A stretch of DNA of 64,000 nt from Oopsacas minuta. Taxonomy: Eukaryota; Animalia; Porifera. Of this stretch, positions 1 through 64,000 are shown piece by piece. A model generated the notes under the pieces. It ran no database searches. It saw only the letters and a program-made list of their open reading frames with translations, and was not told the DNA's origin. The DNA lies in NCBI GenBank assembly GCA_024704765.1, contig JAKMXF010000354.1:419690-483689 (forward strand). The letters are read 5' to 3'. How positions within the stretch are numbered: the first letter of the stretch is position 1; each line of letters opens with the position of its first letter. Both the position numbers and the translations under genes were made by a program.

Positions 1-25
1 CAATAATTGCATAGGAAATACTCAC

Positions 26-3000
26 CATAGAGATGGTCTGTGAGATATAGTTAGTAGAGTAATGCCTAGATTAAGAGCTGTCTGATAGATTGAAGCTTCT
101 GCATCTAGACTAACAGCACTAGAGCATTCATCTAACAGAGCGAATCGTGGCCTAAAATTCACATATAATTCATACTGGTGTTAGTTTATATAATAGGGAA
201 TTGAGAATCTATGAAATATTAGATCATGAATTTCGAAGATATTATCGGCATTATACAAAATATGTGAAAACTGAAAACTACTCAATTCGAATACAGAAAA
301 ACTCGGATAACACGTAGCCCCTCGGGAAAACATAATTAGTACGTAGATACTAACCTGGTGTGAGTCTTATCCAAATACAGTGAAAACTCGTTAATACGAA
401 TTTCCGGTTAAGACGAACAGAATTTTACACAATTTTAGTCCGTGCAATGGAAATTCAATTGTTTTACTCCGGTTAATATGTACTCCGGATAAGGAGTACA
501 AATCTCGACGGTCCTTTTGTGTACGTATTAACGAGGTTCTACTGTAGGTAGTGCATAACAATGAATGATAAATAACTTTTTGTGATATAAGAATAGTACG
601 ACATAATTACTATACACTCTTACATATGGTAAAATATCCTTGCCATGCCAATTCTCTGTTTCTCTCCTCCTGACAAGACATCCTTCCAATCATTTATTGC
701 ATCCCAACCTATTTAATAGAATAATTCCAATTTAAATTTATTAAATCTATAAATATATCCGTATAAGGAAATAAATTATATTAACTCACCTCCTTCTCTT
801 TCTACGAGATATTTCAAGTGAACAATCTTCATAATATCATCCAATTGACCAATAGTAACACCTTTACGTATTAGATCTTCATTCGTATCAGGATAAGTCA
901 CTTGATTTTTCAGATTACCCAAGCTCATATATGGCCTAAAATAACGGTTGATAAAAGAAATTCAACTTTCGATTGTAGAAATGCCAGGGAAATACTAAGT
1001 TATCAAAAGTGTGGGGAATACGAAAAATCTTTCTTACAAAATAAATACGTATCATATTAGGGACATATGAATGAGAGCATATTATGTATACGGTAAAGAA
1101 TATTAACATAACATCTGGATTCTAAAATCTAAGGGATTATCGGGCCAACTTTGCTTACTTATATCAATATATCAATGAAATTCGAAAACAATATGATAAC
1201 AGAAAATGAGTGGAATACAATTACGGATATCTACCATAGTATAATAGTTGAAATACTTTGATGAGAAATTAGAGAATACAGGGTCTTAGTGAATACAGTA
1301 ATTCGGTACTCTTCAATACTGAAAATCTTGTTATCAGTGTACTCAATCTAGCAATGATTACCTTACAAATCGCAGGAACACAAATAGGCAAATGTAAACA
1401 TATTCAAAATAAAATTCGATCAAAGTGAAATAAGGAATAATCCAAAATGGATATTAAAACTATTCAGTGACAAGCTATACTGAAACATAATACATTGCTG
1501 AGTTATGCTTTCAATCTCAAATTAACCATAATGTAATCAGAAACAGGGACAATAAAATGAGAACAGAAAGTTTCTACACAGTAACGGTTTAGTGAAATAG
1601 CAAATTTAGAATACATAATAATGAATGTATTGGAGATTGAAATGGGAGTGTTGAGATTAAATGGGGGTGTTATTTACTGAAAATGACAATAAATTATTCT
1701 ACACTAATATTGAGTAGATATAGTTATGTTTGTGGAGCAAGCATTGGATGTGAGCAGCTTGTGACTTGTAGAGAGCAGTATTGGTAGTAGCAGAAATATT
1801 GAAATTTTGTATAAATAGGATCAGACAGTTAAGATAAATAAACAAATAATTAACAGTAACAAACAAATATGAACTCATTTGAAGAAGTTAGTGATTTCGC
1901 CATTAGAACTTCAGGAGAATGCAAAAAGCTAGAAATGGTAAAACAAATTCTTAAGGAAAATTACAGAGATTTGATAGAATTCCCGTTACTACAGCTGATT
2001 GATGACAAGAAATTATCTAGCACACCAGCTAGTGTATTAGGAGGTATGATAGATAACGATATGTTCTCTGCTAAAGAGAAAGCTAGCATACGGGAAAAGA
2101 GAAGAAAATTGATTAATATTAAAACTGCAAATAATTCCAGACTGAAGGCGTTAAAAGAACTGGAAGATTTGGAAAAAGAAATAACAAAATTACAAGAGTG
2201 TAAAAATGATATGAAGATACAGGAAGAGAAGTTAAAAGCTGAAATAAAATGCTATAAAGCTCATTTAGAAGTAGAATTCCAATCCTGTGATCAACAGCTG
2301 AATTACAGTTTATCAACAGATCTTTTCTATACGTATCTGGATTAAGTTTGTTGCAAACTTTAAAAATAAGTTATGGAAAAGACCAACAGCACTTACTACA
2401 CTCTATCACATTATATATATATATATGGTACACTACTTATAGACATATGCAAATAGCTAGCAAGAGTGAAATGTTAATAATTAGTAAATATAATATAATG
2501 AAATTATACATTTGAATTCATTAATGGCATAAAATCATAATTGTAGGCTATGACAAAGAGGTTGCAACTGGACAAATTTACCTGACCCATATCTCATACA
2601 TACTTTAGAATAATTTCTAAAATTGAATGAAAAGATGATTAACCAAATCGTACAGAGAAAAATTGTGATTTAATACAAATTTCAATGATTATATTAATAT
2701 AATATAAGGAATTAATACTAATTATTTCAAAATTTAATGGACATATTCGGAACCCTAAGTATAAGCCAGAAGCTCAAACTATGCCCAGGCCGACGACCAA
2801 AAGCCCAAACCCTAACGGGCCTCGGGCTTGGGAGTGCAACTTCTACTAGGACACAATCTTCTTTGTACTTAGTAAATTCGAAAGAGGGTTTAAATTACAA
2901 AGGAAGTTTAGAAACAAGTAACATTTTCAATACTATACTATATGATAAATTCTAATAAGATAAATACATCATTGTGCGAATAGGGGAGTTACCTTCCCAA

Positions 3001-5614
3001 GGAAGTGCCTAATCATATATTATAATCTTAGTTTTAGAATATAATATTTCTAAGAATTACACGAGCGAAAAATATTGATGAAAACTAAAACTAGAAAAGT
3101 GTAAAGATTACTAATTAAGTAAGTGCTCTAGACCATAATGACAATATTAGAAGGTATCATGTTGAGGTAATTCTTAAACTCACTCTTTCACTATTATAAG
3201 CAATTGAAAGTAAGATTGTTATTTTAATTAATCATTATTGGATATACCTGGAATGTATATGATCTAGATTGAAATAAATAAATCATGAATTAAATGAAAA
3301 CAAAAGCCACTATGTGTATTTGGATTAATTTTCATTATAATGTGCCTCCAATTACTAGGGCCACTTTAGACAAATTAAATCAACAGACAAAGCTGTCGGC
3401 ACAGGATGTAATTTATATTTGTTGCTCGCTAAGCTCGCAGTTTAATATAAAATTGAATAAAAACGTTACAATATTTTCGAAATCACAAAAAATTGAAATT
3501 TTGTAATGTAATCGCCTCTACCATGGACATCATCATTATGGGTGTCCAATGGGCCCGTCCTACCATTTACACACGTCATCAATTGTAAGTTTATTCTAGC
3601 TGCTATTGTCATTGGGTTATTCGAATTCCAAATTTTACCTGGTTGATGACGTCACACAATTTGTGGCACAGTGTGTCAGATCCAAAATCGTGACCCTCAG
3701 AGCACACCACACGGTAATTGTTCATGCACCCGAAAATTTTCAGCCCTTAATCAATAATAGTTTTGGCTAAGCATTGTATACGATTATACTATAGTGACAC
3801 AGTAAACACAAACCTCTGTGGGATATAGAATAACAATTCAGGTGGAGGCTTGTGTACCCTCTCTCCGTAACATGGCCAGAGATTACTCAGAATCCTAAAT
3901 AGCGAGCTTTTACCACAGCCGTTAGGCCCTGTTATCAGTAGATGCATACCCTTCTCTACCTAATAACAGAAATTATAATTATAAGCGAGGAGATACAATT
4001 TAATAACTACGTACTTTAAAAGATAGATCTGATACAATAAAGTCAGAATTAGGAGTTATGATAGAAATATTCTCTAATTGAATAAGATGTTCTGTCTCTA
4101 CTATCTCAGCTAGGGCAGGTATCTCTCTAACCTCTCGGTTAGATAGAGAAGAGTTATCAAGAGTCTGTAGACGACCCTCATTAGCTGTTTTATACTCCTC
4201 ACGCTCCATGTCATCGAATACTTCTAACATCTCTGATAATCTGTACGTGTACCCAGCAAGCTCCACAATCTGTGATATGCATCTAATACGTTATTACAAA
4301 ACACAATTGATTTCTAATGAATTAATTACCCATTATAACTCACCTCTTTATAAGAAGAGAATATTCTCTCCCATGCATCTGCTGCGCTAATCAATAAATG
4401 CTTCTTGGTTGTGAATGCATGAGCTCGTGAACTGATTACGTTAATAGAGTGTGTGGGAGCTTCAGAATCAGGAAGTAAGAGAGGAATAGCGACCATACAC
4501 ATACCGGTAACAGACCACATGTACTTCATTAGGAACTGTTCAACCATTACGTACCATAGTCTGCTTAAGTATATACGAGACATCTGACGGACTAAAGCAT
4601 TGTAACTCTGTTGTAGCAAGCTGAGCTCAATCTAGCATGCGATATATTAAGAGGTAAATACGAGGGTTAAAAGTTCTACTAACCTTGCTACCATCATAGA
4701 AAGCAATCTCTTCAGAATTTGAAATAACTCTAGAGTGTACAAATCTGAGAAATCCGTGTCTCTTCGCCTCTTCTGCTACTAGTCTCCCGAAGGGTGGTGC
4801 AAGTAATCGAAGGAGAAAAGCACTAATAGTAATGGTCATAGCGCCGAGCGATAGAGGAAGAGAGGTCACCTCTCCTCTAACAACATCAATATGTATAGAG
4901 GCACGTGTTAATATCACCAAGTCTAGAACAGGCTTGCTAATATGTGAGTAGATGTGAGCTACTGCATCACAGAAATTCTTTACATCTTCTGTCAAACACT
5001 GATCAGGGTTGTTCAGTCTTGAATCAAGATTTGAAACCTATTAACAAAGATAAGAACAAAATATAAGAACATATTCTAATATATACCTTGTAATAGACTT
5101 GATTTGAGAAATACCTCCTATATAAATGACCTACTAGCTCAGTTCTTAGACACAAGGCAAGATGACTCTCTAAGAATCTGATTAAAGAATTAACAAACGT
5201 AGCAGGAACAGACATCATCAACCATTGAAAAATGCACCATATAAATAACTTGGGTTTTTTCTGGACTATGGATACTACCATACGTCCATCTAACTCTGCT
5301 ATAATTAGCGATAACAAGCTCCTGCAGACTAACGTTATTGTGTAGAGAATGAAGATACCACCAGCTTTTGAAAAAATCCCAGGAACAGATAATTTCATCA
5401 GTTTTAAGAGAGTGCGAAAGAAATGAATATTCATAGTTGGATGCAATTTCTTTGCTTTTACAACTACATTTTTCTCCTCTTTCATCAGAGCAAGTACTCC
5501 GTCTAGCTGAGGTTCTTGAGCGATACTCTTTCTCTTACGTTTCTTGTACAAGTATAAACTGCCCCCACATATAACGACAATCACACAAGTACTGGAATAG
5601 ATCCAATACTTCAT
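26..5614 (-). CDS. ABCD1: Peroxisomal ABC half-transporter, ABCD1/ABCD2 (ALDP)-like; 3' end runs off the left edge of the window
   Basis: Exons joined by hand, all GT-AG and in frame: 5614-5087, 5037-4684, 4631-4344, 4269-4015, 3959-3814, 935-790, 708-624, 151-26. Motifs: [24 protein letters not shown]-like EEIAFY, Walker [16 protein letters not shown], signature [13 protein letters not shown], Walker [23 protein letters not shown]1 versus ABCD2 cannot be separated by eye. Confidence 0.95.
378..544. mobile_element. MITE with TA target-site duplication (pogo/Tc1-mariner type ends)
   Basis: Left end CAGTGAAAACTCGTTAATACG and reverse complement of right end CAGTAGAACCTCGTTAATACG; TA at 376-377 and 545-546; lies in ABCD intron 152-623. 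Confidence 0.8.
1869..2345 (+). CDS. Maf/CNC-type bZIP transcription factor, nested antisense in ABCD intron 936-3813
   Basis: Extended homology-like segment ([37 protein letters not shown]), basic region with N-x7-R (NIKTANNSR), then heptads L-L-M-L-Y; single exon. Confidence 0.8.
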   Translation: MNSFEEVSDFAIRTSGECKKLEMVKQILKENYRDLIEFPLLQLIDDKKLSSTPASVLGGMIDNDMFSAKEKASIREKRRKLINIKTANNSRLKALKELEDLEKEITKLQECKNDMKIQEEKLKAEIKCYKAHLEVEFQSCDQQLNYSLSTDLFYTYLD

Positions 5615-5752
5615 AATAATTATTGCTAGAAAATGTTTCCATAAAACAAAATTGATCTGTTATGGTTCATTGAGATTCTAATAACTTGTCTAATACAGTT
5701 TAAAAATAAAGCATGGAATGAATTTATACAAAAATTTCTTATATTTATAAAA

Positions 5753-6148
5753 CTAGCTAACAAATATTTGAACTCTGAGCATTAGAGTACAAGTAGTACA
5801 TGGTATAATGAGCTCTTCATCTACTCCTGTGACATCATCTGCTTCCAGTACATACTCCCCTCCACATCTACATGGATATGTGTAACCCTCCCCCGTCTCT
5901 AAACATTCCATATCACTTATTTTGATAGTTTCTTGACAAGCAGCATGAGGTGTCTGTAACTGTCTGTCTATGATAGATTTCTTAATTGGATCAATCAGTA
6001 TCTCATAAGCTTGTTGTATTTCTAAGAAGTTCGTAGATTTTGGGTATTTATCAGGGTGAGATCGTAATACCAGCTGTTTGTAAGCTCTCTTAACACGGTC
6101 TGTATCTGATAATATAGAAATACCAAGTACATGGTAAGGATTAGACAT
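5753..6148 (-). CDS. DNAJC24: Diphthamide biosynthesis protein DPH4 (J domain plus CSL zinc finger)
   Basis: NPYHVLG...HPDK J domain; YPCRCGG...CTTC CSL finger. ATG 6148 preferred over the upstream non-ATG ORF start; CTCTATTCTAG acceptor 1 nt upstream. Confidence 0.92.
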   Translation of the reverse strand: MSNPYHVLGISILSDTDRVKRAYKQLVLRSHPDKYPKSTNFLEIQQAYEILIDPIKKSIIDRQLQTPHAACQETIKISDMECLETGEGYTYPCRCGGEYVLEADDVTGVDEELIIPCTTCTLMLRVQIFVS

Positions 6149-6325
6149 GCTAGAATAGAGATACATACAGCTCAATTAAACTGATGGAGACTTATATGAT
6201 AATTTAATGATATTTGTATTACAAAATTTTATCTAGAATGCTATGGCAACAAATTAAAGTTGCAATACGAATATCCTAATTTCACTGAGATCTCCTATAA
6301 TGTACTACAGCACTAACTAATATAT
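6149..6325 (-). promoter_or_regulatory. Short spacer between RPS26 and DPH4 carrying the RPS26 3' end and ending in the DPH4 acceptor-like AG
   Basis: 177-nt AT-rich spacer; AATAAA at the RPS26 stop; acceptor-like TATGTATCTCTATTCTAG directly before cATG. Confidence 0.55.
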
Positions 6326-6745
6326 TTATTGTTTTGTCTGTCCCTGCACACGCTGGGTGTTTGGGCCTGTAGACTGTGAGAATTGACCCCCGGTCCCTGG
6401 GGCTGCAGGATTGGGTCTGGGGAGGTCGTCTCTCTTGGGTCTGAAACGAGGAGGAGGATTTCTGTCTCTGCGAGCCTCTTTGGATCTGTTCCTCACTACT
6501 TTTGAGTGAATAGCACAACTAACACAGTAACATTGCTTTATGTACATTTTGGGTAGACTGTAAGATTCGTATACACTTTGATCTGTAATATCCCTAACAG
6601 CTGCAGCTTCTACTATGTTACGTATTGTGAACTTTTTGATAGCTTTATCTTTAGGGACACACCTAGCACAATTGGTACAACGTACGAAGCGGACATGACC
6701 CCTCCCATGCTTATTGCGGCCGTTATTTCTTCTCTTCTGAGTCAT
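6326..6745 (-). CDS. RPS26: 40S ribosomal protein S26 (eS26), intronless
   Basis: [51 protein letters not shown]; AATAAA overlaps the stop codon. Confidence 0.98.
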
Positions 6746-6945
6746 ATGTTGAATCAATTATCTAAAACTCGCAGGGATAATAGTAATACTTACAAAAATG
6801 AATACATTTCACTTTTACACATAATCTATGGCAATAATTATAGTATCAAATATTGTAATATTAATACTATGTACTGAATATACAGATGAATACTATATAC
6901 AATATTATGTGAAAAGAATACACAATATGTTAGTTAGTGTATGAG

Positions 6946-9114
6946 CTACAATACAACTTGTTGTCTATGCTTCTTAAGACAATACATAGAGCAGTATAAA
7001 TAGCTAGATTTCTCAAAATAGCTATCTCCTTGTAACCCATGCATACACTGTGCACACTTGTCACCTGATGTGACAGCTGATGACATGAATCGTTTCTCAG
7101 CAGCTAGAGCTCTCTTTTCTCTCTCACTCAGTACTTTACATACTTCCCCTTCTTCTTGTTTCCCTGTGTTCTTTCTTTGTTTCTTAGCAGAACCCTTAGA
7201 TTTCTTCTTTTCAACTTTCCTCCTCCTCTGCTCCTCTTCCATCTCAGGAGAGAGAGGAGATGAGATTTTAGCATCTGAGTAGTTGTAAGCTAAAGGGTGT
7301 GAGAACATGAATCTACGAAAAGCATCTCTACTAGGTTTATCACGAGCTCTCTCGTACGGAACTTTTCCTTGCTTGTCCTTAACAGTAGGATCAGCTCCAT
7401 ATCTTAAGAAGTGGAATATGAGAGGAGAGAATCCTTTGTGTGCGGCTAGATGTAGAGGGGTGTATCCTTCTGAATTAGTCATCTGTAAGACTCTTCTCTT
7501 CTCTGTATCTAGGAAATCATCCCATATCCTAATAGTTATACTCTCAATGCTATCTTCCAGGGTATTAGGGGTATACTCGCTCTGTATCATAGAGGGATTA
7601 TCTTCTTGGGGCTCTGGGATATTATCTTCGATGACGTCAGTATCCTCTATAACAGAGTTAATTGGATCTTCTAATACTACCCAGTCCTCATCAGAACCAG
7701 ATTCAACAGCTGATTTCTCCATAGATACAGTATCTATTACTTCAGGGGACTCTACAGGCTCTGGAAATGAGAGGGGGTCTCCTATCTGAGCGAGGAGGGA
7801 GAGTACTTTAGGAGTTTCACACTTTCCACACGCCTCCATCAGCTGTTCGAAGAACTGCTCAAAAGGGTCCAAAATTTCAATATTTGATTTTTTGCTTTTC
7901 TTGGCTCTACGAGATTTTTTCGGTTTCTTCTCGCACTTAGTCTCCTTCTCCATATTCCTCTCTACAACCTCAACATCTAGAGCATCAAACAGATCCTTAA
8001 CTATATGACGGTTAGGAGGACTGGTCCCAGTATGATCCACCATAGTGACGTCATCATCCTCAGCTGTGAAGTCGTCTAACGTTCCATGCACGAACATGCT
8101 AGTCATAAGAGCATGTATCCTCTTAACCTCAGTGAATGTAGGTCTTCTGGTATTGACAGGGACAGGTCGCACACGTGAATCATCTTTAAAGAATCCAAAG
8201 TTCTCTCCCTCTGCATAGAACGTCTGTCTGCTGTATACAGGAATGCGTATGAAGATGACGTCACACTTACTAAGTTTGTCACTCCAGCTCCGTAACAGCT
8301 CTTGTATATCCTTAATGAGAGCTGCTTCATTAGCTCTACGAATCTGAGCTCCCATGGAGCGAGCGAAGCTAGACTTATCCTGAGTGGATTGGATAGTTCC
8401 TCCCTTAGCGCGGACTACGTACCGATGGAATGTTTTATGACAAAGAATAGTTTCCCCGTGGAAAATTGCTCCGGCAAAATGTCCGGCAGATTGCATCAGG
8501 ACAGCAACACGTGTTCTCTCAGGCACGAGGGAGATACTGCGTAACAGCTGGTTGAGGGTATCAGGAGTATGTGCGGGGTGATGCACTAACTCTCTATACA
8601 CAGAGCATACTGTATTATCTATATTACAATATAGCATTAGTTTGGGAGGAGATTTAGTGATGGTATCCTGGTCGTCATCAGAACTGTCAGAACCAGAAAT
8701 ACTGGAAATATCCTGAGATAGGAGGAGGTTAAATTCCTGCTCCTCGACCTGTTTCTTACCAGCAAGTTGTAGACGTAGATTGTAACGATGCCAATCATCT
8801 TTGTAATGTTCCAGCATTTCTTCTCTTGAGCTGAATTTGACGTCACAGAGAGAGCAAGATAGTGTGTTTAAATTAGGGGCTGGTTTATCAGGAACTGGGG
8901 GTGTGATAAGGGGGCTAAGCGATGCGAGGGCGGAGTGGGTAGATTCGATAATTTGTCTGTTAGAGAGGACATCTTTGAGGAAGTGTGTCTCACAAAGTTT
9001 CTGCTGACCTAGCTTTGAAAATACAGACAGCACAGGATTTAGTATAGTGTGTTTGTCCTGAGGCAGAGCTAGGTTTAGATGGACGGGAGCTTTAGTATCA
9101 AGTTTTGTAGCCAT
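6946..9114 (-). CDS. ANKZF1: ANKZF1/Vms1 ribosome-quality-control tRNA endonuclease
   Basis: C2H2 finger (CSLC...HYKDDWHRYNL); VLRF1 domain (AGHFAGAIF, KTFHRYVVRAKGGTIQS with the catalytic Gln); ankyrin repeat (GYTPLHLAA); coiled coil; C-terminal treble clef (CAQC...YCSMYC). First ATG at 9114; intronless. Confidence 0.95.
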   Translation of the reverse strand: MATKLDTKAPVHLNLALPQDKHTILNPVLSVFSKLGQQKLCETHFLKDVLSNRQIIESTHSALASLSPLITPPVPDKPAPNLNTLSCSLCDVKFSSREEMLEHYKDDWHRYNLRLQLAGKKQVEEQEFNLLLSQDISSISGSDSSDDDQDTITKSPPKLMLYCNIDNTVCSVYRELVHHPAHTPDTLNQLLRSISLVPERTRVAVLMQSAGHFAGAIFHGETILCHKTFHRYVVRAKGGTIQSTQDKSSFARSMGAQIRRANEAALIKDIQELLRSWSDKLSKCDVIFIRIPVYSRQTFYAEGENFGFFKDDSRVRPVPVNTRRPTFTEVKRIHALMTSMFVHGTLDDFTAEDDDVTMVDHTGTSPPNRHIVKDLFDALDVEVVERNMEKETKCEKKPKKSRRAKKSKKSNIEILDPFEQFFEQLMEACGKCETPKVLSLLAQIGDPLSFPEPVESPEVIDTVSMEKSAVESGSDEDWVVLEDPINSVIEDTDVIEDNIPEPQEDNPSMIQSEYTPNTLEDSIESITIRIWDDFLDTEKRRVLQMTNSEGYTPLHLAAHKGFSPLIFHFLRYGADPTVKDKQGKVPYERARDKPSRDAFRRFMFSHPLAYNYSDAKISSPLSPEMEEEQRRRKVEKKKSKGSAKKQRKNTGKQEEGEVCKVLSEREKRALAAEKRFMSSAVTSGDKCAQCMHGLQGDSYFEKSSYLYCSMYCLKKHRQQVVL

Positions 9115-9723
9115 CACTGAAGTAGGTAATTGTATAATGTAATTGTAGAATAATTAGAAATTACTTATATAGCCATCTGTATATGTAATCGGTTTATTTA
9201 TAGTACAATCTGTTTAGCATTACTTCATCTGAAATGCATGCATCTAGTGACATAAAATGGAAATAAAACCACTTAACTATGTTGTAACTACTACAACTAC
9301 AGGCAAGACAAGTTGTAACTATGACTAGTGGTGTGGTTGAAGTGGGTAACTATAAATCTATTATAAGATAATTCTTGTTGGAAAGTGAGTGAACTGAAAT
9401 TATTTACACATATCTAAAGGCCGGGGGTATGCCAGTTTGAAAATTTTGGAACTACAAGGGAAAGGCCATTTCTACTATATACCATAGCCAAATTGTTAAA
9501 TGGTGTATTCTTCATGAAAATGACAGTGTCACATTTTAAACAAATGAAGTGGATTAAAGACAAATAACAGGTGGCAATCTTTTCGCAAAAATAATAAGCC
9601 ACAAAAAAACAATTAAAACATTGCAATTTATTATACTTTATACAAAACAACATAAAAGCTATCTAGAAATAAAAGCTGTGATATGTCACGTTAAAAATAC
9701 TACTATATATACAAGCTGATAAA

Positions 9724-12700
9724 TTATTTTGATTTTGAGGCTGATTGATCACAGATTTTGGAGCCTAATGAAATTAGGTTTCTGATGTACTTAAGGAATG
9801 ATATCGCTTCTCTGTCAGTAGTCCTATCATTCAATACATTAAGTATTAGTATGTCTGTAGGGAACATAAAATTGAGGGTGACTGGCTTAGCTTTTCCCTC
9901 TGTGTCTGTGAACAGAGTGTCGATTACAGGAACTTCGGCTATGTCTAGGTATATAGATCCAGCGTAATCATCTTGAGAGAGCCTGTCCCAATCCCATAGA
10001 GATAGCCGTACAACTTTAGAGTGACTACGGAATCGGTCCAAAGATATTTCAACTGAAAATTCTTCATTGAAGAGAGCAGATAATGTTCTTTTGTGATGTT
10101 TTGTTTTAATCGTCCTCATCTCATTGGGATCAGGCAAGAGATTCACTGTTATATAAGGATCACATGTTCCATGATACGAATCCATTCGAGGAAAGTTCTC
10201 TCCACGGAGAATTGAAATATTCAGCGTTCCTCTACCTTTTTGGTAGTACACACTGAAAGTTAAACTGCCGTACTTATTGGCTATTTTTGTATTCGCTTTG
10301 GCTAGCTCACAGTAATATTTATTCACCAATTCCTTCGTTTCAAGACTGTATAGTTTGAAATAATTCTGAAGAATTTCAAACTCAAATGAACACAGTTGTT
10401 CTTCACTCAATCCATCTCCACTCCCATAGAAAAACTGATACAGAACTTCTAGGCTAAGATATAGACGTTTATACTGGCCCTCTGTCCTCATTTTATTGTC
10501 CTTGTACTCGATTAATATCTTTATGACTCTCAGCCATAATTCATTCAGTAACACACTGAAATGTTCCTGACACAGAGTATCACAAGAAGACTGTATATTG
10601 CTAACTAACCACTGCATTAATGGATCAACAGCAAGTTCAAACTCTATATCGTAATTTTGTGTCAGAAAATTGTGGAAAATCTCGCGAAATTGCCGTTCGA
10701 AATAATTCCCGAGCAGGATAAGCATCTTAGATTCACAATGCTTAACATCTTCAATAGAATCATCTAATACTCTCTGTAGAGTATCGACTGGTGACTGTTC
10801 AGATCCTTCAAATTCCTTGCTGATTGACGCCCAGTTAAGTCTGTTAGGTATTTCCTTAAGATGATGCTGAGTTAGATAAGCATTGTTCAATAACATACAA
10901 GCATTCTCATCTATGACAAATTTCTTCTTAGCTTCTAATCCATCTTTTATAGTTTTTCCTAGTTTCTCTAATAACAGATGTGCGAAGTGTTTAGCTATAT
11001 CTCCTCCAACTAATGTAAGCTTAATAACAAAATTAAATGTATCCTCTTTAACAGGCCATTGTAACCTCTCATAGAAATGGTAACACTGTTCAAAGCATAG
11101 AGCTGTGTCTACAGCCGATGACGTCACTTTGATGTTACTATGTGTACCATACACTTGACCTGAGTCGTATTCAACTAATCGCTGGAGAGATGCAGTTGCA
11201 ATGGATTTGGTTACTTCCATCCAAGTGAGTACACATGGTTTGAACCACATGTACAACTTCTGGAGACACCATCCATCAACAGGGGTGTGTTTGGTGTAGG
11301 AACTAAAGTTCAGGACATCTCTCACTCCCTGATAGAGACGGAAAATGACAAGTGCTCCTTTCGACTTCTCGGCTATCTCTTTCTTAATATCTTCCCCATC
11401 TTTGCCTGAAACTAGAAAATGCTCTTTTGAGTCAAAGGTCTTGAAGAATTCCTCAATTTCCATAGCTAGCATAGAGTCCAGTTTCTGGAATGCAACATCG
11501 AAGTACACAATACCTATCTTCTTGAATGGTTTCTGATACCCAGCCCAGCTGTTTGCTAGATACTGAGCAGCTGAGTAGCATACGTCAGAGAGAGTAGCAG
11601 CTTGATCAAGATCCTGATTGGTTAGAGTGAGAGGCTGTGCTTTCGCAAATTCCAGATGTTTCCATGTTTCAATATCTTTAAGAATTCTCTCCTTCAGGAT
11701 ATCAGCAAGAGACAGTTCGTCTGACAATCTCCTAGTGAACTTTAAGAATTTAAACACCTGAGTAAGAGATTTCAGAACAGCTGATAAATGAGCTATAGAT
11801 CGGGAACAAGTATTAGGAAATACATTGCTAGTTCTCTCCAGCAGCGTTAACTCATGTTCGTAGATAGAGTATAAGTGTGCTATAGTATCCTGTACACATT
11901 GCATTGGGATAATTTCTAACTGTTCTTGCCATAGAGATGTTAGTACAAGAGTTGTCATACACAGTTCATCACGCTCGTATGTATACTTAGTGATATATTT
12001 CGCGAGGAGAGGCAGTCTAGCTATGGTAGACTCAAACTCACTCATAACTAGAAGTTCTTGTATTGCGATAGATATTGACAGAAATGGTTCAGGTAGTCTA
12101 CCATTTAAGAAAGGATTATTCTTCTGAGTACTGTGTCTAGCTGATTCTAGTAGAAACTTCTCCAGTAGCTCAGCTCCATGTCTACCCTTTCTGTATGCAG
12201 AGAGGAGAGATTCTACTAATCGCACTTGAAAACTGAATGTTAAGTGGATTTTACCGCGGTAGCTTTTACCGGAATGAGATCTAAGCTCGTGCCAGGTACT
12301 TTTAGGAAATGTGGTGTCGAATGTAGTCAAATCTACCACACATCTCCCAACAAATTCATCCTTTATTTTAACTTTTGCCCCTTTCCCTGGTTCTCCGCTA
12401 GAGTCCCATACTTCAACAAGTAACAGCTGATCTGACTTCAATTCAAACTCAAAATCCTCTTTCCAAACAGGCTCTAAGTTCCTATGGCTGATATGGCTCA
12501 CTTGTATCGGAGAGTTCTTAGAAACTAGGTCTGATAATTTGCCTCTAGAATTCCTATCTAAAGTATCCCGGGATACTAGTCCTAACTTGCAATAAGGGTT
12601 TGCTCTCTCACTTGAATCTGATAAGGGTAGCTCAGTAGCTGCCTCAAGGGAGACAGATAAGGTGTGATTGAAGAGACACTCTGTTTCTGCTTCCTTTCTC

Positions 12701-13286
12701 CAGGCTATCACATCTGTCTTACTTATCTCTAGCATGTTCTCTATAGCTCTTTTACTTTCTTTTAAGTACTCATCCTAAACAGCGAATTATATATCAATAA
12801 ATACATACTCAAATCCGAATTTAAATATTCTTAAAGTTGTATATATTAACTCACATCATATCCAGGTACATTTCTAGCATTTTGAATTATTTTTTTCTTG
12901 TCAGTAGAATAATAGTAGAGAGACTGTAGAGCTAACTTGTGGATTCTTTGTTTATCTCTATTGTGTAGTGAACATCCCTCTGCCTCGCCAGGAGCAGCAG
13001 CCATGTGGATTGAAGCAGAGGAAAGGGAAACGTCACTAGAGCCTGTGACCAACTTAGCTGCTTCTTCAAAGTAGTTGTTAGGCTGTGAGAACATGTCTGG
13101 TATAGTTATGAGTCCTCCTAGTTGTCCTGTAGCCTCCTGCTCCTTCATATTACTGGTACTATCCTTATTAAGGGTAAGTTTTGAAAATTTATCTTTTATT
13201 TTGAGACTAGTCTTGGAGAATGAAGTGTAACTACTGGGGTTCTTCCGGGTTCTTCTCTTCTCAATGTCTGCTGGCTTATCCGCCAT
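9724..13286 (-). CDS. BAIAP3: Munc13-4/BAIAP3-family C2A-MUN-C2B vesicle priming protein
   Basis: Exon 1 13286-12855 (alternative ATG 13340), 80-nt GT-AG intron 12854-12775, exon 2 12774-9724 in frame. C2A (NPYCKLG, EPVWKEDFEF, VEVWD), long helical MUN region (SSAVDTALCF, CMLLNN), C2B (CDPYITV, SLWDWDRLSQDDYAG). BAIAP3 versus UNC13D not resolvable. Confidence 0.88.
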
Positions 13287-14012
13287 CTTCTTGCTAGATC
13301 TAAAGGATAGTTTGGAGCAAGTTCTTTTAAATGTATACATTTTGTAAACGAATGTATTTTTGTATGAATTTACAAGTTTAAATACAAAATTACTGTAAAT
13401 TTGTCAAATAATCATTATGTAAGGCTGAAAGAAAAGGAGCATTGTGTGATAATAAATATTAAATCATGCTCTAAATATGCTGAATGGTATTAGTTAAGGT
13501 CACGATTAACTTCGTAAACAAAAAAAAGTTATTTGCATACATCCCATATAATGCAAATGATTCAATATAACATAAATATTTCAAAAGTGATACTTTTGAG
13601 TCTGTAAGTAAGTCACAGAGAATGAAAACAATGAATTAAGCATTCATCACCATTTATGCCAGATGGTGACTACTGAGAAAGATAATATTGATTGCTCAAA
13701 CGGGACAGCATAGGTGAAAACTAAATCACATCCAAAATAGATTAAATTAACAACTTGATTAGTCAGTTTGAAATAATTTACAAGTACAATCAACAACCGC
13801 CAGTTCGCCATAATAAAAAGTATAATAATGTGTTGACAAAAAATAGTTTGTACTATCAAGGAATTTTCTGGATACCCAATGAATCAGACCAGCTGTATGC
13901 ACTAAATATTAAAATATTTATGATTCTAGAGTTACTTTATATCAGAAGATATATACTTTAGGTAGAGAATACAGATTCTGGATACTTTGTGCAAACACTG
14001 ACAACAAATACA

Positions 14013-16838
14013 TTACTTCTTAGCATTCAATGCCGCGTTAATGTTCTCATCTAATCTGAGAATAGTAGGATCGTCTCTGGAGTAGACTCCAGTCTGTAAC
14101 AAGATATTCCTCTGCTCCACCCATCTAGCAATCTTAGACTCCAACTCATTTTTAGTAGTATTCTCTCTCATTGAACCACTCAGACTCAGAGATTCTACTG
14201 TCTCTGCTTTAGCTCCATTATCTGCTCTATAACTCCCTCCCATGTGCTGTGTAGCAGTTTGAAGGTGTTCTAGCTCTTGTTTAGTTTTCTGTAGTTCCTG
14301 AGCAATCCCTTGTGTCTCTTCTCTCTGCATGTAAGCGTGTCTTAACTGCTCCAATTCCTGTTGTTCCTGCTTTAACTTAGCTTGACTAACTGCATACTCT
14401 TGTTGTCTCATCTTAGCTAATTCCTGCAGAGCTCTCCCCCATTGCTGTCTATACTGCTGTTTAGCTTGTAATGCTTGAGAGAGTTGTTGTTCTAGTTTTA
14501 CTCTTTCTGCTTCTACTACTGTTAATTCTGCTTGTAGTTTGGCTTCAGGCTTTGTACGACTCTCTTCCATTACACGCTGAAGCTCAGTCTCTCGCTGTCT
14601 CAAACGACGCTCTATCTCTTCCAATCTTTCTTGTAGTGTTTTAATCTTCTCTTCACTCAGAACTAGTCTACCTTTATCTATGGATAACTTTTGTTCGTAT
14701 TCAGCGCTTACCTCCCGTCTCAAGCTTATCTTCTCTCCCTCCCATCTCTCCAGCTGTAAGGATAGAGTCTGTTCTCTTCTGATCAGCTCCTGATCTCTGA
14801 GGTCTAACTCCCTTCCTCTCTCTCTCACCTCTTCCAATCCGTTTCTTAACTCAGTCTGTAGTTCATCATACTGATGAGACTTATTCTCTAGCTCTTCCCT
14901 CTTACCAGCTTCCTGTCTGCTCCATTCCTCAGCTAGTCTCTGCAGGAGTTCTGTCTCTTTGTATTTAAGCTTATCTCTAAACTGAGATTCCTCTCTCTCC
15001 TTCCACATCTCCATCTGTAGTGCTTCTTTATACTCTTCTGAAGCTAGCACCCTTTCTAGGGGTGCAGGGGCTGGAGGGGGCGGCTCGATAACCTGAGGGA
15101 TTGGAACAGGCTCAACAGGTGTTCGGGGGGGTAACTGCATCTGGGGTGTAGGCTGATGAATAGGTGAATGTGTCGGATTGACAGTGACAGGAGCAAGTGA
15201 TAAGTTGATCTGTAATTCTGCTACAGTGCCAGATCTAGAGAGGAGAGGAGAACTCATAGAATGAGAGAAATTATGAGCAGATACAGCATGAGAGAATACT
15301 GATGATAGAAGTACAGTAGAGGTAGCTATAGGTTGAGACTGTGAGTAGAGTTGTATCTGTAATGGCTCTGTCTGGGTGTGTTCCATTAGCAGTGAGAGAG
15401 GAGTACTGAGATCGAATAAGCAGCAAGAACTATGGATGCGTTGAGGATGGGAGAGAGGGAGGGAGTGTGGGAGAGGGATCTCTATAGGTTGTGTGAGAGA
15501 GAAGAACTGATAGAGATAGTGTAGGGAGTAGGAACCAGAAGGTGGGAGTGATAAGTTAGTGATTGTAGGGATGTCTATTGTGAAGCAAAACGTCAAGTTC
15601 TCCTCTGACTGTGTAGGAAGGACAGATAAAGGGGGAGGGGCAATAGTTTCAGGAGATAGAACGAGGGGAGAGGGAGGATCAGGTGGGAGATGTAAGTCAT
15701 CCAGGTCTGGGAATGGAGGCGGAGGAACAGGAAATGTTTCTGGTCTCTCCGTGTCAATAGGTAGAGGATGCTCTGGAGAAGATTCAATCCTAAGAGAAGC
15801 TGAAACACTGAGACTAATTAGCTGTTCGTTGAGAGCCGTGCTATCAGCCTGTTGAGGGAGAAGACGAATGTGTTTCTCAATGTGGGTGGGTAAGGACTCC
15901 TGGGATCTCATGAGACTACTGGAGAGTTCAGATAGAGACATCTCCCCTTTACCTATACGGTGTTCTTCTGAGAGGAGTGTGAGTGAAACTGGACTGTGAC
16001 CGGTTAGTAAGAGGTGTAAACTTTCGCGAGTTGAAAGTATTCTCATGGTTATCCTCTCCGGTTTGAAGGAAGTAGAAGCTGATGAGCTACACATATCAGC
16101 TAGTTGATCTGCCATCTCGCTCTCAGCTCCAAGAGTGAGAGAGAACGTCTCTGATTGGATCTGAGAACCCAGTAGTGAGTAGATCAGCTGTAGAGTTGCA
16201 TCTGAATGTGAAGAGCCGTATACTGGATAGTTCTGTGGATTTAGTACAGTTTGTATTGTGAATGTCAATGCGAAAAGAAGTTTATCTAATCCTATATCTT
16301 CTCTCTCCTCTTCTACGATGAAGTATCCGTGTTTTGGATCCAGGGTAATCTTAGGTAGCCTGGTTTGGGACGGCACCTGTGGAATGGAGTGATCGGGTTG
16401 ATTGAGAGGAGACGGAGAGTCATTTTCTGCGATTGTAGCAGACTCTTGAGTGAGTAACACGAATATCTCAGGTTTGAGACGTGGATAAGATACATTCAGT
16501 AGTCTAATCCAGTGACCTTTAGCAGGACGCTGTTGAGCAGTACGAAGGTCTAACAACAGGTAACCTATATTCTCCTTAGTCTTAGTACGATTATCCATAG
16601 CACATAATATAAGTTTTAGAGGAGTACGATGCAAGCGGTGCTGCTGTAATTGCTTATGAGAAATTTCCCAACACAGCTCTGTGTTGATGTGAGGGGAAGT
16701 GAGATGAGGTACAGGGTCGGTAGAGAGAGACTTACCAGAAAAAGTGCTCTCAACAACCAAACTGTGTCCAGGTCTAGGGGGGAAGTAGCGGCCTTCTGAG
16801 ATACCCACTACAAGCAGCTTATCCTCTCCTGACGTCAT
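14013..16838 (-). CDS. CEP120: Centrosomal protein CEP120, intronless
   Basis: N-terminal C2 matches CEP120 (VVGISEGRYFPPRP, LSTDPVPH, ELCWEI, HRLHRTPLKL, IGYLLLDLRTAQ); further C2-like segments, Pro-rich linkers, C-terminal coiled coil (EYKEALQMEMWKE, LLQTGVYSRDDP). Confidence 0.95.
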   Translation of the reverse strand: MTSGEDKLLVVGISEGRYFPPRPGHSLVVESTFSGKSLSTDPVPHLTSPHINTELCWEISHKQLQQHRLHRTPLKLILCAMDNRTKTKENIGYLLLDLRTAQQRPAKGHWIRLLNVSYPRLKPEIFVLLTQESATIAENDSPSPLNQPDHSIPQVPSQTRLPKITLDPKHGYFIVEEEREDIGLDKLLFALTFTIQTVLNPQNYPVYGSSHSDATLQLIYSLLGSQIQSETFSLTLGAESEMADQLADMCSSSASTSFKPERITMRILSTRESLHLLLTGHSPVSLTLLSEEHRIGKGEMSLSELSSSLMRSQESLPTHIEKHIRLLPQQADSTALNEQLISLSVSASLRIESSPEHPLPIDTERPETFPVPPPPFPDLDDLHLPPDPPSPLVLSPETIAPPPLSVLPTQSEENLTFCFTIDIPTITNLSLPPSGSYSLHYLYQFFSLTQPIEIPLPHSLPLSHPQRIHSSCCLFDLSTPLSLLMEHTQTEPLQIQLYSQSQPIATSTVLLSSVFSHAVSAHNFSHSMSSPLLSRSGTVAELQINLSLAPVTVNPTHSPIHQPTPQMQLPPRTPVEPVPIPQVIEPPPPAPAPLERVLASEEYKEALQMEMWKEREESQFRDKLKYKETELLQRLAEEWSRQEAGKREELENKSHQYDELQTELRNGLEEVRERGRELDLRDQELIRREQTLSLQLERWEGEKISLRREVSAEYEQKLSIDKGRLVLSEEKIKTLQERLEEIERRLRQRETELQRVMEESRTKPEAKLQAELTVVEAERVKLEQQLSQALQAKQQYRQQWGRALQELAKMRQQEYAVSQAKLKQEQQELEQLRHAYMQREETQGIAQELQKTKQELEHLQTATQHMGGSYRADNGAKAETVESLSLSGSMRENTTKNELESKIARWVEQRNILLQTGVYSRDDPTILRLDENINAALNAKK

Positions 16839-17174
16839 AATTAAATTCACCAAGGGATCTAAGTTATAGAATTACTAGAGAATCTAGTGTCAATCAACAT
16901 CACAATTTCACGGCAAATATTGTCCCTTCAGCAGGGCATACAATTGCAATATATAAATTTCGTCAGAGATTCCCTCATATAAAAGATAAGCTAACACTAC
17001 TTAGTATTGATGAAATGTACTAAATGTTTATTTAATATATGTGTTAATTACGTATGAAGCCCCAACGTGCTAAGTATGAGCTAATTGTAAATATGCACAG
17101 AGGAAGCGCAGAGCTGAAAGCATAAAACTGAAGAGTGCATGAACACATCTAAATTCTAAACTAAACTGTGTCAA
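16839..17174. promoter_or_regulatory. Probable bidirectional promoter between CEP120 and the methyltransferase
   Basis: 336-nt head-to-head gap where the window's two long co-oriented gene runs diverge; no specific motif proven. Confidence 0.5.
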
Positions 17175-17864
17175 ATGGCAAAATCCTCTACTTCTGATGA
17201 TTCGAAATTGTACCAATTCCTCCAAGAGCGGAATGATCCAGGAGTATTTCCAGAAGGCAAAGAGAGTCTAGACTATTGGAATGAAGTGGCTGATAGATAT
17301 GACAACAACTATAATGGTGGAATTTCATTCAAACATATCACAATAGGAGCGAGGGAGTTTGACAAGCATCTCATGATGAAAGACGTTCCTAAGAACGCAA
17401 AGATAGCGGACATAGGATCTGGTACTGGACTAATAGGACAGAAACTGAAGGAAGAGTATCATTACTCAAACATGACTGCATTTGATATCAGCCCTGCTAT
17501 GCTGGAGAAAGCAAAGGAAAAATCATGTTACAATGATTTCGTCATTAGTGATCTACATACTGACGAATTGGTAGAGTATCATCAACAATTCGATCATGCA
17601 ATTAGCATAGCTTGTTTTGTACTAGGAATAATAAAACCGCAAGCATTAGAAACAGTGGCCCGTCTAGTTAAGTCAGGTGGCCTTGTCACACTCTCATTCC
17701 GCGAAAAGAATTATGATAACGAGCTGACAGGTTACAGACAAAAAGTGGAGAAAATGGAGAAGGCAGGAGTATGGAAACAAATTAGTATAGTGTTAGACGA
17801 ATACATGTGTTTAGACCCAGATAATGCTGTAAGAGGGTATTATGTAACATTACAGGTATGCTAG
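17175..17864 (+). CDS. Class I SAM-dependent methyltransferase, METTL27/WBSCR27-like
   Basis: Motif I ADIGSGTG, acidic motif II FDISPAMLEKAK, FDHAISIACF, ARLVKSGG; intronless. Confidence 0.8.
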   Translation: MAKSSTSDDSKLYQFLQERNDPGVFPEGKESLDYWNEVADRYDNNYNGGISFKHITIGAREFDKHLMMKDVPKNAKIADIGSGTGLIGQKLKEEYHYSNMTAFDISPAMLEKAKEKSCYNDFVISDLHTDELVEYHQQFDHAISIACFVLGIIKPQALETVARLVKSGGLVTLSFREKNYDNELTGYRQKVEKMEKAGVWKQISIVLDEYMCLDPDNAVRGYYVTLQVC

Positions 17865-18559
17865 TTGTTTGTCATTAGTATTTTAGTATCTGTCTTTTTG
17901 TAAGTCAATAATATATTTACTCTATTTTATAGTAGTATTAATCTACCTGAACTTTGCTCAAGGTTAGAGGTACCTGAGCATTGACATTTTATCTAACCGC
18001 TCTTACCGCCTGAATCTGGTCAGAATAGGTTGAACCGGTATAGTTTACCACAATTGTTACTTATATATGCATTCCAATCCCCTTTTGGCTCAATAAACGG
18101 CCAAAAAAAAGAGAATCGCCAGGGCTTTCTTGCCCGCCATTGTCAGCTTTGTAGCTCCAAAACTGACAGAGTTTTAACCAATGTTTTATTAACTCACGGT
18201 TCATAATAATATAAAGCCTTCAATCGCAGGGCATAATGCCCACCATACACGGTGCAACATTGTTGAATGAAAAAAGTAATTTCATTCAACATTATTGCAG
18301 GGAGATAGAAATTGTTATATATATATATATGCACTCCCGCCCTGGAAAAGGAGCGGTGCTCCCACCTCCACTCCTTACTCAGAAAGGAGCGCACTCAGGC
18401 AAAATAGCTAAATTACCTTCTTTGAAGGCTGTCCAAACAAATATTAACAATATGTCGTTACAATACCATAGTCGGACTCAACATACTCGAATACCCCAGG
18501 AAAGCCGTTGAAAGTATGATTCTACCTCAATTTTTGAAATTTGTGAACCTTATATATAT

Positions 18560-18777
18560 ATATTCATAAAACAACAATAAATTTACACATGATTAATCCA
18601 AAAGTGCGAAAATCGGATTCAGCATGTTCGATATATGTAGTGACGGTGGAACATAGTGGAAACTGCTAGAAACTGTCTTGCTCTAAACTGCTACCCAGAG
18701 GTATCTTTGCCCCCGAATCCCAATTTCGCATTTCAAGTTTTCTCATATGTAAATTTATTGTTGTTTTTTATGAATAT
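18560..18777. mobile_element. Degenerate inverted-repeat element (MITE-like)
   Basis: About 60-bp imperfect inverted repeats: ATATTCATAAAACAACAATAAATTTACACATG...GCGAAAATCGGATTC at 18560-18620 versus the reverse complement of 18714-18777. Confidence 0.55.
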
Positions 18778-19589
18778 TCAGTAATAAATATTTGAAATCT
18801 CGAACATAGTTAGAGACTTGCTCTCAATAGACATATTGAGATAATCAAGTACACTGGATCCGAATATGATAACCACGTATTGTGAATATTTGTTGTTTTT
18901 TTAGGTGTATCAAGTAAACAATTTTCTAATTATTTCTAGAAAATTGCTTTCAACCGTTATACTGGGGTAATCGGCTACGCTTATTACAAATATGTATTTA
19001 TCACTAACGTATTGCGAATCAATATGTTGCTACTTTTATACTTTGCTCCATTCGAGGCACGAAGTGCCGAGCCCTATGCGAACACAAAGTGTTCGCAGGT
19101 AGAGCAGTGCGAGGAAACGAAGCACCCTAGTCTAATGTATGCTATAACTACTTTATCCCACATTCATAATCCTTTGCTAGAAAACGGGGGAGGGGGGGGG
19201 GCAATTGCCTCCGTTGCCTCTCCCCCTAAATCCGCCACCGTTCAATCAATCCTTCCTGGTCCATAATATTTAGTGACCACCGTTGCCTTAATCCTAAACA
19301 GCCATATACTACTATAATACGGGACTGTAGGCTGCCAGCTCGGGTCTTGGAACTTGGGTCCATGTGTTTTCTTGATGTCTCCTAACAAAAGCTGATTAAG
19401 AGATATCAAGAAACACATGGATCCAAGTTCCACGCCGGTTAATTTTCGCAAATTATCTATATTTATTGATAATTACTGATCTTTCTGAACACCATCTCTA
19501 CAGAATATTGTTCCCCAAACAGTCTGAGTTGAGCAATCAAAGTATACTTCCTCGTGCTGAATATGCATATGTTACTACCCTTGGCAGAT

Positions 19590-19699
19590 GATCAAGGTCT
19601 TTATTTACAAATTTTGATGTTGGGAAGGATTATTTTGAAATAGTTAAGCACAATTCAATTGGGAGAGAGGATCAAGGTCTTTATTTACAAAATTTTGAT
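19590..19699 (+). repeat. Local direct duplication (~29-bp core, ~80-bp period)
   Basis: GATCAAGGTCTTTATTTACAAA(A)TTTTGAT at 19590-19618 and 19670-19699. Confidence 0.8.
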
Positions 19700-20111
19700 A
19701 CTTGGAAGAGTTAAATTTCCGAAAATTCCGCATGCAGATTCAAAATTTTAATAGCTCCTAAACTTGATTCCCTAGTGGATATTGTTGGGAACACAAATCC
19801 CCAGTCGATAATGTTCCCCTGAACAGTACGTATTCCCAATGTGAATATGGGGTACGCAATCCACTAGAGGGAACCATATTCTCTAGTGAATATGTTTGAA
19901 GGAACATTACACTATTCACTGTGACACCTCTTATGGAATGAAACCGAGTCTCGAGCACTTCATTATACCAAGAGTTTACTGCATATAATTTTGTGAATAC
20001 TGTGCAGGGAATAATTATATAAGGCCACTGTTAATGAGAAACAAGTTTCCAAGTAACAGTGGCCTAATTATCCCTATTGTATATTTCAGCTTTGTTCCTC
20101 TGCTTAGCTCT

Positions 20112-20858
20112 ATGAGTCAGATACCTCTTCCAGCAGTATGCAAGACTGCTTCATTTCCCCCTAATATGCCAACTTACCTACGTCGTGTTTACAGATACCA
20201 ACACATGGATTTTGAGTATGCGATTTGGCAGTTTAGCTGCCTCATCTTCTCTCCCTCAAAACTATATAAACAGTTTCAATTCAGTAAACAAACCAAATCA
20301 AAGTGGGCACGAGACGATCCTGCTTTCCTGGTACTACTATCACTAGCTCTCTGTATCAGCTCTGCTATATTTGCTGTCGTGCTTAGATTATCTTTTTTTG
20401 GGTTTTTCAAGTTCATACTCTACGTAGTATTTATTGATTGTATTGGTGTGGGTTTGGTTATTGGCACAATATTCTGGGCTCTATTCCGTAAGTTCCAACC
20501 AGGAGCTGGTGTAGAGTGGGCTTATGCGTTTGATGTCCATTTGAACGCATTCACACCTTTGCTAATAATCGCACATGGACTCTTACTATGTCTCTACAAA
20601 CTTATTTGTCAACCTTACATCTTATCCACTCTACTCGGCAATACTTTATGGGTGTTAGCTATATCATATTACATCTATATTACATTTTTAGGCTACTCAG
20701 CTGTCTCTCACAGTAAAGTTACTGTATTTATTCTCTACGCAGTACTTCCACTCATGTTATTCTATTTGATTTCAATTCCTCTGAATTTGAACCTAACTGT
20801 TGGTTTGTATACTTTCTATGCCAAAAGAGTTGGTCACTCCTCTTTTGTTGCATATTAG
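20112..20858 (+). CDS. UNC50: UNC-50 family Golgi membrane protein
   Basis: YLRRVYRYQHMDFEYAIWQ, KQTKSKWARDDPAFLVLL, VEWAYAFDVHLNAF. Start set at ATG 20112, 4 nt after a CTGCTTAG acceptor-like site. Confidence 0.93.
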   Translation: MSQIPLPAVCKTASFPPNMPTYLRRVYRYQHMDFEYAIWQFSCLIFSPSKLYKQFQFSKQTKSKWARDDPAFLVLLSLALCISSAIFAVVLRLSFFGFFKFILYVVFIDCIGVGLVIGTIFWALFRKFQPGAGVEWAYAFDVHLNAFTPLLIIAHGLLLCLYKLICQPYILSTLLGNTLWVLAISYYIYITFLGYSAVSHSKVTVFILYAVLPLMLFYLISIPLNLNLTVGLYTFYAKRVGHSSFVAY

Positions 20859-21283
20859 CTATTTTGTGATTTAATACTTTCTCTCTGTATAAATAATAAT
20901 AATGCATGTAGCATGTATTGTTGTATTCTAATTTGATATTAGCAGAATAATCAGTGGGGTGTTGAAGAGTCGCCCCTACTTCATTCCTGGGGGCCGTTTT
21001 CATCCAGGTTTCTAAGAAAAGGCTTAGCTTGAATAGGTAGCGCCTCCACTTCTTTTTGGGGCGAAACACCACTGCAAATATTGTACCTATGGAAAGTAAT
21101 TTTGAGCGAAACTCGAACAAAATATTACACGAAACTTACCTAATTACGTATAGGCTTTACTGAGTTAGAATCTTATTGGCTGACAGTTAACGAGACTGAT
21201 TCATATAAATAATTAATTAAAAGTATCTTAGACATATTTTAAGATATTTCTTGTTTATTCTTTGTTATATTATTTCATTAGGA

Positions 21284-24061
21284 ATGCATCACTCACAACA
21301 GAAAGGTAGGAACAATGAGAATTTCAACCTTTTTGTGGCGCCTCAGACCTCCATACAGTCAGTGAGCCCTCTCTTCACACTGGAAACTTGTAACACACCT
21401 ACCCTCTCTAACCAGATAACACCCCGATCTCTTACTGCAATACAAAGAACTCCCACAGCACGTCAAGAGCTAGTCGAGCATACAACAACTCGACAGGAGA
21501 CTGACAAGGGAGGTAATCTCCTATCCCGTTTGAAACAAGAAGCAGAAGGGATTCGTAGATGGCAGACTTCAGTAGATATGGAGCTGAAGAACAAAGGTGA
21601 TCATATCCGAGAAATGACAGCATTGATAGAAGAGCAACGTAAATCCCTACTCGAGGTACAGTTAGAGTATGAGAAAGTTAGTGGGTTACTGCAAGAAGAA
21701 CGCGGGAACCAGGAACAGCTGGGAAAACAGCTGACACACACACGTGACCTCTTCTCAGCTGTGAAGGAGAATATAGAGCGAGTGGAGGAGGAAGTGAAGA
21801 GAAGTGGAGATGATAGTAACGATCTGTCTTTCTTCCATGATCAGCTGATTAATAGATACTCAGAGCTCCGTGAAAATTATCTCCTGCTACAGAGTAGATG
21901 CGAAGAAGTTATAAAGGAATTACAAACAGAATTGAAGTTGAGTAGAGAAGAGTGTGAAGATATTCATAAGAATAATGATAATTTAATTGAAGAGACTGCT
22001 AGAATGAATAAAGATATTTTTAATAATACGAAAGTATTTGAAGAGAGTTTAGAGAATTTATCATCTGATCTATGTCAGAAGGAAACAGTATGTTGTCAGC
22101 TAGCTACAGAGAGAGATAATCTATGTTCTCAACTCAATAAAACTCAAGCAGAGTTAGAGGATTTAACAACTAAGCACAGTGAATTGAATAAAGATCTTAT
22201 GGACCGGGAAAGAGAGCTGGGAAGTGAGAATAAAATAAATGAGTTGTTACAAAATAAGTATAATGATCTGTCAGCTGACATAGAGTCTGTTATTAATGTA
22301 AAGTGTTCTCTTGAATTACTCAATAGTTCTCTTCAAAAACAGGTAACTGAATTGGAAGAATTACACAATGAAATGAAACAAGAACTAGCTACAAGTGAAA
22401 GTAAATTATCTACAACTTGTACAGAACTAGCTACAAGTGAGAGAGACTTATTGAATGAGAGAAATACTCTAAGTACAGTGAGGGAGCGAGTGGTTGAGTT
22501 AGAGAGACAAGTATCTACTAAAGATGAGAAAATATCTTGGAATAAGGAACAGCTGATGGTGCTTACCACTGAATTGAAAGATAGCGAACATGAAAAAACT
22601 GTACTTAAAGAAGAAGTTATGAAGTTACAAGATTCACTCTCTAGTCTGAGTGAAGAGTTTGAAGAAGGAAGAGCTGCCTTCTCAATAGAAATATCAAAAC
22701 ACAAACATTCTATCATACAGGCGGAACGTGAGAGAGATGGCACAGAGAATTTGTTAGCTAGCAGCGAACAAATGAATAACAAATTATCTTTAGAGATAGA
22801 GCAGTTTGTAAAAAGTAATGAAGATTTACAGAATAAACTGAATAAGAAAACTGAAGAGGCAGATTTACATTATTCTAGTTTACAAACAGCTCAGATAGAA
22901 ATTAGGAATATTTCCATAGAGTTAGAACAGCTGACTGCAACTGTTGAAGAAATGAAATCAGATAAAATTAATTTGGTAGAGTCTCACTCGAAATCTGTTT
23001 CTATTTTAGAATCTCAAAAGATAGAAGATTTATCTTCTCATTTGGAAGAATTATCAAAATTACAAACTAATAATGATTGTTTAAAATTTTCAATTAAAAC
23101 AATTGAGGAGAAATACAAATCACAATCAGAAGTTCATAACAGAGAAATGGAATTATTGTTGAATGAAAAGCAAAATAGTGAAAATGAAATAAAATCATTG
23201 AAAGAGCAATCTTTACTCAACCAGCAACAACTAGATAAGGCTCATGCACTGGCTGCTGAGGGTGACGAGCAAGCTAAGCAGAGAGTCTCTGAGATGCTAG
23301 ATTCTCTCTGTAAGTATAGGAAAGAGAGTGGTGAGATTCTATCAGCTAAAAACAAAGAGATTGAAGAACTTAAACTGAAACAAGCTAGCCAGCTAGATGA
23401 AGAAGTAAGTAAGATTACTGCACACTATAACGAAGAGTTAGAATCAATTAGAGATGAAAAACAGCAATTAGAATTATTATTAGCAAATATACAAAAGGAG
23501 AGAAGGCAAGAACTTTCCACAAAAAGATCAATTATTTCTACTCCCAAGCGGACAGACGCTACCCCTAAATTCTCACAATTAAGGACACCATGTACTACGA
23601 TACCCCGTTCCTCTGACCCCCCTAATACGCCTAATATGAGGGAGGTAACACAGCCTGGACCTTCTACCATACAGCGTGAACATGACCCTGAAAAGAGAGC
23701 TTCAAAATATTCTGCTGTAGGAAAGAATTTCAGAACTCCTTCAATTCACACAAATTCTAATTTGAAGCAGAAACGGAAGAAGATAAGACTTGATGACGTA
23801 AGCATGGAGATTCTAAATTCACAAGACGATTACACTTCTTCTAAAAACGCCACACCTTCCAAACAGAGACCAACTAGACAATGTGCTACCCCCAGTAGTC
23901 GATCCAAAGAGAATATCCCTTCTTACCTTCAAGATGCTCCTCCAGCTACAAGCTACAGTAGGTCGAAAGCAAGCAAGCCTCGCTCAGCTAAATCAAGAGC
24001 TTCTAAAGAGTACAACTGGTTTGATAACGATGCTATATTCGGTCTAGCAACTGATGATTGA
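21284..24061 (+). CDS. SYCP1: Synaptonemal complex transverse filament protein SYCP1-like
   Basis: LLSRLKQEAEGIRRWQTSVDMELKNK...IEEQRKSLLEVQLEYEKVSGLLQEE...TRDLFSAVKE matches the conserved SYCP1 N-terminal coiled-coil motif; ~700-aa coiled coil; basic S/TP-rich tail ending WFDNDAIFG; intronless. Confidence 0.85.
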   Translation: MHHSQQKGRNNENFNLFVAPQTSIQSVSPLFTLETCNTPTLSNQITPRSLTAIQRTPTARQELVEHTTTRQETDKGGNLLSRLKQEAEGIRRWQTSVDMELKNKGDHIREMTALIEEQRKSLLEVQLEYEKVSGLLQEERGNQEQLGKQLTHTRDLFSAVKENIERVEEEVKRSGDDSNDLSFFHDQLINRYSELRENYLLLQSRCEEVIKELQTELKLSREECEDIHKNNDNLIEETARMNKDIFNNTKVFEESLENLSSDLCQKETVCCQLATERDNLCSQLNKTQAELEDLTTKHSELNKDLMDRERELGSENKINELLQNKYNDLSADIESVINVKCSLELLNSSLQKQVTELEELHNEMKQELATSESKLSTTCTELATSERDLLNERNTLSTVRERVVELERQVSTKDEKISWNKEQLMVLTTELKDSEHEKTVLKEEVMKLQDSLSSLSEEFEEGRAAFSIEISKHKHSIIQAERERDGTENLLASSEQMNNKLSLEIEQFVKSNEDLQNKLNKKTEEADLHYSSLQTAQIEIRNISIELEQLTATVEEMKSDKINLVESHSKSVSILESQKIEDLSSHLEELSKLQTNNDCLKFSIKTIEEKYKSQSEVHNREMELLLNEKQNSENEIKSLKEQSLLNQQQLDKAHALAAEGDEQAKQRVSEMLDSLCKYRKESGEILSAKNKEIEELKLKQASQLDEEVSKITAHYNEELESIRDEKQQLELLLANIQKERRQELSTKRSIISTPKRTDATPKFSQLRTPCTTIPRSSDPPNTPNMREVTQPGPSTIQREHDPEKRASKYSAVGKNFRTPSIHTNSNLKQKRKKIRLDDVSMEILNSQDDYTSSKNATPSKQRPTRQCATPSSRSKENIPSYLQDAPPATSYSRSKASKPRSAKSRASKEYNWFDNDAIFGLATDD

Positions 24062-24262
24062 TTTACGTTACTGTTATGATGTTATGCTTTACAATTCAGA
24101 ACTGTATATTATCCTACGAGTGTGTATGTATAGAAATTTTATTGAACTTCACTGCTACTAAGCTATGTGTGTGCTTATTTGTTGGTTTATCTGAATGTTT
24201 ACAATCGTTGATATCTACATAATCATAAGGTAGTTATTATTTAATGGGTATTACGTATGATA

Positions 24263-24342
24263 CAGTGAGATAGACATCCGCCAACTCGGTACAGCAAGTC
24301 TTAAGGGAAATCCTAAATGTTCGAGATACCGGATGTCAACTG
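24263..24342. mobile_element. Short degenerate TA-type MITE remnant
   Basis: TA-CAGT(GAGATA)GACATCCG on the left versus reverse complement CAGTTGACATCCG on the right; right flank CA instead of TA. Confidence 0.45.
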
Positions 24343-24542
24343 CATGTGTAAGTTGTCGATCATGTTGTGTATAAGGGATACTGGTATTCTACACATTGCC
24401 ATTGTTCTAGCTATGCCATTGATCCTTCAAAAGTCTGTGACCATATTTGTACAATTTCAGACTTCGATACAGGACGGTATTTGATATAATGGGAGTTAAA
24501 TGTAACGTAATTAGTACCTAACAGTCAGCTTTATCTAGAACA

Positions 24543-25139
24543 ATGGAGTTTAACACACAGTATAGTAATCAGATTCCTGTCTCAGACTTTGTGAGTTCTC
24601 CATCAACTCACTCTTCATTTACTGATGAAGATTCTATTCTAGAAGAGTTGGGGATAGACTTTAGTTTAATTATAAATAGAACAAAACAAGTTATCAATCC
24701 AATTATGGATTCTCCTGTTTCTTTCTCAAAAGAAGCAGATCTAGTCGGTCCATTAGTTCTATGTTTACTGTTGGGGAGTATTCTACTTTTGGGTGGAAAG
24801 AGTCATTTTGGTTACATATACGGAATAAGCATATTATCGTGTCTTGGGATCTACCTATTGTTAGGAGGGCTAGCTCCACAAACACCGAACTTCATGCTGG
24901 TAGTTAGTGTTCTGGGATATAGTATTCTCCCTATTCTCCTTCTAGCTACACTGGGCATATTTATTTCTATTAATAGTTACGCGTTTGGAAGTCTGATTAC
25001 TCTAATTATCGTCTTGTGGTGCACCTTATCTTCAAGTAGGATATTTGCTCACTCACTAGACATGAAGTCTCAACAGCTGCTAATTGCTTATCCATGTGGT
25101 TTGGTTTATGGCATATTTGCTCTATTAACAATTTTCTGA
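24543..25139 (+). CDS. YIPF5: Yip1-domain ER-Golgi trafficking protein YIPF5/7
   Basis: ILEELGIDF, DLVGPLVLCLLLG, HFGYIYG, SVLGYSILP, QQLLIAYPCGLVYGIFALLTIF. Confidence 0.92.
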   Translation: MEFNTQYSNQIPVSDFVSSPSTHSSFTDEDSILEELGIDFSLIINRTKQVINPIMDSPVSFSKEADLVGPLVLCLLLGSILLLGGKSHFGYIYGISILSCLGIYLLLGGLAPQTPNFMLVVSVLGYSILPILLLATLGIFISINSYAFGSLITLIIVLWCTLSSSRIFAHSLDMKSQQLLIAYPCGLVYGIFALLTIF

Positions 25140-25627
25140 TCTGTAGAGTATTATAAAACATTATCTTGTTATTTGTTCATCTATAATAAAACTCAACTCA
25201 ACTATAGTGTGTGTTGTGTGTGGTGTACATCAGTTGAGTTTTCGGACGATTTGCTACTATTTGAAACGATTTATAATTTTATTTCCTCAATAGGGAACAT
25301 ACTATTTTATAGATTAACTTTCGCGCGCTGATTAGTTAGATCAACGAAGCGTCTGGACTCGGCCAAAGTTCACTCAATTATTGGGACAGGCATGCATATC
25401 GGGCCATGCGCAGGGACGGCGCAAACAGTCAGGCTAGTTTAATTATATTGTAATGAGGATCGGGATAATGATTATACGGGAACGAAATTGTACGTATATA
25501 CATTCATTAACAAAACCTGGGCAAATAGCTTGCCACAACGTAACATATTGTGCTTATACTGTATTAATGAGTGGTAATGACATAGATTTTTAATGTATTA
25601 TAGCCTTGAGTTTAACTATATTACTAG

Positions 25628-25834
25628 ATGACTCTCGTTCCATTACTCACTCTTCTTATCTTATCCACATCTTTACATGAATGTACTGGTACTAAGGGTA
25701 GCTACACAACTCTTTCAATACTCAACTCTGGGAGGCTTAACCCTGCTATCACATCCCTGGTATGTATTCTAGTCATTGTAGTTTGTGTTTTGATAGCTAC
25801 CTATGTGTACTGGCCAGTTAGATTCACAAGATAG
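25628..25834 (+). CDS. Uncharacterised 68-aa single-pass microprotein (signal peptide plus TM helix)
   Basis: Hydrophobic N-terminus MTLVPLLTLLILSTSLHECTG, short polar segment, TM AITSLVCILVIVVCVLIATYVYW, basic tail; ATTACTAG directly abuts the ATG; coding-like composition in an AT-rich spacer. Confidence 0.6.
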   Translation: MTLVPLLTLLILSTSLHECTGTKGSYTTLSILNSGRLNPAITSLVCILVIVVCVLIATYVYWPVRFTR

Positions 25835-25955
25835 GATCAATTCAGACACTAATTATAAATTGATTGTTATCATAATTTGATTTGTATTATTTTCTTCAAT
25901 TACACACTCATTACATTAATAATTTATTACTTAACTTCAAGTTATCTCTATAAGG

Positions 25956-26041
25956 CAGTGGTTCCCAACCTTTTTCACCCCTTTACCAATTTTTACACAT
26001 CCCCTCCGTGGACTACCAAGCCGAAAGGTTGGAACCCACTG
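25956..26041. mobile_element. hAT (Charlie-like) MITE, 86 bp
   Basis: CAGTGGTTCCCAACCTTT left end, reverse complement of right end CAGTGGGTTCCAACCTTT; flanking 8-mers CTATAAGG and CTATGGGC are a partly decayed TSD. Confidence 0.75.
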
Positions 26042-26136
26042 CTATGGGCAGAGTATTTGTGACTCATTAATTATTACATTTATCCATAAAAATAATACGA
26101 AGCCTCACTAGATTTGCAATTCATATTTACTCTGAT

Positions 26137-26973
26137 ATGCTTTTCGACCTGAATAATAACTGGGTAGGAGAAGTAGACAAACTCACTCAGAAACAAACTA
26201 GAATGTTGGCTACCAAGATACAGCGAAATAAACAATTCAAACAAGTGAAGAATATATCCAAGAAGGTGGATAAACCTAGAGAACATCTAATGTTGAATAC
26301 AAACAGTTCTCTTAAGTCTCGTATGGAACAGAAACTGAGCTCTTCTAAGTTCCGCTGGTTAAACGAACAGCTGTACACACAGCATAGTAGTGGTGCTCTC
26401 AAGCTATTCACTGAATCTCCTGAACTATTCTCAGTCTATCATGAGGGGTTTAATCTTCAGACACAAAAATGGCCTGTGAACCCATTGGATCGCATCATTT
26501 CACACCTCAACACCCTCCCAGCTGATCTACTCGTAGCAGATTTGGGCTGTGGAGAGGCACGGCTGTCTCTAGAAGTTGATCAGAAAGTTCTATCATTTGA
26601 TCTGGTAGCTGTCAATAGTAGAGTGATAGCTTGTGACATGCGGAACCTCCCAATTGAGACAGCTACAGTGCACATAGCTGTGTTCTGTCTATCTCTAATG
26701 GGTACTAATGTATTGGAGTTCTTGTTAGAAGCAAGACGAGTACTGAAGCATAGAGGAAATCTAATAATAGCAGAGATTTTTTCTAGATTCGAGGATATCG
26801 ATAAATTCATATCTTCAGTAGAAGAGCTAAACTTCAAAATTGTGAGTAGAGATAATCTCACTGACATGTTTGTATTAATTAAGTTCAGAAGAAAGAAGAT
26901 TAGATCGATTTCTACTCACAAAATCGAAACTGATTTATTCTCACTCAAACCTTGTTTGTATAAGAAAAGATGA
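26137..26973 (+). CDS. RRP8: rRNA adenine N1-methyltransferase RRP8/nucleomethylin
   Basis: SSKFRWLNEQLYT, YHEGF...WPVNPLD, VADLGCGEARL, SFDLVA, FCLSLMGTN. Confidence 0.95.
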   Translation: MLFDLNNNWVGEVDKLTQKQTRMLATKIQRNKQFKQVKNISKKVDKPREHLMLNTNSSLKSRMEQKLSSSKFRWLNEQLYTQHSSGALKLFTESPELFSVYHEGFNLQTQKWPVNPLDRIISHLNTLPADLLVADLGCGEARLSLEVDQKVLSFDLVAVNSRVIACDMRNLPIETATVHIAVFCLSLMGTNVLEFLLEARRVLKHRGNLIIAEIFSRFEDIDKFISSVEELNFKIVSRDNLTDMFVLIKFRRKKIRSISTHKIETDLFSLKPCLYKKR

Positions 26974-27020
26974 TCATAAAAACACTTTGAATGCACTGAG
27001 AAAATGCGAAATTCGGACTT

Positions 27021-27144
27021 ACAGATGAAAGCTTGAATTTATATAAATTTTACATTTACATTATTTCAAGCTTTTCATCTGTGCAGAGCGAGCAAGCGAA
27101 GCTGCTTGTTTACGTTAATTTACGTTAATTAACGTAAAGCTCGC
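27021..27144. repeat. Hairpin plus perfect 20-bp palindrome in the RRP8-RPS6 spacer
   Basis: ACAGATGAAAGCTTGAA (27021-27037) pairs with 27065-27082; TTTACGTTAATTAACGTAAA (27119-27138) is self-complementary, with a duplicated half-site at 27109-27118; GCGAGC and GCTCGC flank it. Confidence 0.75.
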
Positions 27145-27268
27145 ATGCGATGAGTCTATGAATCCTTTCCTTGACAAAGGATAAAACCTAAGCTGATACA
27201 ATCAACCATTGAGATTCCATATTATTGATTTTTACTGTCTTTATATTTTAGTGATTAGTTAGGGAACA

Positions 27269-28006
27269 ATGGCGGAGATGAAACCAATGAAGCTAAACAT
27301 TGCGTACCCTCCTAATGGGACGCAAAAACTGCTGGAGCTAGAGACTGATGAGGAATATCGCCCGTTTATAGACAAACGTATTTCACAGGAAGTATCTGGT
27401 GATTCTCTAGGGAAAATCTGGAAAGGTTATACCTTTAGGATAACTGGGGGTAACGATAAAGAGGGTTTCCCTATGAAGCAGGGGATATTAACAAATGGGC
27501 GTGTCCGTCTACTGCTGAACAAGAATAGTGGCTGTTACAGACCCAAACGATCTGGTGAGAGGAGGAAAAAATCAGTTAGAGGTTGTATTGTAGATAAGAA
27601 TCTGAGTGTACTCAATCTTATCGTTGTTAAGCGAGGAGAGAAGGAAATACCTGGACTTACAGATAGAGAGATTCCTAATAGATTGGGACCTAAAAGAGTT
27701 GGGAAAATTAGGAAACTATACAATCTGAGTAGGAATGATGACGTCAGGAAGTACGTGTTGAAACGTCCCTTACCACTGAAACCGGGCAAGAAGCAGAGGT
27801 TTAAGGCGCCAAAGATTCAGCGCTTGATCACTCCAGTTCGTCTACGCCGAAAGAGACATCTTAAATCAATCAAGAAAGTAAGAATACAGAAGGGAAAGGA
27901 ACAAGCAGCTGCCTACCAGAAGCTACTCCTGCAGAGAGCTAAAGAAGCGCGTACTCGTCGTGCTAGTAGTATCCAGAAGAGGCGAGCTTCTAGCACGAGA
28001 TCTTAA
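27269..28006 (+). CDS. RPS6: 40S ribosomal protein S6 (eS6), intronless
   Basis: [49 protein letters not shown]-terminal RRASS phosphosite motifs; AATAAA at 28074-28079. Confidence 0.98.
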
Positions 28007-28194
28007 CTATTTAGATGATTTTTGTAGAAGAGATTTAGGATTAGATTTGTAGGAAAATACTATTAGTGGAGATAATAAATACAAATTTCAATACTTCATA
28101 CGAATAGGATAATTTATCAATTATTACTTTTTGGAAATTATTAGAACGAATTAATCATATTTCGCATTCCATCGTTTTCACACAAACGACACTA

Positions 28195-28962
28195 ATGTTG
28201 TCTATCCGTTTATTAATATTGAGCCTGAGATTGGGTACACACTCCTCTAGAATCAGTACATGTCCTCTCTTACTAAAACTAAAGCAACCTGGTATGGCTA
28301 AACGTAGGGTTAGACAGCCAACCTTCAGAATGAATGAATCATTTCAGTTCCTGGATTATCAGAGGTGTTCATTGCAGCAGTGGAGTGATGTATATGAAGA
28401 CAATGATTGGAGTGATATATACCCTACTGAGAAGCCGTTCGATCCTTATCTCATAGGGCTACCTATAAGAGCTGGGGGACATAGGATAAGGAAAGAATTG
28501 CCTCCACTCGCGGAGGGTAACGTTGTATTTTGGGAAGATACAAATTTCTTCCATTTAACTCCACCAGCTATTCAAAAGCATTGTGAGGCACTCAAACCTC
28601 TCTGCACAGAATGGCCGTCTGACTTACCTTACTGTCCTATAGAAGTGGAAACTGTAGATTTCTTACTACCTGGAAATGAGAGGTATCATCAAGACGGGAG
28701 ACATGTCAGGATGGAAATAGATTTCGATTCACTTAACTTATCAGCTCGACCTCGTGAGAAAATGTTAGAATTGTTAGGAGATAAGTACGACATAGACAAG
28801 AATGTTATTAAACTGGAGTCACGAAGATGTCCCACTAAAACACAGAATAAAGAATATCTATACTATTTACTTAAAGTGCTATACTACGAAGCTAACCGTA
28901 CCGAGAAATGGGAAGAAATGAGATTAGTTAAGACCGAGTCTGTTGATAAAACTAGTAAATGA
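28195..28962 (+). CDS. MRPS35: Mitochondrial ribosomal protein S35 (mS35)
   Basis: Basic/hydrophobic presequence; NFFHLTPPAIQKHCEALKPLCTEWP, RCPTKTQNKEYLYYLLKVLYYEA; AATAAA at 28982-28987. Confidence 0.93.
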   Translation: MLSIRLLILSLRLGTHSSRISTCPLLLKLKQPGMAKRRVRQPTFRMNESFQFLDYQRCSLQQWSDVYEDNDWSDIYPTEKPFDPYLIGLPIRAGGHRIRKELPPLAEGNVVFWEDTNFFHLTPPAIQKHCEALKPLCTEWPSDLPYCPIEVETVDFLLPGNERYHQDGRHVRMEIDFDSLNLSARPREKMLELLGDKYDIDKNVIKLESRRCPTKTQNKEYLYYLLKVLYYEANRTEKWEEMRLVKTESVDKTSK

Positions 28963-28993
28963 ATAATTACTATTTAAATGCAATAAATGCTCT

Positions 28994-29040
28994 TAAATAT
29001 ATACTCAGGACTAAATATATACTCAGGACTAAATATCTAC
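28994..29040 (+). repeat. 18-bp tandem repeat (about 2.5 copies) in the MRPS35-PAXBP1 spacer
   Basis: TAAATATATACTCAGGAC twice, then TAAATATCTAC. Confidence 0.85.
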
Positions 29041-29080
29041 GAATCTTTATTATTACTCTTAATTGATAATATTAGCAAAT

Positions 29081-32000
29081 ATGATTGTATCTGGTAAGTT
29101 CAGAGGAAAAAAGAGGAATTTCAGGAAGCGGGTGTCTGATAGTTTGGGGGAGGGAGGAGATCCTACTCAAGATACAGATCCAGTCTCTATCGTACAGCAA
29201 GCACCCACTCATATGCTGGTAGGATTACACAGTAAGCATAGAATACAGTTAACACACAATATTAAACTGATTCAGCAATGTTAAGTATAACGTATAATAT
29301 TCTAACTAATTCTAATGTTGTAGGAGATTACAAGCAAACAACTAGACTTCCAAACACACGATTCAAGCAATGATGAAGATTCTATAGAACCTGTAAAACT
29401 GAAGAGAACCTCTCACAGCAGAAAGATGACGAAAGATAGCTTAACTCATAAAGCTGTATCTGAAATAGGCTCAGCACGTGACCTGTGTAATACTACTGGT
29501 TCGTTAGAGATAGATCCTTCACGTCTGGAGCTAGATACTGCTCCAATTGATGAGGTAAGCTAAGGTTAGTAAGCTCAGCTCCATCGACTCAACCTGTTCC
29601 AACTATTATATGCTATGTATTTCCTAGCATAATATTATAATACAATTTCAAGGTCACTAATAATTTAATTTACAAGTTATGGTAGTGTTACAATCCTCAG
29701 CTAAAATACAAAAATATTTAGTTCGGGCTATTAACTAGAGCTGTCAGATGACTCGTTAGCTAGCTGAGTAGACACTAGTTGATAGGAGGGAGGATTTGGT
29801 TTTCTTTTTATCTTATGCAGAATAGTGCTCTCTCTGTCATTGATTTTTCTGCCAATTGGATTCTTTATCTTAAACTGTCTAGCTTCTGAATAGTTACCCC
29901 TTCTCTTTAGCATTCTGCGTTTATATCCACCCCAATACAGCCAGGAAGCTAAGCAGATAAGAACGTTAGATAGACAAGAACATAGTAGTAGAGGCATAGA
30001 GGAGAATAAAATAGGCTGAATACATTCTGTGAGGTTAAATTCTAGTATATCGGAGATCTTGTTAGGTATATACACCTCTGTAGTTATAACTTGTGTAGTA
30101 TTAGCATCAGTACTGATAGGCTGTGTTGTTGTAGTGAAGGTAGAAGCATCAGTGTCAACTGGGCTATTTATAGTTGTAGAGGAAGCAGTAGAGATCTTCT
30201 GTGTACTAATAGTAGTAGCAGAACTAATAGGTTCTGTAGTTGTGGATTGTGAAGTAGAGGCTGCGCTTGTTTGTGTCGTAGTAGATACAGTTGTATCAGA
30301 ATCAATCTGAGGTAATTCAGTCGTATTGGTAGTAGTATTAGGTTCTTGTATTGAAATGTTACAATCCTCTCCCTCCCATCCGTCGTTACACAAACATCCC
30401 ATCACGTGATGACACGAGGAATTTCCACTACAAACACACTCTTCCAAACATTTATCTCCGTATTTTCCTTCTGAACACTCATCCTGACATTTATTCCCCT
30501 CATATCCAGGACTGCATATACACACACCTGTCTCAGGATGACACGTACCATGTGTAGAACACCAACACACCCTGTTACAGTTAGTTCCGTAGAAATGTAT
30601 CGGGCATGTGTTCTCACACAATTCTCCAATCCATCCGTCATCACACACACAAGTTCCCCCTGTCTCACAGCTCCCATGCTCTCCACAGGTACCGTTACCA
30701 CACATAAGCTCAGCACAATCTAATCCAGTCCATGGCTCAGAGCACTCGCATTCTCCTTCCACACACTCTCCATGCTGATTACAATCTTGTGGCACACAGC
30801 TCTCTTTATGTGCACACAAAATGGTAGATACTTGTCGCATACACCTGTATTCAGGACTAGGACAATGATCACTAACATGGTTCCCTAGTACCCCATCTCT
30901 TATAAGAGTAGCAGACCCTCCCCCGTCTAGATTAATAGCATTTACTGCTCCCTGTCGTATCATTATATCAGCTAATTCAAACAGGTTTATTCCTCTCTTC
31001 CTAGTCTGTCCATCTATTACAACCATCATTACTCTACCCTGCTCGTCATGACCTATTGCTGTACGTGCAGATATCACGTTAACGAAATGAGTTAGATTTC
31101 CTGTATCCTCGTTATTATCAGATTCTATATGCATACTCTCATTCACAAAGTTGCTACCATTCTTTACTAACCATATTATCCCACTCACCAGCTGTATGAA
31201 GGGATCTGTTTTGTCCTTAACCTCTTCATTAGATAGATACCCCACGTATATGTTACCACTCGCTTTTATACCAAAGTTAGCATTGACTACATTAGCTGAC
31301 TCTCTGACAAATCTACCATCTGAAACTATATTCCCTAAACACGCACTAGTTCCCATTCTGAAGAATCCAGCGTTCTGAGCTACAATACAGCCTCCGTTAC
31401 GTTTGCTGGCAGTTGTCATTACTGTAGCACGGACAGGCCAGAATCCATTACAAGTACCTGTTGTGTATGGTTCCAATACAGAGAAGGTGGTACGTGGGTG
31501 ATCAACAAATGTAACTGTACCTAATGCAGACCTTTTTGGGTCTGTTGTTGCGTCTATGAATTGCAGAGTCTGAATATGTGGGTATTCATCTGGATTAGGT
31601 TCGTGTGTCTCGTAGAAATGTGTGAAGTTTGTTGTTTTGTTTGTTGATCTTTCTAGACGTGGATTATCTGAGAAGGGAGAGAGAATATCTGTAAGGGAAC
31701 TAGCGATAGGTTCAGCTCTGATACTTTTCGCATTTCGTATATTAGTATACTCTCCTGCCTCTTTATTGAGCGTCAGTCCCAGCTGTAGCAGCGCCAGTAG
31801 AATTGATAATTGTAGAAGATTTATCATTCCGCTAACACTAATAATAAAGGAAATTTTGCTAATAGTAACTTAGAATAAGATAACTCATTGGAATACATAC
31901 AGCTCTAATGACATTGCGATCATTTCTTGGTTGGATTAGAATGAGTTAGTTGGCCAGTTCAGTTTGATAATAGTTATTCGTTGTTAAATACAGTATTTGC

Positions 32001-35000
32001 GAGCAATAAAATCACCATAAAATATATAGACATTCCTAGCCAGATTTAGAAAGCTTGGAGGTGTCATAGTGCCTCTCTCCTGAATATATTAACGATCATA
32101 TTAATATATTAACATTGGATATTCTACAGTAATTCCAGCCAGTAGATTTATAGAAGTATTTCAATCTGTAGACATAATCTGCTGCTGTATGCGGCTTACA
32201 CATAATCTTATGTAGTGATCTCCATACGCCATATTATATGGCTTACTGAATTGTTAGTGCTCTATTCAATCTATTGTAATTATAAGGTCGGAAAATAATT
32301 GAGAATAGGTTTTCATTGGAGAGAAAATAGATCCCAGCTCACAATGATTTACATCTTAGACAGGAATCTACTGAGAATTAAAATCTACTCTAAGCAAATC
32401 TCAGAGTATATACATCTTAAAGTATCCACTTATAACTTGCGTTCTACATTATAAACCAATACCAATCCATTACAAATTTACTCTAGTCATATTATAGGAT
32501 GTAGTCAGTAGTGGTGAGCTAACGAAGCTGAGATCTAACGTACAGATCGGTACAATTCCAGATGCTACTACAATCCATCTGGCTAAGAAACAGCGAGAGA
32601 TTGCTAGAAGAAAACAGGAACAGGACACAAGCGATCCGTTACCTACCTTCATCCCTATTAACAAACGTACCACCAAAACAGAGGATGTCCTGATGCATAA
32701 AACTCAGCACAATTCTTCTAGACTGATTAGAGAAGAGATGGATGTTGATCTTAGCGAGGAGGATGAATGTCTTACTAAGAATCAAGATTCTGATAAAAAC
32801 AGACAAAATAAAAATCCTTACAATCGGGAAATTAGTTCAGATGAAGATGAAGAGGTAATATCAAATATAACCGTAACTTACCAGTTAATAATACGTATGA
32901 TTATTTATCATTTGGTACAACTTATTTGCTTAAGTATGTATGTTGTGAGTTAATTTTGTTCCAACAAGCCTGTAACAGTATAATGTATGCTAAATATTAG
33001 TAGACACGTGCTTATGAAATTCTCCAGATCGACATTAATTATTTACCCGATCATTTCTTAACAAGATTTATTCGAATGGTAGGTATAATCGATAAAAGAG
33101 GAAAAATATAGTTAATACAAGAATTATACAACATTATGAGTAGGTATCATAAAATACAGACAAACAGACACAATCTCTACAAATGCAATAATTCAATGAA
33201 TTTTCAGATCATCAGAGGGATAAATATTACCATTAATTATAGTTCCTTTCAACCCTGTGTTCTTGGACCGATTTCAGAATTAAATTACCAGGTCCATGAA
33301 GTAGGAATATTACCATTGCTGCCTGAATGAATAAACCAAGCGTTAGAAATTTCGCGAGAAGACTCAACCCTTCTAATCCGAATCCATCAACCTCACTGAT
33401 TCCCATCAGTGCTGTAAGTGCAGGTAGAATTATTAACATTAATCCTATGAATCTATGAAATACCATTATTGTTTCTTTGTACCGTAGAGCCATTCCTGTT
33501 GGAATTAGGAACACAACTATGCCTACCAACCATTGTATTGCTAACATCACAATAGTGGTAATCCCAAACCAGCTGTGTATGCTGGTGAAATTCACTGCTT
33601 TCGAGTCAATTTTTATTTTTAGCACAATTCCGAATCCAGCTATTGCGAATAGAAGACTGGCCAATAGGATAACTGCATGGGATATCTTGAGAATAATACG
33701 ATCTAGCTTTATGATCTTGTAACGATATATCAGCATTGCGTTAGGTGGTAAGATACATAAACCCAATATCATGAACAACTTGTGGAGGTTGAAGAATTGA
33801 GGAGTGTTGGGGTCGAATGAAAATCCTTGATTTGATGCTGTATTTGGCTTGAGGTCAATATTGACAGTTAGAAAAGAGAAGAGGAGAGCTATGTTAGTCA
33901 GTACAACTATATTAACGATTATTATTACTACAATTCTGCCCCATTTACTAGACATAATCCTTAAGTAAGGGAAGTAATCTTTAAGCGCGATTATTTCTTC
34001 TTCCTTTTCCCTTTGAATTGTCGTGAGGGGTGTACCTTCATCCATTGTTTTGCTTGGTATAGGTTCTTCTACTATATGTCCCTACAGTTATGTATATGAT
34101 CTATTTATAGTTATCAGATAATATTGATTGTATATAGCTATCATGTTAATATCTTATTACAAAATCGTGATGCGCATGATACTATTGAAACTGCCTTTAT
34201 CCATATCATGTGCTCCCTCTCACGTTTTTAATTAGCATTCACCAACTACAGGACATATTTATACTTGTATATCCATATTCCACAATATAATACAATATGA
34301 TATACTACATGGCTTCACACATAATTATTACTATTGAATATGATATCGATCTCAGCAGTCAATTGGTATTTTTGTGTGGATTGATCTCATATGACTCTTA
34401 AATAATATAATATTTTAAGATATGCTTGATCTCATATGACTCTTAAATAATATAATATTTTAGGATATGCTTGATCTCATATAACTCTTAAATAATATAA
34501 TATTTTAGGATATGCTTGATTATTGAGCTATTGCATTATGTTGTATTGGAAATTTTCACTCAGTGACTATCTTGTGTAATTTACTTGATCTATTAAGTAT
34601 GCCCTGACTGCAACTGTACATTCTTTGTTGCTGGTCACATGTTATGCCAAGGTATTGTAATAGCCAAATCTAGATTATTTCGTTAATTATCTCCTTACAA
34701 AACCAGGTAATGAGATGGGAAGAAGAACAAATGATGAAAGGAGTAACTACTGGTGTAATTACAGAAGAATATGCTGTACCTGATCAACAAGGAGGGAACT
34801 ATCCTAATACTACAGGTTATTCTGGTTATGGAGAATATTATCATAGAAATGATACGAATACTGAGAATAGAAATATTTATTCAGGGACAGAACAATATTG
34901 GAGAGATACAGAAAATAGGTTAGTTGAAACATCTAATGTAGATTCTATCTTTTTTATGAGGACCTACATCCATAGTTTCATGATTGTCTCTCAACTTACC

Positions 35001-38000
35001 AGAACTAGATTATACATTTATTCCTAGCAGTGTAACCGCGATTATCCGAACTGGTTTGGACCTGCCAAAAGCGTTCGGATAATCGAGGTCGTTTATAAAT
35101 AGTGGCATAGGAACTGGCATAGGCCAGGGGCATGTTCGGATAGTCAAGATTACACTGTATTCAGACTGACAAAATAGTCACTATTATAGCTGAACTTATC
35201 CAATGTCTATCTGGATTAATTTCAATATTGTGTGCTTGTAGATCTCTAGTTAACAATTACATACATCCACATCCTCAGTGTTAATGAATAATTATATTAA
35301 ATACTTAATACAGTACACCCTCGCTAATCCCAATATCACTGTTCCGATTGCAAAATATTTCGTTGTTTCAAAGCATTTCGGATTAGCGAAATGCTTTGAA
35401 ACAATACTATACCACATGATTTGGGAGGCCATTTTTCCAAAGTTGTACAAACGATGGAATGGCGTCCAACATGTGTAATATAGTATTAGATATTGATCTG
35501 CAGTAGAATTGGATATTATAACTGGCCATGTATTAAAGTTTTAGACAATTTTGGAAAATTTGTATAAGCTCTGGACCCTGTTCGGATTAGCGAGGGTTTA
35601 CTGTATACAGAATCATAACAACATTCTAAATATATCTATGGTAGTATTAATTTTATTTATATCCCGTAGCGCGAATGCTGATCTATCCGTCACAGAAATA
35701 TCTGTACAGTCCATGCTACAAGCAGTAAGAAGGGAACATGCAGAACTAGAAGAAACTAGTAATTTTACAGAGATGGAGTGTGATAGGAATTTGAAAACTA
35801 TTTTAGCTACTGAGGAAAGTTTTACTGTTTCTAAGGATACGCTTGAGAAGGAGAAAAAGAATTATAGGTTAGGAGCGATTTTAATACTGATAATATTGGT
35901 ACATCGTCTGTTATAGTGTTTTTCTTATTTCCAATTTTGATACAATGCTATAACTTAAAATGACTTATATTCAGCTCCTGTTACATTGAACACGGATATA
36001 TCGACACACAGCTTTTATCGAAGTCTGAAATCGTATAAATACAGTAAACTCCGCTTACATCGGAATTTTAATCGCGTTCCCTTGATCTAGGATATTACGG
36101 GAGTTGACTGAATGTAATCCTCAATTATTATTGCAAACAAACAAATTAAGTCAACAATAATCTTAAAACATAATTTGCAATATATTTTTCTACTTAGAAC
36201 GATACTAGTCATTCTCAGTATTTCTCTCTTGTGTTGCTCTCTAATATTTCTCTGCAAATTCCTTCCTTATCAAATATACTCACATAAACTTGTTGTTCAA
36301 TTTGATATTCTGTTATTCTCCCATCCACTACACACTCTCCTCTATTGGCGTCTCAAACAATTCCAATTACCAGTTTATTGGTAGACTAATTAAGCTTTAG
36401 CAATCAATTCTAAATGCATCAGTTTTCTCTGCACCAAATTGATATTGATATACTAAGATATTTTGACTTCTCCTGTTTTCTGGATATATTTAGAATCAAT
36501 TCCAAAAAACAGTTTAAAATGATGATAATCAAATACTTGGGTTTTCTGATAAGTTATTCTTCCTCCTCTGCCCTTACTTGAAATTTAAATACTTTTCGTG
36601 TCTGCAAGTATATTAGCTTTCACTATTATGAGAATTATATTTTTATCTATGGACTTATCCTAATTGCCACGTAGGTATTTATGCATCATTGATTTCCCGA
36701 AAAGTTTTGAAACTATCATATGTTAGATTCTTCAAAGAGATTGGTGACTACGTTCATGACCTATTGGATTGCATCGGGGAGAAAGTTGCTATTGTAGACA
36801 GGATCGAATCTCAGATTTTAGGGATTCGATCTGATATTTCTAATCACATAATTGAACGTAGAAAAGAGATTTTGTTAGAAAGAGATCAACTCTCTCGACA
36901 AGACATTTCAGTTCCACAATCAGCTTATCCCTGTCGAGTGGAAATAGATTTGATGACCGATAATGAGAAAATAAAATTTAACGAATATTGTGTAAGTTTT
37001 AACAAAAAGAAGAAAGAAGTTCTCCAAGAAGCAAGTGAGTTATTTTCTGATGCTCTAGAGGAGTATTCTACTGCTGAGCAGATTATTCAGCGATTTGAGT
37101 TTTGGAGAATTGATCACGGTGATTCTTATCAACAGTCTTTTATTCCACTCTTCCTACCAAAGTATGTTTATTTATTTATACAACAAATTCATTATTATAT
37201 TATTAATCTTTAATTTCTCAGACTTCTAGCTACATACGTACGGTTAGATTTGCTGCATTGGGATCCTCTAAGCTCAGAGGGTGTAGATTGGAAGCTGCAT
37301 AGATGGTACAGTTCTCTTTGTCCTATCTCTAACCCAGAAAATGAAATCTTATCTCCTCTCATAGAGCAAACTATACTCCCTATCTTAACAGAGACTGCTC
37401 GATCTATCTGGGATCCAGTTTCTACAGCTCAGACTAAATTACTTGCTCTCTCTGTGATTCAAATTAATCAAGTCAGCTTAACCATAATTATATAATTATA
37501 ATAATTACCACAATAATCATTATACACATTGTAAACAAGTTGTAATATAATTCTTGTTTAGGTATTCCCTAATCTTCTTCCAAACAAACCAATGCAAAGT
37601 ATATTAAAAATAGTAAGCGATAAGTTCGTTACTGCAACTCAGGGATTCTACATGCCAATGTTCATTAAAGATCACCTGGAGAAGAATTCAGAATCTAACT
37701 CATTGCTCAGTTACCAGTTCTGGCTGGGAGTAGATCTGGGCACTAATATCTCTCTCTGGACAGGTCTCCTCCCAGAACAAACAATCCTAGACCTGATTCT
37801 AGACGGACTGTTAAACCGGTACTTAACTCTAGCTCTTCATCAGTTCTCTGATTGCATACAATCAGTAGAAAAGTGTAACAGGATTGTAGAGTTCCTTCCT
37901 GACTGCGTTAAGCGGGGACTACATGACACTGAAGTAGGGGCTCTTGTAAGGTACATGTGCTGGCTCGTTGAGGCTTTGGATAGAGAATCCATGACAGGGC

Positions 38001-38113
38001 CAGACTTCATTAAGAAGAGAGCAAGAGAAGGAAAACTAGAAATGATCTCTCTTGTGCGATGTTTAGCTTCTGAGCAGGCCACACACTTAGAGAATCAGTT
38101 TGTCAAAAAATAA
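29081..38113 (+). CDS. PAXBP1: PAXBP1/GCFC (Ntr2-like) spliceosome-associated factor, 8 exons, ~790 aa
   Basis: Exons 29081-29218, 29324-29554, 32498-32854, 34707-34918, 35670-35867, 36727-37161, 37222-37471, 37562-38113; phases all compatible (2373 nt). Motifs: FRGKKRNFRKR, IPDATTIHLAKKQRE, SRLIREE, RWEEEQMMKG, YRFFKEIGDYVHDLLDC, RFEFWR, VRLDLLHWDPL. PAXBP1 versus GCFC2 by recall only. Confidence 0.9.
29731..31827 (-). CDS. NAGPA: Uncovering enzyme NAGPA, nested antisense in PAXBP1 intron 2
   Basis: Signal peptide; AQNAGFF...CLGNIVSDG, SARTAIG, AINLDGGGS, RQVSTILCAH; EGF repeats; Thr-rich stalk; TM; Tyr-based tail motif (SYQL); intronless. Confidence 0.95.
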   Translation of the reverse strand: MINLLQLSILLALLQLGLTLNKEAGEYTNIRNAKSIRAEPIASSLTDILSPFSDNPRLERSTNKTTNFTHFYETHEPNPDEYPHIQTLQFIDATTDPKRSALGTVTFVDHPRTTFSVLEPYTTGTCNGFWPVRATVMTTASKRNGGCIVAQNAGFFRMGTSACLGNIVSDGRFVRESANVVNANFGIKASGNIYVGYLSNEEVKDKTDPFIQLVSGIIWLVKNGSNFVNESMHIESDNNEDTGNLTHFVNVISARTAIGHDEQGRVMMVVIDGQTRKRGINLFELADIMIRQGAVNAINLDGGGSATLIRDGVLGNHVSDHCPSPEYRCMRQVSTILCAHKESCVPQDCNQHGECVEGECECSEPWTGLDCAELMCGNGTCGEHGSCETGGTCVCDDGWIGELCENTCPIHFYGTNCNRVCWCSTHGTCHPETGVCICSPGYEGNKCQDECSEGKYGDKCLEECVCSGNSSCHHVMGCLCNDGWEGEDCNISIQEPNTTTNTTELPQIDSDTTVSTTTQTSAASTSQSTTTEPISSATTISTQKISTASSTTINSPVDTDASTFTTTTQPISTDANTTQVITTEVYIPNKISDILEFNLTECIQPILFSSMPLLLCSCLSNVLICLASWLYWGGYKRRMLKRRGNYSEARQFKIKNPIGRKINDRESTILHKIKRKPNPPSYQLVSTQLANESSDSSS
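33233..34045 (-). CDS. Cytochrome b561 family transmembrane ferric/ascorbate reductase, nested antisense in PAXBP1 intron 3
   Basis: Four heme-ligand His (FNLH, KISH, SIHSW, VFHRF) and multiple TM helices. An in-frame acceptor (CTGTAG) 36 nt upstream of the ATG leaves the true 5' end open. Confidence 0.9.
   Translation of the reverse strand: MDEGTPLTTIQREKEEEIIALKDYFPYLRIMSSKWGRIVVIIIVNIVVLTNIALLFSFLTVNIDLKPNTASNQGFSFDPNTPQFFNLHKLFMILGLCILPPNAMLIYRYKIIKLDRIILKISHAVILLASLLFAIAGFGIVLKIKIDSKAVNFTSIHSWFGITTIVMLAIQWLVGIVVFLIPTGMALRYKETIMVFHRFIGLMLIILPALTALMGISEVDGFGLEGLSLLAKFLTLGLFIQAAMVIFLLHGPGNLILKSVQEHRVERNYN
34381..34520 (+). repeat. 45-bp minisatellite, about 3.1 copies
   Basis: TTGATCTCATATGACTCTTAAATAATATAATATTTTARGATATGC at 34381, 34426 and 34471, near-identical and with no spacers. 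Confidence 0.95.
35028..35157. mobile_element. TA-type MITE, 130 bp
   Basis: CAGTGTAACCGCGATTATCCGAAC versus reverse complement of right end CAGTGTAATCTTGACTATCCGAAC; TA on the right flank; PAXBP1 intron 4. Confidence 0.7.
35311..35603. mobile_element. TA-type MITE, 293 bp, with internal perfect hairpin
   Basis: TIR CAGTA(C/A)ACCCTCGCTAATCC with one mismatch; TA at 35309-35310 and 35604-35605; internal 18-bp perfect stem at 35363-35404. Confidence 0.85.
36042..36110. mobile_element. Short degenerate TA-type MITE
   Basis: TA-CAGTAAACTCC on the left versus reverse complement CAGTCAACTCC on the right; PAXBP1 intron 5. Confidence 0.45.
36215..36590 (-). pseudogene. Possible decayed antisense coding fragment in PAXBP1 intron 5
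   Basis: Purine-rich minus-strand stretches translate as ...RGECVVDGRITEYQIEQQVYVSIFDKEGICREIL... and ...YQYQFGAEKTD..., broken by stops; faintly beta-propeller/NHL-like. Confidence 0.25.
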
Positions 38114-38327
38114 TTTCCTATTTACAATATTTCCATTGAATGACCTGACTTTTCATTAGTAGATTATCTATCTTCTCTCTTGCTTCACTTTGTTCGCCAA
38201 GTAATACTAATCCTAAATACAATTCAAATCTTTCAGAATTTTAGTATTAAATTGAGACCTAAAGTATTGGCTATTTCATAATTTGAATATTGCGCTATAA
38301 TAATCAGCTGATTTTCCCATAGTTAGC

Positions 38328-39421
38328 ATGACAGAAGAACTTACTCACCGTAAGTTACCTTCCTATTCAGCTAGTCAGGTAGCAGAGCACAACAGTCTCT
38401 CTGATGCTTGGGTTGTATACGGAGAGAAAGTATTTAATATTACAGAATTCTTATCTATACATCCAGGTGGATCGGAAATTACAGTCGAGCATTTAGGTAG
38501 AGATGTCTCAGATGTTTTGAATTCTGAAATCCTCCATCAACATTCTGCAAATGCTATTCAGCTAATGAAGCAATACTGTATTGGGGAATTAGATAAAGAG
38601 GATTGTAAGGTATAGAATATTCTAGAATCTGTTCATCAATAATTAAAATGATTATCTCTTAGAGCTCGATAAAGAGTTTTTCGCTAGATGGTTTTAATGA
38701 AGATGAACTGATTGATTGGAGCAGAGCACTTACTTTTCAAGTTGGTAAGTTAGGAGAAAATTATGATAAATGGGTTCATTCACCAGTCAATCGTCCTCTT
38801 AAGTTATTTGATAATCCTATCCTTGAATATTTGACACGTACCCATTGGTACATGGTCCCTATTGTGTGGATACCCATGATGTTTTATATGTCCTGGCTCT
38901 CCTGTACACAACGACAGCCATCCTTGTTTCCTGGCACAGTTGTAAACAATCCTATCCAATTCCCACTTTTCGTTGCTCTCTTTTCTGTGGGTCTATTTGT
39001 ATGGACTCTCATAGAATATTGTTTGCATAGATTTGTATTTCATCTCGTGCCTAAACATCACCTAGCTATTTCTTTCCATTTCATGATACATGGCCAGCAC
39101 CACAAGGTTCCATTTGACACAGAGCGTCTTGTCTTCCCTCCCATTCCAGCTGGATTAATCATGATTCCTATATTCGTTACTCTTCTTATATTTTTCCCTC
39201 TCTCCTGGGCACGTGCACTCTACTCGGGTGGGCTTCTAGGATATATCATATACGATCTCAGTCACTACTACATCCACCATGCTTCTCCTAAACCTCAATC
39301 TTACATGGGTCGTCTTAAGTCTTATCATGCCGCGCACCATTTCACTGCACCCTCGTTAGGATTTGGTGTATCCTGTAAGCTGTGGGATTATCCTTTCAGA
39401 ACTATAATCCCTGGATATTAG
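38328..39421 (+). CDS. FA2H: Fatty acid 2-hydroxylase (cytochrome b5 domain plus hydroxylase domain)
   Basis: Exon 1 38328-38609 (HPGG heme motif), 53-nt intron, exon 2 38663-39421 in frame (IDWSRALTFQVGKLGENYDKWVHSP; His boxes EYCLHRFVFH, HGQHHK, SHYYIHH, YHAAHH). Confidence 0.96.
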
Positions 39422-40045
39422 CTGGAGTCTTCTTCTATTCAGTTGAATGAATATGTATCAGTTATTTATTTATTTAGACATTTCGTATATATGTATTTAG
39501 GCATTGATTGACTCTTAGCATTTTCGAGGTTATTTATTCCTAGATTTAATATTATACAATCAATATTTTGTAATTTCTATTTCATATTAATGTGTTAGTA
39601 TTCAAATAGAATACAACTTTTGCATTAGTATTTAATAATAACTGGGCCGTACCTGTGAATACAGGTAAACCTCGGAGATGAGGCATCATCGGGAGTAATC
39701 GCTTTTGCCACACTTTAGAAGTTATCATATTCGAAAATTATTTGGGTATTATTATTATTATTATTATTTGTGGAAATAAATATACGTTACATATCCCGCA
39801 TTTCCGTGGTTTCTGTCATCAGCTATTTTTACACGATACAGCATACAATTTATTTTATATCATATATCTATTATACACGAATTACAAAATTGCAGCAAAT
39901 ACAAAAAGTTGATAATTCTATACGATCTAAATACTTACATATTATCACCATCGTATACGACCTAACATATACAAATTCTCTAATTAGTTATTATACATGC
40001 TAAAGTTGAATTGAATATATACAAAAAAATCCATAAACAAAATGA

Positions 40046-43000
40046 TTACACTTTCTGTGCAATCTGATTGAGTTTCTCTAGAATCTCTTTGTTCTGAGCC
40101 TCAACTGCTTCTAATTTTTCCTTCAGCTCCTTTACTTCGTTGGCAGCAGCCATTTTCTTTTTGATCTCCTCTACATCTGCCTGCTGGACCTTTACCTTCT
40201 TCTCAATAGAATTTTGGAGAATCTCTTGAGTACGACTGTTCACCTTTTGCTGTTGTCGTAGTTTGTTGATCACCACGTATAAGCTCTCTGAGGGCTCTTG
40301 GGTGGTGAAATCCTCGTCATCCAACCGCGAGATACCTGTAAAGAAGAGCATTAAATCAATTATTGTTTGATTTGTTTCGTTTCATATTATGAATTCGAAT
40401 CGTGCAGAATGTATTGAAGTTTGTAAGAGCTACAAACTTGAAATTTGGCTTAGTGAAATATGATAAATCTATGAATATTTATCTTATCTATGCGAAAACT
40501 AATCTCTGTAGAAACGATTATAATTTATACATTGCATACTACTTGTACTAATTTATAAACTCACCAGCATTGAAATAGTCTACCCATTCCTCATCTTCCA
40601 TTATGTAGTGTTCATCAAAGAATTTTTTCCTGAAGTCCATGAAGAGAGCTAGTAGAGATGTTGTCTGTGTTTGAATAATAAACTCAAGACGGAACTTTGC
40701 AACAGTTTTCTTTGCGTTAGCCTTTACTTCAGCATATGTATCTGAGAGCTGAGCAATGAACACGTTGAGATACACGACAATGATTAGAAACAGGAAAATT
40801 ACGTAGACGACTGCAGCTACGATATTCAAGCTATCAAATACATAGTTGAATTCGAATGCATTTCCTTCTAACAGAACACGAATTGGGTATACTAGCACGT
40901 TGTAGTATCGATCCAATCCTTCTTCTTGTAGAACTGACAGATCAAATAACGTAATGTAATACAAGGTTTCCGTTCCATTAGTCCCGTTAATCTGTCCGAT
41001 AATAATCGGTACTCGAAAAGATAGATAGAGTGTAGTAGAAAAGAAGAAAAACGTTAGGAACAGTAGCAACAGAAATTTTGGTACATCTTTCAATAGAATG
41101 AGGATGATGATCCGCATGTAAGTTCCGAATAGTTTGAACACACTGAGAAGTTTCGTAAGTCTAAAAGCATTGACTGCAAATGCAAAAGTAGCGAATACCC
41201 ATTGGAACTCAAGATAGGAAATGGTAGGATCGATAAGGATTATGATTCGAAACATGATTAAAATGAACATTAGCATCAATCCAGTTACATCTAGCCAGTT
41301 ATACCAGTCTTGGAAATAATCGATGAAGACACGAACAAGGAGATTACCGTGAAGTGCTTCTTTGACTTTTTCAAGTGTACTTTCTTTCTTTTCCACTTCT
41401 GGGGGCTCTTCTGCATCTGCCTCTTCCTTCTTCTGTTTCTCTTCATCCTTCTTTTTTCTCTGCTCCTTTAAATACTCATCGTAATCATAGTCATCATCGT
41501 CTGTTTCTGAATCGTCGTAATCGTCAGAGTATTCATCCCCCCATGAGTACCCTCCCCCCCAGGAATCATCGCTGTCATCATCACTGTCATCATCACTGTC
41601 GTCGTCATCACTCCCCTTCTTTTCACTACCTAAACCCAGTGAATCGTCGTCTGAATCACCAGCATCATCTCCTTTAGCCTTTATATCTGTTTCTGATTTA
41701 TCACTGTCGTTACTTTTGTCAGATTTATCAGATTTGTCAGATTTGTCAGAAACGTCACTTTTGTCACTTGTACCACCGATACTTTCAGAATCCGATTTAT
41801 CTACATCACCTGTTTTAGGAGGCACATCAACATCCGATTTATCTTCATCGCTACCTCCAGATTTATCAGATTTATCTGATTTATCTGATTTATCTGATTT
41901 ATCGGATTTCGTAGACTTTGTCGATTTGTCTGAATCATGAGATTTTACGCTTGACCCTCCAGGAGATTTTCTCCCTCCATCATCGTCATCATCGATTGGC
42001 TTAGGTTTAACTTCATCACCATCATATTCTCCAGGTTCCTTCTTTTCTCGAACTGTTTTGCCAGTTTTTTTGGGAGGTGGTTCTCCTCCTTTCCTCAAGT
42101 TTCGTTCTTGTTCTTCTTGAAGACGTGACTTTTTTTCTTGTTTTTTATCGCCTATCTCTTTTCGCGCATAGAATAATACTTGAACCACTTCTGCAAACTC
42201 TGTCACGAGATTACTCATCCAGAATAACACCACATAGATTTCACATATAAACCTCAATATATCCCAACCTGTAAATGCACGTACGTTATTTCTGTACAGA
42301 GTAGTAGGTCCCCTATGTTGCTGTGCAGCTTGTGCTAAGGCATACAGCATGGCTGCTAAGAAACTGATGAAAATTAATGTTTTGAACCACAACAAGAAGT
42401 TTCCATATCGTTGGAACTTCTGATTCACCAGTAGACGAGTAACACCGTGATAAGCAATCTCTTCATTGTCACATGAAGCGAATCTCTGTAGCAAATAAGG
42501 CCTTCTCCTTCCGCCTTCTTCATATTCCCATTCGTCATCAGGTGTTACGTTTGCACGGTCGATTTCTAGTACTGTAAAGTCGACTTTAACTGTAGAAAAT
42601 ATTTATAATTATGCATATGTGGAATAAACGATAACATTAATTTAAATCATTAGGATAACCATATGTAAGAGTTTAGCTAGGACTTAGGTTGCATATTTAC
42701 AATATCTTAATATATAATTGTAGTATTTGAAAGCGCTGCAGTACGATTGGCTTTATGTTCTAGACGAGATATCTATCGTAGCTCGAACTCCAGCGATTAT
42801 AGTTTTTAATAATGCTGAATTTATCTATATGTCATTAAAAACGCAACACAAGTTTGACAATAGATGCCTTCATTTTGTTAAATTTGTAAGCAATATATAA
42901 TGTTGTTATAACCTGTGTTCTTACCTTAGTCCGCAAATTATTAAGTGTTATAGCTCCTAATATGCGAAATATGTCGCTGTTTAAATACATGGCTCAACGT

Positions 43001-44372
43001 ATGCTAACACTGATTCGCAATTCTCAGGTAAGCAAGTTAAAATCATAGAACATTAAATAATTAAATAATTCAGCTTACCCCTGTTTTTGTCCAATTCTGG
43101 CTCTATCAAGCAGTCCAACATAGTCAATAGACTCTTGTAGAGTTCCTTCGTTAGTACTTTATGCCAACCCAAGTTCTTGAAGTTCTCAGCTCCAGCGTGA
43201 GCTCGTACTATTACTGATAGAGCGTCGTCCTGCTTCTTATTCCTAGCAATAGTGAATGCATCTGCTCTGCTCTTGTCCTTAGCATCTAGTGATGCTCCGC
43301 TAAGCAGTAATTCACGTGCTGCTGCTGCATTACCTGCTTTACACGCTAGCATGAGTGGTGTCTGATAGAATCGATTCCTTGCGTCCACGTTTGCTCCATT
43401 GTTAACTAGAATAGGAATGAGCGTATCTCTTCCCTCGATTGCAGCGATGAAAATAGCCGTCAAACCTCTACGGTCCTCAGAATTTACATCAGCTCCAGCA
43501 CGGATAAGATTGTAGATTAACTCTTCCGGGGCATTCTGTATGGAAACGAAAAGTGGCGTGCGTTTAGCCTTGTTAACCTCATCAACTTTAGCTCCCTTCT
43601 GTATAAGAAGACTCACACAAGTACTGTAACCGTTACGACTAGCTAAATGCAGTGCTGTATTCCCTTCACTGTCTTTCTGATTAATATTCACATTACTTTG
43701 CTTCTCCAACAATAACTTCAGAACTTCTCGACTCCCAAAAAACGCACAGAAGTGAAGATAAGTTGCATCAGGATCTTGATAAATGTGCTTGTTCTCTCTC
43801 TCTTTTGTTTTATCCTCTGGGTAGTCATCATAAATTTCATCAAAATCAACCTCCCTCTTCAATAGGATCTTAGCAATTAACACCGAGTTCTTAGTGCATG
43901 CCCTTAGCATTGCCGTATTGACATACATATCTTCATCATCTATACCTTCCCTTATCGCTCGCAATAATACCAAACAGAAAATGTCTAAACGATCGATGTT
44001 AGCAGCGAAAGTTAATGGTGTGATGAGGTCACCTTTTTCATCCCATTCATACACGTCGATTGGTGCTCCAGCCTCGAGTAACCTTTTTACGGTTTCAGCT
44101 TTTCCTTCGCTCATTGCATTTTCCAAATCGGTTCCCTTTTCATGATCAACTGGGACCTCTTCGATATCCTTCTTGAGGATATTCAAGATAAGTGTCTGGA
44201 TTGTTTCGTTCTTCTCTTTTGCCTCTTTTGCTTCTTTTTCTTTGTCTACTTCTTTTTTCCCTTCGTCCTTAGTTTCTTCAACTTCCACGTCTTTACTTGG
44301 TGCTTCATCTGATTTTATTTCTCCAAGTTCTATATCCTCCCCAATCAATTTCTCTTTTTCCTCTGTTGCCAT
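40046..44372 (-). CDS. Ankyrin-repeat TRP cation channel (TRPA/TRPV-like) with a large acidic S2-S3 insert
   Basis: Exons 44372-43079, 42589-40565, 40335-40046 join in frame. Multiple ankyrin repeats (GNTALHLASRNG, QTPLMLACKAG); pre-S1 YHGVTRLLVNQKFQRYG; S3 YFQDWYNWLD; S6 LNVFIAQLSDTY; C-terminal coiled coil. Confidence 0.9.
41691..41933 (-). repeat. Coding tandem repeats of a 9-nt unit encoding Ser-Asp-Lys
   Basis: TCAGATAAA/TCTGACAAA-type units giving SDKSDKSDKSDKSDK blocks inside the TRP exon. Confidence 0.9.
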
Positions 44373-45080
44373 TTTTCAACAGATTTGGAATATATTCGAT
44401 ATAATCAGCTTAAAATACACGAGTTTGTATACCTATCAATAATTGCGTCTATATTTGTCTATTTGAGTTTATATATACCTTGATCTGCAGTCCTATCTTA
44501 TGGAACTTTATACGGTCTCCTTTTGGACTCTGATCTAATTACCAGAGTTCAGATACGTGATTACATTGACTGTATGTATGTATTATAAAATATATATTCA
44601 CAGGAGTCTGTAATTGATATCTAGCAATATAGATTATCAACTTATACTATTATGAAAATATCAATTGTATTGTAGAAGAAATAGTCACTACGTAAAGTGT
44701 TGGTCATTGATACCCTTTTTAGAGGTATTTACTGTGTCTAAGGTTAATTGATTTGTTACATTCCTTATGACGTCCTGGAATGAGTATAAGGATATGAATC
44801 CAAAACCATTTAAATTACTTCTTGTACTAAAAAGCTAGGTTATTGTTACATCCCGAATATTGTCATTAAAAAATATTCCTGACATATTCATGCTTCTTGA
44901 TTTCATTTTATGCCAAAATCATGTTCATCTACGTCAAAATTCAGATTCGTGCCAATGGCGAAATCTATAAACTTTGTTCTTGATCTGGCAACACTGTAAT
45001 ATATCATGGCCACAGAGGTTCTCCCTAATATAATGCTTATCAAACAATCTGTACGTTTATACCGAATTAGTAGGTACACC

Positions 45081-46154
45081 ATGGGTAATTATTTCAATTC
45101 AAATACTAATACAACAAGACCTGAACCTATACAAACTAATACTCCCCCGCAAGAACCTATAAAACCTCAAGCTAGCTCGTTTAGTATGAGAGAACCTCTG
45201 CTCTTCTCTCTTCTAGCAAACTATGATCGAATTCTGCTAGCTGGTTGCGGGGGAGGGTATGACTTTATGAGTGGACTCCCACTCTATTTTGCACTAAAAG
45301 AATTAGGCAAGAAACCCTTCCTTGCTAATTTATCATTTACTACGCTAAACGATGTTAAACGTCTAAATCCGGATGACGTCATTTTGAATTGCGGATTTCG
45401 AGTTCATTATAAAACAAAGGTAGCTAGCAATAGATACTTTCCCGAGCTATTCACCTGTCAGTGGTTCCGTAAGAAGGGAGAAGATGTTGAAATATTTGCA
45501 TTTGATCACTTCCCTGCTACCAGGGATCTTATAGACTGTTACCAGTGGATTTGTAAAGAGAGAGGAATAGATGCTATAGTATTAGTAGATGGTGGGACAG
45601 ATAGTCTCACTTATGGGGATGAGTGTGGGATGGGAACTCCTGTGGAAGACCACACCAGCATGGCTGCTATAGATATGGTAGATGGGATAGGGCTTAAACT
45701 GCTCTGTTGTATTGGATTTGGAGTAGATTCATTTCATGGAATAAGCCATGGATTATTCCTACAAAATGTAGCAAGAGCAGAGAAGCAAGGACATTTCTAT
45801 GGATCATTCTCTGTATCGAGACATACTCCTGAAGCTCGTCAGTACATAGAGTGCTATGAGTATGTAGCTGCTAGAATGCAACCTTCCATTGTATGCTCTT
45901 CAATCATTAGTGGGATTAATGGAGAGTTTGGGAACCATCACTCCACAGAGAGAACTAAAAGCTCTACTCTATTCATTAATCACTTAATGTGTATTCTATG
46001 GACATTTGACTTACAAGGCGTTAACAAGAATATCCCGTACCTGGATAAAGTTAAACAATCTACCGGCGCTCTGGAAACTGATTCTATAATTACTTCATAT
46101 CGATCTAAAATTGGAGATGATAAAATACGACAGCCATTGCCATTACCAATGTGA
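45081..46154 (+). CDS. DUF1152-family protein of bacterial/archaeal type
   Basis: FSMREP, ILLAGCGGGYD, LANLSF, YFPE, DAIVLVDGGTDSL, GTPVED, IGFGVDSFHG, PSIV, TERT..LFINHLM are the DUF1152 motifs as I recall them. Start set at ATG 45081 (MGNYF), after AATTAG/TAG acceptor-like sites. Confidence 0.85.
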   Translation: MGNYFNSNTNTTRPEPIQTNTPPQEPIKPQASSFSMREPLLFSLLANYDRILLAGCGGGYDFMSGLPLYFALKELGKKPFLANLSFTTLNDVKRLNPDDVILNCGFRVHYKTKVASNRYFPELFTCQWFRKKGEDVEIFAFDHFPATRDLIDCYQWICKERGIDAIVLVDGGTDSLTYGDECGMGTPVEDHTSMAAIDMVDGIGLKLLCCIGFGVDSFHGISHGLFLQNVARAEKQGHFYGSFSVSRHTPEARQYIECYEYVAARMQPSIVCSSIISGINGEFGNHHSTERTKSSTLFINHLMCILWTFDLQGVNKNIPYLDKVKQSTGALETDSIITSYRSKIGDDKIRQPLPLPM

Positions 46155-46496
46155 TAGCGTTGAATTTGCAATTTTATAAAATTTTTCTAGTTTAACATGT
46201 TTTATTTCTGATATATTTATTATTGGGCATTACTACATATGTATTTTATTTGGAGGCTATTTATTCCCCAAAAATATCGAGAATTTGTCTGCTCTAACTG
46301 CTCTTATCTGTAAATTTTAGACATCTCTATCTACTATTCTTTTTATCAGTTTATAGGTTATTAAATGCATTTTCAAACATTTACAAAGGGAATTGTGTTG
46401 CATAAATAGCAAATTAATGTTGAAAACTATCTTTGTTATCACCTAAAAAACACTAATAGCTTATTTGCTTGTATCTGATTACATTCGTATACACAA

Positions 46497-46814
46497 ATGT
46501 CAGAAGCTGATTCAGAGTATGAAGAAGTTACATTCTTGTTGGATTTCGCAGATCTCCATCCAGATGCTTTTCAAAAGTTAATCAGTACTAATCCTACCTG
46601 TTCCATACTAGGAGTAGGAGGAGAGCAGCCAGTCCTGCAAATAGGTAGTTCAACCTTTTCAGGAGAATATCAAGATTCTACTACTACTTACGTAGCATTC
46701 GGAGAGGAACCTAACAGGGAAGTTATAGCACAGACTGAAAAAATGCTCGTGTGTTCACGAGTAGCTCTAGAGCCAAAAACTGGTCCAGATAATATCGTTA
46801 GCGAACCCACTTAA
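46497..46814 (+). CDS. GTF3C6: TFIIIC subunit 6 (TFIIIC35/Sfc7 domain)
   Basis: EYEEVTFLLDF...CSILGVGGEQPVLQIGSSTFSGEYQDSTTTYVAF...TEKML fits the TFIIIC_sub6 domain. Confidence 0.75.
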   Translation: MSEADSEYEEVTFLLDFADLHPDAFQKLISTNPTCSILGVGGEQPVLQIGSSTFSGEYQDSTTTYVAFGEEPNREVIAQTEKMLVCSRVALEPKTGPDNIVSEPT

Positions 46815-47081
46815 ACAATGTAGATTTTTAATAAAATTTTGTATTGTTGGTAAAATCACTGGAGAGATGCCATAATACATACATGCGTATTTGAAATACG
46901 TAGCTACTCAATAAATTACATATGAGAGTGTCTATACTTTTATTGTATTATGAGAATTGTATTGATGCATGCATATTTCTAAATTAAAGTTAATAATCTA
47001 ATAATTTACACTATCATTTCCAAGGTTTTGAGAGAGATATACAATTTCTTAATGCACATTATCCCATACACCATATTAATA

Positions 47082-50000
47082 TTAGTATACATTATCTCTA
47101 GGGTATGTAAAATTATTGCTTAAATCGTCGTTAATAGTTCCCTTTCTCTCTGCTCTCATCTGCATTACCTTGAATTCCTCACTACTCTGACACTCCCACA
47201 AAATTAGAGCGTTTTGCTCCCTATCACTTTCCTCTCCGCTTGTAACCTCATTCAATACAATTGATACTGCTAGATAGTACGAGTAGGCATGTCCATAAGA
47301 TAGAATTAGAGCTTTCTCAGATCGTGTAGCACCGTTTCCTAGAATCGGGACAAGATGGAGAACTGGCCCTCTGTATGGTGTAACACAGGTTTTGAATGTT
47401 TTATGAATTGCAGACAGTACTACTATGATCCCATTTGATAAACCTATCCATATTGTATCAAGCTCAGAGCACATGCTTGTTATTTCGATATTGTTCACAC
47501 CTTTCAACTGATAGAACCTTTTGCTTATTCGTTCGAAATCAACATCCATTTTCCATTTTCGCAGTCCTGTGTCGAACACGGATACAAGCGGCTCACATTG
47601 ATGTGAGAGCCACACTTCATCTCTGTAGCTAGTTAGCATCATTATTCTGAAACGTGAATTGTAATGAGATAAAGGGTAGCTAATGCTAGTTGCTAAACTG
47701 TAATCATCATAGATGTATACTTTATATCCGCTGGTACACCATTGTTGATCGTTGATGATGAGGAGAGTATCTATTGGACTCAAGTCAATAAAAATTAAAT
47801 GTATTTCCAATTCTCCGCGTTGAATAGCATCTCTATTCTTTAAGAAACGAATTATGACTCCATCTTTGCTCGCTGCATATACATACTTGTCATGCTCAAT
47901 TAGCTGTGCTGATTCACAGGTTGTAGGTAGCAGCTCCTTGTGTATCATTATATACTCTTCATTCTGTATTTCCCAAACAGCAACGAAGAAGTCTCCGTAC
48001 TGTGTACGCTTGTTGATAGTCCAAACATGTTCATTGAATATGTTAACACAATGGACCTCATGGTTAGACTCGATCATAGAAATCAACTTTAGAGTAAATC
48101 TACATCTAAACTGAATACAATTCTTCCCGTTTTCATCTTTTAAAACATAACATATGCTATTTTCACTGTAGCTAATGAAAGGTATGTCTTGTCCCTTTAT
48201 TATTCTTTCTACACACATTATTGATTGGAAAGTAGGCTGAGATATCAGCTCTACAATACTCCTAGCATTTGGTCTCACTTTCGGATCTTCATCCCAACTG
48301 AGACGAATAATATTCTCTAGAAAACACAATCCAAAATTCAGTAATTCTATTGACAGAGATGGTCTTACATTATCTATAACTAGCGAGTCAATGTAAATGC
48401 TATCTACATTGTTGTATGGTAGACTACCACTGACAATATTGTACATTAACATCCCGTATGAGAATATATCTACTCGGTGGTCGTAGTATACTTTACCCCC
48501 GTACTTTAGGATTTCTGGCGCCTGAAATCCTTTCGTTCCCTCGAGGCCCACGTAGCCAGATGGCTGGAGGTATGCAGCTATTCCAAAGTCAGTTAGTTTT
48601 ACTTGCACCTGTTCGAGAGGGTCGATAGACACAACAAGAACATTACTTGGTTTTAAATCTCTAAATATTATCGGATGAGGTCTTGTATGTAAGAAATCCA
48701 ATCCTAATGCTACCTGTATTGCTATGAGGTAATACAGCTGTCTTGCGAAGGGAGCCCGACCTTCATCCCCGCTCTTCTTGAGAAGGTCGCAGAGTGAACC
48801 CATGGGAGCAATTTCAAGAACTAGACTCATTTGTGGTTTTATTAATATCCCAACGAAACCAATCAAACATGGATGATATAAGTTCTTCAATACCATAGAT
48901 TCACGTCTCAATTCGCAGAGAGCTTCATTCTTACTCTCTGGACTATTCCGAGTTTGGTGATATGTTTTTATAGCTACTGATTTTCCTTTATATTTACCAA
49001 CGAATACTGATCCATACCCTCCTTTCCCAAGAGTTTTCTCAAAGTCGAACTCAAAATGTTCTGCGTTTAATACGAACTTCTTTGGCAGATCTAGTAGCAA
49101 TAGGTCAGGCGCTAATTCTTCTATTCCGTATTCTTTACCTAGAACATTAATGGGTGTATTAGGATTCTCAAACCAACTATAAATTGAAGGTAGAGTCAGA
49201 TTTATTTTGTTTAAATCCATTCTCGTATGTACTACTTCTTCACTGAGGAGGAAAGTCTCTAGCTGTACACCTGGGTACCATGAATTACACAGATCGAGTA
49301 GAGTATCGCATATTAGTCCAAACTTGCTACAACCCTCTCCTTCCTTTGAGCACATTATGAGGACACCTTGTTTCTGACAAGACACTAGATTAGAACTCTT
49401 CAGTGATTCTACGAGAAATGTAAGTTCTTTATCATCGTAGAATAATCCTTGTCTCCATACCTTTAGCACAATCGGGTTGCTATTACTGTATAGATTCCGT
49501 GTTTGTGTTAGAATAGTAGTTATCGGGCTCTTTAAGCTATTTTGTATGCTACAAGTTGGAGCTATGATCTCTATATTACACCAACCATCTCTCTCTATCA
49601 TGTCTGCTACACCTCTTTTGATGTAGTGTATGTGTTGCTGTAATTCTTGGATGTTGTGTAATAATCTGGATAAGAACCTAGACCAGAACCCATAAGGAAC
49701 CAAATCAACCCCTAGAACAACACGAGCGTAAAATGGATTGGATATCAAGTTAGAAAATATTTCAGTACTAGGTCGCTCTGTAGGTAGTAACGAAGGAATC
49801 AGTAACACACTTTTTCCTATGTTTAATCCTACCTCAAACTTCTCCAGCAGATGTAAGTAACAATCAAAGTATTCTGATGGAAATTCGGTGCTCTGACCTT
49901 TAAACAAATTGTAGAAATGTCTAACCTCCATCAATCCGTTGGAGACGAATGGATTCTTTGTTTTGATTGTAATAATATTCGCCATCATATTGCATAGCCA

Positions 50001-52427
50001 TTGAGGATTAACAAATACCAGTTCATTCAGTCCACTATTCGGATCGTCATAATAGAGGAGTTTTCCTGCTTTGTGAAGGAAATTAATCGCTTTCATAGTT
50101 TCACCCTTCCCAACAAGATCTGATATTGACCAAGTTTCAATAGTTTTCTGGAAATCCTTTAGAGTTAGGATAGGAGATTTTTTCTGCTTTCTGAGATCCT
50201 TATTCAATGCAGTTATCTTCTTATCAAGAGTTATGTAGTATTGCGGAACTTTGATCCCGAATATATTATCATCACATTTGCTAGAACTTTGTGATTTAAT
50301 TTTAAGAGCTGTTTGATGGATCACTTCCTTCAGCTCGAATATAAATTCCATTTTTGATGGCAAACAGCTGACACACATAATCTTTTCAATATTCAGAGTA
50401 CGATATTTGTGTACATTTTCAGCTAACAATTCCAATAATTTCCCAGCCTCTTCCCTGTCCGACAACATGTCAAGGTGTGTAGCTACAATTATTAGTGTTG
50501 TTCTAGGTGTCCTGGCTTTAATGTTATCTAACCAAGGTAGCAATTCTTTTATCCCATCCTCACCATGAGTGAGATTCCATACCAGCAAATACAGAGAGCC
50601 TTGACTCAAAAAGCATTGATGCGCAGCGTAATACTCTTCTTGTCCTCCAAAATCCCACATAATGTAGTTGATACTTTTCTTGGTCAATAAACGAGATGGA
50701 TAACTCCATTCACTCATCTCTATACCCACAGTGGAAATGTTGATGTCATCTTTGTTGTCTTTAAGTCTTCTCACGAGTGTAGATTTTCCTCTGTTCTGCT
50801 TGCCTACTACGTATATTTTGAGCTTATTAAACTCTTGAGAATTTTGATATTTGTGTTTGTAATGTTGTATCAATACGCTGCTTACTATTTTCTTGTTGAG
50901 TGGATCATATGCATTCTTTGGAAAATCTGCTCTATTCAATTCTGGTAAACCGTCTAGCCCCAGAATTATTAACTTTTCTAATTTGCCCAAACTCAACGGT
51001 AAAGTGAATATCCCCATATTATAACTGATGTCTAGGAAATAGAGTGTCGTCATGTTGGTAACACAGTCAGGCAGTCTATTCAGTTTGTTATAGGATAAGT
51101 TTAAAGTTTGTACATTTGGGAGGATGAGGCCATCTGGTAGGATGAATATTTTGTTTCCAGATAAGTTTAATTTTCTGAGTGCATTCGTAGCAATAGCAGG
51201 ACGTAAGGTCGTGAGAGAGTTCTCTGATAAATCTAGTTCTTCGAGGCTTGCTAGAGAACTCAGGATCAGTGGGTTTATGTAATCAATTTTATTTCTATTC
51301 AAGATCAATTTTACTAGGTTTTGGCAGGTGCATATGTTTTCATTGAGCTTTTTTAACTGGTTTGTACCTAGGTGTAGTTCTTCTACCCAAGCCACCTTTT
51401 GCAATACATTAACTTCTAATTCTTCTATCTTTAATCCCTCCCAGCATATTTTCTTTGTTTTCGAATTACAGTCTATGTTCAATAACAATTCTAGTACTGC
51501 TGCGCTGTTCCGCTTCTTCCTAGCTAGCATCATTGGTATAATCCTGTCGATATCTGAGGTTATATGTGGTAGACATTTCTGTAGTAACATTTCTTCTTTT
51601 ACAGAAATACTGCTTCCAAGACTGGATGTTAGAGACCTGCAAGAGAATTCAATCTTATTCATATCTGAATTAAGAATGCAACGGATCACTTGTATTTTGT
51701 TTTCAGAGGCAGCTAAACAGAGAAATAGATAAGCTACGATTTCCATATTCCCTCTCATATCAGCTCTCTCTATTAACTCGCTATAGCTATGATCTATTGA
51801 GAAAAGAAGGATCTTCCTCATATGTCTGATTTTAGAGCTATCCACACAATCTAACAGGCACTGATTGTAATCTTCAGGTAGTATAGGATTTGGTTTGTAT
51901 CTACTAGCATTGATAAGTACATTATTGATTTCTTCTGTGTCTTTCCCTTTGCAAGCACGTTTCAATTGCTCCCCCATTAGGAGATTTATTATTTTGGTAC
52001 TCTTCCTCTCTACTGCAAGATCCAGTGGAGTTCTGTTGTAATTATCTTTAACATCTATTTTAGCACCGTTTTTTATTAGAATCTTAACGCATGCGTAATG
52101 TCTCTGCACCGTAGCAAGATGTAAGGGTGTATACTTGTTACTACAGCGTACATCAGGATCCGCTCCCTCTTTCAGGAGCAATTTTGTGATATCATAATGT
52201 CCCCCTACACAGGATTCGTGTAGAGGGGTGTATCCGAATACTCCGGTCCCATATTTTAAGTAAGATTGTAGATTTAAACCTTCGCTGATTAGATCTATAA
52301 TTTCAAAGTATTTACCTTCACGACACCAGCGATGTAGTTTCCCTTTATCAAATGTTTTAGAAAAGCGAGCCTGTATGTAACAATCTTTCTGTTTACCACT
52401 TTCTTGAGCTTCTGAGGAAGTCGACAT
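47082..52427 (-). CDS. LRRK-type Roco protein (ANK-LRR-Roc-COR-kinase-WD40-like), single 5.3-kb exon
   Basis: Ankyrins (YTPLH twice); LRRs; Roc P-loop GKQNRGKST and WDFGGQEEYY; COR (NPQWLC, GFWSRF); kinase LGKGGYGSV, VAIK, IFRDLKPSN, DFG, APE; beta-rich C-terminus. Confidence 0.93.
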   Translation of the reverse strand: MSTSSEAQESGKQKDCYIQARFSKTFDKGKLHRWCREGKYFEIIDLISEGLNLQSYLKYGTGVFGYTPLHESCVGGHYDITKLLLKEGADPDVRCSNKYTPLHLATVQRHYACVKILIKNGAKIDVKDNYNRTPLDLAVERKSTKIINLLMGEQLKRACKGKDTEEINNVLINASRYKPNPILPEDYNQCLLDCVDSSKIRHMRKILLFSIDHSYSELIERADMRGNMEIVAYLFLCLAASENKIQVIRCILNSDMNKIEFSCRSLTSSLGSSISVKEEMLLQKCLPHITSDIDRIIPMMLARKKRNSAAVLELLLNIDCNSKTKKICWEGLKIEELEVNVLQKVAWVEELHLGTNQLKKLNENICTCQNLVKLILNRNKIDYINPLILSSLASLEELDLSENSLTTLRPAIATNALRKLNLSGNKIFILPDGLILPNVQTLNLSYNKLNRLPDCVTNMTTLYFLDISYNMGIFTLPLSLGKLEKLIILGLDGLPELNRADFPKNAYDPLNKKIVSSVLIQHYKHKYQNSQEFNKLKIYVVGKQNRGKSTLVRRLKDNKDDINISTVGIEMSEWSYPSRLLTKKSINYIMWDFGGQEEYYAAHQCFLSQGSLYLLVWNLTHGEDGIKELLPWLDNIKARTPRTTLIIVATHLDMLSDREEAGKLLELLAENVHKYRTLNIEKIMCVSCLPSKMEFIFELKEVIHQTALKIKSQSSSKCDDNIFGIKVPQYYITLDKKITALNKDLRKQKKSPILTLKDFQKTIETWSISDLVGKGETMKAINFLHKAGKLLYYDDPNSGLNELVFVNPQWLCNMMANIITIKTKNPFVSNGLMEVRHFYNLFKGQSTEFPSEYFDCYLHLLEKFEVGLNIGKSVLLIPSLLPTERPSTEIFSNLISNPFYARVVLGVDLVPYGFWSRFLSRLLHNIQELQQHIHYIKRGVADMIERDGWCNIEIIAPTCSIQNSLKSPITTILTQTRNLYSNSNPIVLKVWRQGLFYDDKELTFLVESLKSSNLVSCQKQGVLIMCSKEGEGCSKFGLICDTLLDLCNSWYPGVQLETFLLSEEVVHTRMDLNKINLTLPSIYSWFENPNTPINVLGKEYGIEELAPDLLLLDLPKKFVLNAEHFEFDFEKTLGKGGYGSVFVGKYKGKSVAIKTYHQTRNSPESKNEALCELRRESMVLKNLYHPCLIGFVGILIKPQMSLVLEIAPMGSLCDLLKKSGDEGRAPFARQLYYLIAIQVALGLDFLHTRPHPIIFRDLKPSNVLVVSIDPLEQVQVKLTDFGIAAYLQPSGYVGLEGTKGFQAPEILKYGGKVYYDHRVDIFSYGMLMYNIVSGSLPYNNVDSIYIDSLVIDNVRPSLSIELLNFGLCFLENIIRLSWDEDPKVRPNARSIVELISQPTFQSIMCVERIIKGQDIPFISYSENSICYVLKDENGKNCIQFRCRFTLKLISMIESNHEVHCVNIFNEHVWTINKRTQYGDFFVAVWEIQNEEYIMIHKELLPTTCESAQLIEHDKYVYAASKDGVIIRFLKNRDAIQRGELEIHLIFIDLSPIDTLLIINDQQWCTSGYKVYIYDDYSLATSISYPLSHYNSRFRIMMLTSYRDEVWLSHQCEPLVSVFDTGLRKWKMDVDFERISKRFYQLKGVNNIEITSMCSELDTIWIGLSNGIIVVLSAIHKTFKTCVTPYRGPVLHLVPILGNGATRSEKALILSYGHAYSYYLAVSIVLNEVTSGEESDREQNALILWECQSSEEFKVMQMRAERKGTINDDLSNNFTYPRDNVY

Positions 52428-53108
52428 TATACATATTACATACTGCTGGTAACTGACCTCATAATAAGCTATCTTGTACCTTTTCCACCAAAGCCTAATG
52501 ATTTTGTATCAAATATCAATAGCATGTCTATTTGCTAGATGATTTGTTGCTTCTGTTGATATCAGGTCTCCCTCTATACCATCACGTCTAATCATTTGCA
52601 TATGTCATACTTGTAGTATCCCGTTTGAGGATGTTTGGTTTTTTCATTTAACCACATTTTATTGATTAGTTCGGCTCTACGTAGAATTTCTACCGCTATA
52701 AATCCTTATATATTAACTAAAATTACGCAGATACATGTTAATAACACGGCAACGTTATGCGTATTATCTGTATTGATAGAAATAATTCTTATACATATAA
52801 AATAGTTACATTCGAATAATGATCATTGAATACACATTCTTTCTAAGCGGCCCTAAAACTTCATGTCTATCATGAACTCTTTTGCATCCAGTTTAGTTTG
52901 TTATATGTCTTTGATCCCTAAGACGAAGTAAGGACACTTATTTATCTGAACCATATTTCATATGCCATATCTCAATAATCTATGGCCTATCATATTCAAA
53001 GTTTCTTAATTGAACCTGAGAAATATTCAAATGCCCCTGCCCCTGCATCTCACCCTATGAGTTGCCGTATACTTATTTGATTATATAGAATATTTGTATA
53101 CACATAGC

Positions 53109-55781
53109 ATGTATATAACGCTAGTGCTTACTTCTCTATTACTCCTCCTCCCTTATACTCAATCAACTATCTCCACTGGTGCATACTACTCTTATTCAGA
53201 GCTAACACAACTCCTAACTCTCCTGAACAACTCTGAGCAATGTGGTAACATATCACAGATGTTTTCAGTAGGGAAATCAGTTGAAGGGCTGGACCTGTGG
53301 GTGATGCGACTCACACATTGTGCTAACATGGATCCTAACATGGACGGGTTCCCTGGCCGTCCCAAGTTCAAGTATGTTGGTAATATGCATGGAGATGAGA
53401 CTGTAGGCAGGCAAATGCTTATATATCTAATCCAACTCATCTGTGAGGCACACGAGACTGATGAACGTATTGCCTGGCTAATCCATAGTACAGACATATA
53501 TATAATGCCTTCTATGAACCCAGATGGGTTTGAGAAGTCAACAGAGGGGGATTGTAATAGAGGACACAGAGCTAATGCAAATGGATTTGATTTGAATAGG
53601 AATTTTCCTGATCAATTTTCTCCAAACAAAATCTTAGTGATACAACCTGAAACACAAGCATTGATGAATTGGATAACTTCAGGACACTTTGTGTTATCTG
53701 CTAACCTACACGGAGGAGCTGTAGTAGCTTCTTATCCATTTGATGACAGTCCTGAACACCATCAAGGCGGTAGACTCAGTCCCAGTCCTGATGATACCAC
53801 CTTCAAGCTGTTAGCTAGTTCATACGCTACAGTTCATGGTATCATGTCTAAGCCGGGCCCTAGGTGTAGTTACAGAGACGTGTTTGAGGGTGGAATCACT
53901 AACGGAGCCTACTGGTATGAACTGGAAGGAGGTATGCAGGATTATAACTATATAGTTGGTAACTGTATGGAAATAACTATAGAGTTATCTTGCTGTAAAT
54001 ATCCTACACGTGACCATCTACCTGCTTACTGGAAAGATAACAAAGAATCACTTATAACATATATTGAACAGACACAGATTGGAGTTAAGGGGTTCGTGAC
54101 TGATGAAGAGGGAGATAGAGTTGAAGGAGCGTGCATTTCTGTATCTGGTATAGCTCATAATGTTTACACATATAAATACGGAGATTATTGGCGACTATTA
54201 GCACCTGGTACTTATAACATATCTGTTCATCATGAAGATTACGTATCTGTAGAATCTAATGTAATCGTACCAGAGGGACCAGGGATACAGGTAAACTTCA
54301 CTCTATTCCCTCTCTCTCAAAACTCTCCCATCAATGAGACTGATACTAACTTGGCAGTTGACAAGGAGCCTATCCAAATAACAGAGAATGTTCCTCATGA
54401 TTTTAGCTACCACGATTATAACTCTCTTAAGGATTATCTTGCTTACTACCACAATAAGTGTAGTAACATAACTAGCTTCTACTCAATAGGAAATTCCGTA
54501 CAGAACAGGCTACTCTACGTGATAGAGTTCTCAGACTTTCCAGGAGAGCATGAAATGGGAGAGCCTGAGTTCAAGTACATGGCTAACCTCAGGGGTGATG
54601 ATGCAATAGGTAGAGAGCTGCTGCTGCTGTTAGTTAAACATCTATGTGAGGGGTATCTTGTAGATCCAGTGGTAACTGAATTAATACATTCTACACGAAT
54701 ACACATTCTGCCTTCAGTTAATCCTGATGGATTTGAGAAAGCATTTAGTGAATATAAGAAGATGGGAGATATAATATATGACTTTGGTGATGCACAGAAT
54801 AACGTTAGGGGGGTTAATCTAATGACGGATCTTAATCCTGATCACAAGAACATGCGTCAGCCTGAGACTCAAGCAGTATTAGATTGGATTAACAGTACTC
54901 CATTCTCTCTATCAGGAATTCTCCGTGGAGGAAATCCATTTGCTGTTAGCTACCCTCTATTTTGGTTTGCAGAAGATGGTTATCCTGATACTGATTTTAA
55001 TGATGCGTTTAAGCATCTATCTTCTGTGTATGTAGACAGTATGAATTCTAAAGGTAAGGTAAATACCTGTGATAACAGTGATAAGACCTCTCCTCGTGGT
55101 TGGATAATTAATGGGTACAAGTGGTCCCCCAGTATACACACGTGGCCAGATTACGAGTATCGTTACAATCAATGTTTTGAATTGACAATAGATGTTAGTT
55201 GTCACTACTTCCCATCTGAAAAGCGCATTAAGGGAGCCTGGGAGAACCATTCCCAATCCTTAGTTAGCTTCATCTCTGCAGCTCAGAAGGCTATCTCAGG
55301 GGTTATTCTAGATAGAGATGGTCGTCCTATTTACAATGCATCTGTACAGATAGCAGGTCGTAGTAAGTTATTCTCCACCACCGAGCTTGGAGAGTTCTGG
55401 ATTTTATTACCTCCAGGAGACTACATGCTTATTGTAGGACATCTGTATTATCATACCAAGGCTGCTAACGTAACGCTATCTGCCTCAGGTGTCATGGACT
55501 TCGCTAACATGACGCTAGAGTCTAGACACGTTACTCAAACCTCTAATGCTCGACCTATCCTCGCTACTCTACTCGCTTTAACTATAGTACTAATACTAGT
55601 TGTGTACTGTACGTTATGTCTGCTATGGTTGTATTACTTCTTCTTCGTATCTCTCTGCAGCTGGAGACATCCCAAAATAGCTCGGGTCAGACGTGAGATT
55701 AAGCGAATGAATAAGAAGAAAAATACTCGTAAAGATGGGTTCCATCGTATTACAGCCTCAAGTTCTGACAGTGATAACTGA
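53109..55781 (+). CDS. CPD: Carboxypeptidase D-like M14B protein with two CP domains, TM and cytosolic tail
   Basis: Signal peptide; domain 1 has NMHGDE, NRNF, NLHGG and ITIEL; domain 2 is degenerate; transthyretin-like subdomains; TM; tail RKDGFHRI. ATG 53109 follows a CACATAG acceptor-like site. Confidence 0.92.
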   Translation: MYITLVLTSLLLLLPYTQSTISTGAYYSYSELTQLLTLLNNSEQCGNISQMFSVGKSVEGLDLWVMRLTHCANMDPNMDGFPGRPKFKYVGNMHGDETVGRQMLIYLIQLICEAHETDERIAWLIHSTDIYIMPSMNPDGFEKSTEGDCNRGHRANANGFDLNRNFPDQFSPNKILVIQPETQALMNWITSGHFVLSANLHGGAVVASYPFDDSPEHHQGGRLSPSPDDTTFKLLASSYATVHGIMSKPGPRCSYRDVFEGGITNGAYWYELEGGMQDYNYIVGNCMEITIELSCCKYPTRDHLPAYWKDNKESLITYIEQTQIGVKGFVTDEEGDRVEGACISVSGIAHNVYTYKYGDYWRLLAPGTYNISVHHEDYVSVESNVIVPEGPGIQVNFTLFPLSQNSPINETDTNLAVDKEPIQITENVPHDFSYHDYNSLKDYLAYYHNKCSNITSFYSIGNSVQNRLLYVIEFSDFPGEHEMGEPEFKYMANLRGDDAIGRELLLLLVKHLCEGYLVDPVVTELIHSTRIHILPSVNPDGFEKAFSEYKKMGDIIYDFGDAQNNVRGVNLMTDLNPDHKNMRQPETQAVLDWINSTPFSLSGILRGGNPFAVSYPLFWFAEDGYPDTDFNDAFKHLSSVYVDSMNSKGKVNTCDNSDKTSPRGWIINGYKWSPSIHTWPDYEYRYNQCFELTIDVSCHYFPSEKRIKGAWENHSQSLVSFISAAQKAISGVILDRDGRPIYNASVQIAGRSKLFSTTELGEFWILLPPGDYMLIVGHLYYHTKAANVTLSASGVMDFANMTLESRHVTQTSNARPILATLLALTIVLILVVYCTLCLLWLYYFFFVSLCSWRHPKIARVRREIKRMNKKKNTRKDGFHRITASSSDSDN

Positions 55782-56173
55782 TTATTATGTGATGTATGCA
55801 GTACCTTGCTAATCAACTTTTATTCATTATTCATAAGTCATCTCTCTGAAGAGATAGCATTAACTGTTTATATACTTGTATATGCTATTTGTTTGTTGTT
55901 TAAAGTTACTGAGCATTCCATGTATATGAAACTTAGATATTTCAACGATTACTAGGGGAAACTGATTATTATTTATTTTGTTATAAAGACTATACTTTAT
56001 TCCAGTCGAAATTTCGTAACGAAAATAATTATGTTTCCCTCAAAAATATGATTAATTCAAATTTGCATAATTCTACGAGCCACAAGAAAAATGGAGAAAT
56101 CGCTAGAATTTTCTAGAACTTACTGGACACACTGATAAATATACATTTTGAACTGATAGTTTCGTAATACTAA

Positions 56174-56773
56174 ATGCAAGTAGATGCTCAATATCATAAC
56201 ATACACCCTAATAAGCCACGCGGGTGTAAACGCAGATACGATCTGAACGATAATACAAATTGCTATGGATCACATCCAAAAGTACACGTGACTGAACAAG
56301 AGATGAGCTCACGTCTACATAGCTTATCCCTCGACCAGATTGAAATTTCTAACTTCCTTCTCTACCCTCAATTACAAACATTGCAACCCTTACACCAATA
56401 TACGTATACCCCTCCAGATAACTCTATAACTCCTCCTATTGACAGTTCATTACCTGCTTCACAAGAACAAATAAGTGAAGACGAATTGACTGATGAAGAT
56501 ATTGAAGAAACAGATACTATGTTAACTCAGGAGAATTTAAAATTAGCTCTGAACAAAACAACAGAGATTCTACCACGGGAAATCATTGATTCTATAATTA
56601 GCGCTTTCCCTGCTAACAACTGTACTACTTTAGCATTATGGCAGCCTACAGATCGAATGTTAAAATTGTCAGACACGACTAATAATGTCCCAGAAGATGA
56701 TACAAAAGATCCTGTTACTGATCAGAATGATGAAATGTTCTATGATGAAGTTATGGAGATTGATTGCCTGTAA
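56174..56773 (+). CDS. Low-complexity 199-aa protein, possibly CCDC117-like
   Basis: Intact ORF with an acceptor-like site 14 nt upstream and AATAAA downstream; motifs KRR..., VTEQEMSSRLHSLSLD and TLALWQP recall the CCDC117 family (recall only). Confidence 0.55.
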   Translation: MQVDAQYHNIHPNKPRGCKRRYDLNDNTNCYGSHPKVHVTEQEMSSRLHSLSLDQIEISNFLLYPQLQTLQPLHQYTYTPPDNSITPPIDSSLPASQEQISEDELTDEDIEETDTMLTQENLKLALNKTTEILPREIIDSIISAFPANNCTTLALWQPTDRMLKLSDTTNNVPEDDTKDPVTDQNDEMFYDEVMEIDCL

Positions 56774-57006
56774 TACCTAGTTATACACTTGTATTTGTTA
56801 CAGAATAAAAATGTGTGTTGCAACATCATTTGTAGGCTATGGTTGATCCTATTATGTTACTGTTAGAAGGGTACATAGCAGTTGTTTATTAATCGATTTC
56901 ACAAAATCTGGCATACAACAATCGAGTTATAATTTAACTTTAACTATTTTATATTTGTTTATTATGCTAAATTCATTTTTATGTATCATAGCACAGTTCA
57001 TGGGAT

Positions 57007-60000
57007 ATGCTATCACTACATATAATCAAATGTATTGTACTTCTACTACTCTCTCTTATCCAAGGTAGTATACAATCAAGTAAGTGCTAATTAGTGTATT
57101 AGAATAAAACTTGCATTTAGTTCGTGCTTTTGACACTGTATCATGACGTATATTCTCTATCTTGTTCAGATATTGCCAACTTTACCAGAACTCTCTATCA
57201 AACATCATTCCTTGAGAATCAACCTGTTGGTACATCTTCATTACGATTAGAACTACAGACAGTCATCCCAACTTCTCTTATAACTATTTCCTTACAAGGA
57301 CATCTAAACACACATTTCTTTGTATCTAGTGATGATATAATTCACAATGCTGTCATATTAGATAGAGAGAACACATCTCAATACGATCTGATAGCAATAG
57401 CCCTGTATAACAACAGTATAGTGTCTAGTGCTGACGTCAGCATCAAGATAAAGGATGTGAATGATAATTCGCCATATTGTGATAATAGATTCTATTCTGT
57501 TGAAGTTAATGAGACATACATAGTAGACAGCATACTGGGACTACAGTGTTGGGATTTGGATGAGGGGTATAACTCCTCGCTAATTTATTATACACAGGTA
57601 TGTACTCTATGGTCTCGTTTATATAACTAGGCGTTATCATAATTTTAAGACTACTTGTTTCTGGGGTACCAGAGAATGTCTGTGTCATGTCCTATCAATA
57701 AGGAACTATTTAGCATAACTCTTTCTTTAGAACAATTATTCAACATTCACTATAAGCTCTAATGGCAGTATAGGTCTCTATCAATCGCTGGACTATGAGC
57801 AATACATAGATGGAATCCTTTTAGAAGTTACGATTAGTGATCAGGGAGATAATCCTCTCACCACGGAAGTTTTTGTATTTGTTACTATTCTACCAGTAAA
57901 TGAGTTTGCTCCTCAATTCGTTGACTTAATGCCAACCAGTATATCTGAGAATACTAAGCCAGGGAGTAGGATTACCCAGGTTAGTTCTCCTTAGTTAATG
58001 CAGAAATGATTTGACTTACCAAACAAAGAACTACGTAGAATAATTGCACTCTTACGATTTAGTTCCATTAAATTGTTAAATTACATAAAGTTCGACTAAT
58101 TGCAGAGATAGGAATTAGTTCAATAATTTTACAAAAATGAGAGCTAATTCTGCTAATTTACAAAAGGGAAAAATAGACTAATACTCGTAAAAAAAGCTAT
58201 AGAAATGTATGAAGTGAATTTTTGAATTTAGACTCTCTACTTGACAGTTTTTTTTACCATTTTAGCACATTTTTGAAACAAACCTTAACTATTCCTTGTT
58301 GAGTTAATAGAAATATTTCCCTCAATTGATATTTTATTTCTCTTAGATTTGATCAATTTCATAATACTGTTATATAAACACTAATAAACATATATTATTA
58401 ATAGAATTTAATAATATCCATCTGGTTTTGTGAATTGAATTACTTAACAATTGTGAAATAGTTTGAGAGAAGTTCTTCTCCTTCTCTGATTGCTCTAGTT
58501 GATATCAGTCCCACTACTCTAACTCTATTATAAGAACTATCAATAATACTGTAGTTAACATACGGAAATAGCCTTTGTTGCTTAGGTTCCATGTCTTTAA
58601 CATTGATATTCATTTCAATGTATTCCACATTAGCTAAGCTATCCTTTGTCCTGTTATTAACTCTCTGTCCCATACAGAGGGGGTTCACTAGTTCATCCCC
58701 CATCCAGCTGAGGTCGCATGTCAGTCGTCCTCCTACCCTCTCCCTGTTAGCACATGACCTATACAGGAGCCCTGACACACCCCTGCTTTTCCCGTCCAAA
58801 TACATTCCATCATAACATCTCAGTAGATATTGATTCTTAATAGATACCAATAATAGAGGTTCTAATGGCAAATATACCATACCCGGATATATAGCTACTA
58901 GGCTACCCTCTGGTATATACCCTTCCTTAACGAATACCCCAGACCCTCCTCTCGAAATTGAGCTCTCTCCTCTCACACAAATGAACCCAAAGCACCTTTT
59001 CATCACCTCTTTACCCCTATCCCCTGCTGCTTCTAGCTTTATATCTCTATATAGATAATGATCTGGTAACGTGAGAGCTATACAATTCACCAGCTCTTTC
59101 AGCCTAGCTTCATGATATAACGTGTTTCTTTGTAGTACAGTATGTTGCTTAATTACAATATGCCTTGTAGTCCAGTTTAGAAAGAGCCAGGGTATGAATC
59201 TATGCTTATAACTAGACCAGACCTTCTTAAGCTTATTCATAATTCCTAACCCTCTAATGTGTAGTTAGTGAGCTAGCTACAAGCGTAATTATATATAAAT
59301 ATTTAGAATATATTCACTAGTAATGACAATATAATTATATGTAATATTACTTGTATTGTAGATAAGTGCTTTAGATTTGGATTCCGGTAAAGATGGGGAT
59401 GTGTTCTACTACCTCACCTCTCCAGAAGAAGAAGATCTCTTCCACTTAGACGTATACTCAGGATCTCTTTATCTCCTTAGGAGTCTAGACCATGAGAGGA
59501 GTACCTCTTACTCCCTACATATAACAGCTTCTAATTCTGCTACTCGATCCGTTGACTCTCTCAACACCTCTACTGTATTGCTACTAACTATACTAGACAT
59601 ACCAGATGATCTGCACTTCTCTACTGAGGCTGAGTTCAGTACTGTATCAGAGGATATAGAAATAGGAGTTGAGGTACTAGATTTTATTATTTATTATTTT
59701 CAGATTCATTTATCCTATCTCTTATAGATAACTCTTCTTAAATGTGAGACCAGTTCTATCATGAACCTAGACATCAGCTATTCCATAACAAGTCCCTCTT
59801 CTCATCCATTTTGTATACACACTAGTACAGGGGCAATATATACTCGATCTTTTCTAGATTATGAGACTCAACCTAATTATCACCTCACAGTATCCTGTAG
59901 TTGTTGTTCCTCTCCATCTCTCCAATCTCACGCTTCTCTCTTCATCTCCCTCTCTGATGTAAACGATTTCCCTCCAATGTTTTCACCATCCGAATACGTA

Positions 60001-63000
60001 TTATACCTGAGTGAACAAACAGAACCAGGTGCAGACATACTACATCTCAACACTACAGATATGGATACAGGAATTTACGGACAGGTTCAATACCAGCTAT
60101 TGAATCACCAGAACATGTTCTATCTACATTCTAACACTGGTAATACTGCAACCATGAACTTTTCACATTACCTTTTCTGCGATTAGTTCCATTCTCAAAA
60201 ATCCCAAATCTAGACATTTTTATCTGGCTTCTAATGAAAATTTAATTAATATTAAGATTTTAGTCTACTTTACTTATAAAGATGACTCTATCAATATAAA
60301 ATCGTATATGACATACTCGCTCCTTATTATGACCGGCTTCATCACATGTATCCTCATGTAAATGTATTGTACACCTCACTCTATGCACTTTACTTGAACG
60401 AACTTGTGAAGTTATTGCTAATTTAGTACATTTTCTGTTCTATAGGAATTCTATATCTGCGTGGTATTCTAGACTACACACAGTCACCCTATAATGTGAC
60501 TATACTGGCAGCTAACAGTTACACTCCCCTCCCCTCTGATCCCCTCTCTAACAGGGCTACAGTACAGATACTAATTACTGAGTATTTTAGAGACATGCCT
60601 CCTAATTGTCCTCAAGATACAGAAATACTTATTCTAGAAGAAACTACTGCATTAGGACAGTCTATAGCTACAATATCTTGTAACAATAATGATACCCTCA
60701 ATCTTGATTTCTTCATTCTCAGTCCTAATATTACAGATCTACCATTCTATGTCTCTCTTGAAGGAAATCTGTTCCTACAGGACTATTTGGATTATGATAT
60801 GAGTGAAAGATTCTATCTGATAGAGATACAGGCTATACAGACATATTCTCCTTTTTATGCTTCTTCTGTATTCTTACACGTTATTGTGACACCTGTCAAT
60901 GAACATAAACCTGTCTTCAATCAAACTCAATATTCTCTGTCGTTAAGTGAATTTACAGCAGTAAGTAGCAATATTTTTAGTGTGTTAGCTAGTGACGAAG
61001 ATAGTGCACCTGATGGTGGAGTTATATATACATTTCTCACGAATTTTGACACATTTTCTATTGATCCAGTATCTGGACTAGTTTACCTAATTTCAGCCCT
61101 GGATTACAACATAATGCCAGAATACAATTTGTCAATAATCGCTACTGATTATTCTAATAATCCTTTCTCTAGCACAGCAATACTGAATATTCATGTCATT
61201 AACGAGAACAATGGACCTCCCATATGTAACCCTACACACATACAGTTATCCATATTTGAGAACATTACTTCTGAAACTGTTGTCGCTATGTATTTATGTA
61301 CAGATCCTGATAATATACTACTACCTACAGAATTTGTTTTATCTCTATCTTCTCCCATTAACCAGATACTATCAGCTAATCATAATTCCATTGTTCTAAC
61401 GTCACAGCTTGATTACGAGCTAATCACTGCTTATACAGGAGTACTAGTAGTATCAGAACCCAATTCTACATTCTCATCACATATAACAATATTTTTATTG
61501 GTAGAACAATCCAATGATTTCTCTCCCTTCTTTACCAATCTACCATATCAGCTGATTATAGATAGCAGTACTGTAGATCCGTTATATCCCGTGTACTCTG
61601 TCATAGCTGATGATTTAGATGCTGGTATAGATGGAGATATTACATTCTCCATACAAGATCATACAGACTTGTTCTTGATAGATAAATTTACTGGTGAGAT
61701 ATGGCTCATATATCCTGTAAAACAGATAACAAATAACAATATTGAATTAACTATACTAGCTACTGACAAGGCTCTCTCAGATCCTCTCACTAATTCTAGT
61801 ATTCTATCTATTTCTATAATTTACCAACAAGTATATAGTTGTGAGAGCTATTTCTATTCTCTATCCGTATCAGAGGATATACATGTGAATTCTACCCTAC
61901 TAGATGTCAATTGTCAGTCACCTGCCCAGTATATATTAGATGACGTCATATTCTCCCAGATATTTAGAGTAGAATCAAATGGATCCCTTATCTTAACGAT
62001 ACCGTTAGATGCTGAAAGATACGCTTCATATTTCAGTACAATTAGCGTAATATTCGCACACAACACTTCTCTTACAGTAGCTATTGTAATATCAGTACAG
62101 GATGTTAATGAGTTCCCTCCATCCTTCATTTCTCCAACTTCTTATCTTGAATTTGTGAGTAATATTCAGCTAGGTACTCTCCTCATAACGTATTTAGCTA
62201 TTGACAGAGATATCTCATACAATAAAGTAGAATACTCATTGGTTGATGCAATACCAGGTCTGTATATATCTCCTAGTACTGGAGAATTATATCTCTCCAG
62301 TAGAGATATATTCTCCCTCTCTTCTCCAATCAATGTATCTATAATGGCACGAGATAATGCTCCTAATACACAGAATAGTACAACAGAATTACTATTGAAT
62401 ATAATCATATACAGTATTGATATGTTACAGCCTTCTCCTTCCTATCCAATATTTATATTCAGTGTTAGAGAAGATCAGCCACTTGGTTACGTAGTTGGTA
62501 TGATAGAATGTATTAATTCAGTAAATATATCCTATGTGCTACAATCTGATAACACGTTTTATGTACAGAGGGAGACAGGTAAACTGATTCTGGACAAATC
62601 TCTCAATTATGCACAACAACAAAGTTATACGTTAGATACGTCATGCTACTCAAACAATCTAAGCTCTCAATTCTTCACAATAGTAACTGTAGTAGATATT
62701 AACGAGTATCCCCCTGTATTATTCCCAGATATCAATACAGTATACCTCTATGAGAATACAACAGTAGGAGAGCTGATACACACAGTTTCATGCTATGACC
62801 CTGATAACTCTTCTACACATCTGTACTATGAAATAACTCATGTAGAACCTAATCAATCTATATTCACTATTTCCCATGCTACAGGAGAGATATATCTTCT
62901 GAATACATTAGATTATGAAATACACACATCATACACTCTGTATATTACTGTATATGATGGCATATCTTCACATGCTAATACACAAAGGTTAGAAGTAATA

Positions 63001-63640
63001 TTGACAATACATGTACTGGATATTAATGACAACTCTCCAGTATGTCCTCACATACTTACACTACACATAACTCATGAAGATAATAACACTAGAGAGCTAG
63101 TTAATGTACTCAACTGTTCAGATACAGATTCCACTGCTATAACTAATTTAAAGTATTTTGAGATAAATACTTTGTATGGAAATTATTTTGAGTTAGAAAT
63201 GCAAGGCAACCCACCCGCTTGGTATTTATACTTCCTGCTTGTTGAGGCTAGAGAATCTCACAACGGTTCTCTATTCAATGCATATTTCCATAACATTAAA
63301 TGTTGTGACGGATCTACTCCAGAGCTCTGTACAGTCATGTTAGTGCTGGTTACTACTGTTGTTAAGCCAATTTTAACTGAAGGGCTAAATGCTACTCAAC
63401 TGGGACTTGCTATTAGATCTGAAGGTTTGGAGAATGTGATCACTCTCTTCTTCAACATATCCGAAAGCAATGTAAGTTAAATTACAGTTAAAGCAGATAC
63501 ATTTTATTTATTTAATATGCTATTCTGTAGTGGATAGCTGTTGTGGATCATTTCAAATTGGTGACAGCTAACATTCTCACAGCTTATTGTATTAGAAATC
63601 CATTCAAATGCTCTATCCTTGAAGATTGTTCTTCTCAGAG
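57007..63640 (+). CDS. Long cadherin-repeat protein (Fat/protocadherin-like), continues beyond the last visible exon
   Basis: Signal-peptide exon 57007-57079, then exons 57170-57597, 57731-57979, 59362-59673, 59728-60139, 60446-63471 and probably 63531-63640, all phase compatible. More than ten EC repeats (LDRE/LDYE, DVNDNSP, A.D.D); no TM seen yet. Confidence 0.9.
58440..59240 (-). CDS. SETD9: SET domain protein SETD9, nested antisense in cadherin intron 57980-59361
   Basis: WSSYKHRFIPWLFLN, SSISRGGSGVFV, VAIYPG, NQYLLRCYDG, NPLCMGQRVNN, ANVEY, RAIREGEELLSNY; intronless. Confidence 0.92.
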   Translation of the reverse strand: MNKLKKVWSSYKHRFIPWLFLNWTTRHIVIKQHTVLQRNTLYHEARLKELVNCIALTLPDHYLYRDIKLEAAGDRGKEVMKRCFGFICVRGESSISRGGSGVFVKEGYIPEGSLVAIYPGMVYLPLEPLLLVSIKNQYLLRCYDGMYLDGKSRGVSGLLYRSCANRERVGGRLTCDLSWMGDELVNPLCMGQRVNNRTKDSLANVEYIEMNINVKDMEPKQQRLFPYVNYSIIDSSYNRVRVVGLISTRAIREGEELLSNYFTIVK

Positions 63641-64000
63641 GTAATCACATACAGTTAGGGTTGCTTATAGCGAATTCTCATGTGCCCGAATCTAATCTAC
63701 AAATTTTATCGGTAACAATGACTTAGTTCATAGTAAGAGAATATCCATTAGCGACCTTGACTCTACGAATCCTTTAGCATAGTTAAAATAATTAATAAGT
63801 TTTCGCTACCTACCAATTGTACAAAATATCCAATAATATAATTATTTAACGATGAAACTAAATTGTTAATTAATACATACGTATATTAGCTCAGCCTTTG
63901 ATGTCTTCTCACCTAATTTTAATGTTGGTATTTTACTGAGAAATAATTACAAATATTTAATTTTGCTTATGCATCATATAAAAACAATAATATTTACTTA

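Follow-up and report, generated by a model that had tools for sequence, protein, structure and literature searches.

Few segments of a TRP channel are as short or as constrained as the link between transmembrane helices S2 and S3, which in TRPM, TRPC, and TRPA borders the site that binds activating Ca2+. The two halves of this site are separated by 13-34 residues in TRPM2/4/5/8, TRPC4/5, and TRPA1; in TRPV channels, to our knowledge, the S2-S3 link is short and there is no E/Q/N/D site. At its C-terminus, Drosophila TRP carries Lys-Pro and DKDKKPGD repeats. In TRPA1, the Ca2+ site consists of E788, Q791, N805, and E808 (PMC8036557), and the S2/S3 site has been described in other TRPs as well (PMC8036557; bioRxiv 10.1101/2020.10.12.336495). 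The DDDD patch of the yeast channel TRPY1 was once proposed to be a Ca2+ sensor but was later reported not to be essential (bioRxiv 10.1101/2020.10.12.336495). As charged, low-complexity cytosolic segments on a TRP core, the TRPY1 patch and the Drosophila repeats resemble the loop described here, but they belong to the C-terminal tail, not to the S1-S4 bundle, and the TRPY1 patch is far shorter.

In the channel analyzed here, the usual link of ~13 residues is replaced by a mostly disordered, strongly acidic S2-S3 loop of about 290 residues which, judging from sequence comparison, is conserved in related sponges. A search of the literature on long S2-S3 links in TRPs and on glass-sponge TRPs did not find this feature described. 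The window, that is, the entire 64,000-nucleotide stretch of DNA to which all coordinates refer, belongs to contig JAKMXF010000354.1 of assembly GCA_024704765.1; JAKMXF is the project of Oopsacas minuta, a glass sponge, a possibility that the first-pass annotation had raised for the host. Open reading frames and splice signals delineate a minus-strand gene (44372..40046) with three exons that encodes a 1202-aa channel in which a six-helix TRP core follows ankyrin repeats and precedes a C-terminal coiled coil. The deposited NCBI product, with its length taken from the contig annotation table, matches the 1202 codons of exons 1, 2, and 3 and covers the same 4327-bp span; the JAKMXF gene models were made with BRAKER and RNA-seq hints.

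All features of the gene are on the minus strand. Exon 1 (43079..44372; 431 codons plus 1 base) begins with the start codon at 44372, encodes an acidic N-terminus and the ankyrin-repeat domain (Pfam Ank/Ank_2, E 1e-37), block-aligns with the orthologous loci, and ends at a phase 1 donor, G/GTAAGC, at 43078. Intron 1 (42590..43078; GT...TTCTACAG), the splice signals and phase of which were read from the sequence, shows no DNA alignment across species, whereas the exons do align. Exon 2 (40565..42589; Pfam Ion_trans) encompasses the pre-S1 region, S1-S6, the TRP-like helix, and the entire S2-S3 loop, and is followed by the phase 1 intron 2 (40336..40564; GTGAGT...TTCTTTACAG). Exon 3 (40046..40335; stop codon 40046-40048) encodes a charged, heptad-rich (coiled-coil-like) C-terminal tail and shows 79-81% DNA identity to the downstream 92-aa ORF of the orthologous loci. 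Residues are numbered along the minus-strand translation of window positions 40551-42587 (679 aa); sequence searches and folding were performed on the exon translations singly.

The assignment of this protein to the TRP superfamily in the first-pass annotation agrees with the searches, in which the significant sequence and structure matches are TRP channels, with one weak exception. The PDB profile search retrieved TRP channels only, apart from cytochrome bc1 subunit 6 at a weak E-value of 0.0087, and every significant Foldseek match is a TRP channel. The AlphaFold2 (AF2) helices form a six-helix subunit with an S1-S4 bundle, an S5-S6 pore loop, and a post-S6 TRP helix, and exon 1 supplies N-terminal ankyrin repeats of the TRPA/TRPV/TRPN/TRPC type. 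The post-S6 helix reads A-K-F-R-L-E-F, without Trp, in the long-loop clade defined below, and A-W-Q-R-L-N-F in its sister clade.

The subfamily signals are divided. Against PDB sequences, the profile E-values are 3e-8 for algal TRP1, 5e-5 for TRPM5, and 1e-4 for TRPV4; structural alignment with VIA-align favors TRPV, and sequence and profile searches and Foldseek do not separate TRPV, TRPM, TRPC, and algal TRP1. The TRPV1-TRPV6 structures are the closest structural match (Z 19-21, about 320 residues, rmsd about 4 Å) and likewise have a short ankyrin domain, but share only 14-16% sequence identity with this channel, and their profile E-value of 1e-4 is no better than that of TRPM5 or algal TRP1. 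Chlamydomonas TRP1 (PDB 6pw4) is the top sequence match among solved structures, across S3-S6 (E 1e-6 when a single sequence is used, 3e-8 when the profile is used), but is a distant relative that shares no ankyrin domain and lacks a comparable loop. Assignment to TRPA was rejected: TRPA1 is absent from the PDB profile matches at E<=0.01, and the ankyrin exon encodes only 431 aa, in contrast to the long array of 14 or more ankyrin repeats typical of TRPA. The C-terminal coiled coil and the E/Q/N/D-type residues are common to TRPA, yet not exclusive to it.

A single uninterrupted ORF (40548..42494) spans both the S2 motif NLVTEFAEVVQ (residues 126-136, 42212..42180) and the S3 motif YFQDWYNWLD (residues 424-433, 41318..41289), which places the insert in the S2-S3 link, as initially proposed. 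The 287 residues between the motifs include 22% D, 16% K, 14% S, and 10% E, with a net charge of -37; the span originally delimited, 41346-42164, corresponds to residues 142-414 and indeed contains all the elements listed for it, namely, a basic start, SDK arrays, a D/S run, WGGGYSWG, a Y/D tract, and a charged helical end. S2 (42180..42269; about residues 107-136), which ends with E130, E133, and Q136, lies inside an AF2 helix (107-166) that continues into the cytosol as a basic extension (42090..42179; residues 137-166; pLDDT about 65-76). The loop opens with the basic segment YARKEIGDKKQEKK..., and this extension has the lowest pN within the loop. The disordered core (41484..42089; residues 167-368; pLDDT 31-40, no secondary structure) comprises a basic/Pro segment, DDDDD-GGRKSPGGSS, the SDK arrays, the D/S run, the aromatic island, and the Y/D tract. 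The SDK/STK tandem array 1 (41862..41933; residues 219-242) and SDK tandem array 2 (41715..41750; residues 280-291) are both identified by TRF as period-9 DNA repeats (41860-41909 and 41715-41750). The Asp/Ser run of 17 residues (41562..41612; residues 326-342) is followed by the aromatic island WGGGYSWG (41538..41561; residues 343-350), and a motif of the W-G-x-Y type is seen again in the alignment of close orthologues. The charged pre-S3 helices (41313..41483; residues 369-425; AF2 helices 369-392, 397-414, and 416-425, pLDDT up to about 82) include five residues conserved in at least 90% of the sequences (K409, L412, N415, R419, and V420) and lead to S3, S4, S5, the pore helix, S6, and the TRP-like helix (40662..41306; residues 428-642), with invariant D427, N430, and D433 at the start of S3. 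With 32% D+E, 14% S, a net charge of -37, and pLDDT of 31-40, the loop is a polyanion that is calsequestrin- or phosphophoryn-like in composition.

The predicted topology, the check suggested by the first-pass annotation, conforms to this layout: AlphaFold2 places S2 at about 107-136, S3 at 428-452, and the loop between them, in the form of the S2 extension helix, about 200 disordered residues (172-366 with pLDDT <50 and no secondary structure), and the pre-S3 helices, although with a shallow input alignment and a mean pLDDT of 61, the disorder and the helices are predictions. The helix assignment agrees with that of TRPV1 over the whole stretch between pre-S1 and the TRP helix (VIA-align Z 21, 324 residues, rmsd 4.0), and the same S2 extension helix is predicted in the model of a sister paralogue. 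A cytosolic location of the S2-S3 link is in keeping with the N-terminal ankyrin repeats and with NGT sequons that are conserved in the S5-pore loop.

On either side of the loop are residues that align with the S2/S3 Ca2+ site of TRPM, TRPC, and TRPA; the first-pass annotation had pointed to a Ca2+ site in this linker in several TRP channels. Among 25 sequences, E130, N430, and D433 are invariant and E133 is conserved in at least 90%; E130 and E133 align with the E-x-x-Q positions of the short-link relatives, and in the profile-PDB alignment, N430 and D433 fall on the N and D of the WNKCD motif of TRPM5. Thus, acidic or amide side chains occupy two S2 and two S3 positions, the same residue types as in the TRPM/TRPC/TRPA1 site, but in this putative site, the two halves (E130/E133/Q136 on S2 and N430/D433 on S3) are 293 residues apart, all within exon 2. 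The sister clade has R at the position of Q136.

The distance between the S2 and S3 motifs is 10-13 residues in the relatives from Oscarella, Sycon, and jellyfish, 40-97 residues in the sister glass-sponge paralogues, and 176-293 residues in a group of 13 genes. A phylogenetic tree of the family members alone, computed without the loop columns, unites these 13 genes in one clade (SH-aLRT 100) that is nested within the mid-length clade (99) and separate from the short-link clade (99). The named members of the enlarged-link family come solely from glass sponges (Oopsacas and Vazella). The short-link relatives (Oscarella ‘TRPV1-like’ XP_065839643.1, Sycon ‘Transient receptor potential A’ A0A0A9ZGA8, and those from Sanderia malayensis) share the ankyrin repeats, the channel core, E-x-x-Q on S2, and N-x-x-D on S3, but have the short link and form their own clade. 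The sister paralogues (e.g., O. minuta ‘Ankyrin repeat domain-containing 29-like’ P0020 and P0034, and the Vazella pourtalesii transcript P0029) are about 40% identical to this channel in the core and have in common with it the ankyrin N-terminus, the C-terminal coiled coil, and invariant E130, D427, N430, and D433; their link follows the same design of an S2 extension helix, a poly-Asp loop, and a pre-S3 helix, but they are encoded in a single ORF of 860-945 aa instead of three exons and lack the SDK arrays. Within the detectable family, no insert outside the 13-gene clade is comparable, consistent with the initial impression that no other TRP carries one; in contrast, the notion of an insertion into a short link does not hold: the long loop lies in the S2-S3 link but grew from one already enlarged to 40-97 residues. 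Two other apparent long links were rejected: Sanderia protein P0071 (628) consists of two channels fused in tandem, both with short links, and the link of P0068 (135) is hydrophobic and unrelated.

Strong acidity and the SDK arrays are restricted to one orthogroup, that of the Oopsacas channel. Here the loop is a polyanion or polyampholyte with a net charge between -19 and -45 per subunit, which amounts to about -150 for the Oopsacas tetramer. Its blocks follow a preserved order, starting with a basic one, continuing with mixed Ser/Asp/Lys and then a strongly acidic block that holds the aromatic island, and ending with charged helices. The charge pattern and strong acidity are retained in nine orthologues, whereas three divergent long-loop paralogues lack strong acidity (net -11, -1, and +1). 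The number of SDK-type triplets ranges from 7 to 39 across orthologues, as expected from slippage. No part of the gene evolves faster than the loop, and selection on it appears to act mainly on length, composition, and charge pattern, and less on sequence. The natural series within one family, from about 13 through 40-97 to 176-293 residues, shows that the S2-S3 position tolerates very large disordered additions, and the matched channels with and without the loop are test material for the gating effect of a tethered polyanion beside the S1-S4 bundle.

By all these comparisons, the loop behaves as genuine coding sequence of a glass-sponge TRP channel. It is open in all 13 genes, from five assemblies, which share the three-exon layout, and the exons, including the loop, show 72-77% DNA identity between species, whereas the introns cannot be aligned. 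In the disordered part, pN (0.20-0.23) is far below the near-saturated pS (0.70-0.75), which yields an omega of about 0.07-0.11, compared to 0.03-0.05 in the TM core. The six loop indels that distinguish two 96.6%-identical copies in one assembly are all multiples of 3, and the loop serines use 27 TCN and 13 AGY codons, a mixture indicative of selection at the peptide level. All or most of 41346-42164 could in principle be spliced out as an in-frame intron or exitron, leaving a short or mid-length link, and frame-preserving exitrons are known from low-complexity coding sequence; however, we found neither a GTRAG donor nor a polypyrimidine-YAG acceptor inside the loop, the coding strand of which is merely 34.5% pyrimidine, and the segment is retained in the RNA-seq-hinted deposited model. 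Together with the interspecies alignability that true introns lack, the low omega, and the exclusively in-frame indels, this makes splicing of the loop highly unlikely. Although 9-bp tandem repeats can be assembled at the wrong size, the chance of an assembly artifact is negligible given the comparable loops in four other independent assemblies and the identical exon-2 protein in two haplotig-like contigs (98.7% identical) of one assembly, between which the proposed check for repeat-length polymorphism revealed none.

We consider it probable that this is a genuine coding loop in a rebuilt S2-S3 link that serves, most likely, as an electrostatic regulatory element. In the glass-sponge family, the link has been rebuilt: S2 is prolonged by a basic helix, a disordered acidic loop follows, and further helices connect to S3; in the 13-gene clade, the loop grew further, to 176-293 residues. 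Four such tethers would be suspended next to the cytosolic opening of the S1-S4 bundle, the place where TRPM, TRPC, and TRPA bind activating Ca2+. The loop could bind Ca2+ or other cations with low affinity, pair reversibly with the basic helices, be phosphorylated at its many Ser-acidic sites, or dock partners on the aromatic island, and any of these actions could tune gating or localization. The roles of Ca2+ buffer, phospho-switch, and condensate-former, envisaged at the outset, are conjecture. Alternatively, the loop could be a translated by-product of slippage that is tolerated in a permissive cytosolic position, has no specific gating role, and stays in frame because a frameshift would destroy S3-S6. 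The period-9 repeats, the widely varying repeat counts among orthologues, the loss of acidity in three paralogues, the single position conserved at the 90% level or above in the disordered part, rates of substitution and of indels that exceed those of the rest of the gene, and the reported dispensability of the TRPY1 acidic patch are all compatible with such growth. Nevertheless, we regard it as the less likely, if serious, possibility, considering that pN in the disordered part is three- to four-fold below the near-saturated pS, nine orthologues preserve both the aromatic island and the succession of charge blocks, none of the 13 clade members, of which a genome can have up to four paralogues, has lost the long loop, and the serine codon usage suggests peptide-level selection. 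The most ambitious version of the regulatory reading, in which the S2-S3 hairpin with its expandable polyanion would be a new built-in TRP gating module, a tethered, phosphorylation-tunable cation sink by the S1-S4 Ca2+ site that sets the Ca2+ dependence or refractoriness of a channel serving the Ca2+-based impulse in the glass-sponge syncytium, appears improbable.

Participation of this gene in the electrical arrest response, raised in the first-pass annotation, is likewise conjecture. The channel would then handle Ca2+ in the glass-sponge action potential and feeding-current arrest, with the acidic loop buffering or sensing the impulse Ca2+. The host is a glass sponge, the named members of the enlarged-link family come from glass sponges, and the genome paper, which reports many TRP hits, no Nav, and no obvious Kv channels, recalls that the impulse is blocked by Ca2+-channel blockers. 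However, this channel is one among dozens of glass-sponge TRP paralogues, and the genome paper names other Ca2+ channel candidates, so we consider such a role for this particular gene very unlikely. More generally, with Ca2+-dependent impulses but without the usual Nav/Kv toolkit, glass sponges have an expanded and structurally odd TRP repertoire that is a reasonable place to seek the channels behind these impulses.

The TRP gene is encoded on the minus strand of the window in three exons: 44372..43079, with ankyrin repeats (Pfam E 1e-37), 42589..40565, with the channel core, and 40335..40049, with a charged, coiled-coil-like tail. The exons total 1202 codons, and, as read from the sequence, both introns are bounded by GT and AG and interrupt the frame in the same phase, 1. 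An uninterrupted minus-strand ORF (40548..42494) detected by the window ORF scan spans both the S2 and S3 motifs, NLVTEFAEVVQ (residues 126-136) and YFQDWYNWLD (residues 424-433), so numbered in the 679-aa translation of 42587-40551; the segment 41346-42164, described in the first-pass annotation as a Ser-Asp-Lys-repeat insert of about 270 aa in the S2-S3 linker, corresponds to residues 142-414. GenBank already lists the protein as an uncharacterised model: the deposited annotation of JAKMXF010000354.1, a contig of assembly GCA_024704765.1, has a 1202-residue product over the identical 4327-bp span, and thus the loop is kept as coding in the deposited model. A single-exon protein encoded nearby is identical to an NCBI entry on this contig. 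The contig belongs to the JAKMXF genome project of Oopsacas minuta, with genes predicted by BRAKER/Augustus with RNA-seq hints (PMC10280926), which bears out the supposition that the host is a glass sponge. The exons were analysed separately, and searches and folding used single exons rather than the joined spliced protein.

Several lines of evidence identify the protein as a member of the TRP superfamily whose channel core folds like that of TRPV, in agreement with the original assignment to TRP. Pfam Ion_trans covers S3-S6. In a single-sequence search of the PDB, algal TRP1 (6pw4) was the sole strong match, with polycystin-2 next; the family-profile search also ranked algal TRP1 best, followed by TRPM5, TRPV4, TRPM8, TRPM2, Inactive and TRPC4, and TRPA1 was absent among its matches. 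The AlphaFold2 model (mean pLDDT 61, core 70-88) contains the expected helices S1-S6, with the loop between S2 and S3, as the earlier reading of the topology had it. All Foldseek matches at E <= 0.001 are TRP channels, and VIA-align superimposes the model on TRPV1, TRPV4 and TRPV2 with Z of 19-21 over about 320 residues (rmsd about 4 Å), from pre-S1 past the TRP helix. TRPV is the nearest core fold in VIA-align, whereas the profile search places algal TRP1 and TRPM5 ahead of TRPV4. The S5-pore loop (window 40986-41003, region of residues 529-545) carries a conserved double sequon, N-G-T-N-G-T, in which N534, T536 and N537 reach at least 90% conservation. The pattern is consistent with a glycosylated turret outside the cell and speaks for the predicted topology.

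Comparative sequence evidence argues strongly that the loop is coding. Twelve further genes from four other assemblies (ERZ25071281, ERZ25069837, ERZ25072730 and ERZ20067936), 51-83% identical, each contain an open loop of 170-275 residues in the same position. An ankyrin ORF lies upstream at all loci with examined flanks, an ORF of 82-104 aa lies downstream at most, and one locus shares a fatty-acid hydroxylase neighbour with the window. Cross-species DNA alignment is restricted to the three exons, with the introns unalignable, and exon 2, including the loop, aligns as a single block at 72-76% DNA identity. Between the TRP gene and two orthologues, pN is 0.20-0.23 against pS of 0.70-0.75 in the disordered part, hence an omega of about 0.07-0.11, compared to 0.03-0.05 for the membrane core. 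Two copies in one assembly (CDS 96.6% identical) are distinguished by seven indels; each has a length divisible by three, and six fall within the loop. The loop serine codons are mixed (27 TCN, 13 AGY), and a sequence scan of the loop region found neither a GTRAG donor nor a polypyrimidine-YAG acceptor. In ERZ25071281, the loci L012 and L013, which represent either haplotypes that have diverged or duplicates of very recent origin, share 92.6% identity across about 3.7 kb with their flanks counted, and diverge most in the loop (6.8% against 0.7-2.6% elsewhere); their contigs have 157x and 363x coverage, and that of a third copy (P0001) 501x.

Searching 1.84 billion representative proteins with a profile yielded 588 relatives at E <= 0.001. 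We determined how many residues lie between positions Q136 and N430 in the 124 proteins that matched both core halves, out of 186 (the best 150 of the 588 together with those from the other searches), a sample that consists mostly of those best 150 and does not span all TRPs. The canonical TRP S2-S3 link is 13-34 residues long. Among the relatives, those of Oscarella, Sycon and a jellyfish, Sanderia, have 10-13 residues, and their S2 bears E-x-x-Q and their S3 N-x-x-D (as in E-V-N-Q, 13 residues, N-Y-L-D); in a large mid-length group, to which named proteins of Oopsacas and Vazella belong, the figure is 40-97; and 176-293 residues occur only in the 13 genes of the long-loop clade. The contention that no TRP with such an insert is known holds for the surveyed proteins outside this clade, and we found no description of a giant S2-S3 loop in the literature. 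In a tree computed without the loop columns, the 13 genes form one branch (SH-aLRT 100) nested within the mid-length group (99), and the short-link group is separate (99). The AlphaFold2 models of the TRP gene and a sister paralogue share a design in which a basic helix prolongs S2 by about 30 residues into the cytosol and is followed by a disordered acidic stretch, about 35 residues in the paralogue versus about 200 in the TRP gene, and then by a helix leading into S3; two charged helices (residues 369-414) were gained in the long-loop clade. Together, the length series, the tree nesting and the shared predicted design show that the giant loop is the extreme of a stepwise enlargement, so that the position originally proposed stands but insertion into a short link does not.

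Two link-length outliers were dismissed as comparable loops after sequence inspection. The 135-residue link of the relative P0068 (residues 615-737) is hydrophobic instead of charged and may hold one or two extra membrane helices. The 1264-aa model P0071 (Sanderia malayensis, EukProt) comprises two whole channel cores in tandem and is probably a fused prediction of adjacent paralogues. Five giant proteins of 2127-3912 aa (P0100, P0115, P0117, P0118 and P0125) have cores inside the mid-length clade and links of 77-84 residues.

E130, D427, N430 and D433 do not vary among 25 family members, and E133 hardly does. In the profile alignment, N430 and D433 correspond to the N and D of the TRPM5 site motif WNKCD. 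E130/E133 line up with E-x-x-Q in the relatives whose link is short. The Ca2+ site of TRPA1 consists of E788, Q791, N805 and E808 (PMC8036557), and those of other TRPs are located among S2, S3 and the S2-S3 link (bioRxiv 10.1101/2020.10.12.336495). Taken together, these correspondences place the loop between the two halves of a probable cation site. In most mid-length sister paralogues the residue at Q136 is Arg (E-E-R-D-N-D in 26 sequences), and its fixed positive charge beside the presumed site might substitute for a bound ion.

The loop is a coding, conserved polyanionic stretch that is predicted to be disordered and, from the topology, cytosolic, and it sits on a helical extension of S2/S3. 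The 287 residues between the motifs (22% D, 16% K, 14% S, 10% E; net charge -37) include every element listed in the first-pass annotation, from the basic segment to the charged helix, and both SDK arrays are visible in the DNA as period-9 repeats. Four such tethers adjoining the S1-S4 bundle would act as an electrostatic regulator, and the candidate modes are cation binding, pairing with basic helices, phosphorylation on the 14 S/T-x-x-D/E sites counted in the loop sequence, and partner docking. The gene is tied to the arrest response of glass sponges, for which it had been put forward, by nothing beyond host biology.

The main rival explanation treats the loop as tolerated slippage, selected for its reading frame alone. 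The acidic patch of yeast TRPY1, at first put forward as a Ca2+ sensor and subsequently reported not to be essential (bioRxiv 10.1101/2020.10.12.336495), counsels caution in this respect. In the family alignment, a single column of the disordered part is at least 90% conserved, and SDK-type triplets vary from 7 to 39 among orthologues, with the maximum in Oopsacas. The loops of the TRP gene and nine close orthologues carry a net charge of -19 to -45, and an aromatic island of the W-G-x-Y type recurs in most of them. When the loop is cut into fifths, the first is slightly basic, the second neutral, the third mildly acidic, the fourth strongly acidic (-0.39 to -0.52) and the last near neutral, an order shared by the TRP gene and eight of these nine orthologues. 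One genome has three divergent paralogues in which the loop is still long but its acidity is not retained (net -11, -1 and +1). With charge order kept in orthologues, acidity lost in these paralogues and triplet numbers variable, loop length and composition look to be under selection within the orthogroup, and the SDK arrays themselves look like recent slippage.

The gene order around the TRP gene varies. In Oopsacas, the TRP gene is separated by a DUF1152 gene (window 45006-46154) from the genes for a TFIIIC subunit and a ROCO kinase. The DUF1152 gene is absent from the syntenic position in ERZ25072730 (locus L004, 5972-6688), where the TFIIIC-subunit gene directly follows the TRP gene, in a relative orientation opposite to that in Oopsacas.

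Follow-up and report, generated by a model that had tools for sequence, protein, structure and literature searches.

Gene transfer from bacteria to sponges is known, and most reported cases are candidates at the level of a single species that are hard to tell from symbiont contamination. In the window analysed here, a stretch of 64,000 nucleotides from Oopsacas minuta, a sequence-only reading had picked out a gene for a protein of the DUF1152 family and had taken it for a bacterial-type gene domesticated in an animal genome. To our knowledge, this family has no solved structure and no characterised member. We ask whether the gene belongs to the sponge, how sponges came to carry it, and what its product could do.

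A single-copy, intronless DUF1152 gene in a glass-sponge genome

The published genome of O. minuta comprises 365 scaffolds (~61 Mb, 36% G+C; PMC10280926), and the DUF1152 locus lies on a 1.1-Mb contig. The open reading frame found mechanically runs from 45006 to 46154 on the plus strand and would encode 382 residues, counted from an upstream ATG. We place the start 25 codons further on (Table 1), because the proteins of several related glass sponges either start with an identical Met-Gly-Asn-Tyr or align at precisely this point, because the 25 upstream codons have no equivalent in the orthologous protein, because DNA similarity to the orthologous glass-sponge locus L001 sets in at this ATG with none upstream, and because its context (acaccATGg) is Kozak-like and better than that of the earlier ATG. 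From this pattern of conservation, the upstream codons probably belong to the 5′ UTR rather than to the coding sequence. The gene has one match (100%) in the whole genome and is present in a single copy. What the locus holds is a true nuclear gene of the glass sponge, without introns and in one copy, that encodes a 357-residue DUF1152 member, and the earlier description of it as intronless stands.

Table 1 Features of the DUF1152 gene and its product, with positions in the window
Feature	Position	Strand	Basis
Sponge DUF1152 coding sequence, complete, intronless, 357 aa + stop	45081..46154	+	ORF, Pfam PF06626, orthologues
In-frame stretch of 25 codons between an earlier ATG and the start (5′ UTR, probably)	45006..45080	+	unconserved in protein and DNA relative to L001
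N-terminal extension, ~33 aa, Met-Gly-Asn-Tyr start, Pro/Thr/Asn/Gln-rich, predicted disordered	45081..45179	+	
Glycine-rich loop G55-C-G-G-G-Y-D61 after strand 1	45243..45263	+	follows model strand 50-55
D170-G-G-T-D-S loop after strand 5, then E181 and G185-T-P-x-E189-D190	45588..45650	+	
Acid/histidine cluster G212-F-G-x-D216-x-x-H219-G-x-x-H223 after strand 6	45714..45749	+	follows model strand 205-211
C-terminal Leu-Pro-Met	46143..46151	+	near-universal among sponge-clade rows

Family membership, conserved residues and the N-terminal extension

The Pfam DUF1152 model (PF06626) recognises the window protein with 46.2 bits (E = 4.9e-12) against a gathering cut-off of 27, and a six-frame search of the genome with the DUF1152 profile scores 41.1 bits. 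The Pfam match spans profile positions 91-274 only, of 295. Agreement with the family from end to end, as the sequence-only reading had it, is borne out instead by the bacterial alignments: in blastp and tblastn comparisons with most of the best 80 loci, the homologues align from query residues ~33-41 to 355-357, and the window protein is 37-48% identical to bacterial members end to end. The SIS domain (PF01380), a further Pfam candidate, reaches 28.8 bits over the whole protein with no single stretch passing; the orthologues P0002-P0004 give no SIS match, and we reject it as idiosyncratic to this sequence.

All 32 columns that are invariant across 59 sponge and bacterial sequences are present in the window protein (32/32). 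The GGG.D, DGG.D and E-D motifs singled out earlier prove invariant or nearly so in the same 59 sequences. Residues G55, G57-G59 and D61 of the first glycine-rich loop are near-invariant. Full invariance extends to D170, G171, G172, D174, G179, E181, G185, T186, E189 and D190 in and beyond the second loop, and to G212, G214, D216, H219, G220 and H223 in the acid/histidine cluster. The last three residues are LPM in 109 of the 111 rows assigned to the sponge clade; bacterial C-termini vary (FPH, IPV, IPL), with LPM in a minority.

At the N-terminus, 54 residues precede the G.GGGYD motif in the window protein, compared with 19-21 in bacterial proteins, which confirms the extension of ~33 residues with a Met-Gly start noted from the sequence. 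Residues 1-30 have pLDDT values of 38-64 in the AlphaFold model. On the suggestion that this start might be myristoylated, the relatives are divided. The known pattern (PROSITE PS00008) calls for Gly after the initial Met and for a small residue at position 6, and the M-G-N-Y-F-N-S of the window protein and three relatives fits it. The MGNYF start, however, is confined to one glass-sponge sub-lineage (another begins Met-Ala-Ser-Ser, and demosponge-type proteins differ again), and two of the Met-Gly relatives, with M-G-N-Y-L-K-S and M-G-N-Y-F-R-T, break the pattern by placing Lys or Arg where a small residue is expected. N-myristoylation of the window protein is possible and, on these comparisons, would be lineage-specific.

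The gene is integrated into host DNA and under strong constraint

Next to the gene lie a minus-strand ankyrin exon that belongs to a TRP channel gene, the gene for TFIIIC subunit 6, and one for a 1781-residue ROCO kinase of the LRRK type (ANK-LRR-Roc-COR-kinase-WD40), so its placement between clearly eukaryotic genes is corroborated. Its composition matches theirs, again as first read: GC is 0.397 and GC3 0.307 against 0.37-0.41 in the neighbours, and relative codon usage correlates with that of the neighbouring genes at r = 0.85. The closest homologue, P0002, is 77% identical and sits at locus L001 on a 1.94-Mb contig of another glass-sponge assembly. There the gene order is FA2H, TRP, ankyrin, DUF1152, TFIIIC6 and ROCO kinase, the same neighbourhood as in the window. 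Because this order recurs in an independent assembly, a chimeric assembly or contamination, the very outcome that the sequence-only reading had named as fatal to itself, is effectively excluded.

Orthologues of related glass sponges are 68-77% identical to the window protein. Between the window gene and L001, pN is 0.11 and pS 0.72, and dN/dS is 0.048; two demosponge-type loci compared with each other give 0.086. The reading frame is intact in all seven loci read. The dN/dS of ~0.05 against L001 indicates strong purifying selection.

Sponge DUF1152 proteins form a single clade

A word search with the window protein returned 2072 relatives. In a 200-row tree, the window protein falls in a clade of 113 rows (111 listed hits, the window protein itself and one record from a scan of one genome per species) with a support of 100 and a stem of 0.41, and the remaining bacterial sequences all lie outside it. 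Later trees support the clade at 99-100. Organism names are attached to two of its ~111 protein clusters, Amphimedon queenslandica (A0A1X7U3E1) and Dysidea avara (XP_065909664.1, encoded on a 39-Mb chromosome); among the best 120 of the 2072 hits, the only eukaryotes with a name are two sponges. The alignments and trees include relatives from the Dysidea and Amphimedon clades (P0047 and P0038). Both named proteins are already public under uninformative names, the Amphimedon one as 'DUF1152 domain-containing protein' and the Dysidea one as 'uncharacterized protein'.

The six clade loci that were read all have a eukaryotic context. Four demosponge-type loci have a common DUF1152-GLMP neighbourhood, three of them also with Frag1-type ORFs and one with tetraspanin and HECT genes. 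In a basal subgroup (P0109 and relatives), the genes next to DUF1152 are those for SDHAF4, DUF2039 and SAM-domain proteins, and one member of its cluster lies on a 9-Mb contig. If the gene is pan-poriferan, this subgroup would be expected to represent Calcarea or Homoscleromorpha. At least one public record labelled a bacterial MAG and carrying DUF1152 seems to be sponge DNA.

Within the clade, the basal subgroup branches first, followed by the glass sponges, the Dysidea group, and then the Amphimedon group with a large remainder. This branching appears to agree with accepted sponge relationships, as far as two names allow. The gene is old rather than recent, since it is common to at least glass sponges and demosponges.

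Bacterial relatives and the origin of the sponge gene

A scan of one genome per species found at least 556 bacterial relatives among at least 600 matched stretches. The best 80 of these relatives are 36-44% identical to the window protein and come from 13 named phyla, among them Actinomycetota, Myxococcota, Bacteroidota, Planctomycetota, Acidobacteriota, Verrucomicrobiota, Chloroflexota, Cyanobacteriota and Armatimonadota. The distribution is sporadic; among 121 relatives of a Saprospiraceae carrier, the gene is present in 5. In 14 control genomes, the Pfam DUF1152 model matches only that of the archaeon Sulfolobus. Bacterial neighbourhoods are not conserved: the local neighbours are SDR, Ser/Thr kinase and ADP-ribosylglycohydrolase genes, and one bacterial copy (P0120) adjoins a DAC/YbbR pair. 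That the family occurs mainly in bacteria and archaea, as stated at the outset, fits these counts; it is not strictly prokaryotic, since a giant-virus-binned subfamily and one protist sequence, both described below, also belong to it.

Unrooted trees of 64 rows separate the sponge clade together with a Bacteroidota-type group from all other bacteria. The Bacteroidota-type group consists of Cytophagales, Saprospiraceae and Flavobacteriaceae records (L015, L016, L027, L032 and L065) and one low-GC contig labelled Thalassovita. The split receives SH-aLRT 97 under LG+C20, UFBoot 99 under LG+F+G4, UFBoot 98 after Dayhoff-6 recoding and SH-aLRT 90 with 14 Bacteroidota-type rows, all in unrooted trees. 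Its UFBoot of 98 after recoding speaks against a pure low-GC artefact. When giant-virus-type rows are added under Dayhoff-6, its support falls to 62. One character conflicts with it, in that the LPM end recurs in Armatimonadota-, Abditibacteriota- and Chloroflexota-type proteins and not in the Bacteroidota type. The phylogeny called for by the sequence-only reading thus groups the sponges with the Bacteroidota type (support 90-99); the trees being unrooted, the nesting within bacteria that it anticipated is presumed. The direction from bacterium to sponge is argued instead from a wide spread in prokaryotes compared with a single compact clade in eukaryotes.

Of the explanations for the sponge gene, horizontal transfer is the most economical. 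We think it likely that a single acquisition from a bacterium, probably one related to the Bacteroidota-type group, preceded the split between glass sponges and demosponges and possibly that of all sponge classes. The acquired gene would then have adapted fully to host composition, gained a short N-terminal extension that varies between lineages, and been kept under strong purifying selection. The original reading keeps its core, a bacterial-type gene integrated and domesticated in an animal genome with transfer as the most economical account, with the qualification that the gene is ancient and shared among many sponges rather than specific to this genome. A bolder version, in which the stem of all sponges took up the gene once from a Bacteroidota-like donor and every class has kept it intact for more than 0.5 billion years, perhaps with an entry into eukaryotes shared with the giant-virus-binned subfamily, strikes us as doubtful, if possible.

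The strongest alternative is that DUF1152 is an ancient eukaryotic or opisthokont gene that came down to sponges vertically and was lost nearly everywhere else. The monophyly and long stem of the sponge clade are compatible with such a history, as is midpoint rooting, which sets sponges and the Bacteroidota type opposite the other bacteria. Other eukaryote-associated copies also exist. One is P0319, a partial protist sequence from EukProt that is clearly DUF1152, with intact motifs and 36% identity to the window protein; but it falls outside the sponge clade, and its best identity (47%) is to a protein from Verrucomicrobia. Others make up the giant-virus-type subfamily, which two trees place as sister group of the sponge clade (76 in FastTree; SH-aLRT 85 in a quick LG+C20 tree), a relation that vanishes on Dayhoff-6 recoding, when the subfamily moves away from the sponges. 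Identity between sponges and bacteria (40-48%) matches that between sponge classes (45-52%), no named eukaryote other than sponges occurs in the 111 closest clusters, and many independent losses would be required. On this evidence we judge vertical descent with differential loss unlikely, and the comparisons have so far shown no eukaryotic lineage that sponge DUF1152 shares with the giant-virus-type or protist copies.

Somewhat less probable still is a transfer by way of an intermediate, a giant virus or protist that carried the bacterial gene into the sponge ancestor. Two IMG/VR contigs binned as giant viruses (L091 and L092) do carry homologues, and the subfamily to which the L091 copy belongs has 49 members on giant-virus-binned or similar contigs; its grouping with sponges in the two trees is what would point to such a route. 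The same sequences, however, have very long branches (stem 0.93) and a deviant amino-acid composition, and the grouping does not outlast recoding. Their position shifts with the model, and they proved unusable as an outgroup. The L091 copy is divergent and has no DGGTD motif; that of L092 is broken into two ORFs, which we treated separately and did not join. The 21 kb read around L091 (GC 24-27%) contain cellular-type genes (kinase, Atg3-like, NFACT, RabGAP, IlvD and AAA) and no virus hallmark gene, so even these contigs are only putatively viral.

Acquisition by sponges from bacteria thus remains our preferred reading, and its reversal, a sponge origin with later spread to bacteria, is highly improbable: a root on the sponge stem is compatible with the unrooted tree, but the best 80 bacterial relatives already span 13 named phyla, archaeal members stand behind the Pfam control match, and bacterial diversity is far deeper than that of sponges. 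Fusion of symbiont DNA to sponge DNA can be dismissed almost completely, even though sponges are rich in bacteria, DUF1152 is mainly bacterial and one public 'Stappiaceae MAG' record holds a copy, since to the conserved gene order and the host-like codon use and GC are added eukaryote-like intergenic regions, the Kozak context at the start and orthologues on the Dysidea chromosome and the 9-Mb contig, and since the 'Stappiaceae' contig is itself sponge-like (GC 0.41-0.44, GLMP neighbour, sparse ORFs).

A predicted Rossmann-like fold and a candidate active site

An AlphaFold model built on the 59-sequence alignment has a pLDDT of 92.5 and a pTM of 0.89, with disorder at residues 1-30 only. The predicted fold is of the alpha/beta type with alternating strands and helices. 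In an exhaustive structural search, the top seven matches are all LmbE/PIG-L-type hydrolases (3dfi Dbv21, 3we7, 5bmo, 2ixd, 5cgz GalB, 1uan and 1q7t MshB) with Z-scores of 9.4-11.2, and the next match scores 7.3. These superpositions cover 177-200 residues with an rmsd of 4-5.5 Å and 6-10% identity. A Foldseek comparison, proposed along with the first reading, returned generic Rossmann-type matches from the PDB with TM ≤0.33 and nothing more specific. Searches of NCBIfam, PADLOC, PDB sequences and the ESM Atlas likewise found nothing beyond the DUF1152 family itself.

In the LmbE/PIG-L enzymes as in the DUF1152 model, functional loops appear to follow strand 1 and a central strand of a Rossmann-like sheet. 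After strand 1, the PIG-L proteins compared have AHPDDE, PHPDDQ or AHPDDV, and DUF1152 has A-G-C-G-G-G-Y-D. We reject membership in the LmbE/PIG-L superfamily, as the zinc motif is absent and a profile-profile comparison of DUF1152 with nine PIG-L sequences gives an hhalign probability of 0.5%. For the same two reasons, the function of DUF1152 remains inferred.

From the model and the conserved residues, sponge DUF1152 may be a compact alpha/beta enzyme of Rossmann-like fold whose site would lie at the C-terminal edge of the parallel sheet. The site could be built from the two glycine-rich loops, G-x-G-G-G-x-D after strand 1 and D-G-G-T-D-S after strand 5, with the invariant acidic and histidine residues E122, E181, E189, D190, D216, H219 and H223. 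The loops would suit a phosphate or nucleotide-like group of a small molecule, and the acidic/histidine cluster would be fitted to hold a divalent metal and to act in acid-base catalysis, whether of hydrolysis or of transfer. The suggestion of a metal- or nucleotide-dependent enzyme is a reasonable guess; its sharper form, a Rossmann-like enzyme that uses its active site at the edge of the sheet for a hydrolytic or group-transfer step on a phosphate or nucleotide-like ligand with a divalent metal, we put forward tentatively. Taken as a whole, an ancient bacterial gene with an enzyme mechanism of this kind is the explanation that we favour, with slightly less assurance than the single acquisition on its own.

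Significance and comparison with known systems

The evidence supports well the view of sponge DUF1152 as an ancient, sponge-wide, domesticated gene of prokaryotic type, of a known kind of transfer. What sets the case apart is the combination of an integration reproduced in independent assemblies, an apparent sharing across sponge classes and strong constraint. If the gene was indeed taken up before all sponge classes diverged, it would mark Porifera at the molecular level and lead to a metabolic or signalling reaction not yet described; if it is restricted to sponges, it would also help to tell sponge DNA from that of symbionts in metagenome bins. The function is open to experiment, given a confident model and a handful of invariant residues (acidic, histidine and in the glycine loops). 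We found no mention of 'DUF1152' or 'PF06626' in the searchable literature, and the O. minuta genome paper (PMC10280926) does not discuss transfers.

Two of the systems closest to the window gene lie on either side of the proposed transfer. The Bacteroidota-type DUF1152 protein is colinear with the sponge protein along its full bacterial length, with 40-45% identity and all invariant motifs, and its core of ~320 residues equals the sponge core in length. Relative to bacterial DUF1152, the sponge protein differs in the additional ~33 N-terminal residues, the LPM end (109/111), host codon usage and eukaryotic neighbours. On the sponge side, the Amphimedon and Dysidea proteins share the clade of the window protein at 47-48% identity, and where loci of their relatives were read, the gene is a single ORF without introns, as in the window. 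Unlike the window protein, the two have no Met-Gly extension, and in demosponge-type loci the gene adjoins GLMP and Frag1-type genes, whereas the window gene adjoins TRP and TFIIIC6.

Bacterial-to-sponge gene transfers have been reported in a study of Amphimedon (Conaco et al. 2016, PMC4784904), and DUF1152 is not named in the accessible part of its supplements. The events described there are of the same kind as the one proposed here, a prokaryote-type intronless gene placed among host genes; set against them, the DUF1152 gene is apparently common to several sponge classes.

Sponge-clade and bacterial DUF1152 genes under apparently conflicting labels

The public record OZ219961.1 (loci L010 and L008; 530,680 bp) bears the title 'MAG: Stappiaceae bacterium ... 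chromosome: 10', a bacterial label for what appears to be DNA of a sponge host. It encodes a sponge-clade DUF1152 protein with both the N-terminal extension and the C-terminal Leu-Pro-Met (LPM) end, followed on the 3′ side by a GLMP-like ORF in an arrangement matching that of demosponge-type loci. ORFs in this record are short and sparse, and its GC content is 0.41-0.44. A second record, PBYL01000030.1 (L013, 'MAG: Thalassovita sp.'), has a GC content of 0.34, and its DUF1152 is placed within the Bacteroidota-type clade; this contig probably reflects either mis-binning or transfer between bacteria.

DUF1152 genes in giant-virus-binned contigs and a protist record

AT-rich contigs binned as giant virus carry a divergent subfamily of DUF1152 with 49 relatives, represented here by loci L091, L092 and L108. 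The L091 copy lacks the DGGTD motif, and the L092 copy is split into two separate ORFs. Genes near the giant-virus-binned DUF1152 are of cellular type (kinase, Atg3-like, NFACT, RabGAP, IlvD, RFC and RNB exonuclease), and no virus hallmark genes were found in the 21 kb read around L091.

The EukProt record UN03539 (P0319) is a partial protist protein of 209 aa in which the DUF1152 motifs are intact. It shares 47% identity with a Verrucomicrobia protein and 36% with the window's sponge DUF1152 protein, and represents either a separate acquisition or bacterial carry-over into a transcriptome.

Genomic neighborhood of DUF1152

In two demosponge-type assemblies, the SDHAF4 and DUF1152 matches report contigs of equal size (2,413,751 and 688,276 bp), hinting at a long-standing linkage of these two genes. 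SDHAF4 lies near DUF1152 at L090, alongside which proteins P0220 and P0244 are listed for this linkage.

Coordinates of DUF1152 copies and neighboring genes
Feature	Locus	Position	Strand	Remarks
ANK-TRP channel gene, copy 1	L001	3186-7350	-	
ANK-TRP channel gene, copy 2	L001	12227-15881	+	
LRRK-type ROCO kinase, 1781 aa	window	47082-52427	-	ANK, LRR, Roc, COR, kinase, WD40
SDHAF4	L090	1521-1817	+	6 kb from DUF1152; basal eukaryotic subgroup
DUF1152 copy	L091	4995-5885		IMG/VR contig binned as giant virus
DUF1152 copy	L092	4845-5674		IMG/VR contig binned as giant virus

The window's ROCO kinase is encoded whole in a single unbroken ORF; its orthologue at L001, the orthologous locus of a related glass sponge, measures 1762 aa rather than 1781 aa. 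At L001, DUF1152 is flanked by an inverted pair of ANK-TRP channel genes, whereas the window has a single copy, the upstream one, between FA2H and DUF1152.
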